Source: Asterias rubens
Taxonomy: Eukaryota
Assembly (NCBI RefSeq): GCF_902459465.1
Contig: NC_047074.1
Location: 2,542,001 to 2,606,000, forward strand
DNA length: 64,000 nucleotides
Direction of reading: 5' to 3'
The notes below the pieces were generated by a model that worked only from the letters and a program-made list of their open reading frames with translations, was not told the DNA's origin and ran no database searches. Shown here one piece after another: positions 1 to 64,000 of this stretch. The number at the start of each line of letters is the position of its first letter. Within the stretch, counting starts at the first letter, position 1. The translations under genes and the position numbers were made by a program.

Positions 1-110
1 TTTAGTATCCCCTAGGAATAGTACTAACTTAGGACAAGCCATATGTTTTTAGTATCCCCTAGGACTAGTACTAACTTAGGACAAGCCCTAACTCTTTTTG
101 AAATTGACCC
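1..110. mobile_element. Right end of a Harbinger-like MITE (taggac/taactt internal repeats)
   Basis: Two copies of tttagtatcccctaggaxtagtactaacttaggacaagcc, terminus gaaattgaccc followed by CAG; same terminus type as the 47796 and 60026 elements. Confidence 0.55.
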
Positions 111-139
111 CAGGTCAAAGATGGCAGGTTGCTGGCGGT

Positions 140-3100
140 CTATTTCTCGGACTGCTCTTGCTGGTCATCTGAAAGAGTTTGAATATGTGAGGCAGGTATC
201 CCACTCTTTGAATTTCCCTTGCTGAATACTTTTGTTGCCCAAACTTGCTTTGAGAAGCGTTTGAGGGGGCCTGGATGTTTGGAATCCACCTCACATTCAC
301 CAACAGAAGCCCCTTGGACACCGAACCTCAAGGTGTCTTTTGGTGGTCGCAAAACAAGTGGGTCTTCTGTGTGGCCGTTTACTTTAACAGCGCCAACCAC
401 TTCTCCCTCGGAAGTCTGTCCAGGTTTTTCTGTAGTTTGCTTTGAGGCAAGTGGATCTGACTGGCCCTCTTCAGTGGCTCTCTCGACCAGCACTTTCTCG
501 CCAGACTGCCCGTGGTTAGGAACAGTATTCCTATCCTTATGATTTCCCCAGCCAAACATTTTTGTGGCAGAAATCTTCCCTCGAAGGCTTGAGCGAGTTT
601 TTGGAATAGCCTGACTTTGAGAATCAAGATTTTCTCTACCAGGAACCTCCTCCGCTTCTGAAATTTGCGGTGCAGTTTGAGGACCTCTGTCTTTCCTGAT
701 ATTGACTGTACCGACCACTTCTCCCTTGACAGCCTGCTCTTGTTTGTCTGTAGTTGGCTTTGAGGTTAGTGTATCTATCTGGCTCTCTACATTGCCTTTA
801 TCAACATCCACTTTCTCACCAGTCTGCCCATGGTTAGGAGCATTCCTATCCTTAGAATGTACCCATCCAAACACTTTTGTACCAGAAATCTTCCCTCGAA
901 GGCTTGAGCGAGTCTTCGTGAACGCCTGACTAGGGGAATCAATTTCAGGAACTTCCTGCTCTGATTCTGAATTTTGTTGTAAAGTTTGAGGGCCTCTGTC
1001 GATGTCAATACTGACTGTACCAGCCACCTCTTGCTTGAAAGTCTGTTCTGCCTTGTCTGTAGTAGGGTTCGAGTCAAGTGTATCTGTCTCAACAACTACG
1101 TTCTCTCCAGTTTGCCTATGTTTGGAAACAGTATTCTTACCCTCATGATTTCCCCAAACGAACATTTTTGTCAACAAAATCTTCCCTCGAAGGCTAGTGC
1201 GAGTCTTTGGGGATGCCCGACTCAGAGAATCATTTCCATCTCTAACAGGAACCTCTTCCGATTCTAAACTATTCTGTGAAGTTTGAGGACCTCTGTTGGT
1301 CTCAATATTGACTGTACCGACCACTTTACCCTCAACAGTCTGCCCTGGTTTGGCTGTAGTTGACTTTGAGTCAAGTGGATCTGTCTCCCCCTTAACATCA
1401 CCATTATCAACAACTACTTTTTCTCCAGTTTGCCCATGATTAGCTGTCTCAACCATAACTCTCTCGCCAGCTTGCTCATCTCTAGAAACAGTTGTTTTAC
1501 CTTTTGGATTTACCCAACCAAACATTTTTGTTGCAGATATCTTGCCTGGAAGACTTGTGAGAGCCTTTTTGAGTGTTTGTCGTTTAGAATCCAGCTCATC
1601 TCTACCTGAACTTTCCTCCTCCACAATCTGCCCAGGGTTGTCAAAAACATGCTGCGAGGTCTGAGGAATTCCGTGGGTCTCAACATTACCTGCTTGAATG
1701 TCTTTTCCCTTGTCGGTCTTCCCTTGTTCATCTGCAAGAGTTTGCATGGCAAGAAGGTCCCCTGTCGGGTTCTGAACAACTCCTGAACCATCTACTCCCT
1801 TCTCGTCAGTCAACTCTTGACTTGCAAGGTTCGGAGAAGCTTTTCGACCTTGAGAACTTACCCACCCAACCATTCTTGTCGAAGAAACCCATCCTGCCAG
1901 ACCTTTGTGAGTCTTTCCAAGCGTCTGATGTTCAGAATCAAGGTCAACCGACTGTCCTGTTTGGTTTGCAAGTTGCTTTGAGGTTGGTGAATCTGTGTGA
2001 ACCTCAACACGGCCAAACACATCCTTCTCGTCAGTTGGCTCTGCCGTTTTCTTTGAGGTACTTGGATCCGTTTGCCCCTGAATACTGACGGTCTTATCCA
2101 CACCCTTCTCGTCAATCTGCTCTTGGCTGTCAAGGCTCAAAGAGTTTCTTTTATCATGTACCCACCCAACCATCTGCCCAGGAAAACCTACAAAAGTCTT
2201 AACAAGTGGCCATTTCTTTGAACCGACTTCATCCATACCACCCATACCCTGCTCACCCGTATGTCCTGGTAGGTTCACAAGTTGCTGTGAGGTTTGTGGA
2301 TCTGTCTGGCCCTCGACAATGCCAGCTCCAACCATTTTCAAGTTGTAATTTTCTTGTGGTTTGTCAACTTCAGTTGACTTTGAGTCACTTGATTCCATTT
2401 GCTCCTGCACATGGTTTGTCTCATCGACAGACTCGCTGTCAGTCTGCTCTGTCTTGTGGAGGCTCAAAGTACTTCCTGTAACCTTAGAACTTACCCAGCC
2501 AGCCATCCTTGTAGCATAAATATGTCCTAGAAGACCTTTACGAGTATGTTCGAGTATCTGATTTTCAGAATCAATGTCATCCACACCAACATCAACCCCA
2601 GCCCCTTGTTCATCTGTGACTGACTGCGAGACATGTGGATCAGTATGACCATCATGACCTTTTGCCACTCCATGAACTGTCTGCCCTAGGTTTGCACCTT
2701 CCTGTGAGGTTTGTGAATCTGTCTGGCCCTCGACATTTCCACCAGGTCCAACCATTTCCCAATTCTCATTTTGCTGTGATTTGTCAGCCTTACCAACCAC
2801 TTCACTCTCAAGAGTACGCTCTGGGCCATCTATGGCCATCTGTCTCATCAAGGTTGGCCTCCTTGCTGTAAAGCTGACCCTTCCTACCATCCTCCACATC
2901 CAATTTAGCTCTGGGGTGCTTACAGGTGTCTGACCTTTTGAATTATCCCTATCTCTACCAACCTCTAGCTCCTCTTCAGGATGGTAAGGGTATTCAGTTG
3001 GCATCTCTCTTCCGATTTGAGATTCCTCTAAATCTATATCAACTTCTGTGCTATCTAAATCAGTGTAATCATAGTCGAGTGAGGTCTGGAGCGGCATTTG

Positions 3101-3409
3101 TCGGTGTGTTTGTTTGGGTGTCTGATTGGGCGTGTGTCTGGGTGTTTGATTGGGCGTGTGTCTGGGTGTTTGATTGGGCGTTGAATTGGGTGTTTGACTA
3201 AGCGATTGTCTGGGTGTTTGATTGGGCGTTTGTCTGGGTGTTTGATTGGGCGTTTGCCTGGGCGTATGCCTCGTACGCAATCTTCTAGTCACCTGTGAAT
3301 CCACGATAGACTGTATGGCTTGGAGAACTTCCGGGGGAGATATCTGCTCCAGTCGTCTCTTCAGTTTACGGAATGTGTACATGTTGTCATTGTAGTAGTT
3401 GAACTTGCA
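140..3409 (-). CDS. FYVE gene terminal exon (~1090 codons, low-complexity repetitive tail)
   Basis: Acceptor gataacag| 27 nt upstream of the ORF-track ATG at 3382 (adds CKFNYYNDN); open to TAG at 142-140. Confidence 0.9.
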   Translation of the reverse strand, partial: CKFNYYNDNMYTFRKLKRRLEQISPPEVLQAIQSIVDSQVTRRLRTRHTPRQTPNQTPRQTPNQTPRQSLSQTPNSTPNQTPRHTPNQTPRHTPNQTPKQTHRQMPLQTSLDYDYTDLDSTEVDIDLEESQIGREMPTEYPYHPEEELEVGRDRDNSKGQTPVSTPELNWMWRMVGRVSFTARRPTLMRQMAIDGPERTLESEVVGKADKSQQNENWEMVGPGGNVEGQTDSQTSQEGANLGQTVHGVAKGHDGHTDPHVSQSVTDEQGAGVDVGVDDIDSENQILEHTRKGLLGHIYATRMAGWVSSKVTGSTLSLHKTEQTDSESVDETNHVQEQMESSDSKSTEVDKPQENYNLKMVGAGIVEGQTDPQTSQQLVNLPGHTGEQGMGGMDEVGSKKWPLVKTFVGFPGQMVGWVHDKRNSLSLDSQEQIDEKGVDKTVSIQGQTDPSTSKKTAEPTDEKDVFGRVEVHTDSPTSKQLANQTGQSVDLDSEHQTLGKTHKGLAGWVSSTRMVGWVSSQGRKASPNLASQELTDEKGVDGSGVVQNPTGDLLAMQTLADEQGKTDKGKDIQAGNVETHGIPQTSQHVFDNPGQIVEEESSGRDELDSKRQTLKKALTSLPGKISATKMFGWVNPKGKTTVSRDEQAGERVMVETANHGQTGEKVVVDNGDVKGETDPLDSKSTTAKPGQTVEGKVVGTVNIETNRGPQTSQNSLESEEVPVRDGNDSLSRASPKTRTSLRGKILLTKMFVWGNHEGKNTVSKHRQTGENVVVETDTLDSNPTTDKAEQTFKQEVAGTVSIDIDRGPQTLQQNSESEQEVPEIDSPSQAFTKTRSSLRGKISGTKVFGWVHSKDRNAPNHGQTGEKVDVDKGNVESQIDTLTSKPTTDKQEQAVKGEVVGTVNIRKDRGPQTAPQISEAEEVPGRENLDSQSQAIPKTRSSLRGKISATKMFGWGNHKDRNTVPNHGQSGEKVLVERATEEGQSDPLASKQTTEKPGQTSEGEVVGAVKVNGHTEDPLVLRPPKDTLRFGVQGASVGECEVDSKHPGPLKRFSKQVWATKVFSKGNSKSGIPASHIQTLSDDQQEQSEK

Positions 3410-6400
3410 CTGTTATCAGAAAAAGTAAAACAATATTATATTTTTTCTCTTTTACAGACTTAGAGTCCTTCCCTTCTGGGGCTTCAAACAGGTGTATGGA
3501 ACCCTAGCCAGCACCCCACCAAGTCCCAAGCCAAAACCTAAGCCCAGGCCTAAGCCAGCAAACAACCAGAACCCAAGCCTGGCTCAAGCCAAGCCCAAGT
3601 ATGGTTTGGGAAATGGCGAAAGTCACAAGGAGTACATCCTTAACAAGGGACACAACTTCTTTAATGGTTATGTATAATTCCTAGACTATCCCTAATTACA
3701 CCTTCCTAGACAAGCCTCCAGTCATACCTAGTACCCTCAGTGTATGATTCCTAAACTAGCCCCAGTCACACCTACCCCGGCCCTGTGTATGATTCCTAGC
3801 CTAGCCCCAGTCATACCTACCTTCAGTGTACAATTCCAAGACAAGCCACAAGCCATACCTACCTTCAGTGAATGATTCCTAGAGTAGCCCCCAGCCATAC
3901 CTACCCCAGTGTGTGATTCCTAGACTAGCCCCAGTCATATCTACCCTCAGTGTATGATTCCTAGACTAGCCCACAGTCATACCAAACCTCAGTGTACAAT
4001 TCCTAGACTAGCCCCCAGTCATACCTACCCTCAGTGTATGGTTCCTAGACTAGCCCCCAGTTATACCTACCCTCAGTGTACAATTCCTAGACTAGCCCCC
4101 AGTCATACCTACCTTCAGAGTATGATTCATAGACTAGCCGCAAGTCCTACCTACCCCCCAGTGTATAATTCCCAGACTAGCCCCAGTCGTACATACCCTC
4201 ATGAGAGCCTTGACAAGCTTTAACTGTTTATTGGTCTGGGGCTTCAGTTTCTTCAGACGACTCACAGCTACCACAAAAGACGTAAAGTAATCCGTCAGAT
4301 CCCCCTGCAATGAAAAATAGAATGTTTTATTCAGAACTAAGGAATAATCTATTTGCCTCAACCCTCTAACTCGTGGTTACATTCTTTCAGGGAGTTGACC
4401 AATCATTTAAAACTATACATCTGCACAAGTTTTTCATGGTGGCACAACTGTATACAGGACTGCATACGTGCATGTTTGTATTGTGAACATGGTGAAGATG
4501 TAAAAATCATTCCTTAAAACATCTCAGCTCCCTGGGAGTATACACATTAGTAACACAGAAGTATTATAATAATAGACTCCTTGCACAATGCCGTTGCACT
4601 TTCACAAGCCTAATTTGCCTTTTTGTGACTGGAAATGTGAACAAAGGGATTGACGCCAAAAATGATGGAAATGGTGGAAGCACAATCTTAGGAGATGCGT
4701 GTGGAGAAATGGGTCTTGAGTATTATATAATACAACAGGGTCCAGCATTCTCCTTAAAAAAAAATTCAGAACCAACGCAACTCTAAAGAGTTTTCCACCT
4801 GGTGCCACTACTGCACACCTCACCTCATTATACCTCCACCATGCATGGTTTTAAATGTTTGATATGTTTTTACCTGATGTTTTGCGAGAGTTTGCATGTT
4901 GCTCCTTGAAGCTGGTAAGACCTTTGGACTCTCTCCTGCAATCTCTAGTGCATCAATCAGCTGCTTGTACTATAAAGTATATGAAAGAATAAATAGTAAT
5001 AACCCCAAACTAATTAACTTTGCCCAACACCTGTGTATGGAGAATAATAATAATATAATAATGCAAATCTGTATCTGTCATGCCCTATTCCAGCCAAGAA
5101 AGGTGGTTACGTGTAAAGAATCAGCAACAAAATTTGAATCTGAGAAGGGTTTCTATGATTTTTTGCAATATCTCACAAACGCGACAAATTTGAAATGAAT
5201 TCAATTTAGCTTTTTTTTTTTTAACCAGAGATAAGAACCTTTGGAAGCCAGGCGTCAATCTTGTCTTGGAACTTGACGATGTTATCAAACAGATCCTTCA
5301 TCTGCTTTAAGCAATCCTCACTCTCCTCTCCCTTCATCGACGCCTCGTAGTTCTCAACTTGAACGACCTCTAACGCCTGACGACAAACTGTACAAACGCG
5401 TACGTAGTGACGGATGTCAGGTTCCAATTCAGGACTCTGTGATCGGTGAAAGAGAAATCCAAAATCAGGCCCTTTAAGGGTTTGGGTACTTTTTGTAAGA
5501 CACAAAACAATAATATCAGATTTACATCTAACTTACACGGTTTAAAGATAATGATGGTAGAAAGCTTCCCTTAAAATATTTGAAAATATACATGCTGTAG
5601 TTTTTGTGAAACGAGTAAAACTATTTCACAATCATTTTTTGTTGTCTCAGAGAGTCAGATTTACTTGACTCCCCTTAAAACATTGCTCTGTTATTTTCAC
5701 TTTTCTCAAAAAAAATTGAAATTTGTTAAAGCAGCGTGTACTGATTGTTGCGTCACAAAATTTCGCTTCGCATCCGCAGACAGTACTGTAACCAGGCTTA
5801 ATGAGGCTGGAACTTCGACAGGTAATTAATTGATAATTCTACAGGTACATTATGCTACGTACATCTTCATTCACAGTGAGTAGGGATTCATGCCTACATA
5901 GTACTGCATGATCACTTAGCAAAAATTCCCTGCTAACCAAGATTTAGGGGTGACAATACAAATGTTTTAATTAAAGATGCTATGTCAGATTTTTGGCCCC
6001 AAACATTAAAAAATATACTTTTTTGAGTGAATGGTATTTCAAAGGGTATCACCCACTCTAACGAAAAATAGTTGAACTTTTACTTTTAATGGTCAGGAAC
6101 CATGAGAAAAATTTAAAACGTTTCCTATAATTTCCTACTGATTTTGAGCACTTTATTTCACTGCTACTAATAAGTGGCAGACTTTTTCGAGCAATAGCTC
6201 AAATGAAAGGTTGTAACTTTCTTGACCCTCATCAAAATACCTATTGAATTTTAAATCAAAATTTTGGGGTCAAATCGGCCGAAAATCTGACATAGCATCT
6301 TTAATTATTTAATTAATAAACCAACTCACCCCAATGACTTTGATGATGGCCCACCTTGCAAGCTTCCCAACATGTTCTTGATCGTCTTTATCAGGCACAT

Positions 6401-9400
6401 AGAGGAGAAGGTCCTTAACCGAGCAGGAAAAGCACGCAAGACGACCGCAGATGTAACAATTGTGTTTCTTGTACGTCATCGTGAAGGCCGTGCTGCAGAA
6501 CTGACAATTTGTACCAGCAGACTGCAACAAGCCAATGACAAATTAGAACAAGTTAAATACTGCTTTTTCAATTACAAAGTCCACTTTTAAGCGCCATCCT
6601 TATACTATCACCGAAACTCTAATTACGTGAGGTTCGTGGTAGCATCATACAGTGTGTAAAGTTTCAAATCCGACTTCAGCTCTATGCAAACTAAAAGTCC
6701 TAATTCCCAAAAGTGACATTTGGTACTTACAATCCACGTAATTGGTTTCTTCCACTCCGGAGGTCCTATCTTGACCAGACCAGGCACTTTGCTGACGTGA
6801 TTCTTGAGAGCACTCAGTTTCCTCATCAAGATGTTCTTTCCAGTTCCATCCGGAGAATGAGCATGACGAACTTCCTGAGATGGTGGTAGGTCCGTCAGGT
6901 TCATTGAGAACCCTTCCACGAGACGCTGGCACTCTTTCTCAAGATGTGCTCTATAAGTGTTAAGAGAGAAAAACAAGTCAAGTTGAGGACTGATCTAACA
7001 GGTTAAATTTGCATCAAGCAAAAAGAATTTGGTTTTACCCTTTCACCGATGTGAGTAAGCACTGTAAACTCAGTACTTTCCCGAGTGAGATTTGAACTGC
7101 CTCTAGAGCTACCGGACAATCTCAGTGGTCTAGTTGGTAGACATCTGCTCTAGTATTGCAAATGTCGTGGGTTCGAATTTCACCCGAGAAATATGCCTGT
7201 GATTTTTGTTCACAGAACTCAAGAAAGTACTAACTAGTACAGTGCTAAGACACAGTGACATCGATGTGAGGGTAAAACCAAAATGAATAATTTTCAGTGT
7301 CTCTTCTTTCATTTTAGTTACCTGCTTGGCTTTTGAGTTGTCTCCCCGATGGCCTCAGCATGGGCTAATAGAGAATCTCTACGCATCTCAAGAAATGTTT
7401 GTGTCCAGATGCGAGCTTGCCCTGGTCCTTGGGTCTCAGAGTTAAAACACTTTGAGCAAACCTACGAAAGGCAAACAAAAATTCAACATTTGTTTGTTTT
7501 ATTTAATTATTTGATCTTAATTAACAGTAGAGAAACTGAAGAGAAGGTCAATGGTTTCAAACCAAACAAGGATATTAATAATAATAATAATAATAATAAT
7601 AATGGCTTCTTATACAGCGCTCAGGTCCGTCACGCAGTGATGCTCATGGCGCTCCAACATTATCACCAGAGCTTGAATTCGGTGCTCGGCCACGACACCC
7701 CATATCACAAAGTCTAAACAATGTGTAGTTAAACTTACCATGAAAAGTTTACCATTTGGATCATACTCTGCTGTTGGAGATAACTTCCTCTGAAACGATA
7801 AACATCTCGCACAAAACACCTCACCGCATCTACAGACAAGACAATGATTAACAGTTAACTTGGAACCTGCAGATTCTAAAGCATGAGTTAGGATTATTGT
7901 TAAAATTCCTGAAACATGGCTTGATGGCCTAGCTTGGAACCTTCAAAGCCCTTTTCACACTAAATGCCCCGACGCACTTTTACACTGTGTCCCTTTTCCA
8001 CGAGGTTCCGATGGCTTGCTGGCCTAACATGGCTTGCTGGCCTATCTTGGAACCTTCAAAGCAAATGGGGTAAAAGCATTTACTTCTTACTTTCTGCAGT
8101 GATGTTTCCGGAGCTTCAGAATGAACTTGGCCTTACAGCTTGAATTCTGACACCTTGACCGTTTGCTTGGGTTGATCCAGTGCAACCTTGTGATTGCTGT
8201 CAAAACAAAAATAGCAGAGGAAACGATTGAATAACCTTTGTTTACAAAGAGAGTACATTTTCCATATGGGAACTTTTATATTTTGCGTCATAATTTCCAT
8301 GAAACTTCAAGCAAAAATACATGTTTGGCGTTCCCGCCCACTTCTTTTTTAGAGGCCACCTCCTTCTTTTTTTTCTTTCTTCTTTTTTTACAAACAAAAG
8401 ATTTGGGCCAGATGAAAAAAAAAAAAAAAAAAAAACATCGGTTGTCCTTAAAAATGTGCAGGCGACCTTTTTGTGAAAAAAAAGAAAAAGAAAAGGCCCT
8501 CCTTCTTCTACCTCTATTCAAAAAGACAAGACGGAAACTTGCTTTTTTTCTTTTCTTTGGCCTTATAAAAACAACAGCTGAACAGGTTTTGAGATGTGCC
8601 CTCTTGCTTCAAAATTTGATAAAAATCACACAGTGCAAAATGAACATTGTTCGATTATAATTTTGTTTCATTTGAGCTGTGTACAAATCATGCCTGCAGG
8701 AAGTCCGGCTTTAGCAGACCCTTTGTAATCATGTGATGTGACAGGACAGGTTAAACCTGGTCTACAAGTAATACAATTTAACCAGTCGGAAGATCCAGTA
8801 CTGATAAGAAAAAAACATGAAACTTGGATAGATTCCAAAGGGCTTCGGGAACAGGTACTCGGTGCGTACATTGTAGATCAAAGAGCAGGATTTGTTTCCA
8901 TCCAGAGTTAATGACTGCATTGTTCCAGACATAACCCATTGTCATTGTAAACCAGACATAAACAAGTGGGAATTCAGATCAAAGTCTAAAACTTTGCATC
9001 CCTGTCCTGAAGAACAACTTGCAATGTACATTTAGTAGGCCTATCTGAACAAAATAAATCAACACAATGAAAATACGTAGAGTCAGGAACCAAGGAATTG
9101 AGGATCATTTGGCAAAACAATGCTTCTTGTTGGGCTGAATCATAATATTATATGGTTTTGTACTATGCCCTCTCGTTTTTATGGGATAGATTGATAGATT
9201 GCACCTAGCCCCTCCCCCTCCCCCCAAATTTTTTTTATAGAAAGTTCGTCTAGTGTGGGCAGAGCTATATTACAGGATGTCTACAATGAACACAGCCTTT
9301 TAAATATCGCGGTAATTTGGCTCAGTTTCGTAAGTTCATTTCTCTTCCTGAATACTGTAAGCAAATAAAAATATGAAAACCACACAATATCAAAGCTATG

Positions 9401-11198
9401 TTTACACAGCTACACTGGACTGTGACAAACAAAACAACCCTGCCGATCAAAGATAACATTTTAATTATGTACTCTTTAAGCCTGTGCTCTTTGTGTTCGC
9501 CTGTTGTGCAGCCAACTGATGATGATGCTCATTTTCAAAAAGCAGTGGACACTATTGGTAATTCTTCAAAATAATTATTCGCATAAAACCTTTCTTGGTG
9601 ACAAGTAATGGGGAGAGGTTGATGGTATAACACATTGTGAGAAACGGCACCCTCTGAAGTGCCATAGTTTTCGAGAAAGAAGTAATTTTCCACGAATTTG
9701 AAATTATTATCTCGCAAGTTCGATGACCGATTGAGCTCAATTTTTCACAGGTTTGTTATTTTTTGCATATGTTGAGATACACCAACTGTGCAGGCTAGTC
9801 TTTGACAATTACCAATAGTGTCCATTGTCTTTAAAACAAAACAATCTATAGGCCTAGAATTTCAGTCAGCGCCTTGTATCTCAGAACTTGATTATTTTCT
9901 CTGCAAAAGTCGCCTTGTCCACAGTCATTAGTAAATATTCAGTTCCAGGGAAGTACAAAAACATTTAAAAGACCAAACATCATACAATTAAAAAGAGCCA
10001 AGGATAGCCCAAAAGCAGACTCAATCAAAACCTACAGAAGAATTCCAGACAAACAGAAATACATCAAAGAGTAAAAAGAACTGTGAACAAGACATTCGAA
10101 GTCGGTTCTTCTTCTAACAAAACACCCTTTTCCAGCACCTTGTTTGCTTTGAAAATAACGTTCTGTTTTTCTCCGTACCAGCCCTTACCTTGCCAATATT
10201 TATTTAATCTTTCTTTATTCATTTATTCAATGGGAAATAATCGTTTTAACCAAGGGCAAGCTCAATCACAATCTCAAAAGGAACCAGGGAAATTTGTCAA
10301 AGAGTAAAAAGAAATTTGATAAGGTCAGTCCATGAAACACCAGGATGTCAGACTATTTCTGAAAAGAACCGTTGGTTTCAACTCGATGTTTCGATCAGTA
10401 TGCCCTGATCGTCTTCTGGAGAAATCAGAGCATACTGATCGAAACGTTGAAACCAACGGTTCTTTTCAGAACCACCCCAACTCATTACAGATAGTAATTA
10501 CATGGTGTTACCGCAAACCTTTCTATATCGTATTTCCACCATGCAAAGTTTCAAATCCTACTTATTGCTTAAATAACATACATAAACAACCAGTAGGCTT
10601 AAGCTCCACCCCTAAAGATAACTAAAATTTACCCAGTCGGTTTCCCTTTCCCTTTTCCCTGTTGTTAATATATTTAACTAAAATTAAAATTAAAAAAAAC
10701 AAGGAAAACTGCTACGCCCTAAACGGCAGTTTCAGTTACAAGATAGAATAGCTTCTGAGACTCGCACTCCAACAAAATTATACTGACAAATTGACAACAA
10801 GCTCAGTGAGTAGAGCACTGGGCACGTTAATTCAGAGAATGCATAGCTGTATAGTCAATTTGTCTTTGTTCGTTCATCCTGAATTTAAATTAAAATTTCA
10901 CCCAGTCAGTTTCTATTGCAGTTTATTACTAAAAGAAAAGAAAAAACATGAAAAAATGTATAAAACAAAATTAAAAAAAAAGAATCGGCAGGGTACCTTT
11001 GCTTCCCTCGGTGAAATCATGACTTGACGAGTCTTCATGCTGACTAACAAACCTCTGGAGTTGGGTTCGAACCTGAGCCAACTCAGTGTCATGGAACATG
11101 TCGTAATCCATTGATTGGTTACGGCGGGAAGCTGGATTCCACGGACTCTGATCAATCGGTGACATGGGTGACGACAAGGGCGGCGATGCTGCGGCCAT
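140..11198 (-). CDS. 10-exon gene encoding a ~1540-aa double-FYVE protein (Pep7/Vac1/rabenosyn-5-like N-terminal half) with a long repetitive disordered C-terminus
   Basis: Manual splicing join(10997-11198, 8091-8196, 7739-7829, 7322-7461, 6731-6950, 6330-6521, 5239-5436, 4874-4969, 4197-4304, 140-3409) gives 4623 nt with every intron GT..AG, compatible phases and no internal stop. FYVE1: WINP..C..C..F...RKHHCRKCGEVFC..C..VCSKC. FYVE2: WISA..C..C..F..KKHNCYICG..C..C..RVCTVC. Orthology is not established. Confidence 0.9.
3100..3270 (-). repeat. Coding 12/24-bp tandem repeat (QTPR/QTPN/HTPN)
   Basis: Repeated ctgggtgtttgattgggcgt(g/t)tgt units inside the terminal exon. Confidence 0.85.
3715..4196. 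repeat. Intronic 42-bp minisatellite, ~11 copies
   Basis: Unit approximately cagtgtatgattcctagactagcccccagtcatacctaccct; abuts the exon 9 donor. Confidence 0.9.
4197..4304 (-). CDS. FYVE gene exon 9 (GDLTDYFTSFVVAVSRLKKLKPQTNKQLKLVKALMR)
   Basis: Acceptor ttcattgcag|, donor AGG|gtatgt; 108 nt, phase 0/0. Confidence 0.85.
4874..4969 (-). CDS. FYVE gene exon 8 (YKQLIDALEIAGESPKVLPASRSNMQTLAKHQ)
   Basis: Acceptor ctttatag|, donor CAG|gtaaaa; 96 nt, phase 0/0. Confidence 0.8.
5239..5436 (-). CDS. FYVE gene exon 7 (SPELEPDIRHYVRVCTVCRQ...KFQDKIDAWLPK)
   Basis: Acceptor gatcacag|, donor |gttctt; RVC motif followed by a helical/coiled-coil-like segment. Confidence 0.88.
5475..5720. mobile_element. 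Partial Kolobok-like MITE (family of 47362-47783)
   Basis: ttaagggtttgggtactttttg...agatttacat...gataatgatggtagaaagcttccctt shared with 47362, 29660 and 35620. Confidence 0.6.
5975..6300. mobile_element. Intact Kolobok-like MITE, 326 bp, intronic
   Basis: TTAA|AGATGCTATGTCAGATTTT ... AAAATCTGACATAGCATCT|TTAA: perfect TIRs, RR..YY termini, TTAA TSD. Confidence 0.85.
6330..6521 (-). CDS. FYVE gene exon 6 (FYVE2: SAGTNCQFC...KKHNCYICGRLACFSC...)
   Basis: Acceptor ttgttgcag|, donor |gtgagt; three CxxC pairs. Confidence 0.9.
6731..6950 (-). CDS. FYVE gene exon 5 (AHLEKECQRLVEGF...WKKPITWI)
   Basis: Acceptor cttatag|, donor |gtaagt; phase 2 in, phase 0 out. Confidence 0.88.
7027..7285 (+). mobile_element. 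TIR-bounded element carrying a tRNA-like (A-box/B-box) core
   Basis: ~60-bp imperfect inverted ends (tttggttttaccct..accgatgtg..agcactgta..agtactttcccgagt) enclose tggtctagttgg...ggttcgaatttc. Related copies near 24560-24750, 56190-56385 and 56420-56580. Confidence 0.65.
7322..7461 (-). CDS. FYVE gene exon 4 (VCSKCFNSETQGPGQARIWTQTFLEMRR...)
   Basis: Acceptor tttcgtag|, donor |gtaact; supplies the last CxxC of FYVE1. Confidence 0.9.
7570..7690 (-). mobile_element. 3-prime tail of an L2/CR1-type LINE or SINE ((AAT)n plus agcgctgtataag)
   Basis: (aat)n microsatellite next to cttatacagcgctc. A similar tail is at 36605-36700. Confidence 0.5.
7739..7829 (-). CDS. FYVE gene exon 3 (CGEVFCARCLSFQRKLSPTAEYDPNGKLFM)
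   Basis: Acceptor tctgtag|, donor |gtaagt; continues FYVE1 in frame. Confidence 0.9.
8091..8196 (-). CDS. FYVE gene exon 2 (ITRLHWINPSKRSRCQNSSCKAKFILKLRKHHCRK)
   Basis: Acceptor ttttgacag|, donor |gtaaga; contains the canonical R(R/K)HHCR motif. Too short for the ORF track. Confidence 0.9.
9540..9830. mobile_element. Kolobok-like MITE, family AGGCAGTGGACACTATTGG
   Basis: TIRs agcagtggacactattggtaat / attaccaatagtgtccattgtct|TTAA. Confidence 0.85.
10345..10565. mobile_element. Penelope-like element terminus with an inverted partial duplication
   Basis: tctgaaaagaaccgttggtttcaac..tttcgatcagtatg is inverted against catactgatcgaaac..gaaaccaacggttcttttcaga. Second copy at 57160-57370. Family assignment is inference. 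Confidence 0.55.
10997..11198 (-). CDS. FYVE gene coding exon 1 (MAAASPPLSS...DFTEGSK)
   Basis: ATG at 11198; donor AAAG|gtaccc in phase 1 matches the exon 2 acceptor. Confidence 0.75.
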
Positions 11199-11394
11199 GA
11201 TTGTGTCAGAGCTTGTGTCTTACGATGGTGTTCTGACTCACGGCATCTGACGGCTCTATCAAATAAGATCAGAAAGTAAACATTATAGAGTCTTGTTGTT
11301 TTCTTTCAGCAATTCATTTGTTATTTTATTTATTTATTTATCTATTTATTTATATTACACACCCAACAGCACAATTAGTGGCAATAACAAGATG

Positions 11395-11572
11395 GATAGG
11401 AAACGAGAAGAAAATGTTAAGTTTTAGACGTGGGAGGAAAACCCCAAATAGGGAAAACCTACATAAACGCTTAGGGACTGAAAACCCAATCCACATGTAA
11501 GGTTCCGGTCCGGGGTGGGATTGGAACGGGGGTCAACAGATGAAAGGCATGGAAAAACCATTGAGCCAACCT
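11395..11572 (-). mobile_element. tRNA-derived SINE, Meta/V-domain-like
   Basis: Minus strand reads tggctcaatgg (A box)..gttccaatccc (B box)..catgtggattgggttt..ggggttttcctcccac. Related copy at 41215-41400. Confidence 0.55.
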
Positions 11573-12029
11573 AATGCCCAAACTGATCATTGTTAAAGTT
11601 TTCAGCTAGTTTTCCTCCCCACTCTCTTCCCACCCCACCCAATTCTAAATACAGACCAATTTTTCTCAAAGTGGTGTCATCGAATGTTTTGGTGGCAAAT
11701 TTTGCAGTGGAGGGACCGGTAATGAATCTGTAAGGAACATGTAAAGAGACTAATTTGTTCCCCACTGCCATCCTCAAACATGGACTCTGCGCTATTGAAA
11801 AATGGGAACACAATGAATTTAAAAATTAACATTTCCCTTGCTGTTTAGCCTAAAAGACTCTAAATGGGTTGCACCATTGTTGTCATTTCTCTGGAAGAGC
11901 TTACTCTCCTCAATGCCTTATAGGCCGTTAAAGATTCTGAACACCTTGATCAAGACTTAGGCTCCATGCTTGGATACAATACTCAAGTTTTGGACTACTA
12001 CTGTACCTAAACCATTCAGTACAGTTATA

Positions 12030-12985
12030 AACACAGTAAACTGGGCCGCTGTACTGCTTTAAAAAAAAATTGTTGACATCTGTGGTCTTATCGTACTATG
12101 TACAAACGAAAGGAATACACAGGATTACAGCATCCCAGTTAAGTCATGTAATTCATGTAAGTTACTGGGACTATTCAGTAAACACATCATTTATATGTAC
12201 CACATGTAAACAATGTAGACCCAGTTACTGGGCTGCTGTACCCCTTTAAAAAAAATTGTTGACATCTGCGGTTTTATCGCATACAAGCCGCAAGATGTTC
12301 AAAGGAAATTAAAGGAGTATAACAGGATTAAAGAACCCCAGTTGTGTCATGTAATTCATGTAAGTTACTGGGTCGTTTCAGTTAACACTACAATGTAGAC
12401 CCATTTACTGGGGCGCTGTATATATATACTCCTTTTTAAAACAATATTGTTGACATTGTGATTCAATCGTATACAAAACCGAAAGAGGTTTAAAGGAGTT
12501 GACAGGATTACAACACCCCTGAAGTCATGTAATTCATGTAAAGTTACCGGGTCTATTCAGTAAACACATACAATGTAGACTTAGTTACTAGGGTGCTGTA
12601 CTCCTTTAACAAAATTGTTGACATACTGCAGTTTGAACAAACCCAAAGATATTTAAAAAAAAAAATATGAGACAGCACCCCAGTTGTAAGTCATGTAATT
12701 CATGTAGGCCCTAAATTACTGGGTCTTTTCAGCAATCAATATACAATGTTACTGGGGCGCTGTACTCCTTTAACAAAATTGTTGACATCTGTGATTCAAT
12801 TGTTGTATACACACCGCAAAATGTTAAATAAAATTCAAGGAGTAGGGGGGCCTATACAGAATAACAGCACCCCAGTTAAGTCATGTAAATCATGTAATTG
12901 TAACTCATATTTAGTAAACGTATGTACAATGTAGATTACTGGGGCGCTGGACTCCTTTTTTTTTAAACGAAATTGTTGTCATATG
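12030..12985. repeat. ~180-bp tandem repeat, ~5 copies
   Basis: Recurring ctgtactcctttaa..aattgttgacat..cccagttaagtcatgtaattcatgtaagttactggg..caatgtagac at ~164-186 bp spacing. Confidence 0.9.
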
Positions 12986-13098
12986 TGTTTTTCATTCAAG
13001 CATTTGAGCATGCTTCGTTAACCCTCCGGCTTCGCCATCGGAAGGAGGGTTACGTTATCGCAACTAATTTTTTACTTGCACCTTACAGCTCCATGCTT

Positions 13099-13233
13099 GG
13101 GAAAAGTTTCTGTATGGCGCCACCACTTTTTTCATTCGCAATAAAATAATATAGTATCTAATTTACCTGATTGATATATCCCTTTTTGTAAAAATGAGTG
13201 AAAAAGTGGTGGCGCCATACGGAAAGTTATCCC
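13099..13233. mobile_element. 135-bp MITE with a 6-bp TSD
   Basis: atgctt|GGGAAAAGTTTCTGTATGGCGCCACCACTTTTT ... AAAAAGTGGTGGCGCCATACGGAAAGTTATCCC|atgctt. Confidence 0.8.
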
Positions 13234-14787
13234 ATGCTTGCACCAACCTAATCAAAATTGCAAATTAATAAAATTAAAAACGCAAAAGCTCATATTGTAA
13301 TGCAAGATGTGTCCACTGCTTGAATGAAGCACTGTTCCACTTCCCTCATCAATAACTAGATGCATTCTGAACAGGCTTTGACTGATGACAATTCCCGTGA
13401 TGTAGAATACAAAAACGGGCCTACATGTTTTTAGCCCCATGCTAAGAATTCAGCTAGCCTTGGCCACACAACACAGTGACAAGTGGGGCTAACACCAAAT
13501 ATTAATAACACTAACTAACAGTCAATGTTTTATGATTGCTGTACTGTAGCTCAAATTATTTCATATAAAAAATATTCAATTAATTTAAAAAAAACATCAA
13601 TCATTCGTCAGTCTCAGTTCTTAATACTCCTTACCGAAAATGTATCCGTGTAGAGATTTGCCGATTAAACTTCTCAAGATCCAATTATTTTACAAAGGCC
13701 TACACAATTCATAATCGTAAATTGATCATCAGCACACACACGGGGATTTTGCAGGCTACCGAAATAGAATACGTAATGTGATAATAATAAACAGTAAACA
13801 AGCAATTTGCACAGCGCCACCTCGAGGCAGCTTTGTGACAGTGTGAGATCAGGGCAGATGATTCTGAGTCATTGTAAACAATGAGTTCCATAAGGTTTCT
13901 CTTTACAACGGCTTTGTAAACTTCAAGGGCACAATACACAAACTCTTACACGTGGTGGTAATGAAGCAGTTATATAAATACTAACACCGAACACAGTTTC
14001 ACAGCATCCAGTTGTTTACTGATCTTTGTGATTCTTGAGCCGTCTCAAGTTGCTCAAAACTTGCCAATTATGCTTACCCCAATTTCAACTTTTGCTTGGG
14101 ACCGTGTGAGGAAGGATTGCGCTGTCACGTCACCAAACAACCGATCGCAATTTTTTTTGTTCGTACCACACGCTGGCCTCGGGGTCAACAGTGGAGGGAT
14201 CCGTGAAAGTGCCCATACCTTATGCGTGTCTGCGATGGTCAGCGTGTGGTACGAATAAAAAATTGCCAACCGCTCATTCCACCATTGCGCGTACTTGACC
14301 CATATTGTTTCCAACCCCCCCCCCCCCCCCCACCCCCGCCCCCCCATCCCCATTCCAATAAACTTATTGGTACTGTACTTCCTGTGGATTAATCCCGCAC
14401 TTAAAGGTTTTGAAAGTATCTCCACTACTTTTTTATATTCATGACATGCCAAGTCCAGCAGATAAAGATCAATGGAGCAATTGTGTTTAAAAATAAAATG
14501 CGCTTTAAAGTACAAAAACCGCTAGATGTCCCTTTTCACTTGAGAAAAATACAATAATGAACCAAGGGTTTTAAAAATCAGGAAATTTTCCACATTTTAT
14601 AGGCCTACTTAATTATTCATAAATGCGCTTCAAAGTACACGGACCGCTGAAAAAATAATGCCTATTTTCATGTTAGAAATGACAACAATGAACTTAGGAA
14701 TTAAAAAATCAGGAAATTCTCCAAATGTATTGGTATACAGTTAGGACCGCAGTTAGGACCGTATCTTTATAAAAATGGGTTTTAAAA

Positions 14788-15120
14788 GCAGTGGACACTA
14801 ATTACTCAAAATAATTATTAGCATAAAACCTTACTTGATATGGGGAGAGGTTGATAGTAAAATAACAGTGACCTGTGGAAGTTTGAGCTCCCTTGGGTCG
14901 TCCAATTTGCGAGATAACAATGGAAGAAAAAACACCCTTGTCACACGAAGTTGAGTGCTTTCAGATGCTTGATTTCGGGACCTCTCGCATGAGGTCCAGA
15001 AATCCGGAATTCAAATAATTTTACTGAGAAGTTTTTATTTTCCAAAAACTACGTTACTTCAGAAGTTGTTTCTCAAAATGTTTTATATCAACAGCTCTCC
15101 ATTGCTCGTTACCAAGTATG
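14788..15120. mobile_element. Rearranged/truncated Kolobok-like MITE
   Basis: ttaa|aagcagtggacactaattactc followed by internal family segments joined out of order. Confidence 0.7.
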
Positions 15121-15165
15121 CCCTATACGTTTTAAATGTTAACATTGAGTACAATGTCATTTTAA

Positions 15166-15551
15166 AGGCAGTGGACACTATTGGTAATATTATTGTCAAA
15201 GACTAGCCTCCACAGTTGGTGTATCTCAACATATGCAAAAAATAACAAACCTGTGAAAATTTGAGCTCAATCGATCATCGAAGTTGCGAGATTATAATGA
15301 AAACTATAAAAAAAAACTTGCCACACGAAGTTGTGTGCGTTTAGATGGTTGATTTCGAGACCTCGAGTTCTAAATCTGAGGTCTCGAAATCAAATTCGTG
15401 GAAAATTACTTCTTTCTCAAAAGCTATGGCACTTCAGAGGGAGCCGTTTCTCACAAAGTATTTTACCATCAATCTCTCCCCATTACTCGTCACCAAGAAA
15501 AGTTTTATGCCAAATTTGTTTTTGAGTAATAACCCATAGTGTCCACTGCCT
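15166..15551. mobile_element. Intact Kolobok-like MITE, 386 bp
   Basis: TTAA|AGGCAGTGGACACTATTGG ... CCATAGTGTCCACTGCCT|TTAA. Confidence 0.9.
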
Positions 15552-16210
15552 TTAATTCACAGTTCGCAAAATGGGTTCAAAGTACAAGGCCTACCGCTCC
15601 CAATGCCATTTCACCTCGCTTATAGAATAAAACTAATTTACAAACTGCTCAGGATTTGAAGTTGGACAATGTCGACGACAGCCAACAGGGAAAAGATCCG
15701 AATTAGGAGACCGTGGCAGGAATTGCAAACCTTAATTTCGAGGAAGTAGTATAACATGATCTTTAAAAGAGATCATTGTCAGGTTGTCTTTATTGCAAAT
15801 GCTTATAGCAATGAAAGTACATTTCTCTTGACGAAGCTTTGATTATTTTGCGTCTTAGAATTCGCTTTGTAATTCGTCTTTGCTTCAGGGACGAATACGG
15901 TTTTCCGATGGTAGTTCATACAGAGGGACTTGCACAATTTAGTTGTAAAGACAAAGTATAACACATTCATCTTTAGAGTACATGTTAAGCTGATTAGATA
16001 TCATCACGAACGAAGAAACTTACTCTCCCAGAAACTTACTTTCCAATTGAGGACCTATAATAAATTTGCCTCCATTTGCAAAGAATGCAGGAGATTAAAA
16101 AGAGAAATTTGTACGTAAAAAATGGCTTCCAAATGAAAGAAAACAAGTCACAAAAACACGACAGATTGTCCCGTTGTGAATGTCGGCAGCAGTCCTAAAA
16201 TACTAATATA

Positions 16211-16818
16211 GATAAATTATTTAATATTCTTCCCGAAAATAATAAAAGCGAGACCGGATCGTACCTAGTCTAGTCAGGATACAGCGATTTCCACCGTTAA
16301 TCCAAAACTCCTAATACGAAAAAAATCAACTATTAGAGAGTATGGTTTTCCTGCATGGTGATTGGCTGACGATGACATCATCGACTGATAAGGCAGCATG
16401 CTGATTGCTGTTTTTCGTTGGTATGGTACCCGACCACCAAGCCTAAGTTAGTCAATAACAAAAGCGCCCGTCTATACCATGGGCTGAATATACCCCGACC
16501 ACCAAGCCTAAGTTAGTCAGTAACAAAAGCGCCCGTCTATACCATTGGCTGTCATTTAGCCAATGGTATAGACGGGCCCTTTGGTTATTGACATTCAGCC
16601 AATGGTATTGACTAACTTGGGCTTGGTGGTCGGGGTAATATCAGTCGATGATGTCATCGTCAGCCAATCACCCGTGCAGGAAAACCATTCTGTCTAATAG
16701 TTGATTTTTGTGTAATGTGATATTTGGATTAGCGGTGCAAATCGCTGTATCCTGACTAATCTAGGTACGATCCGGTCTCGCTTTTAACATTTCCAGGTAG
16801 AATATGAAACAATCTATC
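16211..16818. mobile_element. Foldback-type element with ~190-bp TIRs and internal modular repeats
   Basis: 16211-16400 is the imperfect reverse complement of 16630-16818. The core has two direct copies and one inverted copy of cccgaccaccaagcctaagttagtcaataacaaaagcgcccgtctataccat. Confidence 0.85.
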
Positions 16819-18329
16819 CATACATACTAATTGGGGACTGTTGCCGACATTCATAACGGGAACAAATTTCCGTGTTTTTGTGACTTGTTTTCTCTGCTTT
16901 TGAAGCAATTTTTTACGTACAAATTTCTCTTTTTAAAATTTGAGTTGCACCGATTGTTTTTATACATACCGACAGATATGCTCTTCGTTTCATTGCTGGT
17001 ACATTATTTTGGTTGAGACTTTTCATAAAAGGCTGAAAATGACCGAATTCCAGAAGCCCTTTGACTAATTAATCTTCACATAGAGGTCACGTAGACTGGC
17101 ATATGTTGAGATACACCGAATGAGTAGACTGTTTTTTGACAATTACCAGTAGTGTCATGTCCTTCAAATTAATGGCATTGACGTTTTTTTTCTTCTGCAG
17201 TATCTGCATCGAGCTCCTGGGAAAAAAGCCTTTCTCATGTGGATTATTTGATAAAGTTTTTCGGCAATTAGCAACACTGTTGAAAGAGAGAATCCAATAA
17301 AAGGCATTTTTACAGCGAAATATATTAATCTCTCGGGAAATCTAGCTTTCAAAAAATTATATTCGGCTTCGCCTAACGAAATGGAACAGACTTTACCACG
17401 TGACTGAGTCTACGACAACGCTCCTAAATGCATCCAATAATTATATGCCTTTTGATCAATCCTTTAACTAGTAAATAATACGGAGAAAATAGTTGCAAAC
17501 TGCCCTCCAACCAAAAGGACCTTTTATTGTATAAATACAAAAATAAGTAAATAAATTTAACAAAACTTTTCGTATAGCAGAGTCATTCTCAAAGGCTAAA
17601 CGGGGCACTAGATTAAATTTGTATCTTTAAAAACTGTCGAAAAAAACTAACATTTAATTGAAGGTGAAAATTGCAATATCCGTTTAGAATTAGTAATCAC
17701 ACGTGACAGATTAATTTATTTATTTTTCTTCTCCCGAAAACTGCTGGTTAGGCCCTACATTACTAATTTTGACGTTTCTCTCGAAGCATTCGTTCCGTTT
17801 CCATGACAATTAATGATAATAATCAAATTAAAAAATGTGTGTCTCCTTAATCTAGCTTTATTTGTATCCTGACGAACAATAAATATTCGAGGCTGAGAAT
17901 AATGGACCGAAAGGTAATGTTGGAGGTCTGAGCTGCTGACGTCTCCCCACCCGTACTCCACTTCACGGTCTTCCCTCATCGTCCGAGACGCAAGGACCGT
18001 GGGCTCCCCCTCTGTCTCGGACGGGGGGGGGGGGGGGTCTTCACTCCAACAATTAAAATAATGACCTGTTCTGACAGCGCCCTCTTTTAAATCTTACCTT
18101 CTTCAGCCCATGTCAATCGCTGATGTCAAAGTCGGTTGTTACCAAAATAATTTAAAAAGTAATCACCGCACGATAGACTCGTGCCAAGTGTTGACAACAA
18201 CAATCACTGTGAAATCACCAATTTAATTGGAATTGCGTTTTCAACTTCATTATGGTTTCATTTATTCATGAAATAAAAACACACCACAAAGTCCACTCAC
18301 AGTTAGCCCTCCCCATTACTTCTAGAAGA

Positions 18330-19270
18330 TATTACTATTATCATTTCAATAACTGCTATTTAGTTGTGAGATTATCATTGTGTTCAAAACATTTATTTTG
18401 TTTTCAACTTCATTGTGATTTCGTCAACAATGAAATAAAAACTACGTCTTCAATTTTATGATTGCTTCATTAATTCAAAAATGATGATAAAAACAAGCCA
18501 CAGGGTGGGAAAATTCTTTCACAATAAACACTCCCCATCAATTAAAAAAGTAATTACTTTATAGTTATGACTTTTTCATTCCTAACTGCAATAATGTTGT
18601 AAGATTATCAATATTTTCGTTATAGTTTCCTTCAACAACAATGAACACACCATGAGACAATAAAACTCATCAGCTCACAGTGGGGCTCCTACCAAAAACC
18701 AATTCAAAAAAGTACTACTTTAAAAAGACAAAGACATTTCAATAACGGCATCAATAATGTGAGATAAACTTATTTTAAATTCATTGCGGTTTCAAAAATG
18801 AAAGAAAAAACACCGCGAGATAAGAAAACTCATTTAGCTACCAGTTGGGCCTCCTACCCAAAACCAATTCATTAAAGGGCTACTTAATAAAGACAAAACC
18901 AATCCAATAATTACAGCAGTGTTGTGAGATAACTTATTTCAACTCCATTATGTTTTTTTAAAAAAATGAATAAAAACACAACATGAGACAGAAAAACTCA
19001 TCAGATAACAGTTGGGGCTCCCTAAACCAAAATAAAATCATGACAATTTCAATAACTGCAACAATGTTGCGAGATTGTTTTATTTCAAATTCATTTAGGT
19101 TTCAAAAATGAAATAAAAACAAACCTAAATACAGAAAAAAAACATCAGAACAGAACCTCCTACAGAAAAAAAACAATTCAATAAATGACTACTTAATAAA
19201 CGACACTACCATTTCATACCTGCCATACAGTGTTGTGAGATTTATTTATTTCAAATTCATTAGGGTTTCA
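18330..19270. repeat. Degenerate ~120-bp AT-rich tandem repeat, ~7 copies
   Basis: Recurring aatgttgtgagat..tttcaa..ttcattg..aatgaaataaaaac..actcatcag..ggggctcctac. Confidence 0.7.
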
Positions 19271-19559
19271 TACATTCAGTTCAATTTTACAAAACCAGAC
19301 ACAACAAAAAGAAATATTTTATAGTAGTTCAACATTTCTTCATAGCAGGAGTTTTTGTCACTTCACTAACTTCTGCTCAATGTATGAGTTTATGAATTTT
19401 ACAACAATTTATCATCTTGTCCCTATATGTATATTTATCTTTACGACGAACCATCTAGACAAGTCGAGGCAAAGTATACCTTTCGTCTTTAAAACCGTTC
19501 GATTGAACTCGGTCACGGCCTTTAATCCTTATGATTTTTTGAGTAATTGCCAAAGGTTT

Positions 19560-19842
19560 CAGGCAGTGGACACAATTGGTTATATTTCTCAAAATAATTA
19601 TTAGCATACAAGTTACTTGTGAGAAACGGCTCCCTCTGAAGTAACGTAATTTTCGAGAAAGAAGTAATTTTCCACTAAGTTGATTTCGAGACCTCAGAAT
19701 TATATTTTGAGGTCTCGAAATCAAGCATCTGCATGAAAGCACACAACTTCGTGTGACAAGGTTGTTTTTTCTTTCATTATAAGCTTGTCCTAACTCGAGG
19801 TAAGACGAGTCCTAACTATTTGTGAACTCAACCCCAGTGTCT
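19560..19842. mobile_element. Kolobok-like MITE, internally deleted, with the remnant of a nested Harbinger-like MITE (about 19785-19834)
   Basis: Left aggcagtggacacaattgg; right ..gtcctaactcgag..gtcctaactatttgtgaactcaaccc|CAG|tgtct|TTAA. Confidence 0.7.
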
Positions 19843-20194
19843 TTAAGGACGATCAACACATAAGTCGCTTTAATTTTCTTTCCGAAGATGTTTCTATTTT
19901 GCTGTTGAAACTTTGTACCTTAGACGGTTTGAAGATTTTTGTGTAATATCCTTTCTTGTAATTGGCGGCTCGTCCGCTTTTGGTTTGGCTAAATATATTA
20001 TGTCATGAAATATCCTTGATTGGCAACACTGTTTGTATTAGTCGCCAGTAGAGGGCTCCTCGGAGGCTTACTCGGAATGACTGGGCCAGTCTACGAATCT
20101 GGATCGTTCGATTTGATCCAGATGTTTGTGTGATACAGACATCTGTTCTCCAGTAATTCGTCTTGTGGACAGTATTCGCGTGTTGTGATATCAT

Positions 20195-20433
20195 GGGTGC
20201 GTTCGATAAGCTTCCCCTGGTCGACCCCGCAGTGCTCACTCGGGTGAGCCCCTGACAAGAGCTAATTGAACGATCACACTCGCCCTCTCGTGGTGACGGC
20301 ATGCACCTCAGGTCACCCCCCCCCCCCCAAGTGACCCACCCACAAGCAGGGCACCCGGGTGAGCCCTGTCAAAGCTATTCGAACGTACCGTGGCAGACCG
20401 GGGTCGACCCAGGGAAGCTTAACGAACGCACCC
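20195..20433. mobile_element. MITE with GGGTGCGTTCG TIRs (Harbinger-like termini)
   Basis: gggtgcgttcgataagcttcccctggtcgacccc ... ggggtcgacccagggaagcttaacgaacgcaccc; sibling at 24018-24166. Confidence 0.75.
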
Positions 20434-21195
20434 ACCATCAGCAACCATGCGTTACAAAAATGAAAGTCGCCAATCAAGATAAGTATAGAGAAGGAATGCC
20501 ATATTCGAGTTTGCGTCTTCAGCTAGGGCTACGGCTGCTGCTATACCTCAACGCATGGTGAGCCACCAATCTAGCTGTAGCCACTGATTCGGATACGTCC
20601 ATCGTGTGTCACTTTCATGGCCGGATAATCGGCGATTTCAATCTTGAGATTAACAACTTCTTCCTTGGCCTAAACTTGTATAGGGATTTTCAAGAATTTG
20701 CTCACACTCGTCTCATGAGACCTTATCAAGATTCACAGAGCCACAGTTTGTCCTCCAAGTGACAAACAAATCCCTGAACAACACCCTCTTTTTATCTTTT
20801 ATGAAGAATTAAAGAAATTGATTTGCGAACAGAGCAGATAAGAAAGGCCGCGAACTGTGATATTTAAAAAGACCAAGGATTTTCCGGTAGAGAAATCATT
20901 GCAGACAAAATTGACATGGGACAAATTGAACTTAATCATCTCAGTGTTTGGAACGACAAAACATCACCCCGAGTTATTGTGATTGCTACGTTGTCCCATA
21001 TGTGTTATTCCTTTACTAAATTTCTTTACTAGAGTTTGATTCCTTCGTTTGTGTAGGTCCTATATAATTTTGTTCCGTCATATTAATTGTGTTTCCAACA
21101 TTTCCCGGGGATTTAATTTGTTCAGTTTGTCTGTGTTATTTTGTTATAGGCCTTTATTTCTGGAGAGGAAATCAAGGATGCCTCATAAGTGAATC

Positions 21196-21540
21196 GACTG
21201 GACACTATTGGTTGTTCTTCAAAGACTAGTCTTCTCACTTGCTGTATCTCAACATGTGCATAAAATAACAAACCTGTGAAAATTTAAACTCAATTCGTCG
21301 TCGAAGTAGCGAGATAATCATGAATGAAAAAAACACCCTTGTCACACGAAGTGGTGTGCTTTCAGATGCTTGTTTTCGAGACCTCAAATTCTAATTCTGG
21401 GGTCTCGAAAACTACGTTACTTCAGATGGAGCCGTTTCTCACAATGTGTTATACTTTCAAACAACTCTCCATTACTCTTTACCAAGTAAGATTTTATGCT
21501 GATAAATATTTTGAGTAATTACCAATAAAGTCCACTGCCT
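21196..21540. mobile_element. Kolobok-like MITE
   Basis: actggacactattgg ... accaataaagtccactgcct|TTAA. Confidence 0.8.
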
Positions 21541-21628
21541 TTAACCAATATATAGCTAGAGGAAGTCTGAGGAAACACGTAAAGAAAGGGTATACTATTA
21601 TTATGTGAAACAGAAACATCAGGGTTAA

Positions 21629-21995
21629 AGGGAAGGTACACGTTTGGCAATTACTCAAAACAAATATTAACTTAAAAACTGACTTGGCAACGAGCATTGG
21701 AGAGCTGTTGATAATATAAAACATTGTTGGAAATAACTCCCTGTGAAGTATTGTAGTTTTTGAGAAAGAGGTAATTTCTCACTAAAATAATAAAAGACTT
21801 CAAGCTAGAAGTATTTTATTCCTATCTGAAAGCACACAAATTCGTCCAACAAGGGTGTTTTTTCTTTTATCATTTTCTCCCAACTTCGATGATCAATTGA
21901 GCCCAAATTTTCACAGGCTTGTTATGTTATGCTTATGATGGGATACACCGAGTGAGAACAATGGTCTATGACAATTACTAAACTTGTACATGCCC
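21629..21995. mobile_element. Kolobok-like MITE, AGGGAAGGTACACGTTTGG subfamily
   Basis: TTAA at both ends; internal sequence shared with the 15166 family; sibling at 56662-57028. Confidence 0.8.
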
Positions 21996-22106
21996 TTAAA
22001 CCATGCTCCATGGGTTAACCCCTATCTCTTCTACGATAACTGCTCTCTTTTTATGGAACAATCCTATAGTTTACGCGTAAACAGATGGGTAAGATCTACG
22101 GCTTAA

Positions 22107-22487
22107 AGGAACACGTTGCCTTGGATCGGACGAGTTGGTCTTTAAAAGGCGTTTGTAACCCTTTTTTATAAAATGCATATGGTTGTAAAGATGTTTTAAA
22201 AGTAGAATACAATGATCCACACACATTCTGCTTCGAAATTGCGTGGTTTTCCTTTTACTTTGCGAACTATAAAACACGGTCGGCCATTTATGGGAGTCAA
22301 AAACTTGACGTCCATAAATGGCCGACCGTGTTTGTCGACGAGGTAAAAGGAAAACCACGCAATTTTGAGTGATACTTGTGTGGATCATTATATTCTACTT
22401 TTAAAATATCTTTCTAATCAGACATATGCATTTTACAACAAAGACGTTTCAAAGACCAACTCGACCCATCCAAGGCAACGTGTTCCT
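22107..22487. mobile_element. Kolobok-like MITE, family AGGAACACGTTGCCTTGGATCGG
   Basis: TTAA|aggaacacgttgccttggat ... atccaaggcaacgtgttcct|TTAA. Confidence 0.9.
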
Positions 22488-22509
22488 TTAATGTCCTTTA
22501 TCAAAAGGG

Positions 22510-22670
22510 CAAGTCACTTAATGGTAAAGTATCTTGCTCAAGGGCACATTAAGGGCACGTGAAGGGCACATGTGCCACGACCAGTACTCGAACCACACTC
22601 AGCTGAACAAAAAACACCACCTGAGCTTGAGGGTTTATAGTGCTCTTTAAGCTGCTTGACCACGGGACAC
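22510..22670 (-). mobile_element. tRNA-SINE head (Deu-SINE family), truncated
   Basis: Minus strand: tggtcaagcagcttaaagagcac..ggttcgagtac..gcccttgagcaagatacttta, the same head as 40405-40792. Confidence 0.6.
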
Positions 22671-23079
22671 CACGCACTAAACGCAAACCCATCGTGGTTT
22701 TTTTTAAAGCCATTGGACGCTTTCGGTAAACAGTATTGTCCAAGGCCCACACTTCGTGTATCACAACATATATATCAAATAACAAACCTGTGAGAATTCA
22801 AGCTCAATTGGTCATCGCAGTCGAGAGAAAATAACGGGAAACCCCACCCGTGTTTCCGCACGTTTCACCGTGTCATGACATGTGTTTAAAATTAAAATAA
22901 TCCGTATATAATTGTAATTGTTTTAATGTTTTCTCAAAAAGTAAAGCATTTCATGGAATACTATTTCAAGATAAGTCTTTCACCATTACCTTCTGTAAAC
23001 CCTGCAAATTATTTGTAAATCTGTGAACTTAATAAACAAAATTAAAAAAAATTGTTCCGAAAGTGTCCATCTGCTTTAA

Positions 23080-23549
23080 AGGGACACGTTGCCTTGGACC
23101 TAGACTTGATTCAAGTCCCGTTTTTGCGCGAGAGGTCCCTAAGCATATCGCGCCAACTATAGCAAACGAGCCGTATATAGCAGTGAACCCTTGCCGTCAA
23201 AATGTAGATATTATGGTCCAGAGAAAAGGTTGAAGAGTGCAGAGCAACAAAACAATAGTTTTCTGGCAATGACAAGAGATTGGGACTTAAAGTCATGTCT
23301 ATCTTGGATCGGGCAGAGTTGTTATATTAAAAGCGTTTGAAACCGCTTTGCTCTAACCCGGCACGTCAATGGTCACTCCGTGTTAGTTCGCATAGTAAAA
23401 GGACAACAACGCAATATAAAGACATAGTTTGTGGGGATCATTATATATTCTACTTCTAAAACATCTTTCAAAGCATATGCATTTTATACCAAACGGTTAC
23501 AAACGCTTTTTGATACACCGGCTCGCCCGATCCAAGGCAACGTGTCCCT
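23080..23549. mobile_element. Kolobok-like MITE with a nested Academ-like MITE
   Basis: TTAA|agggacacgttgccttgga ... tccaaggcaacgtgtccct|TTAA, interrupted at 23101-23301. Confidence 0.85.
23101..23301. mobile_element. Academ-like MITE (TAG..CTA) with a ~9-bp TSD
   Basis: ccttggacc|TAGACTTGATTCAAGTCCC ... GGGACTTAAAGTCATGTCTA|tcttggatc; siblings at 54075-54216 and 57734-57874. Confidence 0.75.
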
Positions 23550-24017
23550 TTAAAGTGCAGAAACAACAAAACCCGGCCATTTTGACAACTGGCATTCTCT
23601 ATAATTTTAAGAGCAAGAAAAATATTGAAAAAATAATATCCATTTTAAGTAGGTCATGGATTTACCTATGGTGAAAGCATGAGGGTTATGATAAAGGCAT
23701 TCCAGAGGTAATAGCTTATTTCAATGGTATACAAATATTTCTGTCCAACTACATTTGGGTCATGGGTTTCAGTTATGTCTGTCTTTTTTTCTATTAAATA
23801 AGCATACCTCTTGAAAGCCTTTTTCAGTAATCCCCATTCTTTCACCATTGTAGCGGTAAATCCATGACATACATAGAAATTTGTCTTGTTCTTAAAATAT
23901 AGCTCCCATCCAATGATTGCGTTTTATTTTACTCACCAGGTATACTAGTCATATACTGAAGGATATAAACTAACTGATAGCAACTCCGCGGTCTTCCAAA
24001 AATGTAATGGTCTCAAT

Positions 24018-24166
24018 GGGTGCGTTCGTTTAGCTTCCGCGGGTCGACCCCGGTGTGTGGCGTTTTGTTTTTCAAGGACGAACGTGTGCAGATAATTACC
24101 CACGTTCGTCCTGGAAAAAAACGCCACACTACGGGGTCGACCCAGGGAAGCTAAACGAACGCAACC
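24018..24166. mobile_element. GGGTGCGTTCG-TIR MITE
   Basis: gggtgcgttcgtttagcttcc..gggtcgacccc / ggggtcgacccagggaagctaaacgaacgcaacc. Confidence 0.75.
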
Positions 24167-24339
24167 TGTATTGCACAGTTCCAGGGCGATCCCATGCATA
24201 CTTGCACGGGCGCTGGGGTCAAGTGTGTCAAACACAAACAAATGGCTCGTATGTGTACGAGTCAATGGGGGATATTTACTTGGAACAGCGGACCAGTTTT
24301 AAAAACTCCAGCGGGTAAACGATCTTGCCCCGACACATT

Positions 24340-24520
24340 AGTTGTGTGTCGTGGCCGAGTGGTTAAGAGCACTGCACTCAAGCGCTGGTGCTTCTGCTCA
24401 GCTGAGTGTGCGTTCTAGTACAGGTTGCGCAACTCTTGTAGCACCGAGCAAGAAGCTTTACCGTAACTTCCTTGTCCTTCGGTAGGGACATTAAGCTGTA
24501 GGTTCAGTGTACTAAGATTG
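24340..24520 (+). mobile_element. Degenerate Deu-SINE 5-prime half
   Basis: gtggccgagtggttaagagcac (A box)..ccgagcaagaagcttta..gtccttcggtagggac. Confidence 0.55.
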
Positions 24521-24559
24521 GTAGTGCTATAGTGCGATGACCCAGAACCTTAATCATAT

Positions 24560-24750
24560 ACAGTGCTTATCATTGCGGTACCCACTGCTAAGGATTCGAA
24601 CTGCCTCTAGCTACCGGGCAATCTCGGTGGTATCTGTTGGTAAGACACTGCTCTTTAGTCGCAAAGAACGTACGCCTGTGTTTGTTCACAGAATTCGGAA
24701 AAGTAATTAGTATACAGTGCTTACACACACATCGTTGTGATATGTTTTAA
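24560..24750 (+). mobile_element. Copy of the TIR/tRNA-like family (see 7027)
   Basis: ggattcgaactgcctctagctaccgggcaatctcggtgg..gttcacagaattcggaaaagta..cagtgcttacacacacatcg. Confidence 0.6.
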
Positions 24751-25462
24751 GGTCAATATTTTAATACTTTAAAATTATTTTGTGCAATATGCTCAACAAA
24801 CAGGCGAAGATTGGTGTAACCCTCAACAATGTTAACAACCTATATTATTCGAAAACCATTGAAGGGCCATTAATAGATCATACCACTCCATCTACAGGTT
24901 AACTAGTTCAAACGACTTTATCACGAGGGACAAAATGGGCAATATTATTACAACACAATACAATTATAATATATTTTTGAAAATAAATAATAATTTATGT
25001 GCAATTGCCAATAATAGTTACACCTAAGTGACTTCTTGTAGGGACCTGAAACACTATTTTGGACTATACACACGTCCACACAGTGTATTTACAGTGTTGG
25101 AGAATACAATTTTCCATTAAGTGTACAGCGCAATGGAATGTCTACCGTGTGAGCAACACAGAGCTGCGTGTCTTCGTGTTTAAAGGGGCAACCCTTGTGT
25201 TGCCAGTGTTAAAATGCTGCTGTCAATATTATAATAATATTATCAATAATTTACCTTTGGCTAGTTTCATGTATTTTCACGTACGTACCAATTTCTTAGC
25301 TGTTATTTTATTGAATGTGCAGAAATGCACGATTGGATGTTCTGCAGATAATTTGGACATTATGTGCAGTTAGTGCGGTTTGTTCATCAGCAAAAGAAAG
25401 GGCTGTATCTGCGCAAGTCTTGCGCGTAGCAACAAGAATGCAATTCGAACGGAGAAGTTTAA

Positions 25463-25775
25463 AGGAACCCATTGCCTTGGATCGGTCGAGTTGTTCTTTG
25501 AAAAGCGTTTGAAACAATTTTTTATAAAATGCATATAGGTAGAAAGATGTTGTAAAAGTAGAATCCCATTTATGGGAGTCAAATTTTTGACTCCCATAAA
25601 TGGCCGACCGTGTTAGTTCGCACAGTAAAAGGAAAACCACGCAATTTCGAGGCAAACCTGTGTGGATCATTGTATTCTACTTTTAAAACATCTTTCCAAC
25701 CATATGCATTTTATAAAAAACGGTTACAAACGCTTTTAATAGACCAACTCGTCCGATCCAAGGCAACGTGTTCCT
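25463..25775. mobile_element. Kolobok-like MITE (22107 family)
   Basis: TTAA|aggaacccattgccttggatcgg ... ccgatccaaggcaacgtgttcct|TTAA. Confidence 0.9.
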
Positions 25776-26127
25776 TTAACCGTTCCTGAAGTTCAAATAC
25801 GAGCGAGACTTTCAGTCAATATGGCGTCCAGGCTTTAACTGGCGTTGCTCTTTGGTTAAATATATAGACCCTTTTATTGGCGGCCATCTTTGATGTAAAG
25901 CAACGCAAACGTGCACACGCATGACGCACTGTGCACGACTCTCAGCCAAAGATAGCTCTTCAAGCGTGCACATTCATCAACAATGACAGCCAATGCACGG
26001 AGTCTAAACTTAACATCATCGGTCAGAAACATTGATGTGTATTATTACAGATGTGGCGGAAGTGACTTGATTAATAAAGAAGGTGAGAGTGAGATGCTGG
26101 AGTCCAACATGTTTTCCTGCTGCTGAA

Positions 26128-27249
26128 TTATCTTCCACATCGCAGAAGTTTCACTAACCCCTTTCGGTAATGTCTATACTGGAGACCATAGATAAACGGG
26201 TTGACGCAAGAGTTCAACTGTGCAGCAAGGATAGCAAAATTGATGAAGGAACTGAAGAAGTCAAGGCTCCCGCCCAGATTGTACTGCAGGAACGCCCATT
26301 GGTCAGGCGACCAGCAGATGACGTAAAAGACATACACAGTGAACAGTGTTTTGGTCACGTTTTTGCGTTGGATGTTTCCGGACGATTTGGTGCCTTTGGT
26401 GTTCGCAGGCTGAGTGCTGGAACCTGGCTGGCTGGTGTCACCCGCTGTTACTAGGGAGGCGCCATCTTGACCAGTCGAGTTGGTACTGATGACGTTTGCT
26501 CCTTGCGTTGCACGCTGTGGTGGTGGTTGGTTTGCAACTTTGATGTTCTGCTGCCGGAATCTGAGGAATATCTTGACGAAGGAAAACGTCATGATGATCA
26601 TTGGGATGAAGTAATCCCACAGAAAAACCAAGATGCCGAAGATCTTCTCCATTGCACTGGTGTAGAGTGCGGCCTCATAGGTGCAAGATGCCGGTACGGT
26701 TTCTGGTATGAAGTCGTATCTCAACACCGCAATGATGAACTGCCAAAATGGCCCGACTAGCCAGGGTATAATTGGCAATGTTTTGGCGATGGTGGTGTTT
26801 GCGAATTTCCTGGAGTAGTAAATAGGATGAATGACGGCTAGATAGCGTTCCACTGATATCTCAGTCAGGTTGAACGTGGACGCCGCATACGCAGCGAACA
26901 GACAGAATCTTGAAGACCAGAACTTACAGAAAATCTGCCCGAAGAAGTAGTTTTCAGGAGGAGATACTTCAGCGAGTTCCGTAATGGTCAGGCCCACGAG
27001 GAGGATTGAAGCACATAAGTCAATCAGAGCTTGATTGGCGATCAGGGTATTGGTCGTGTTGCGTTTATTGGTGCTCCACAGGCGCGCCACCACGATGCAA
27101 ACTAACAGGTTACCAATGATTCCGGACACTCCAATACAGAGTCGAATGGCTATTAGAAGCAACTGATTTGGTGCAAAAGACGTATTAAGTTCTTCATCAC
27201 CGCTAGCAGTCGTGGCGATGTCGGTCCAAGCTGTGTCATTCAACGCCAT
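26128..27249 (-). CDS. Intronless class-A (rhodopsin-like) GPCR, galanin/allatostatin-A-receptor-like, ~373 aa
   Basis: Seven hydrophobic segments, GN in TM1, ALxD in TM2, ERY, CWSP, NPFIY, and N-terminal sequons (NDT, NTS). Probable start MALNDT at 27249. The subfamily label is from general resemblance only. Confidence 0.93.
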   Translation of the reverse strand: MALNDTAWTDIATTASGDEELNTSFAPNQLLLIAIRLCIGVSGIIGNLLVCIVVARLWSTNKRNTTNTLIANQALIDLCASILLVGLTITELAEVSPPENYFFGQIFCKFWSSRFCLFAAYAASTFNLTEISVERYLAVIHPIYYSRKFANTTIAKTLPIIPWLVGPFWQFIIAVLRYDFIPETVPASCTYEAALYTSAMEKIFGILVFLWDYFIPMIIMTFSFVKIFLRFRQQNIKVANQPPPQRATQGANVISTNSTGQDGASLVTAGDTSQPGSSTQPANTKGTKSSGNIQRKNVTKTLFTVYVFYVICWSPDQWAFLQYNLGGSLDFFSSFINFAILAAQLNSCVNPFIYGLQYRHYRKGLVKLLRCGR

Positions 27250-27724
27250 GATCTTTAGTATCTTTTGTGCAACGCTGATGGCCGAGTTCAGTTGAATGAT
27301 TTCAACACAGGAATCGGATAATGCAAAGATGATCACAAAAGCAAAACCCTGGCTGCCGTAAGAGAAATGATATCTCGTAACAAGATTTAAAGTTGCAGTT
27401 CCTTTCCAACTCCAGTTAGCGCACTGTAACAAAGTTGGCTTGATTTTGGGTTTGTTTTCCGTGGATATAAAGTAAAGATCAACCGTCTAAATGGATAGCA
27501 GTGAGCTCCCCACACAAAGATCTTGTCAGAATCTGGAAGTAGGACGAGTTGTCTTCTCTATGACGAGATGCAGATTGTAAGATACCAAGTTCACCCGCAA
27601 GAGCATTTGAAGCTACTGCGAGATAAAGTTGTTCGTGGACTTACATAATATACAAACTGTCCGAGCACAGGTTTGGGTGAAGTTTATACACACCCAATAC
27701 AGACGTGTGGTAGGTCTACACAGC

Positions 27725-27792
27725 AGAGCCAATACGTCATCGATATCAGCGCTGATTGGTGCGCTCTAGGTTGGTAACTGTCCAATCAGAGG
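27725..27792 (-). promoter_or_regulatory. CCAAT-box cluster upstream of GPCR1 (putative promoter)
   Basis: gccaatac, gctgattggt and tccaatcag within 70 bp, ~480-540 bp upstream of the ATG. Confidence 0.35.
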
Positions 27793-27934
27793 CTACCTCA
27801 GTCATTGTAAAAATGTCTCTGCGTATAACGTAACGGTAACCTTGACCACACTATAAATGTATTATGTTTATTACACTCTTGTCCCATCAGATAAGTCTGC
27901 ACTATTCGTGTACGAATAAAAGTGATACATTTAA

Positions 27935-28301
27935 AGGCACTGGACACTATTGGTTATTACTCAAAATAATTGTTAGCATAAAAAAAATTACTTGGTAGCG
28001 AGCAGTGGAGAGCTCTTGATAAGTATAACACATTGTGAGCAACGGATCCCTCTGAAGTAACGTAGTTTTTGAGAAAGAAGTAGTTTTCTCAACAAAATGT
28101 TTGAATTGAATGTCTCGAAATCAAGGCATCTGAAAGCACACAACTTGTGCGACAAGAGTGTTTTTTTCTTCCATTATTATCTCGCAACTTCGACAACCAA
28201 TCGAGTCCAAATGTTTACATGTTTGTTGTTTTATACATTATGTTGAGATGCACCAAGTGAGAATACTGGTATTTGACAATTACCAATAGTGTCCAGTGTC
28301 T
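27935..28301. mobile_element. Kolobok-like MITE, AGGCACTGGACAC variant, uninterrupted
   Basis: TTAA|aggcactggacactattgg ... ccaatagtgtccagtgtct|gtaa. Confidence 0.85.
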
Positions 28302-28845
28302 GTAACCATGGAAGTAGGAATCATATTCATACATTTATGCTTTAATGGAGTTTAAATTAAACTCTATAATAGTCGTTTTAACTCCAGTAAAACAACATCC
28401 TTAATTCAAAAACATAAGGAGCCGAAAATTTAAGATATCGTTCTGTTTACAAAAACTTGACCTTAACACTAAACTATATCGCGAGAATTGATGTAATGAT
28501 AAATTTAACTTCAATTGTACCTTTCGTACAATATTGTACAATATTGTACCTTTCCATCAACGAGGCTTTTGTCGTCATCAACATTTACAATTCATGCAAG
28601 AGCCGTTAGGTTAGAGTGCAACGATGTCCATTCATGTGTGACTAAGTAACCGTAAACTGTTCGCAATTTCAGTTTATTTACCGTTATCAACAAGCAACAC
28701 TTAATGGTTAACCACTACATGGTTTTTATCAATACAAACAAATTAACCAAGAACAGCTGAATTTGTTCTATTCCAAATTAATTTATCATTGGCCTGCTTT
28801 ACCAAGTGATGAAAAGCAAAACACTCTTTTTACTGTTAACTTTAA

Positions 28846-29220
28846 AGGCAGTGGACACTATTGGTAATTGTCAAAGACTAGCCTTCACAGTTGGTGTATC
28901 TCAACGTAAGCATAAAATAACAAACCTGTGAAAATTTGAGCTCAATGTCATCGAACTTGCGAGATAATAATGAAAGCAAAAAACACCCTTGTCACACGAA
29001 GTTGTGTGCTTTCAGATGCTTGATTTCGAGACCTCAAGTTCTAAACTTGAGGTCTCGAAATCAAATTCGTGAAAAATTACTTGTCTCGAAAACTATGGCA
29101 CTTCAGGGGGAGCCGTTTCTCACAATGTTTTATACTGTCAAACTCTCCCCATTACTCGTTACCAAGTAAGGTTTTATGATAATAATTATTTTAAGTTATT
29201 ACCAATAGTGTCCACTGCCA
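28846..29220. mobile_element. Kolobok-like MITE
   Basis: TTAA|aggcagtggacactattggtaat ... ttaccaatagtgtccactgcca|TTAA. Confidence 0.9.
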
Positions 29221-29659
29221 TTAACATTTTCAAAGGTTAACCTTAAAAATGCGCTATGCCAACCGGATCATATTCTGTAAGTTTTGGTTTCATGGGTGGG
29301 ATTTTAATTTTGGTTACGATGTTAATCTTTTTAAGTGTTTATCATGCAAGCACTTGTTTTTTGCATATTATGTTTTGTGAAGTTTACAACTAAACAATAT
29401 TTTTGACAAAGCAATACGAAAAACCTTACTAGGGACAGTCACATTCCATGCACTCACCCGTTATTTGGAAAGCAATCACTTTGGTGGACATTTCAGCAGT
29501 AATGCAAGAGCCGTTAGGTTAGCATAAACTCAAGGTCCGTTCGTGCATGACGAATGGTAAATAGACACAGACCATTATGGGGGAATGAGTTTCCATGTCT
29601 GGGTCGTTGTAATGTTTCATTTCAACTTTTAGTCACGTTTTTTTGTATAATAATGTGTC

Positions 29660-29979
29660 GTTTGAATTGAAGACAATGATGAAAGAAAGCTTCCCTTTAA
29701 AAATTACTTTCTGAGGTGATGTTACATTAGTTTTTGAGCAATAAGTGAAACAAGTCACGAAAATAATTTTCGTATCTAAAGACGGAAATTATTTTAGTAA
29801 AATATGTCAAACATATTTTCGTGACATTGTTTCACTCGTTTCTCAAAAACTACTACTAACACCTCAGCTATAGTAATATTCTTAGGATAAGCTTTCTTCT
29901 TTCATTATCTTCAAACGATTGAAGTTTAATGTAAATCTGTGGACATTGTGGTTTGTGTTAAAAGAAGTACCCAACTCCT
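29660..29979. mobile_element. Partial Kolobok-like MITE (47362 family)
   Basis: gaaagcttccctt..aatgtaaatctgtggacattgtg..aagtacccaactcct|TTAA. Confidence 0.65.
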
Positions 29980-30908
29980 TTAAAGCGACTGTCCAATGCA
30001 ATATTAATTAATATAATTTTTTTATAGTGAATACGAGACAATACAAATTCGTAGTACTAACTTTAAATCGAGACTAATTATGTTTTGATGGGATTTATCA
30101 TCTCGTAATTAAGAGTTATTTTCTTTCTCGTAAAACGAGTGGGGGGTTGTTGTCTCGTTGTTACGAGAGTTATTAATACAAAACGTATTATACCCTTTAA
30201 TCGATCTTTAGATAAAAAGCATTTCTTAGCAGCGGCAGCAGCTATTCAGCCATAGAAAGAATCCGACTAAAGAGTGAAAACGACAGAGAGAAAGAGTGAA
30301 AGAAAATAACGAAAAAAACAGGATAAAAGAAACAGCACAACCAATCAAAACATCATTACAATATTTAATTAGTAGGAAACGTACTTTGTACTTAAATAAA
30401 ACATAAATACACGCAAAATCAGGAAATTATTATGGACAAAATTAATAATTTTTAGAATTATATACTTATAATTTCATTCTCTCACAAAACTCACAACAAC
30501 CTACATTGAGAGCGATTAGTACAAACCGATATCCGATTTGCACAAAACATGTAGTAGGTCTGTTTTGCTCGGCTTAGATGTTTCCCAACAATGGGTGGCC
30601 TACTTCTTCAAAGGAATAACACATTTCATTCCAACTCGTTCAAAGAAAAGACAAAGACGGAAAAATCATTCAGCATGTCGTACTCATTTTGAAAGTGTGC
30701 ATAAAACCAATTCGGGTTTGAAGAATAATGCGTACATCTCATTTTTAGAAGAAATAAAATAAGATATTTTGCTGCCGTATTGCTCAATGTGCCATGCTCC
30801 ATTTTGCAATTCAGCTAAAACAAGAGCGACATACGGTCTGTACCGCTGAATTGCGACACCCAATTTCGCTAAGAAGCATGCTCGATATAGTTCACAATTG
30901 TTATGAGA

Positions 30909-31077
30909 CGTTGTGGCAAGAGATTCTGTCCCCGGGATTTTTGCCCCCCCCCCCCCAACATAAGACGAACTGTGAACAAACTTCTTCTGATAGCGCCCTC
31001 TTTTGAGTTATCCTCCATACATGTTAATTTCCCATAATGGGGGACATAATCTCTGGGGACGGATTTTCATGACACCG
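30909..31077. mobile_element. ~170-bp MITE (CGTTGTGG..GACACCG), copy 1
   Basis: Self-inverted ends (agattctgtcccc / ggggacataatct); inverted copy at 31936-32075. Confidence 0.65.
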
Positions 31078-31195
31078 TAATGGCAAGACTCTAGTTTACA
31101 ACATTAAAATTATACTTAAAAAAACAACCAATAGTTCTGTAAATTGTGCTTTTGTATGACCAAGACTCGAAATTGTCTCTCTTTATTCTGCGTCT

Positions 31196-31360
31196 ATGGA
31201 CCTGACTGCTGCATATGACAATGTGTGGCACATACTTTTTAGTATACATCTACGACCTAGAACAACAAACAACGGACCGCATCATCATTGAGTGCCCTCT
31301 CAAACCGCCCAAAATGGAGCTGATAATGGTGTTCCCACACATGGTTGGCTGCTCGACCCA
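31196..31360 (+). pseudogene. Decayed non-LTR retrotransposon reverse-transcriptase fragment
   Basis: 31199-31231 translates as DLTAAYDNVWH (cf. RT motif DLxxAYDxVxH). After frameshifts come LSNR and NGVPTHGWLLDP (cf. GVPQGSxLxP) in the expected order. Confidence 0.55.
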
Positions 31361-31935
31361 AAGAAAAACCAAAAGCCCTAGTGCGCCCTCTTGTGCTTTT
31401 GTGACTGACGAAAGACCAGTATTCTTAAGCTGCTTCCGAGGTGCTCTAAACTGTACATGAACATCTGACACTACGGGGCTGTGAATAACGCCAGATACCA
31501 GCCTTACCGGATGCTGCCCGATGAACCTTGGACCTCACATTTATTTCACACGGAGATTCACAGTAAATTTACACTTGTTCACATTATTACACATTAGTGA
31601 ACAAAACAACAAATATACGATGTACAAACAGTACTCACGTTGCATGCAGACGATCGAAAGTGCGTTGACAACCTCGGACCAAACACAGTTATGGAAAGCT
31701 TACGCCTCTCATCACGTTTATCCAATGAAATTATTGGGCTGGTCATCCTTGCGGATAAAGACCGGGGACCAATTAATACTCTGCGGAGTATGCTTTCAAA
31801 CAGAACGCTATAGGTTTTGTGTTCAGAAGTTGTTTGCCAATCTTCTTCAATTTCGGGAGTTCCGTCTAACTTTACGCGGGGAAAAACTGAGAGGGAATCT
31901 TATAACAAAGGGCGCATACATACAAGATCGTATTA

Positions 31936-32075
31936 CGGTGTTGCCTCCGGAGATTTTGTCCCCCATTAATTTTTAAAAAAAACTTGGGCTGCAGGATAAT
32001 TCAAGAGAGGGCGCAATCATAACACTAAAGTTGAACACAGTTCGCCGAATGGGGACAGCATCTCTTGCCACAACG
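31936..32075. mobile_element. MITE copy 2, inverted relative to 30909-31077
   Basis: cggtgtt..gagattttgtcccccatta..ggataattcaagagagggcgcaatc..cacagttcg..ggggacagcatctcttgccacaacg. Confidence 0.65.
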
Positions 32076-32430
32076 GCGTCAGTTTGATTCAATACTAACG
32101 GGAGGTTTAATGACAGTATATAAGATCAAACTAAATTCACTAACTCTCAGTGGACAATGTGCCATTATTAACAGACTTCTTGGCCTAATTATATATTAAA
32201 AAAAACTTTAACTCTCATAATTTGGGCAGCAGACGAGTAATGAATTGTCAAGTTCACACAAAATGCTCACACAAACTGGCGCCATCGGAGTGGAACACGA
32301 GTGCTCTTGCACATGGCGCCACCTTGTGACATCTGGTTGTTCATTGCACTACGTCCGAGTGAAGCGACTTCTTCGAAGGTATGACTTTTTCAGTAAGCTG
32401 GCCATACCTACTGGCACAGACATCAATGCG

Positions 32431-32587
32431 GACGCAGCCTGGGTCACCGAACAAATTCGCTTTCGCGAAAAGAACGAGACATCGACAAAAGCCTCTTAAA
32501 AACAATACAGACGCGGCCTGGGTCACCGAACAAATTCGCTTTCGCGAAAAGAACGAGACATCGACAAAAGCCTCTTAAAACAATACA
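32431..32587. repeat. Recent 79-bp tandem duplication
   Basis: Two near-identical units starting gacgc(a/g)gcctgggtcaccgaac; one substitution and one 1-bp indel. Confidence 0.95.
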
Positions 32588-33289
32588 ATATACTTTGAAT
32601 TGCTAATAGCAAGTCACTGTTTGTACAACAACTGCAAATCACCCGTGGGTTTGTGTGTACATATTCTTTAAATAATAAACAGCAGCGAGTTATTGAGTGC
32701 CTTTTGCTTAGAGACAACTTAATTAGGGCTACGTTTCCGTCCAACCTATTTTGAGTACAAAGGACACATCTCAGTTATACAGTGTAGTAAGTGTGCGTAA
32801 ACAGAGGATATAAGGTTAGAAGTGTCACACCAACAAACGGTGTCAACGAACAGATTGACAATAGTCAGGAAATAATTTAATTGAAAATGTCAAAAACCAT
32901 CACTGAGGATAAGGCCGCACTTAGTATATTCTTTCTGCGTGGACATAATTATACAAAACTCCCTCTGGATTTTCAGCGACAACTCAGCGATATCTCAAAA
33001 CGATATCTCGAACGGTTTAAAAAAGCAAAAGTATACTTTGCTTCAACTGTTCTATTTGATTTAACTTGTATAGCCCGTACCTCAACTAGCACTCTGGCCT
33101 TATTTTTTTTTCGTTTAAAGGGTCTGTATGCGTTTGGTAATGACTCTGAAATTTAAAGGCAATACAAAACTTACGTCGATAGAAGTACCGTAATTTGGAT
33201 AGTGTATTATAAAACATTTTGAGAAACATTTCACTTCGAACTGCTGCGGTTCCGGACAAATATATATCTTTTAATCCCCAAAATTTGGT

Positions 33290-33520
33290 GCTGTGTAACG
33301 CATCTAAAGAACCCAGTGCACTTATCGAAAAGAGAAGGGGGTTCGCCCCGGTGTTCCTGGCTGCTGTATGCGCCGTAGCACACTGTAAACCTTTCTCAAT
33401 AATTGGGTCTCGGAATTCATCACTGCAATAACCTATCTTTCTGAAAGTTTCTATATACTCAGCGCCTTGAGTACCTCAAATGGTAGATACGTGCGCTATA
33501 TCAGACTTCGATATTATTAC
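33290..33520 (+). mobile_element. 5-prime-truncated Deu-domain SINE
   Basis: aaagaacccagtgcacttatcgaaaagagaagggggttcgccccggtgttcctgg...gtgcgctatatcagacttcgatattat; matches 40405-40792. Confidence 0.8.
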
Positions 33521-33783
33521 ACACTATCTGCTCCAGATTTTCGAAAATATCTCAAAAGTGGCACCAACTTTTGAAATGAATTTTTCACAGGTTGTAGTTG
33601 TATGGTATCTACAGCTATTGATATAGGAGAGAAACAGTGGGTTCCAATACAAGGCACTTTTTTAAATACTTTTTATAGACACGAAGTGTGGCATTTGCAA
33701 ACCAAGGGACATCTGGTCATCCACTTTTGAATAATACTAGGCGTTCCCCATGAGCTTAGTAACATACTTTACTTCTTGCTTTT

Positions 33784-34148
33784 TTCTTCCTTAAAATCAT
33801 GATGATGTGGGGATTCAAGTGACGTATATGTTTCTAGTCCAGCAACAAATCTGAAGGCTTAACTTGACATCTTTCAAAGATCAGTATTCTCACTCGGTGA
33901 ATCCCAACATGCATAAAATAACTAGTCTCTGAAAATTTTGACTTAATTGGTCATCGCAGTTGCCAGTGAAAACTGAAAGAAGAAAAAAACAACCAATGGG
34001 CGTCCGGTCAACCACTCCTAACTAATACATAGGCTTTCCCCCTATAGCTTTACTAACCTACTTTACTGTTTTGTTCTTCCTTTAAATCCTGATGATGTGG
34101 GATTCAAGTGACGTGTTTGTAGTCCAACAACAAATCCGAAGGCTTAAC
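33784..34148. repeat. ~80-bp direct repeats ~290 bp apart
   Basis: ttcttcctt(a/t)aaatc(a/c)tgatgatgtgggattcaagtgacgt..agtcca(g/a)caacaaatc(t/c)gaaggcttaac at 33784-33864 and 34074-34148. Confidence 0.8.
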
Positions 34149-36248
34149 CGGAGATCAGTGAGGTCGTACGGGACGCCGTAAGTGCCAGTCAAATAGACCA
34201 GGGGGGAATCGAGTCGTGTGTGAGAATTATCTTGTTGTTGGCGATGGATTGTTTTCTAGGGTATATAGGTTTATCCTGTCAGACTGGACAAACAGGTTTT
34301 GCTATTCCCCACTCGATGCATTTGACAGGTTTAAAGGGTTAAGAGGAGCCTGAACTGGCATCTTGAAGACATCCACGAGAGGATACCAAACTTAGCGGAA
34401 CTGGAGGACAAGTTTTATAGAAGTGGGAAGAAAGTTTTCCGGAATTTTGTTTTCAGCAAAGATGGATACCACTCTATAGACTATGATTGCTTTGACGTCA
34501 CACAAGTCTCCTGTCTCTGCATGTGTTCTGCCATTTTGAGAGTCGAATAGACTGTGATCTTATAAGCGCATGACGTCATTAAGACGCCTTGTGTTAGATG
34601 ACAAAGGAAGGTTGCTCTTTGGCTCGTCCTGTGCTTTGAACACTTCGAAACGAATTTGTTCATATTCTTGAAAATTAATTGTTCGAAAAATATACGGCCT
34701 TTTTAATTTTTACTTTCATATCATTTCAAGGCTTTCAAATCTTATACACAATATTTAATGTGAAACTTTAGATCGCTAGGTGGCAGCAGACTGACAGGTA
34801 AACCTTTTTGGGAGCATTAGGGCACACTCGGACGTCATCAGTAGAAAAAAAACACGTGTTACGTCGGAGGGTTAACTTTTTATATAACAACTCTAGCCAC
34901 TTAATGTGATTTCATGTCAATACCATTGGAGTTTGCATTTTATTAATCTGTAATCTGACACAGCTACCTCCGGGTAACGACCATGCGGAGGCGGAAGCCA
35001 CACCAACGTAATAACACAACAAATACCATCCAAGTTCCGGAGCCCCTCGGTCATTCCCAATAGATCTGCATTGTTTTACCGGGTCCTTTCTTATTACAGG
35101 CTGCACGATTAAAGGGATTTTAATCGTTTCGTAAATCAGGACTTTTTTTCCAGGAGATGAATCCCAACTCATGTTAATGAAGTAATGATATAATTAACCT
35201 CTAGAAGTTTCAGCTTCATTGGTCGTCAGGTTTTTGAGGGGGGGGAGATGCAATTCACAGAGCAATGTTTTCAGGAGTATCGCGTAAATCCTCTGTACAT
35301 GCTAAACTAATGTTCGTCTAAAAAAAAAACATTTGTAGATCAAGTTTTGGCTCTAAAAATGAGTTTTTACTCACTGTGGATAAAGATGTGTGTAATACAT
35401 TTTACCTAAAGAAAGTTCAGCTTTATTAGCCGTCCGGTGGGAAAGGTGAACATCACAGAGCAATGTTTTCAGGAGAGTTGCCTAAATCCGCTAAAAGATT
35501 TTCCTCTCACTGAGACAACATTTTTTTTGTGATTTGTTTTTGTGATTTGTGACTCAATTGGTCGTCGACATTTACTAATTTCTCAAAATCTACATAAAAA
35601 CCTCTGTTCAGCAAATAATATTTTAAGGGAAGCTTTCTACCTTCATTATCTTTAAGACTGTGAAGGTGAATCTGTGGACATTGTGTTTAGTGTCGTACAA
35701 AAGAGTACCCACACCCTTTAAATTAAGTATAAGATAAAATTCTGAGTTATATTGACTTCCCTCCTCAGTTTCACGTCCCCCCGGAAACCCTTCAAGCTTT
35801 GGCGCTGTAAAGAAATCATTACAGGGTCTAATTCCATAGAGCTGCTCAAGCACAGAAAGTAACTAAGCATAACCAAATGTTGGTTACCAAAACAAGGTAA
35901 CCAGCCAAAACACCGTATGTCACATGTGCACTATGTGATTGGTATCCTTCTTATTTGCTATGCAGACAAGTTTTCAGCACTTTTTTCTGCTGAGGAAGCT
36001 CTGTGAAATTGGGCCCTGCCCGGAAAATCTCTATTACAGTGGAATAATCGGTGGGTGTCTTTGATATAAGATATTGTGGTCAAGATGGGGGTGCCATTGG
36101 GTAGCCATTTGATGACCGTTCGTGGTTTACAGCCTGACAACTCGAATCGATATTACTGTTTTGTGACAAGCTTCGGAGGGCAATTTCGCTGGCTAATTCT
36201 GAGGAAGATTGTCCTGGGCCCAATGTCATATAGAACTGCTCAACAAAT

Positions 36249-36584
36249 CACTGGACACTATTGGTAAATACCCAACAAATTATTGTTAGCAAAAAAACAT
36301 ACTTGTTGGTATTCCTCTGATGTAACGTTTTTTTTTAGAAAGAGGTGATTTCTCACTCCAATATTGAAAGGCTTTCAGACCTCAAGTCTTTGAATTTTTT
36401 TGAGGCATCTGAAAGCACACACACTTGTGCTACAATGGTGTTTTTTCTTTCATTATTCTCTTGCAACTTCGATGAATACCAATTGAGTCTAAATTTTCAT
36501 AGATTTGTTATTTTATGCATAGGCCTATGTTAGCATATACAATAAGTGAGAGCACTGGTCTTTGACAATTACTAAAGGTGTCCT
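36249..36584. mobile_element. Degenerate Kolobok-like MITE
   Basis: cactggacactattggtaa..gcatctgaaagcacaca..ctggtctttgacaattactaaaggtgtcct|TTAA. Confidence 0.75.
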
Positions 36585-37119
36585 TTAAGGGCAGTTTTCA
36601 ATATAATAATAATAATAATAATATTAATAATAATAATAATAATAATAATAGCTAATTCTTATATAGCGCATTTCATAACTGAAAGAAATACCAATGCGCT
36701 TAACAAAAAACAAAAGGCAAACAATAAAGCAACCAATAACAAAAAATACGCTAACAAAATATCACTACAGTGGTTTGTGTTTTGACGACAAGTACCCACT
36801 TTGCTAAACATCGATACACGTCTTTATGATCAATCTAAGCACTTTATGAAATACTCCCCTCTGGTTAAATGCTGAGTTGGCCCCTGTTACAGTTCAACTC
36901 ACTTGACTCTTGACCGTTAAAGTGCCCTCAATACAATGGCCGAGCAAAGTGACAAAGTCCAGCGGTAATGTTTAAAACATCGTGACAAAATAACCAAAAC
37001 TTACCTTACCGTGCCGAGATGTTTCAAAAGAACGAACCTCACTTTTGCGATTAGCTCGAGAAAAAAGGTTCATCCTTGCTGGGTTCTCATTCCTTGATTC
37101 TGAGTCCAATTATCATATT

Positions 37120-37520
37120 TCTGTATGAAATAAAAAAGGGCAGTTATAGTTGACACTTCTAAGAAAGGACCCACTATATTCGAGCGCACTCAAATCAGAT
37201 TATGGCGATATAGGTATATGAAATAAAATAAAAGGCCAGTAAATTTGACAAGTTGGGGAAAACATTGGCTATATCTGAGCGCACTCAGCAGGCTTATGGT
37301 ATGAGGTGTTCAATATGAATGAATGGCCAGTAAAGTTGACAAGTTTGGAAAGAAATGTTTTTGAAAACACCCGCTAAATCCTAGCGCACTCAAATCAGAT
37401 TTATGGTATTCAGTGTATGCTATAAAACAAAAGGTCAGTACAGTTGACAAGTTTAAAAAAAATATTTCCACCAAATCCTAGCTCACTCAAATCAGATGAA
37501 TGGTATGGTATTCAGTGCAT
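37120..37520. repeat. Degenerate ~95-bp tandem repeat, ~4 copies
   Basis: Recurring aaaaggccagtaaatttgacaagtt..agcgcactcaaatcagatt(t)atgg. Confidence 0.75.
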
Positions 37521-40404
37521 ACTTAAGGAAGCGAAAGGGCAAAGATTTTACTAATACCGCAAAATTGCAAATGGTCTCAAATTACACTTTGTGTTGATCC
37601 TCATTGGAAATTAGGATCTCCCCTTTAAGCCTGGTTCCGAATCCGGGTTATCCGGTGTAGGGTCCCAGCTGGAACTCTTGGCTCATGGTTTAGTTGTTAT
37701 TCACTGCAAAAGATCCGGATTTTTTTTCCCCAATTTTTACCCATTTCTTCCATTCTTCAAAAGAGGCACATTGCTTTATAAAATATTATAAAAGCGTTTA
37801 TTATGAAATTGGTTGAAATATGTTCTAAAAATACACGACATATATAGAAAAACACGACATGAAGACTTTTGGGCGTCAATAACTTTCAAAAATACAATAC
37901 ATTTAAAACTTAAACTTAAGATATTTAAAATTATTGTCTTGCCCGCACCCCAGAACAAAGAAGACTGAGTGTAACTTTTAAAAACACTCCTCAGTCTGCA
38001 GTTTTTCTCTTATTTTACTGAAAGCGAGTTACGGCACTCTCAAAATGCCCTGTGTTCTTTTATTTACACTTTGTCCAAGCTTTTATCGGACCTATTGGAT
38101 ATGACATTTCAGAAAGATCCCTTAAAACCCCCTGAGCTTTGCACTTCACCTGTTATTATTTTTTAACAAAAAGCAGGTTATTTCTCTCTCAAAATGTCAT
38201 TCATTGTTTCACCTTCCATCTTTATTTAGACGTTGGCGTGTAGCTTTTATCAGACCTATTGGAGATTAAGTTTCAACTCACAGCTTTTTTAAGAAAGCTA
38301 TTTTCAAAACGGAAAAACATTTTGTTTTATAAGATACACGTTTGTCAAAAAGTGTATCTTCTTCGGGAAAGATTAAACGCTCAAAATTGCATATACATTA
38401 TCTTTAGAATGGAAGATAAAACGAGGATTAATTTGAAGTGCTTTGGGGCTGCAACTTTGAAAGGGACTCGATAGTCTTAGATTCGGTACTTTGGGCTATA
38501 AAAGCGTTTGTTATCAAATGGATATGATTGGAAAGACGTTTTAAAGTAAAATAATAAACCACACGTCGTCTTAGACTCGGTGCTTTGGGCTATGAAAAAC
38601 GTTTGTTATAAAAAGACTACGGTTGGAAAGATGTTTTATATATCGGTATGTAGTATACAAATAATGATCAACACAATAATGTCTCAAACCGCTGTAGTCT
38701 TGATGAAATGCCGGTATATAAAACATTTTTGTTTCATATGTATCTTGAAATTGAGTGGTTTTCCTTTGTCTTCGTGAACTTACACGATCCGCCATTGTGT
38801 GGAGTCAAAAACTTCGTTCCATCCAAAATGGCGAAACATGTCATTTTACTGAGGAAAACTACACAAACACAACAACCGCTTTCAAACGCTACCTTAAGCT
38901 GAAATCGCCCAATCCAAAACAATGTGTTTTTTTTTTTTTAAAGCAATGTGTATGGGACCAAACTTAAAGTGGCCACTACAAGAAAGTTCGAATGCGCGCG
39001 ACCGAGACTTGCTCCGTCAAGGACGGTCCTTGTGCCTCGTCTATCGTGGTCAAGTAGTAAGACCACTTGCAGGACTAATTGCAAAGGTTTCAGGTTCGAA
39101 TCCTTCAAGCTCACCACTGATTTCACAATGTGTTGTCGTTTATTACTGAATCACAATTTCTTGATTTGTTGTGCCATTCGTCATATAGACGTAATGACAG
39201 ACATCGGCTGTTGCCAGCTTGGTGTTTATTATCCCCTTGACAGGAAGATCATCTCTAAACAAAACCTGATCCCTCCAATCATGAGCACCGGTGCCAGATA
39301 AATGATATCACTAGAGCGTATTATATGTAATGTCGTGATGTAGGCCCTACCACACCACATAAAAACATAATATACCCCCACCCCCCCCCCCCCCCCCCCC
39401 ATCTGCTCTCTAAGCACACAATCCTAATACAGTAGTCAAACATTCGGATCATCTTTGCTTCGATTTTGACAAATCAAGCGGATAATTTCTCCAAGCGCCA
39501 GGCAGCATTCTAAATAAACTGATACTTTTTATTATACTACGATACCTCTGTGATTGACAGGTATAAGTAATGGATACCGTGCAGCAGTGCCAATGACAAG
39601 CTGAACACATAAACCACATGAAAACAGAGTAGTCTTGGCTCCTTCACCCAGATTTCCAAGGTTGTAAATATTTAAGATCAACTTCTCAAAATGTATTCTT
39701 TTACTAATTGTAAACAACTTTTGTATGTTCATGTAATAGACATATACGCCATGTTTTGTACAGAAAAACATAACAAAAATTGCCTTCCTGTTTACTTTGT
39801 TTGCGACTGTGTGTAAGTTCCTTAATGATTTACACAATTTCCCTGACATGACAACTTGACGCTACAATGTTATAAAAGTTTATTAAACATTTCTGCAACT
39901 AAACAGAAATGACAGCCAGACAAAAAAAAAACTCTGGCTGATGAAATGCACTTGTAAACCGGGCATGCAGTTTCCGCGTCCATCACACTACACTGCAAAA
40001 TAGGATGTTGAAATTTACACCATGGGTGTTGCCACAAATATACCAAAGGGAGAATCAAAGTTAACACTTTGGGGTGTTAAAAAAAAAGACAAATGCAGTT
40101 TTCCAACTTAAAAGTATACAACAACCTGTGAAAAATTAATTTCAAAAGATGGGGTACCGTTTTGAGTTATCGCCGAAAAACCGGAGCAGTTAAATCCACG
40201 TGCAGGAAGAATAATCCGCGTATTTTTAACACACAATCTGAGAAACGTATCTGATAGTAACGTTTCTCAGATGTTGGGTGATAACAACTAATATCTTTGT
40301 CCATAACCACATTACTGCGCAGTGAAATTATTCTGGAAATGCTTTATACCATCGAAACCTGTTGTAAAAAGTAAGTTTTTATTCTCCCTATTTTAAGTGT
40401 GATT

Positions 40405-40792
40405 AACTAACTAATATCGAAGTCTTATATAGCGCACGTATCTACCAAACAAGGTACTCAAGGCGCTGAGTATATACAAACTTTCAGAACGATAGGTTAT
40501 TGCAGTGATGAATTCTGAGACCCAATTATTTAGCACCTTATAAGGGTTTACAAGGTGCTCCGGCGCATTAAGCAGCCACAACCAGGAACACCGGGGCGAA
40601 CCCCTTCTCTTTTCGATAAGTGCACTGGGTTCTTTTACATGCGTTACACAACACATGGAACCAACGGCTTTACGTCCCATCCGAAGGACGAAGCAATGGT
40701 TAAGTGTCTTGCTCAAGGACACAGTGTCACGGCTGGGGATTCGAACCCACACTCTGCTGATCAGAAACACCAGAGTTTGAATTCGGTGCACT
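40405..40792 (-). mobile_element. Near full-length tRNA-head Deu-domain SINE with an L2-like tail
   Basis: Minus strand: B box gggttcgaatcc, gtgtccttgagcaagacacttaacc, cgtccttcggatgggacgtaaagccg, gaacccagtgcacttatcgaaaagagaagggg..ccccggtgttcctgg (resembles the DeuSINE central domain), tail gcgctatataagac. Confidence 0.8.
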
Positions 40793-41214
40793 TTACCTTC
40801 CCTTCAAGTGACTATATGTTTACAACACTACAACTAAACCATGCACAAACTCGATATTCAAACTCGATACATTTCAACCAAATTCAATTAAAGGAGCTAC
40901 AAGAGTCTGAATAACACTCCACTCAAACTAATCATGGCAAGCTTTTGTGCTAAACACTGTTGCCCAGCAACCAAAACCCAACCATACTGCTTGTTTTTGA
41001 AACATAAACTTGATTTCCCCCGAGTCAGAATTTCACACCTTTTTTGACAGAGAGTTGGATGTTGTTGCCATACGATTATTTATGGGAATAATTTTGATAG
41101 TGGAAGCAAAATAACCGAGCTGTATATCAAAGGGTATAGTATATATAGGCCCGTTTGTAACGAAGTTGTACAGGGGTTTTCTATTGCTTCGTCATTGATA
41201 AAATATAGGGTGCT

Positions 41215-41400
41215 CGGGTTGGCGTACAGACCTATATATCCTTCCTCACCTTCCACCTCCAGGACCCCGGTTCGAATCACGCCGAGGGCACTATTAGGGT
41301 TCAGTTTTCTGTCTCGTATACCTGACTGTTAGGGTTTTCCCTAGCTTTTGGGTGTTTTCCTCCCACATCTACAATCGAAACTTCTTTGTCCTTTCTCCAT
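41215..41400 (+). mobile_element. Meta/V-domain-like tRNA SINE
   Basis: ccccggttcgaatcac (B box)..cctgactg..ggttttccct..gttttcctcccacatcta. Confidence 0.55.
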
Positions 41401-43381
41401 AGGGTTCAGTGGCCAATGTTTAAGCTCGCTATTCCGAGTCATTGAAAAAAATTAAAGCATTACGTAAACGAAATAACATCATGAGTCGGGACATCACATA
41501 TTTTTTGTCCCAGACCATGCAAACTCACACGGTGTTTTAGACGTAAAATGTACCTTTTATGTGAAGATCATCTAAACAAACGTATAAACAGACAAACAAA
41601 CATACGTGACAAGCAGACGGAGACCGGAGCTGGAAACGGAGCCTATCTTATAAGCTGAAGTCAAAAAAACAAAAATGAATTATTTCCACTCAATGAAAGA
41701 CGTAATGACACGTTCAACATCCATTTACTGTCAGATGCAACTTTATTGAAGCCCAATTAACGTCAAAGAATCATGTCATACCCCGAAGTCAAGTTCCTTC
41801 AAAATTAAATGACCGACCCTATACAAACTGCTATGTTTCTGAGCACCGTCCCTATATGCCAGATTTTGTTGACTTTTTTGTGTGTTCTATCCTTCGATAA
41901 CTGTATATTGAACTTTGTTCTTTGCCTAATCGCCCGTGCGTCTAGAACATCAATCATGAAGGGGTTGATTTTGATCAGAAACATTATACAAAATAACTCG
42001 TCACGACGGCAACGCAGTTTTAATAAATCCCCGTTGCATTGCTTGTGAAAGTTTTTTCGATTACATTTAATCGTGGTGATGTATTTTCAAACGGTTTCTA
42101 GGCAGGGGAAATATTAAACTATATGAGGGATCATGCTTGCAATGATGGAGGCTTGTCTATCTTGGGAGCGGGTTGTTGGTTAGATGCGTTTATATTTTTG
42201 CAGGTATATGTCTTAACACGTACTCGAGTTTCTTAATAAAGATCTTGTATGACTTGGCTTTCAAGCTGCACATCAATTCTTAATTTTGGAGGAAAAACGA
42301 ACAAGCTCTCACATTTCAATGTTCGCTCTTCATGAAATGGAAATTTGCTTTGTTGAATACGCTCATAACGGTAACAATATTTGTAAAATAACAGAACGGG
42401 TACATGCCCTGGTTATCTCCATCATCATTATTTGATCATCCCGTCACTCATCCGAAACGAATCGGTTCGGCATGAGTTGCTAATACAGCAATTATATCTC
42501 ACTCCCGTCTTTCAACACCGAAACCCATGCCCCAGCTGTAAAGCCTTGCTATGTATTAAAACGCGACCTTTTACAGATCAGATCGTAGTTATAAACATCA
42601 AATCAACAATATTATTCTTGTTTGTCACTTGCATGTTTGTTTTGCCATTTTTTTTTTTTTTTCTACAGCACTTTCCCTGAATGTTAAACCACTGTCTTTC
42701 TGGCTCTGATAAATTAAGAGCAAATATGATAAGTGGCAATAATAGTTGAAAATGAATCAATCAACTATGGTGCAACTGACTCGAGCTAGTTTTGACAGGT
42801 TTAGAATTCCTAGAATGGGGAAGTCTCGATTTTATCACTGTAACTGTAACACGAACTGTAGAAGTAGATTTGTTTTAATGTCTCTAAAGTAACGTAGTTT
42901 TTATTTTAGTAATTAGAGGGAATTTCTAACTGAGCTATTTGAATCTGAGAAATATTTCATGCCTGAAGCCTTTTGCAGGCGTCTGAAAGATGTGCAACAA
43001 TGGTGTTTTTTATTTAATTCTTACAACTTGTTTACATATCTTTAATTTCATGCATAGTGTTGGGATACGGTACACCAAGTGAGAATACTTATATATAGTG
43101 TTTGACCATGACCAAACGTGTACAGGTGCCTTTAAATGGGTCGAGTTGAAAATAATACACTCACGAAAACAGCCCTTCTGTGAGCAGTTTAACAGGGAGT
43201 TCAAAACGATACAGTCACGAAATCACAGCCCGGTCGTGACGTCACACCGGTGAGTCAATGTTTTCTAAACTTGACCAGGAACATCTTGGGGCTTTTTACG
43301 TGGGAATATTTCCCAATAACATCGCTAGAATGTTTACCATTAATTAGTTTTGGCGCCTCGGAGAGGGCCCTCCAAAAGCAA

Positions 43382-43781
43382 TGAAGTGCCTTGACGACTG
43401 CATCAGCGAGGGATAAACAAAATACAGGTTTGTGTGCCAAGACGTTATAATGTAATGTATTCGACTTGCGAGTATGTTTACAGTAGCAGCTGTCTGGAAA
43501 ATTAGTTTTGAGTTTATTGCAATAGTTTGGATTTCAGGAGGTAAACCACGTCTCCGTTTTTCATTCGGTTGCACTGGAAAAACTGGCAACTGTCTTAAAA
43601 TTGCCAACATGGGTGTTTTCACAGGCACCAAAAAAATAAAGAATCAAAGTTTACATCATTTACACTGTACCAATATGAAGAGTAAAACTCACACCAATAG
43701 CAGTGAAGTGCATGGACGACTGCATCAGCGAGGGGGATAGCAAAATACAGGTTTGTGTGCCAAGACGTTATAATGCAATGT
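43382..43781. repeat. Decayed ~320-bp duplication with an ~80-bp well-conserved block
   Basis: tgaagtgc..gacgactgcatcagcgaggg..caaaatacaggtttgtgtgccaagacgttataatg at 43382-43460 and 43704-43781. Confidence 0.8.
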
Positions 43782-45674
43782 ACCCCACTTAGCGTTTATT
43801 TGAGGCATTAGTTTGGTTTTCAGCAGGTAATCAATTCTCGTTCGGTTACTCTGCAAGAACCGGGGTCTTCAAATGGTCACAATGGATGGTGCCATAATAT
43901 AGATACCGAAAACAAAACACCGAAAAAACCTTTACAGGTCGTTGGTTCAAGTCCCGCTCTCGTCAACTTTTTTTTTTTAAACCTGAATTGATTGAAATCA
44001 ACTCCGTCAATTTCCCGTGTTCAGAGTAATACTTAATGTGATGAAATGAAGTTAGAATGTAAATAAAACCACATTGTTTACCGGTATCGAAATATTCCGA
44101 CACAGATGAGGTCCATCCATCCTCCCATGAACCCGCAAGAACAAAACCACAAACTTATTCAATTTGATCTCTTAATAACATCTCTGCTCATCTCTCTCAC
44201 GTCGTCAAGACACTATTTTTTTATGAGATGTAAATAATATCCACTGAGCCCGTCGTTAAAATTTTGAAGTACCGTGTTTAGTTCCGAACGAGACGGATTT
44301 GACTCGGCCGATGTTTTTAAGGAGTCTCCGGTATCAATGTTCCTTGTTGAGTGGGAGTGAATACCGTTGTTTGCCCTCAAGTAAATCTGTCATCTTCTTC
44401 CTATTATTTCCCTTTCGGAACTATTTTTAAACTTGATGGTTTAATTCCGCAAATAAAAGTGGTTTCATCAGAAATGTATACGGTCAAAATAGGGCATTAT
44501 GTATCCCCTTGTTCCCAAAGTGCCACCATGCGGTCCCGTTGAAAAATCAAAGTACTTGGTTGAACTATAAAAGCAAGGATCCTTGCTACACGTCTGAATC
44601 GGACACAGTTTTTCAAATGGGACGACATGTGATCCCCTGTAGGAAATTCAATGTACTGCGTCGAATTCGATACTGTACAATTCCCGTTGTTTCCAGTGTT
44701 GTCTTTGTATAGTGTTACTAAACTTTATAATATCTTGAATTTCGTGCATCTTATAGAAACATCTATCACTGGCAGGGAAATGAACCCAGAAAAGAACGGG
44801 TTCAAAACAAACATATTTAATGTCGGCCAGGACGGGCCTGCTCGTCAGACTCGAGTCATGATGGCTGTATCGCCGGGGTTGAGGTTCGAATCCAGATCAT
44901 GAAACTTCTGTCATTGACACTAAGTTTGAATCCGCCTTTACCATTTTAGAGCCGAAGTCTTATCACTACACTAAATAGCTTGCCCGATAGCTTGCCCGAT
45001 AGCTTGCCCGATAAAAGATAATATACTTCTTGTACACAGTGCTTGAATAAACAGTGCCTAATGTTGTACTGGTGAAACACAACTAATAAAGTAAAACTAA
45101 ATCTAATAACCATATAGTAAAAATCTGACGCAAGCCAGAACCATTATAATAATGGTCAACCTAATTTCCGTTTGTTCTCAATTAGTTTTGTTGTTTTTGT
45201 GGTTGACAAACATCAAACCCGAAAAAGTTAATATTGATCTTTGGTATAGCAAACTAGATACTATACACAAGGTGTGATGTCATGATAAAAAAAAACCGCT
45301 AAAGCAATTATTAGCGGATTCGTAAAGATGGATTGCAAATGACGTCACTGACCGCCATCTTAATAGTAAGAACCATTTTTGAAAATGTGCATGCGCACGA
45401 TTCTAAGCCAATGACTATCACAGTGAGTATCATTCGTGCACAATTCATCGATGATGGCGGCCAATGCAAGGGGTATAACATGAATCGTTTAGACAGTGCC
45501 AACTGAACGACTTCGCCTTTCACTGTTATGGCTATTGTTATGCAAGTCGCCATACACACAATGCCTGAAGGCCGCTTCAAGATGAGGGCTACTTGTTCCG
45601 GGGGGGGGGGGGGGGGGGCGTTGAAACAGGGTTACCCTTTGCAGTCCATGTAGGCTCGGAGACCATCGATCAGA

Positions 45675-45815
45675 CTCCTGGCAGAAAGCACAACCTCCCC
45701 AACTTTTACGAAGCAATCATCATAGTTAAGTGTCTTGCTTACATTACGGACACAAGTTTCACGACCGGGACTCGAACTCACACTCTGTTGATAGAACACA
45801 AGAGCTTGGCCATGA
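45675..45815 (-). mobile_element. Deu-family SINE head fragment
   Basis: ttacgaagcaatcatcatagttaagtgtcttgct..gggactcgaactcacactctg, similar to 40680-40760. Confidence 0.6.
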
Positions 45816-47361
45816 CACATCGACGATTTTGCGCTAGATTCCTTTTTAATCTGACTATGCTGCCTGTATTAAGCCAGCAACCTGTTATTGGCCCTATAAC
45901 ATTGTGTGTCTTTGCTGATATCGAGCTCCGTCTGATCGCCCATAAATCGTCAGCTATAATCTTCACACTTGGTATTTTCTTCCTGTGCTGTAACCTACAT
46001 ATTTATTGGTTTGACATGACGGTATTGAGACGTCGCAAACTTCTTTCCTAGAGAGTGGATAACATTCGTTTGCTGACAGGTAAATGGGTCATACAGAGAC
46101 TCAATATGAAATAATGTTCACAGTCCCTAAAGCCCCTTGAGGACGAGGTTACAATATGCTTAGCAACCACTGACGCAGTCGTCAAGTTACATGTTTTTCC
46201 CGCCACTCTGGATTGTTCGCGCCATAATATGAAGTAATGCAGCACAATGTAGACATGCAAAGACCGCTTGAGGCACGAGGATTGTATCCTCGCCAAAATG
46301 AGAAGTCAAGTAACAGCTTGAAGCAGGAGTCATTGTTTAGAGGGGATGTCTGTGTAATGTTATAGAAGGTGACTTATCTTTAGCTCATGATGGATTCTCA
46401 GGGTATGGATCTGACTCAAAAGTATTTGAAACGGAGGTGTTGTTTCCCCAACGTTCTCATCATCGTTATTAAGTTCTCGTTGTTGGGATGAGATGATTTT
46501 ACATGAGATGGCTTGTTAAGTTGCAAAGCCCTCAAATGTTTCCACAACCTAAAAACGGGTGTATTTTACTCGTTTCTTATTATAGGTCTAATGATCATCT
46601 TGTTTATAAGCCAATATTGTAAGACCATGTCGGACAATAGATAATAAGTTTAATATAAAAATCGGTCTTTTAAAACAGTGTCTCAGAGTTTGTCTCACCC
46701 CGTTTATTTCGTTCACTGTCACATTCTGGCAGAATTATTGCCACAGGCCAAAAAAAAAACCCAGAAGCGTAACGTGTTTTTCAGAATAACAAGAACCACT
46801 ATTGCTTTACACGCAATTAACCATCAACCCAAACAACCCGTGTTTGGCTTTACTACGCTCAAATGGGCTTTAATCGTGTCCCAACCTCATCATTTTACCG
46901 TCTGCTCGAAAACCACAACTCCAAAGCAATTGGAGCAGACAGAACGTACGTAAAAACTCGGCTGCGAAAACACTCACCAGTTTGGGACGGCTTGCAATTA
47001 TCACCCTTCATATTATTCAAGCAATTGTATACACCAAATAATGTTATTCTCTTAAAATGTTTTTTGGTTTAAAAATAAGAACGAGGGCGTCATTAAGTTT
47101 AATTTAATTTAATAAGATAGCGTAGTCTGCTATAGTACCCACACTTGGCTTTAACCGTGTTTCCAATTAAGTTTTATCATTTATATATTACTGTTTAGTC
47201 ACAATACTTGTCAACTATTAATTTCACAGTTTTCAGTCGCCGTACAATAATATTCTGAAGATGGTAATTAATGATTGTACAAGAAGTTCATGTACGTGAG
47301 CTCACTGGGAAGATGTCTTCAATAGACTACCTCAATCATCAGAAGACGCGGTCAGGTTTAA

Positions 47362-47783
47362 AGGAATCAGGTACTTTTTCAAAATGTCCACAGATATACA
47401 TTAAACTTAAAGGGTTTGAAGATAATGATAGTGGAAAGCTTCCCTTCAAATATTACAAACTAAGGTTGTGTAGTTTTTGAGAAATGAGTAAAGGAAGTCA
47501 CAAAATAATGTTTGTCTCATGAGCCCAAAATTATTTTAGCATGTAAAATCCCCTTAACCAGTTATGATATTATACCAAAACCATAGGATAACTGGTTAAT
47601 ACGTTTTTACATGCTAAAACTGAGACGAAAATTATTACTTTTACTCATTTCTCAAAAACTACAGCACCTCAGTAAGTAAAATTTCAAGGGAAGCTTTCTA
47701 TTATCATAATCTTCAAACTGTGTAAGTTTAATGTAAATCTGTGGACATTGTGTTTTTTGTTAGGAAAAAAGTACATATACCCT
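47362..47783. mobile_element. Intact Kolobok-like MITE, family AGGAATCAGGTACTTTTT
   Basis: TTAA|aggaatcaggtactttttc ... gaaaaaagtacatataccct|TTAA. Confidence 0.85.
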
Positions 47784-47787
47784 TTAA

Positions 47788-48268
47788 AGGCACTGTCGTC
47801 GATTTCACCAAACTCTTCCTAACTTAGGATTAATCTTAAGACTTAGTTACTCGTCCTAACTCGAGATAGGATTAATCCTAGCGTTTCGTGAAATCGGCTG
47901 CAGGACACCTTTGGTAATTACCAAAGACCAGTCTTCTCACTGTGTGTATCTCAACATGCATAAAATAACAAACCTGTAAAAATTTGAACTAAATTGTTGT
48001 CGTCCAAGTTGCGAGAGAATAATGGAAGGAAAAACACCCTTGTCGCACAAGTTATGTGCTTTCATTCAGAGTCTTGAACCTCGACTGAGGTCTCGAATTC
48101 AATTCAAATATTTTAATGAGAAAATACTTCTTTCTCAAAAACTACGTTACTTCAGAGAGAGCAGTTTCTCACAATGTTTTATACTATCAACAGCTCTCCA
48201 TCGCTCGTTACCAAGTGACATTTTATCCTAAAACATATTCCGTTAATTACCAAACGTGCCCAGTGCCT
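47788..48268. mobile_element. Kolobok-like MITE with a Harbinger-like MITE in its TIR
   Basis: TTAA|aggcaCTG[insert]CAGgacacctttggtaatt ... aattaccaaacgtgcccagtgcct. Confidence 0.85.
47796..47900. mobile_element. 105-bp Harbinger-like MITE (CWG TSD)
   Basis: 13-bp imperfect TIR tcgtcgatttcac / gtgaaatcggctg flanked by CTG and CAG; a shorter version of 60026-60196. Confidence 0.75.
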
Positions 48269-48709
48269 TTCAGATTCATGCTCCTCGCTCCCACATGCTT
48301 CCTCGTCCCCGGGCCAATTTACATCCGAAGCTCCTTAAGGTCCCACGTCAAACAATTCGGAGGTAAACAACCTCTCATACAATCTTGACTTATTGGTTTT
48401 TCTTGGAGAAGGGGGTTTTCATCCCGAGGGAGGACTGTCGAGAATAAAAATAAAGGAAGAAATCGAAGTTAGGATTTAGGCACAGTTTGAGATCAGTTTG
48501 GTGACATATCTGGGATAAGCAAACCTTCTCGACAATCAATCAAACACGGAAATAGATTCAAAATCGCATCTCAAAGTTTGAAGGTTCAAACCATAGAATG
48601 GTTCAACAGAGTTTGTACACTGCAAAAACTGGGCTAAATTTAAACACCATGGGAGTTAAAATTTATGATTTATTTTAAACCAATTACATTGGTGTTATTT
48701 TAATACCCT

Positions 48710-48815
48710 TGTTCGGTATCTATATAGTGACAACACATGATGTCAATTTTTACACCCCAGTTTGTTCGGTATCTATATTGTGACAACACATGATGTCAAT
48801 TTTTACACCCCAGTT
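48710..48815. repeat. 52-bp direct duplication inside a CACTGCAAAA-terminated element
   Basis: tgttcggtatctatat(a/t)gtgacaacacatgatgtcaatttttacaccccagtt occurs twice. Confidence 0.8.
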
Positions 48816-49454
48816 TTTAAATTGTATTTACACATTGCAAAACTATACTCCAACTGCTCCAGGTTTTTTCTTCTACTATGCTCGAAAACGGCCACATTTG
48901 ATGGACTAAATGTTTTTTAGGAAGTGTTTGTCGCCATTCCTGGAAGACCTTTGGAGTCATATCTTAGTATATTTTGTAGCCCAACTAGCCCAACAAAGTC
49001 CCTTTAACAAGTTTAATTTCGAACTGTCGTATAACGGCAACGGGTGCGTGCACTTTCCAGCAGCATAAGCCGTTATATTACCTTTCTTGTTTTTCTTAGT
49101 GCAGCGTTACGAGTCGTGGGATCAAACAGTTAGGTATCTTAAAGCCGTATTCCCTAACTATGCCAATTGGACATGAAATAAGCTGATTATATTCAACAGC
49201 AAATTGGCAGGCAACGCCATCATTACAAACGCGTATGCATCGATTGCCACCACCAGCCAAATACAAAAAGGTGTGACGTGTCCTCTTGTTTCCAAGGGAC
49301 AAAACGCAAAACTGCTCCAATTTCTTCGCGATTGAGCGCAGAATTTACAAGTTAGATTTCAAACTTATACAACGGGTGCATGCACTTTCGATCAGTGGTA
49401 TCTTTCTTTTGCAACGTACGAGTCATGCTGGGGGAAAACAGCTAAGTATTCTGA

Positions 49455-49690
49455 ACCCGTATTCACTCACTTCAAAGGTTTTACACTGACGTCTCAGGCG
49501 GAATACTTTCTGCCAACTGGACATGAAGAAAAGCTGATTGTATTCATGCAAGCGTACAATAGCAAATGGTTTACCCGTATTCACTCACTTCAAAGGTTTT
49601 ACACTGACGTCTCAGGCGGAATACTTTCTGCCAACTGGACATGAAGAAAAGCTGATTGTATTCATGCAAGCGTACAATAGGAAATGGTTT
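49455..49690. repeat. Recent 118-bp tandem duplication (1 mismatch)
   Basis: acccgtattcactcacttcaaagg...gcgtacaatag(c/g)aaatggttt at 49455 and 49573. Confidence 0.95.
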
Positions 49691-49991
49691 GCAAATGCGT
49701 TTATAAATCTTATAATATCTTATGAGTCTGACGTCATTTGAATAGGGTGCCCTCGCATGAGCTCATCGGCCAATTAGTGTGCGTTTTCCATTGGCTCATC
49801 ATTGTTTTATTTCTAAGATGGCGACGTGGTTGCGTCGTGCATCAGGTTCATTGAAGACTGTGGCTTCTGGTATAGATGAATTGCACATGACGTCATTCAC
49901 CATCTTTGATGTAAAACAATAGAAAAGAGCACACGTGTACGCGACTTTCTGCAAATGAAAGTCGGCTTTTCACGCGTGCACAACCCATTAA

Positions 49992-50544
49992 AGTCACCTG
50001 GAAGTGGTATTTTTTCAAAATAAAGCTTTTGCCACTAATATATGTGTTTTGATGAGTGGAATGTGAATAAACAGTTAACTAAGGTTTTAAAAAATCAGTT
50101 CTTATGTTATTTACAAATTTAAGAGTAGACCCCGACCCGAGAGGGCGCTGTTCGTGACGTCAATCGAGGCAGACTTTGCCTGTAATGCGTAGAGTAAACA
50201 CAATTGCAAAGTACATGTACAGACCAAGTTGTGAGGTTTTTTTTCCTTTTTTCGGCAATGCCGACCAGGTGTATTGCTGCTGAATGCAGAAAAACACTTT
50301 TTGAAACGTACCAACTCACGACTTGGACGTACATGTACTTTGCACGTGTGTTTACTATACGCATTGCAGGCAAAGTCTGCCTCGATTGACGTCACAAAAG
50401 GGGTAGGCGGAGTCAGCCCCCAAACAACTTTATATATTTTTTAAACATATAAATCGTGACAAAAAATTACTAAAAAAATTCTTTATTGTTCGTAAGCACA
50501 TACTATTATGTTTGAAGAAAAACAAATTATGTTTCCAGGTGACT
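49992..50544 (+). mobile_element. Kolobok-like deletion derivative retaining the start of a THAP-domain ORF
   Basis: TTAA|AGTCACCTGGAA ... TTCCAGGTGACT|TTAA; internal ATG at 50258 encodes MPTRCIAAEC (THAP N-terminus MPxxCxxxxC). Confidence 0.8.
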
Positions 50545-51644
50545 TTAAAGATGGCGAGCAATACAAGGGTTGTGTTAGCTAAAGAGAGGTAAGGTTATTT
50601 TTTTCAGCATCAAAATCATCCTCGAGTAACGACCCATGTTTATATACAAGTTGCATAAATGCCCATAAGTCTATACAAGTTAAGAGAAGTTAGTATGGAC
50701 TTCTTGTTTTTCAAAGTACAGCTATTTTCTTGGCAAAATCTTTCGGGCGTATGATTATGCAGTTGCTTACATTCACTCATGCCCCAGTTACGGAGAGTGG
50801 AATGGTTTCTCCGCTCACGTAAAACCCTTACTGGATTATGGATATAGAACAAGCTGCTTTTTGCACGGAGACTTATAGAATGCAATGCAAAGCCCACGGT
50901 GGTGGATTATTCAAACCTGCCTGCTCCTTTATACTGTCTTTGAGCTTGACAGTTTTAATGTTCGGAAGATAATGTTTGAACCTCTCTTTGCTTATGGTTT
51001 TACTGCATGTTAAGCATAGTTTCTCGAGAGTGACAACCGTAGATGATGTAAACAGACAACCAACCAATATTGCAACTACTCCCCCGCAATTACGGAAGGA
51101 TGTCGCAAGCATTATATTGAGCAGTTTATATACTCACACAAGGTACAACTACATTTGTTACTTCAAAATGAGATATAACAACTTGTGTTTGTTTTTATTG
51201 ATATTTTTAAAACAAATAAAACAAAATACCGTCGAGTTTGATTTTACACATCAGAGCTTTATTCCTATATTCCTGGCATTAACGCACGTTTGGGGAAAAC
51301 GGAAAGGCAAGTGGTATTTTGATCATGAGACAAATATTCAGGGCCAAAAATCATTCAGTTGAGTATCGAGTACATGTCTTCGAATAAATACAGATTATTT
51401 TTCAGTCAAGTATTGATGGACTTCGAGCTCTAAGTATCATACACTGTAAAAATCGTTCTTATTATTATTATTGTACAATAGTCAAGCACCATCAACCTCG
51501 AGTATACTCTGCGGTGCTTGATACTAAAATAAAAAGCAATTCAAGTAATTGACACCAACACTGGTAACGACTCTTAGAATGTATTAATTAAAAAAACATA
51601 AAAACATCGGTGAATAATGCATGGTTTGCAGGTACAGAGTGCAT

Positions 51645-51975
51645 TTAAAGGCCTTAGTTTTAATAACCATTCGATTGTTATAATCCTGCAGATTATAAAA
51701 AGGTGGTAGCAGATTTGAGTTATCGCCGAAAACCTGGATAGGTCATGTGCACGCTTGAAGAAAAATCCGTAATATGAACACGTTATTTGAAAAACATTTC
51801 TCAGATTGATTTTTTGTAAATCCTTTTTTTTTTTTTAACCACATTCATTCGAAGGGAATCGTTTCTCGAAGAGCATTACATTGCGAACGGCTCTACAATG
51901 CCTCTTATACCAAGTAAGTTTTTACGGTCAATTTTTCTTTTGGAGTAATCACTTTAGGTATACCTTCCCTTTCAA
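51645..51975. mobile_element. Degenerate Kolobok-like MITE (related fragment at 40090-40400)
   Basis: ttaaagg..tttgagttatcgccgaaaac..tttctcagat..accaagtaagtttt..tataccttcccttt. Confidence 0.55.
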
Positions 51976-54074
51976 AATATTAAATTATAGGATGTCCAAT
52001 ATCTCACGATAGCTATATCTGTGGTCATATTTACCCTTAGTACGTGTCAATTTATTTATCGTGCATGGTCATATTAAAATGTTTATTTCTCGGACCATGC
52101 ATGCAACAGACAATATTTACCTCTCACGTTAGCCTTATGGGTAAATTTGTGCTAGATTTATATCTGTGCATGATCTGTCACTCAGCATCTAACAGACTGC
52201 TCCCTAATTCTGCAGAAGACTAGAGGCATGGTTAGAAATCTATAAGATCTTTTGGAATTGCAACTGTCGTGATTTTGGCTTTAAGCAAAGAGTGAATCGC
52301 CAACCAAATGGCCATCCTCGGGGGCTTTTAGATTGTTTTCGTTAAGGGAAGATGTTTTTACTGAAGGGCCCGTTGGGCGATGAAAGGTACGCGCAGATTT
52401 GTTTTGTAGGTCAATATCCCGTTTGCAAATGAGTTTTGAAGTCAAATCATGTCACCAAGGGATTTGCCTTATTTGTTTTATAAAACTGAGCACTGGAATT
52501 GAAGTGGTATTGTTCCGGACTTATTGTGCTTTCAAGCCATTTCCCAACAGACGCGTTACACTAAAATTCGCAAACTGAACGAAGTGGTGTGGTTTTTCAG
52601 ATGTAATAATTTGATTCATAATTGTATTTTTTCTTATCGCCATCTATGCTATATTTTTGGCAGTTTCGCTCACTTCGTCATAAAAGATGTAAATGAGTTA
52701 TACCGAATCGGGTGTTAGAATGAAAAGGCTTCAATTTTGCATTCCCTCTTAACTGGTATTGTTTTATTCTATGGTATATGTAGTTGGATTCTACCAAAGG
52801 CAGAATGCTATAAACATATGCTATTTTATTATGTCACGTTAAGTTATCTCGCTCCTTGGTTCCTTTGTTTTAATGGCTGCACCTTGCAACACAGTGTGGC
52901 TGATTACATACAAGTACGTGTGTCGTTGATGTATATCTGTGCCGTTGAAAAACAGTACCGTGAATGCTGATCTGGCTAAAAATAGATTTGATCATTTTCG
53001 TTCAAAAAGACACAGCCTGGTAAGGAGCAATACGCATCCAAATGGCGCTGTCATTTATTAAAACGAATCCGAAATAAGTACACGCAGCGACAGCTAACCA
53101 AAGTCCCTTTCCTCTATTTTGTAAACATTTCCGTGGTCTGTTAATGTTTGAGGAAAACATCATTTTAATCATTACTTACAGGTAGACATGGAGTGACATA
53201 GAATGATTGCCGTTGAAATGACGAATAAGGAGGCTTGTGTGATGTTGACCCGCGATAATAATTAAATGAGAGGCCATTCTATTGGTCAGGCCGTGACAAG
53301 CAAAACATGTGTAACTAAGGCGACCGTGCAAATTCAGTTTGTTATTGACACAAGCACATTAGGTTGCATGTGAGATTAATGTGCATCATAATAAATTTAG
53401 CAGACAAAAATTTGAATATACACATTCTTAAAACATTATTGAGTTATCTTTCATAGGCAATGGATTGAGGCAGGAGAAAATACCTGACGGACATAAAAAC
53501 ATACCACACAAAAACAAGCCAGAAGCATACAAAGACCATGGATGAAAAATAGAACAAGTGGAGACAGCAAATTTAATCAAACCATCAAGTAAAATGCGGG
53601 GGGGAACTTTGAGTACCATTTGGAAGAGACTTTGTCATTAATTTTATTTTAATACTACATATTTATGCGGACTGGAAAACATCATGCAAGACCATTATAA
53701 AATAGACAACATTGAGACAGCAAACCAATTAATTCATCAACAAAATGAGAGAAGGGACATTTTCAGTTCCATTTGAATGGAGATTTCGTCTTTTCTTCTA
53801 AAACAGCATATTTCTGCTAACTGAAAAAAACTTACGCCTTTATGCCTACATTATTATCGGAAAATATCCATGTACTGCAAAATGTGCTTTATCAGCTTAA
53901 GACCATCACGTAGACCTGTTTGACTCAGACTGTCTATATGCTTATTTCTGTCACAGAATGACAACCCATGTCAAATCACTGCAGTTAAAAAATGCGTGGG
54001 CATGATGTGTATTTGAATAATTACCACTTCCTTGTCATTTACCTAGCCATTGAGCACTTACATATCCCCAAAGT

Positions 54075-54216
54075 TAGACTTGACTCAAGTCCCATTCCCG
54101 TGCCATCGACAGAAAACTATTGTTTTGTGATGCTCTCTGCATTTCCCAACCTGCTTTCTCGTTGGCGCAATATGCAAAATGGATCTCTCACACGAACGGA
54201 ACTTGAATCAAGACTA
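54075..54216. mobile_element. Academ-like MITE with a 9-10 bp TSD
   Basis: ccccaaagt|TAGACTTGACTCAAGT ... ACTTGAATCAAGACTA|cccccaaagt. Confidence 0.8.
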
Positions 54217-54279
54217 CCCCCAAAGTGTGGACTAGGTTCATGTATTGTTGCTACGCAATGGCACTGAGCTTTGTACTGC

Positions 54280-54325
54280 GTTGCGATTGGTCACTGCATT
54301 AGGGCAGAATGCGCCAATCAGAGAG
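54280..54325 (+). promoter_or_regulatory. Inverted CCAAT pair upstream of GPCR2 (putative promoter)
   Basis: gcgattggtc and gccaatcag, ~510-550 bp upstream of the ATG, a similar distance to the paralog. Confidence 0.35.
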
Positions 54326-54829
54326 TGCGATATCAAGCCATCCATCTCTCATGGGGAGTATTACATGCACGGTGTCTTGTATAGTTTCATTAAAGGACTA
54401 GAACATAATCCGCACAAGCTCGATCACTCCGTCCATACGTAGCAATCTTAAACCAATTTTGTCCGCGTAAAGTTTCACATCTTTCTTTCTCACACGTACA
54501 CCAAAGGGTGAGCTATGTTTTATTGTGTGACTCTACTTTCAACTTGAGCAGTGACATCGACAGTTTCGCACCCTATACCATGGAGTGACAAGAAATAATA
54601 CAAACATGGGTCAAGACGTCTTCGGCAAGTGAGTTTTATCAGAAATTGTGGCAATAATTATAGTTGCTATATCATGATCAATTTGTTTGTGGCTGGACAT
54701 TTTTAACTGATTGCTCTAACATGCTGCGGTGAGCTAACGTGAAAATTTTCAGAGTGGCGGTCTTTGGCAGTGTTTTCTAACACTTTCTTAGGAACAGAAT
54801 CGTCGCACAGTCGACTTTTGTGTGAGAAA

Positions 54830-55987
54830 ATGGAGCCCAACATCACCACTTTGAGTTTTTCGAACACTTCGCTCGCTACCATGACCCCAAGTGTGGAATT
54901 GTTCAAACAAGGTGAGATCCTGCTACCAATTATTCGTGGTACCTTTGGTGGGATCGGAATAATTGGTAACCTGTTAGTTTGCATCGTGGTGGCGCGCCTG
55001 TGGAGCACCAATAAACGCAACACGACCAATACCCTGATCGCAAATCAAGCTCTGATTGACTTATGTGCTTCGATCCTCCTTGTGGGCCTGACCATTACGG
55101 AACTCGCTGAAGTATCTCCTCCTGAAAACTACTTCTTCGGGCAGATTTTCTGTAAGTTCTGGTCTTCAAGATTCTGTCTATTCGCAGCGTTTGCGGCGTC
55201 CACGTTCAACCTGACTGAGATATCAATGGAACGCTATCTAGCCGTCATTCATCCTATTTATTACTCCATGAAATTCGCAAACACAACCATCGCTAAAATA
55301 TTGCCAATGATACCATGGCTACTTGGACCTTTGATGCAGTTCGTCGTTGCGATGTTGAGATACGATTTCATTCCGGAAACCACGCCGAAATCTTGCACAT
55401 ATGAGTCCAAACGCTACACCGATGCAATGGAGAAGATCTTTGGCATCATGGTTTTCCTTTGGGACTACTGCATCCCAGTGTCCATCATGACGTTCGCCTT
55501 CGTCAAAATAGTCATCAAATTCAAGCAGCAGAATTTGAAAGTTGCTTTGAGGCAGCCACTCCGCCCGCCCCAAGGGTCAACTGTCCCAACGATCTCCACT
55601 ATGAAAGCTCATCACAACTCGGTCACCGAAGTCGACCCACAAATCATGAATGCTGAAAACTCCTTAGCAGCGGCCGAAATAAACGAGCCGAGTTCCAGCA
55701 ATCAGCCAGCGCGCACCCAAGGCCAAAAATCGTCCAGCAACATCCAACGCAAAAATGTGACCAAAACACTATTTATTGTGTATGTCGTTTACGTCATTTG
55801 CTGGTCGCCCGACCAATGGGCGTTTCTTCAGTACAACCTTGGAGGGGAGCTTGATTTTGGGAGTACCTTCACTAACTTTGCCATTCTCATTGCTCAGTTG
55901 AACTCCTGTGTTAATCCGTTTATCTACGGTCTCCAATACAGACAGTACAGACAGGGTTTAATCAAACTGTTTAAGTGTCAACGATAA
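54830..55987 (+). CDS. Intronless class-A GPCR, paralog of 26128-27249, ~385 aa
   Basis: Same motifs (GN, ALIDL, ERY, CWSP, NPFIY). Probable start MEPNITT at 54830 with NIT/NTS sequons; AATAAA near 56058. Confidence 0.93.
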   Translation: MEPNITTLSFSNTSLATMTPSVELFKQGEILLPIIRGTFGGIGIIGNLLVCIVVARLWSTNKRNTTNTLIANQALIDLCASILLVGLTITELAEVSPPENYFFGQIFCKFWSSRFCLFAAFAASTFNLTEISMERYLAVIHPIYYSMKFANTTIAKILPMIPWLLGPLMQFVVAMLRYDFIPETTPKSCTYESKRYTDAMEKIFGIMVFLWDYCIPVSIMTFAFVKIVIKFKQQNLKVALRQPLRPPQGSTVPTISTMKAHHNSVTEVDPQIMNAENSLAAAEINEPSSSNQPARTQGQKSSSNIQRKNVTKTLFIVYVVYVICWSPDQWAFLQYNLGGELDFGSTFTNFAILIAQLNSCVNPFIYGLQYRQYRQGLIKLFKCQR

Positions 55988-56189
55988 CTTAACACGGAGA
56001 AAGTTCCACAACGACTCTTGAACTATGGAATTTGAGGCATTGTATGGTGAGATATCAATAAACACCTCTTGAACTACAACATTGATTCGAGGTATAAGGG
56101 GCCATCCCGTCTTGATTTAGGTTTAACAAACTGTTATATTTAAGAGATGTTTAATTTGTATCAGGGACAACACATTTTAATTGTGGTGT

Positions 56190-56580
56190 TAACCTAGGTT
56201 AAACCGATGTGTGTTAGCACTGAATACCCAGTACTTTCCCGAGTTCTGCGAAAACAACCACCTGCATATTCCTCGGGTGGGATTCGAACTCACGACCTTT
56301 GCGATTCTAGAGCAGTGTAATGCCAACTAGACCACCGAGATTGCCCGGTAGCTAGAGGTGTAAAAGGGTAAAACCAAATTAATATATGTTATTTTAGGGG
56401 AGTAATGATGTAATTTCTTTGTTTTTTATCCTTACACCGATGTGTATTAAGTATTGCAAACTACTTTTCCCGGGTCCTATGAAAAAATCAACAGGCAAAT
56501 CACTCGAGTGGGTTCGAACCCACGACCTTTGCATTGCTCTAGAGCAAATGTAGGACAACAAACCACCGCTGGCTAGAGGC
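56190..56580 (-). mobile_element. Two adjacent copies of the TIR/tRNA-like family
   Basis: Minus strand ctcggtggtctagttgg..ctctagaatcgcaaaggtcgtgagttcgaatcccacccgag, plus a second diverged copy at 56420-56580. Confidence 0.65.
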
Positions 56581-56661
56581 AGTCTGAATTCTATGCTGCT
56601 TACAAATATCGGTTTAGATTTAATACTATGTTGTTTTAACCCATTCACCAATGTTTATTAA

Positions 56662-57028
56662 AGGGAGGGACACGTTTGGTAATTACTCAAAACAAATTTT
56701 AACTTGGTATACTGACTTGGTAACGAGCATTGGAGAGCTGTTGATAGTATAAAACATTGTGGAAAACGACTCCCTCTGAAGTAACGTAGTTTTTTAGAAA
56801 GAGGTTATTTCTCACTAAAACATTAAAGACTTCTAGCCAGAAGTCTTTTAGTGCTATCTGAAAGCACACAAATTCGCCCAACCAGGGTGTTTTTTCTTTC
56901 ATTATTATATTGCAACTTCGATTACCAGTTGCGCTCAAATTTCCACAGTCTTGTTGTTTTATGCATATGTTGAGATACACCAAGTGAGAACACTGGTCTT
57001 TGACAATTACCAATAGTGTCCAGTCTCT
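56662..57028. mobile_element. Kolobok-like MITE
   Basis: TTAA|agggagggacacgtttggtaatt ... aattaccaatagtgtccagtctct|TTAA. Confidence 0.85.
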
Positions 57029-57159
57029 TTAAGCACTTTATATTATTCAGTATATATTTTCCCAAGTTCTGTGATCAAAGTCGTTCTGTTCGAACCCACA
57101 ACCTTGGCATTGCTGCATAGAGCAGTTGTCTTACCGCTTTATCCCACCGAACAACCAAT

Positions 57160-57370
57160 TGGCTATATAGAAGAGTTTGCGGTAACACCATGTAATAATC
57201 TCTAAAGAAGACGATCTCCAGAAGAAGATCAGAGCATACTGATCGAAACGTCGAGTTAAACCAACGGTTCTTTTCAGAACCACCCCAACTCATTTAGAGA
57301 TTATTACAGGTGTTACCGCAAACTCTTCTATATCTTATCTCCACCATGCAAAGTTTGAAATCCTACCAGT
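57160..57370 (+). mobile_element. Penelope-like terminus with an inverted duplication and a hammerhead-like motif
   Basis: 57165-57207 is the reverse complement of 57294-57333; the body matches 10425-10565. Confidence 0.55.
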
Positions 57371-57733
57371 TGGCATAGAGACAGCTCGAATCCTTCTGCT
57401 AACAAATTATATTGAATTATTACTTTATTTTACCCTTACACCGATGTATAGTCTCCCTTGTTCATCTATTTTGATTTAGATTATGCATACAAAGAATATC
57501 AAAAAGGTTAGATAAGCGCATAGGGACCTCACGGTGATATGCGCTATATAAGAATGGTTTTATTATTATATGATTATTATTATATTAAAAGTCATGCAAC
57601 CGTATAGGCAAAGACAAATTGTACGGAGCTATAAACAGTTAAATATATTCGGTGGCCGTACCATAGCACCCATAAAGCCCATCATTCTATACTCGAATCA
57701 TGAATGGCTTGTGTCAATATTGTACGTACAGTG

Positions 57734-57874
57734 TAGACTTGATTCAACTCTAGTTCTCGTGCGAGACGTCCCTATATCCGCCGTCAAAATGTAGCTATTT
57801 TTTGGGAATGCAGAGCATCACAAACACAAAAGTTTTCTTGCAATGGCACGGGATTATGACTCGAGTCAAGGCTA
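57734..57874. mobile_element. Academ-like MITE (no clear TSD)
   Basis: tagacttgattcaac ... gactcgagtcaaggcta; interior similar to 23101-23301. Confidence 0.65.
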
Positions 57875-58610
57875 GATCTTTTAGCTTTTTTGAGGTATGG
57901 CGGACGTGACAGGAGTGTACTGCTTGGTTTAGGTGTATACTCACAAATTAATTTACCCAAACCTTATAGTGTTGTAGTATTGTGTCCGCCATATCTCAAA
58001 ATGGCTTATTGGGCAAGCCTTTCCCGGGTGTGATGCAGGTTTGCTTGCGTGCTTGCTTCGCTGCCTCGTTCCGAAAGTTCAACTCATTAAGCAATCTGTC
58101 ACTATGAACGTAAACGTGCATTTTATAAGTGATTTTTAACAGCAGAGTAGATTTAATAAAAAAATCATGTCTATAATGGTTTGCAAATTTTGTCTCTATT
58201 ATAATAAGAGATTTGTTGGCATTATTGATGTGTGTTTATTTTGCGAGGCAAATTACAGGCCTAACTTTTTATTGTTTCAATATGACTAATGAAATACGAG
58301 GCTTTATGGATTTCAAGAGGGGAACATTTTGAGTTATCTCATTTTATGTAATATCTAACTCTAGCAGTATACATTCTAAATGTGAGGGATTAAACAAAAG
58401 TGAATCCAAAGGATTGTAATTATAGGGACCAATCCATGTAATGATTTAAAAAATTAATCCCAAGCACTTAAAATGCAAATCTAAGTGATTTATTGTTAAA
58501 TCTTAAAATTATATATTGGTCCCTGATTACAAACCTTTGGATTGGGGAGGGCTGGGACATCTTGCGACATGAAGCCATTTTCGCATGCAATTATCAGGGG
58601 CGGGTACAAC

Positions 58611-58642
58611 CATGGAGGAAGGAAGAGCTTCCTTCCTCCATG
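58611..58642. mobile_element. 32-bp hairpin mini-element with a 7-bp TSD
   Basis: gtacaac|CATGGAGGAAGGAAG-AG-CTTCCTTCCTCCATG|gtacaac. Confidence 0.75.
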
Positions 58643-59241
58643 GTACAACCATCGCGTACGATGCTGAAAGCTTTGATGACAAGTAACATTTGTGCAGAAG
58701 CCAACACAGCTTTTAAGTAACAATGGATTTGAAACAAATTGGATGATAGGCCGAAATTCTTTGTGTAGATTTCGTCTTCGAGAGAGCGAGGCCGTTTGTA
58801 CAAAAAGCACTTTCGTTGATTAGAAAAAAATGAAATTCTATTATTCAGGACATGTCCAACGTGCATCTCCAAAAGTAGGCCTGTTTATTATAACACGAAT
58901 TGAAGCAAACTTAGTTTCTACTGAATTCGACCAACAAGAGACGGTAAATGGCAAACGTAGATGAATAAAATCATAAAACCGCATCAGAATAACAATATTT
59001 AATACTTTATTTTCTAAATTTTGATCGTAATATTTTTGCCTCAGACATTTCCGAACAACTATATTATTACAACTTTCAAATGACTATGTGTAAAATAAAA
59101 TTTTAGTCACATGTTAAGAAATGCAGTTTAGTTATTATTATAAGCGTATCAAATATGCATACAAATAAGTAAATTTAAATTGATTTGTTCCAAAAAGATA
59201 TTGAGTACCACATAAGGTGTACAAAAGCAGAGCATGTTTAA

Positions 59242-59620
59242 AGGCAGTGCACACTATTGGTAATTGTCAAAGACTAGTCTTCACAGTTGGTGTATCTCAA
59301 CATAAGCATAAAATAACAAACCTGTGAAAATTTGAGGTCAATCGGTCATCGAACTTGCGAGATAATAATGAAAGAAAAAAACACCGTTGTCACACGAAGT
59401 TCTGTGCGTTTAGATGGTTGATTTCGTGACCTCAAGTGCTAAACTTGAGGTCTCGAAATAAAAATCGTGGAAAAATACTTCTTTCTCGAAAACTATGGCA
59501 CTTCAGAGGGAGCCGTTTCTCACAATGTTTGATACCATCAACCCCTCCCCATTACTCGTCACCAAGAAAGGTTTTATCCCAATAATTATTTTGAGTAACT
59601 ACCAATAGTTTCCACTGCCT
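59242..59620. mobile_element. Intact Kolobok-like MITE
   Basis: TTAA|aggcagtgcacactattggta ... taccaatagtttccactgcct|TTAA. Confidence 0.9.
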
Positions 59621-59733
59621 TTAACGTTTAGTCTTTTCACGCTGGTGTCAAGTCCGAAATAAAATCACAGACAACATTGTTCTCAACTACATTTAAAAAG
59701 CAAATGCGCACTTTGCTAGAATTTAACGCATTA

Positions 59734-60204
59734 AGGCACTGTACACTATTGGTAAAACTCAAAATAATAGTTACTATAAAAACGTACTTGGTCACGAGCA
59801 GCAGTGGAGAGCTGTTGATATAATATAAAACATTGTGAGAAACGGCTCCCTCTGAAGTAACTTAACTTTCTCACTAAAATATTTGAATTGAATTCGAGGT
59901 CTCAAATTCAAGGCATCTGAAGGTAAACAACTTCTGCGACAAGGGGCCGGTGTTTTTTCTTCCATCATTCTATGTTGGGACCAAGTGAGAAGACTGGTCT
60001 TTGACAATTACCAAAAGGTGACCAGCCGTCGATTTCACCAAACTCTTCATAACTTAGGATTAATCATAGGACTATAGGACAGGTTCAGTTCCGTATCCAA
60101 ATACGTAGGACGCATTGAACTTATCCCAAGTTAGGACGGGTTACTCGTCCTAACTCGAGATAAGATTGATCCTATAGCGTTTCGTGAAATTGACTGCTGT
60201 GCAT
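59734..60204. mobile_element. Kolobok-like MITE with a Harbinger-like MITE in its TIR
   Basis: aggcactgtacactattgg ... aattaccaaaaggtgacCAG[insert]CTGtgcat|TTAA. Confidence 0.85.
60026..60196. mobile_element. 171-bp Harbinger-like MITE (CWG TSD)
   Basis: TIR ccgtcgatttcac / gtgaaattgactg flanked by CAG and CTG. Confidence 0.75.
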
Positions 60205-61390
60205 TTAAAGGGCCTTGTCACAAGTGACAAGTTTTACAGGCAACTTATGGGCCTGCAGTGGTATATGGAATAACTTTGGTGACACACGAGTAACTTTGCA
60301 AACAGTGTATTATGATCCCAATAAAAACATGGGACCTTTTGTTTGCTTACAGTGATTTAAAACACGATGAAAAACGAAAATCAGGCTATGCAATTAAAAC
60401 TGCATTAGGCCTATTGAATGACGAGTTCTGGAAATATTGTCGGAAACTGTTGAGGCGGACGTGTTGAATAGATCCCATCACAAAAAGGTTTTTGATTGCT
60501 TAATACAATAATGAGGCCGTAAGTTCACTGTGAGTCAGAGTGATGATGGATTAGATTCTGTAAAATTGAAATGTGCAAATACTGTTTCGGGGGATTCGAT
60601 GAAAGGATCTCTCTCACATTGTTATGAGCCGTGATAAATAGCGAATTATAGCTTGACAACATCACTTATAATGTGACGGATACCGATTGCTTGTTTTTCA
60701 GTCAGCCGTTTAATGCAAACATTATTGAGTGGGTTTGCTATTGAAGTAGTTCTACTGAATGTCATCATAAAGACATTTGACACGTGCTCGGGGTGACGAG
60801 AGTGGTTTGGAAACAATCGCTTGTGGCAACAATCTGTCAGTTATACTCACTTGTTCTCTCTTAGTCTACATGGCGAGAAAATCCATCTTTTAACACTTAT
60901 ATGACATTTCCATGGAAACATAAGTTTTCACCTTTTGAACGGGCAATTAGTGACGGCGATAGGTTGAAATTGTTTGAAAACAATTCTGTTTTTTTTTTAA
61001 CTTTCGGTTTTTGGAACTGTTCGACTGTTTTAATCGTATATTACCATTTCCTTTTACAACAGGCAGCACTAGTTTGCTTTACTAAGCCGGGGTCATTGCA
61101 TTGTCTCTAGTACATGGATAGTGAAAAAAAAAACAGCGAAATTATACTTTTATTTGTACCTTAATTGGCATCAGACTAATAAAAAACAAAACAGGTTTTA
61201 ACAATAGTTTGCATACGACATGTTGACCATCGATACATCACCTACAGACGTTGTGTATGTGGGTGTGGGGGAAATTGCCAATGAGACTATTAAAACATCA
61301 TTGAGCATGTTTGACGAGCAAAACTTGAGAACATTGAGCCATAAAAAAGGTATACAAAGACGTGCATCTCTTCCTCTTTAGAAACTAAAA

Positions 61391-61840
61391 CCGGTGTCGC
61401 ATGCAATTCTGTCCTCTATGCAACACTATCCGGAGGACATTATTGCATATGCAATAATGTTCGCCGGACGGTTTTGCATATGCAATCGTGTCCGCCCGGA
61501 CGCTGCTGCATAAAGCAATTGTGTCCGCCCGGACACATTTGCATATGCAGTTGTGTCCGCCCCGTGCAAAACCGTCCTTGCAGTAAATTAAACGCCCTTG
61601 GTCGACGGAACATGTTCACCATATAACATGGGAAATGCTCATTCGCTGCCATCATAAAAACAAAATACGTGAATATTCATGCTGCATGCAGTGCATGCAC
61701 GCTCGCTTACGCGCACACATACAGTTATGTACATGTCCACCGGACGGTTTTTGCATAGCCCCGGAAACGATTGCATATGTATGCAAAAGTGTCCGGAGCG
61801 GACAGTATTGCATGGCGGATACAATTGCATCTGACACCGG
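61391..61840. mobile_element. 450-bp MITE with CCGGTGTC termini and many subterminal tgcatatgca/gtccg repeats
   Basis: ccggtgtcgcatgcaatt ... aattgcatctgacaccgg; second copy from 63629. Confidence 0.8.
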
Positions 61841-62908
61841 AATTTTAAGTGAATCAACATGGGCAGTATCGATACCCAAGAAGCCAAAAGTTACATAATC
61901 TGAAAAAGTGTTACTAACTGAATTTCAACCTCAAGCATTCAACAGTTTGGGGACTTGAAAAATAAACTGTGCGACGAGCATTGACTCATTTTCGGTGAGC
62001 CCATTACATCAATTTTAAAATGGGATTGATAATTTTTAATTTTCGCAGTGAAAACCAATCAACACATATAATGAGAGCAGTTTGTTGAGGCAAAAATGTG
62101 ATTTATGTTTTGTCATCTTCGTGATGAAAACGGTTACCAATGATTATCAACAAATTAAAGCATGCTAATCATCCACAGTAAATTTATTCACTTTTTCGTA
62201 AAATGCAGTGAACACGATAATCACAATCACCGATCTCGCCAGTTGTTTTAATTTGCCCGTCACGATGAAGCAGGCTGGCGGCAAAAAGACAAGTAGCTAT
62301 TGCTATCTTCGAGACTAATTTATCACTCACGAGCGCTCTACAGGACGACTCGGAAAAGAGCAGCATCTTTTCTTGTCTGACAATATTCAGTAAATACGGC
62401 AAGATATTTATCATCAGATGTCATCTGGAGACCAAGGGTGTATTTTGGCGCGGCGTCTATGAACCGACAGACTACTGAACTCTGACATCACACTTTACCT
62501 CGGCAAAGATGAGTCCGGGTTTATACGGCATTGGGAAGGTATCTTCCTTTTGGTAGGTTTTGCATAAAGCCTCAAATCGTATGAGCATTCTGAGAGAGAA
62601 AAATGAAAGGGCCGGGGCAGGACGATGGATGAAGTTATAAATTCCTCGTAACAGATTTAATTTACGATTTGGAAATAACACATAAGCATAAATCCCGTTG
62701 GGGTCGGCAACATAATTTATGAGAAAAAGTCATTATCTTTTTGTGATCTTTCTTCGTTTAATTAAATTTACTTGAATGTATCTTTTCCCATTCAAATGAT
62801 ACGTGCCTCTACATTATTTGTTTGCACAATATTGCAGTACAGCATTATGTTCACAGCAAAGGGGATGAAACCACGTGACAGTGTGGCAGCTTTCTGAGTG
62901 ACGTCACC

Positions 62909-63016
62909 AGGGGTGCGTTTTGGCAGTCGTAACCAATTACTGTTTCGGTTGAGTCAGCATATGGAAATAATCACAGGCCGAAACGGTTATTGGTTTAATA
63001 CGCCCAAAACGCACCC
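62909..63016. mobile_element. Small MITE with GGGTGCGTTTTGG TIRs
   Basis: gggtgcgttttggcagtcgtaaccaattactgtttcgg ... ccgaaacggttattggtttaatacgcccaaaacgcaccc. Confidence 0.7.
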
Positions 63017-63628
63017 AATCCGCCTGGAGTGACAAAACAAAACTCATAGGCTTATTTCTGACGTCAGGGTGTCACATTGGTTCGCAAACAGCACATAGAA
63101 ACCTAGCCAGTGATCTAAAGAGAAATCAAGTTTGGGCCAACAGAGAACGCACGATATAATACCCCGCTTCATTACTCGAGTTCCGTTTCCATCGCAGGTT
63201 CAATCAACCAGCAGACGTTCAAATATTGCCTCAGTTATGGTTGATTTAGAGGGAAGTGCGCATAGTATTTACCCTTCGTGGTGTCGACACCTCCAATTTA
63301 AAACCTAAGCACGTATACGTGTTTGCACCGCATGATCTACACCACTGTGTGCCAACAGAAACTCAGTGTTCTGATGTTAATAACGATGCCAATAATGCCC
63401 TCATTGGGGTGACTTTTTTGTCGCTAGACTTAACTCAAATTTGGGAAGCAGACGTAATTTTTCAGGGAAAAGTGCTATACAGGGGGCAATACGTTTGCAA
63501 ACACTTCGCCGTGAGACCGTATAAGGCATGAACACCACATCCCCCAGCGTCATCGCAAACTTCAGCAGTAACCACCGGGGGAAAGGAATCATGTCTGACA
63601 CATAGGAAGCCAAACCATGCACATTGGG

Positions 63629-64000
63629 CCGGTGTCAGATGCAATTGTGTCCGCCATGCAATACTGTCCGCTCCGGAAACTTTTGCATATATGCAATCGT
63701 GTCTGGGGTTATGCAAGAACCGTCCGGTGGACATTTACATGACCGTACATGTATGTGCGTGCGTAAGCGAGCGTACATTGCAGTTGTGTCCGACCCGTGC
63801 AAAACTGTCCTTGCAGTAAATTAAACGCCCTTGATCGACGGAACACGTTGCCATTTTTTACAAGCTATGTGCATGTCATGAATGACATTGGAAATGTTCG
63901 GCCGTTGGGTATTCGCTGCAATCATAAAATACGTGAATATTCATGCTGCATATTTACGTAGGTTCAGTGCATGCACGCTCGCTTACGCGCGCACATACAT
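63629..64000. mobile_element. Second CCGGTGTC-family element, running off the window end
   Basis: Begins with the reverse complement of 61700-61840, then continues with 61545-61720-like sequence in forward orientation. Confidence 0.8.

What the first reader, a model, noticed from the sequence alone, without database searches (positions are those of the whole stretch)
47784..47903. A Harbinger-like MITE repeatedly hits the same trinucleotide inside a Kolobok MITE terminal repeat (site 1 of 3)
Seen: reading inward from the host TTAA, three loci share the layout TTAA + 5 nt + CWG + insert. They are 47784 (TTAA AGGCA CTG[105 bp]CAG gacacc), 60208 on the minus strand (TTAA ATGCA CAG[171 bp]CTG gtcacc) and 19846 on the minus strand (TTAA AGACA CTG[remnant]). 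Sites 1 and 2 are in the same host end (next to tgtcaaagaccagt); at site 3 that subterminal sequence is deleted, but the host orientation places the insert at the same end. The insert orientation relative to the host is opposite at sites 1 and 2, and the site 3 insert is a different subfamily, which argues for independent events rather than one composite being copied. Three of the four recognisable termini of this family in the window lie at this position. Known: PIF/Harbinger elements make 3-bp TSDs (TWA, CWG in some lineages) and some have extended target preferences. Inference: a target-specific transposon that parasitises, and probably immobilises, another abundant transposon by splitting its TIR. 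Only host variants with CACTGG (not CAGTGG) offer the site.
Basis: partly seen in the sequence, partly recalled or inferred. Interest (0 to 1): 0.75.

Follow-up and report, generated by a model that had tools for sequence, protein, structure and literature searches.

The report
Small transposon repeatedly lands in another's end
In the starfish Asterias rubens, three old copies of a small CWG-targeting (Harbinger/NuwaI-type) transposon sit at exactly the same three bases in the terminal repeat of an abundant TTAA-type transposon, but the family also inserts at ordinary CWG sites, so this is a recurrent landing spot and not a dedicated parasite of the other element.

Summary
At 47796-47900 (+), 60026-60196 (-) and 19781-19834 (-, remnant), a short TIR element lies directly after TTAA + 5 nt + CWG of an abundant TTAA-flanked, Kolobok-like MITE. 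All three insertions are also present at the orthologous sites in Asterias amurensis, so they predate the species split. They look like three independent events. They belong to three subfamilies, sites 1 and 2 have opposite orientations, the three hosts are not a clade, and insert 1 is much younger than its host copy.

The family is a CWG-duplicating Harbinger/NuwaI-type MITE. I examined 20 complete copies. The canonical element is 167 bp with 13-bp TIRs, and there is a C-CWG-G target bias.

The "target-specific parasite" reading is only partly supported. In 213 kb of Asterias DNA, 6 of 9 copies lie elsewhere, and about 25 suitable host ends are empty. All 18 copies found in transcripts of a related sea star are at ordinary CWG sites. 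Under the family's general target motif, the host site ranks at the 94th-97th percentile of CWG sites. So it is a good and very abundant target, that is, a hotspot.

The scan noted the same pattern in two other windows of this genome (unchecked).

One side observation: the two TSD copies often differ at the middle base (7 of 20).

The parts
47796..47900 (+). Site 1 insert: subfamily A CWG-type MITE, 105 bp. It carries a 62-bp internal deletion relative to the 167-bp orthologous copy in A. amurensis.
   Evidence: 98% identical to the 167-bp family consensus over the retained part. The A. amurensis orthologue is L090 2788-2954.
47793..47795 (+). Left TSD copy of site 1 (CTG). This equals positions 6-8 of the host TIR.
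   Evidence: host consensus AGGCA-CTG-GACAC.
47901..47903 (+). Right TSD copy of site 1 (CAG). Its middle base differs from the left copy. A. amurensis shows the same state.
47788..48268 (+). Host Kolobok-like MITE copy 1. End A is split by the insert. It is flanked by TTAA (47784-47787) and a degenerate TTCA (48269-48272).
   Evidence: 80% identical to the host consensus.
60026..60196 (-). Site 2 insert: subfamily B MITE, 171 bp, in the opposite orientation relative to its host compared with site 1.
   Evidence: 77% identical to the subfamily A consensus and 82% to the solo copy at L117 232-392.
60197..60199 (-). TTAA-proximal TSD copy of site 2. It reads CAG on the minus strand and deviates from the host's CTG at the middle base.
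60023..60025 (-). Inner TSD copy of site 2. It reads CTG on the minus strand, as in the host consensus.
59734..60204 (-). Host Kolobok-like MITE copy 2. End A, next to the TTAA at 60205-60208, is split by the insert.
   Evidence: 85% identical to the host consensus.
19781..19834 (-). Site 3 insert remnant: subfamily C (terminus GGGTTGAGTTCAC), truncated and joined to the host interior.
   Evidence: A complete subfamily C copy with CTG/CTG TSDs lies at L118 25764-25891.
19835..19837 (-). Surviving TSD copy of site 3 (CTG on the minus strand), at host TIR positions 6-8.
19561..19842 (-). Host Kolobok-like MITE copy 3. The subterminal part of end A was lost together with the inner half of the insert. 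TTAA lies at 19843-19846.
   Evidence: 93% identical to the host consensus, in the young core clade.

Best explanation
The insert belongs to a family of non-autonomous cut-and-paste transposons of the PIF/Harbinger-related NuwaI type. The family has 13-bp TIRs (CCGTCGATTTCAC / CAGCCGATTTCAC; subfamily C has GGGTCGATTTCAC), a canonical length of 167 bp, and a 3-bp CWG target duplication. Its transposase, not identified here, prefers CWG sites with a loose palindromic context: C at -1, G at +1, A/T at +/-2, and A at -6 / T at +6. This is the same type of motif as the Harbinger3_DR target AAACAC-CWG-GTCTTT.

End A of one subfamily of a very abundant TTAA-flanked, Kolobok-like MITE reads TTAA-AGGCA-CTG-GACAC. 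That is a better-than-average match to the motif (top 3-6% of CWG sites), and it occurs once every few kilobases. Three different subfamilies therefore each landed once on this same trinucleotide within this 64-kb stretch. All three events happened before A. rubens and A. amurensis diverged.

The position is a recurrent hotspot created by general target preference multiplied by target abundance, possibly with some extra local preference. It is not a dedicated target, and most copies of the family are elsewhere.

Shown here: the anatomy, the TSD, the shared orthology, the independence of the events, and the existence of solo copies. Inferred: the transposase type, and that the target motif explains the hotspot.
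For: - The window is A. rubens chromosome LR699104.1.
- All three nested inserts are present at orthologous sites in A. amurensis.
- Eighteen further copies in JACSEG/JACSEB contigs show the canonical 167-bp element with CWG on both sides (10 of 15 perfect) and diverse flanks.
- The target logo has C at -1 in 17 of 28 and A at -6 in 16 of 28.
- A PWM built from those sites places the host TIR site at the 94th-97th percentile of 4500 Asterias CWG sites. It predicts that only about 1% of insertions fall in the 12 strictly defined free host sites, or about 2.5% when scaled to all ~28 host sites.
- Solo copies exist in Asterias at L111 5386-5561, L117 232-392 and ~11195, and L118 14424-14548, 25764-25891 and 26958-27100.
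- 25 host CACTGG ends are free.
- The events are independent. The three hosts are not a clade, and host 1 is 80% identical to its consensus while its insert is 93-98% identical to its own. The three inserts have different termini and subfamilies. Orientation is opposite at sites 1 and 2.
- Literature: NuwaI elements have CWG TSDs (PMC4482050). Harbinger3_DR has the target AAACACCWGGTCTTT (PMC3016246). MITEs nested in MITEs by independent insertions are known (PMC5172404).
Against: - Three of three in one window is still far above what the motif model predicts (about 1-2.5% per insertion). Even allowing for the number of windows read, P(>=3) is about 0.04-0.3 windows expected in 783 for nested fractions of 2.5-5%. 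Some extra attraction of this site is therefore likely.
- The PWM rests on only 14 loci, and these come from transcripts of another species.
- The host site has A, not the preferred C, at -1.
- The unbiased Asterias sample is small (6 copies in about 150 kb).
- No autonomous element was found.
Confidence: 0.65

Rival explanations
1. One reading: the Harbinger-like MITE is a target-specific element that recognises the Kolobok-like TIR itself, beyond a generic CWG motif. It thereby parasitises the host family and disables it by splitting its TIR.
For: - All three copies in the window are at the identical trinucleotide, come from three subfamilies and occur in both orientations.
- The odds ratio is about 135 against other CWG sites in 213 kb.
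- The excess exceeds the motif-weighted expectation.
- Two other first-stage notes on this genome describe the same thing (unchecked).
Against: - 6 of 9 Asterias copies and 18 of 18 transcript copies are elsewhere.
- 0 of 18 suitable host ends outside the flagged window are occupied.
- Host copies 1 and 2 were already old (80-85% identical to consensus) when hit, so nothing needed immobilising.
- The window was selected because it shows the pattern.
Confidence: 0.15
2. One or two original nested insertions were copied as composites, either through mobilisation of host plus insert by the Kolobok transposase or through segmental duplication. The repeated position would then be inherited and not re-targeted.
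For: - Sites 2 and 3 have the same orientation relative to the host.
- Hosts 1 and 2 both fall in the older, diverged part of the host tree.
Against: - Insert termini and internal sequence differ between all three. Insert 1 is 77% identical to insert 2, and site 3 has the GGGT terminus.
- Orientation is opposite at sites 1 and 2.
- Host 3 sits in the young core clade, away from hosts 1 and 2.
- Insert 1 is much younger than host 1.
- Flanking DNA is unrelated, and each composite has its own TTAA flanks.
Confidence: 0.05
3. A pure chance cluster: the family inserts according to its generic motif only, and this window is the extreme tail among the many windows read.
For: - Outside this window none of 6 copies is nested.
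- With a nested fraction of 2.5-5%, a few windows with two hits are expected among 783.
Against: - The expected number of windows with three hits is only 0.04-0.3 in 783.
- P is about 2e-7 for this window under uniform CWG use.
- Two further windows were flagged.
Confidence: 0.15

Closest known systems
NuwaI group of the PHIS (PIF/Harbinger-ISL2EU-Spy) superfamily (Han et al. 2015, PMC4482050)
   Same: The TSD is 3 bp and reads CWG. The TIRs are short (13 bp, within the reported 12-61 bp range). Subfamily C starts with GGG, as most NuwaI TIRs do. The host is an animal.
   Different: Only non-autonomous copies were seen, and no DDE transposase or Myb/SANT ORF was found here. Subfamilies A and B start with CCG/CAG, not GGG. 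Echinoderms are not among the 16 species listed in that paper.
Harbinger3_DR of zebrafish (target AAACACCWGGTCTTT; cited in PMC3016246)
   Same: CWG is duplicated. The target context is loosely palindromic, with C at -1, G at +1, A/T at +/-2 and A at -6 / T at +6.
   Different: The preference here is much weaker than 'highly specialised'. I had no Harbinger3_DR sequence to compare TIRs. The recurrent target here happens to lie in another transposon's TIR.
Nested MITE multimers in maize and rice (Jiang and Wessler 2001, as summarised in PMC5172404)
   Same: MITEs are found inside other MITEs through independent insertion events. Tourist-type (PIF/Harbinger) elements are among the insert families.
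   Different: Here the same trinucleotide of the host TIR is hit by three subfamilies, in an echinoderm, and the host belongs to a TTAA-type (Kolobok-like) family.
T2-MITE / Kolobok non-autonomous elements of Xenopus (PMC6004289), as the closest known relative of the host element
   Same: The host has a TTAA target duplication, a terminal AGG..., a size of about 380 bp and a very high copy number.
   Different: The terminus is AGGCA, not AGGRR. No Kolobok transposase partner was examined, so the superfamily assignment remains an inference.

Membership tests
NuwaI / PIF-Harbinger-type MITE (insert) | 3-bp target site duplication reading CWG | tested here: met
   Of 20 complete copies, 12 have identical CWG on both sides, 7 differ only at the middle base, and 1 differs at an outer base. 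Uninterrupted host copies serve as paralogous empty sites with a single CTG.
NuwaI / PIF-Harbinger-type MITE (insert) | Terminal inverted repeats of 12-61 bp, usually starting with GGG | tested here: inconclusive
   A 13-bp TIR is present in all subfamilies. The GGG start occurs only in subfamily C (site 3; L118 25764; L117 ~11195). Subfamilies A and B start with CCG/CAG.
NuwaI / PIF-Harbinger-type MITE (insert) | An autonomous partner encoding a DDE transposase plus a Myb/SANT protein, with matching TIRs | not tested
Harbinger3_DR-like target selection | Palindromic extended target around CWG (AAACAC-CWG-GTCTTT) | tested here: inconclusive
   A symmetrised logo from 14 loci shows C at -1 (61%), A/T at -2, and A at -6 (57%). 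The direction is the same, but the preference is much weaker.
Kolobok superfamily non-autonomous element (host) | TTAA target duplication and an AG/RR terminus | tested here: met
   Most intact ends are preceded by TTAA and start with AGGCA or AGACA. The criteria come from PMC6004289.
Kolobok superfamily non-autonomous element (host) | Mobilised by a Kolobok transposase with matching TIRs | not tested
   No autonomous element was examined.
Site-specific (target-dedicated) transposon | The large majority of copies occupy the one target sequence | tested here: not met
   3 of 9 Asterias copies and 0 of 18 transcript copies are in the host TIR, and 25 suitable host ends are empty.

The most novel reading that the evidence does not exclude
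The two 'duplicated' CWG triplets flanking these elements are often not true duplicates. In 7 of 20 complete copies they differ at the middle base only. This includes sites 1 and 2, where the host consensus shows which copy is the deviant one, and where the state is shared by two species.

This is what one would expect under three conditions: (a) the excised element keeps 3-nt single-stranded overhangs from the donor's TSD, as proposed for mPing; (b) these overhangs pair with the new CWG target without gap synthesis, in the manner of piggyBac; (c) a W:W mismatch is left behind and resolves to the donor's base on one side. Mismatched TSDs would then be a natural record of the donor flank and of the integration chemistry of CWG-type Harbinger relatives.
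Probability: 0.3. Interest if true: 0.6.

Novelty: new member of a known kind. Interest (0 to 1): 0.35.

Why it matters
The finding shows how a generic target motif combined with a hugely abundant repeat can produce what looks like site-specific 'transposon-on-transposon' parasitism, and it gives a way to separate the two quantitatively. It documents CWG-duplicating (NuwaI/Harbinger3-like) MITEs in asteriid sea stars, with copies in mRNA untranslated regions. If the middle-base TSD mismatches hold up genome-wide, they would give in-genome evidence on how PIF/Harbinger-type transposases join element ends to target DNA, a step that has hardly been studied.

Tried and rejected
No read-based census or empty-site test was possible.
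- Scans of viral contigs with a degenerate TIR pattern gave only chance hits. The host pattern gave nothing there. The genome-contig scan gave nothing.
- I first took the JACSEG/JACSEB contigs as genomic DNA of a species lacking the host MITE. Pfam hits to intronless full-length animal genes and exon-wise alignment to the A. amurensis TIMP gene show they are spliced transcripts. The absence of host MITEs there therefore says nothing about that genome.
- An attempt to get an orthologous empty site for the L097 copy in A. amurensis failed, because the UTR is too diverged. The same attempt for the L111 solo copy failed because the region is rearranged between the species.
- I considered and rejected alternative junction models (no TSD, a 1-bp TSD, or CWG belonging to the element). 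None of them reproduces the uninterrupted host sequence AGGCA-CTG-GACAC together with the mostly direct CWG repeats of the 20 copies.
- The apparent shared CACC-TTTGG change in hosts 1 and 2 is not a shared derived character. A. amurensis keeps the canonical CACTATTGG at site 1.
- No autonomous Harbinger/NuwaI element could be sought, for lack of a seed sequence. A paper search for the JACSEG accession found nothing.

Full report
**Source and anatomy.** The window is Asterias rubens chromosome LR699104.1. It contains about 17 copies of a ~380-bp MITE. These copies are flanked by TTAA and end in AGGCA(C/G)TGGACACTATTGGTAATT. This fits the Kolobok/T2-MITE criteria of a TTAA target and an AG/AGG terminus (PMC6004289). 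No transposase partner was examined.

- Site 1: TTAA 47784-47787, AGGCA, CTG 47793-47795, insert 47796-47900, CAG 47901-47903, then the host continues.
- Site 2, minus strand: TTAA 60208-60205, ATGCA, CAG 60199-60197, insert 60196-60026, CTG 60025-60023, then the host continues.
- Site 3, minus strand: TTAA 19846-19843, AGACA, CTG 19837-19835, then a 54-bp remnant fused to the host interior.

BLAST finds no other copy of the insert family in the window.

**Age.** Orthologous loci of A. amurensis were fetched through the two GPCR genes of the window. They are collinear with the window at 90-95% identity. All three nested inserts are present there at the same positions with the same flanking triplets. 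At site 1 A. amurensis has the full 167-bp element, and the A. rubens copy has lost 62 bp internally. The insertions therefore predate the split of the two species.

**What the insert is.** A scan of metagenome contigs for a 21-mer of the terminus returned 18 true copies in JACSEG/JACSEB records (L103 is a chance hit). These define the canonical element:
- 167 bp long
- left end CCGTCGATTTCAC and right end GTGAAATCGGCTG
- copies 96-99% identical to their consensus
- flanked by CWG on both sides (10 of 15 identical)

This is the signature of the NuwaI group of PIF/Harbinger relatives (CWG TSD, PMC4482050), to which Harbinger3_DR-like elements correspond in behaviour (target AAACACCWGGTCTTT, PMC3016246).

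The symmetrised target logo shows C at -1, G at +1, A/T at +/-2 and A at -6 / T at +6. That is the same kind of motif, but weak.

The JACSEG contigs turned out to be spliced transcripts of a related asteriid, for two reasons.
- They carry intronless full-length ORFs for GABP-alpha/Ets, TIMP, a BAR-domain protein and a thioesterase.
- The TIMP is 90% identical to the A. amurensis protein, and its contig aligns exon by exon to the A. amurensis gene.

These 18 copies are therefore UTR copies. The absence of the host MITE in those contigs is not informative about that genome.

**Independence of the three events.**
- Inserts 1 and 2 point the same way on the window strand while their hosts are on opposite strands.
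- Insert 1 belongs to the young subfamily A (93-98% identical to the consensus). Insert 2 is only 77% identical to that consensus and groups with a solo copy in L117 (82%). Insert 3 has a different terminus (GGGTYGA...CACAAA), shared with L117 ~11195 and with a complete copy at L118 25764-25891.
- In a tree of 23 host copies the three hosts are not a clade. Host 3 lies in the young core, and hosts 1 and 2 lie apart in the older part.
- Host 1 is 80% identical to the host consensus, far more diverged than its insert. The insert therefore arrived long after that host copy was deposited.
- An apparent shared change in hosts 1 and 2 (CACC-TTTGG) is absent from the A. amurensis orthologue of site 1.

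Amplification of a single composite is therefore very unlikely.

**How specific is the target?** I collected a further 150 kb or so of Asterias DNA around unrelated genes. It contains six more copies of the family, none of them in a host TIR:
- L111 5386-5561
- L117 232-392
- L117 ~11195
- L118 14424-14548 (inside a host body, but not in its TIR)
- L118 25764-25891
- L118 26958-27100

These are documented.

In the 213 kb of non-redundant Asterias sequence there are 5640 CWG sites. About 25 host ends offering CACTGG are free and 3 are occupied. That gives an odds ratio of about 135 (P = 6e-6). This figure is inflated, because the window was chosen for showing the pattern. Outside the window the count is 0 of 18 host ends and 0 of 6 copies.

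A PWM built only from the transcript copies puts the host site at the 94th-97th percentile of Asterias CWG sites. It predicts that about 1% of insertions fall in the 12 strictly defined free host sites, or about 2.5% when scaled to all ~28 host sites.

With about 2.7 copies per window, nested fractions of 2.5-5% predict 2-7 windows with two hits and 0.04-0.3 windows with three hits among the 783 windows annotated so far. The scan's own notes list two further windows with this pattern (unchecked).

Taken together, the site is a real hotspot. It is used perhaps 5-20 times more often than an average CWG site. The family's general motif and the sheer abundance of the host TIR explain much of this. 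It is not a dedicated target.

In the host consensus, end A reads CACTGG and end B reads CAGTGG, which has no CWG in that register.

The "immobilisation" idea has no support. Few host ends are occupied, and the hosts at sites 1 and 2 were already old when hit.

**Side observation on the TSD.** The flanking triplets at sites 1 and 2 are CTG/CAG and CAG/CTG. The solo copy in L111 is CTG/CAG. L100 and L108 are CAG/CTG. L093 and L097 are CGG/CAG.

Over 20 complete copies there are 7 middle-base mismatches against a single outer-base mismatch (P = 0.003 if all positions mutate alike). The five A/T mismatches are far more than point mutation predicts (expected 0.2-1.3).

At both nested sites the host consensus identifies the deviant copy, and it lies next to the same element end (GTGAAATYGRCTG).

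A published model for mPing has staggered cleavage within the TSDs at excision (PMC4561436). That model leaves 3-nt overhangs on the excised element (PMC11254759). If those overhangs pair with the new target, a W:W mismatch would arise whenever the donor and target middle bases differ. This would explain the pattern. It is an inference from 20 copies. L100 and L106 are the same locus differing at exactly this base, and L108 carries an internal partial duplication, so the count is soft.

**Limits.**
- The look-up caps limited the unbiased Asterias sample to six copies.
- No autonomous element was sought, for lack of a seed.

Noticed in passing
window 47793-47795 / 47901-47903; 60197-60199 / 60023-60025; L111 5383-5564; L093, L097, L100, L108: The two CWG triplets flanking one element often differ at the middle base only (7 of 20 complete copies, against 1 outer-base mismatch). 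This may be a trace of donor-TSD overhangs carried by the excised element.
   Followed up: partly
window 47362-47783: A 422-bp TTAA-flanked MITE (ends AGGAATCAGGTAC... / ...GTACATATACCCT) is present in A. rubens but absent from the A. amurensis orthologue. It is inserted into the very TTAA that flanks host copy 1. This indicates TTAA-type MITE activity after the species split.
   Followed up: partly
window 47846/47847 versus L090 2839-2900: The A. rubens site 1 insert has a 62-bp internal deletion relative to the orthologous 167-bp A. amurensis copy.
   Followed up: yes
L091-L109 (JACSEG/JACSEB records): Contigs filed as metagenome are spliced mRNAs of an asteriid sea star (TIMP 90% identical to A. 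amurensis). They carry the MITE in untranslated regions, so the family is frequently exonised or transcribed.
   Followed up: partly
window 26128-27432 (-) and 54830-55987 (+): Two inverted rhodopsin-type GPCR paralogues are about 75% identical overall. They share an identical stretch of about 80 residues (TM1 to TM3 region) in their translations, which agrees with the gene-conversion note made on this window.
   Followed up: no
window 140-3382 (-): A 1080-codon open frame encodes a low-complexity, repeat-rich protein (TPNQTPRQ repeats, then ~100-residue repeats) with no Pfam match.
   Followed up: no
L108 2622-2909 (-): A MITE copy with a partial head-to-tail internal duplication. The first ~117 bp are joined at a TCG microhomology to position 7 of a full copy.
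   Followed up: partly
window 56699-57013 (-): A 104-codon open frame runs through almost a whole host MITE copy. Such frames could be miscalled as genes in automatic annotation.
   Followed up: no
L118 14230-14548: A subfamily-C-like element sits about 190 bp inside a host MITE whose end A (CACCGG) is intact. This shows that host bodies are also hit away from the TIR.
   Followed up: partly
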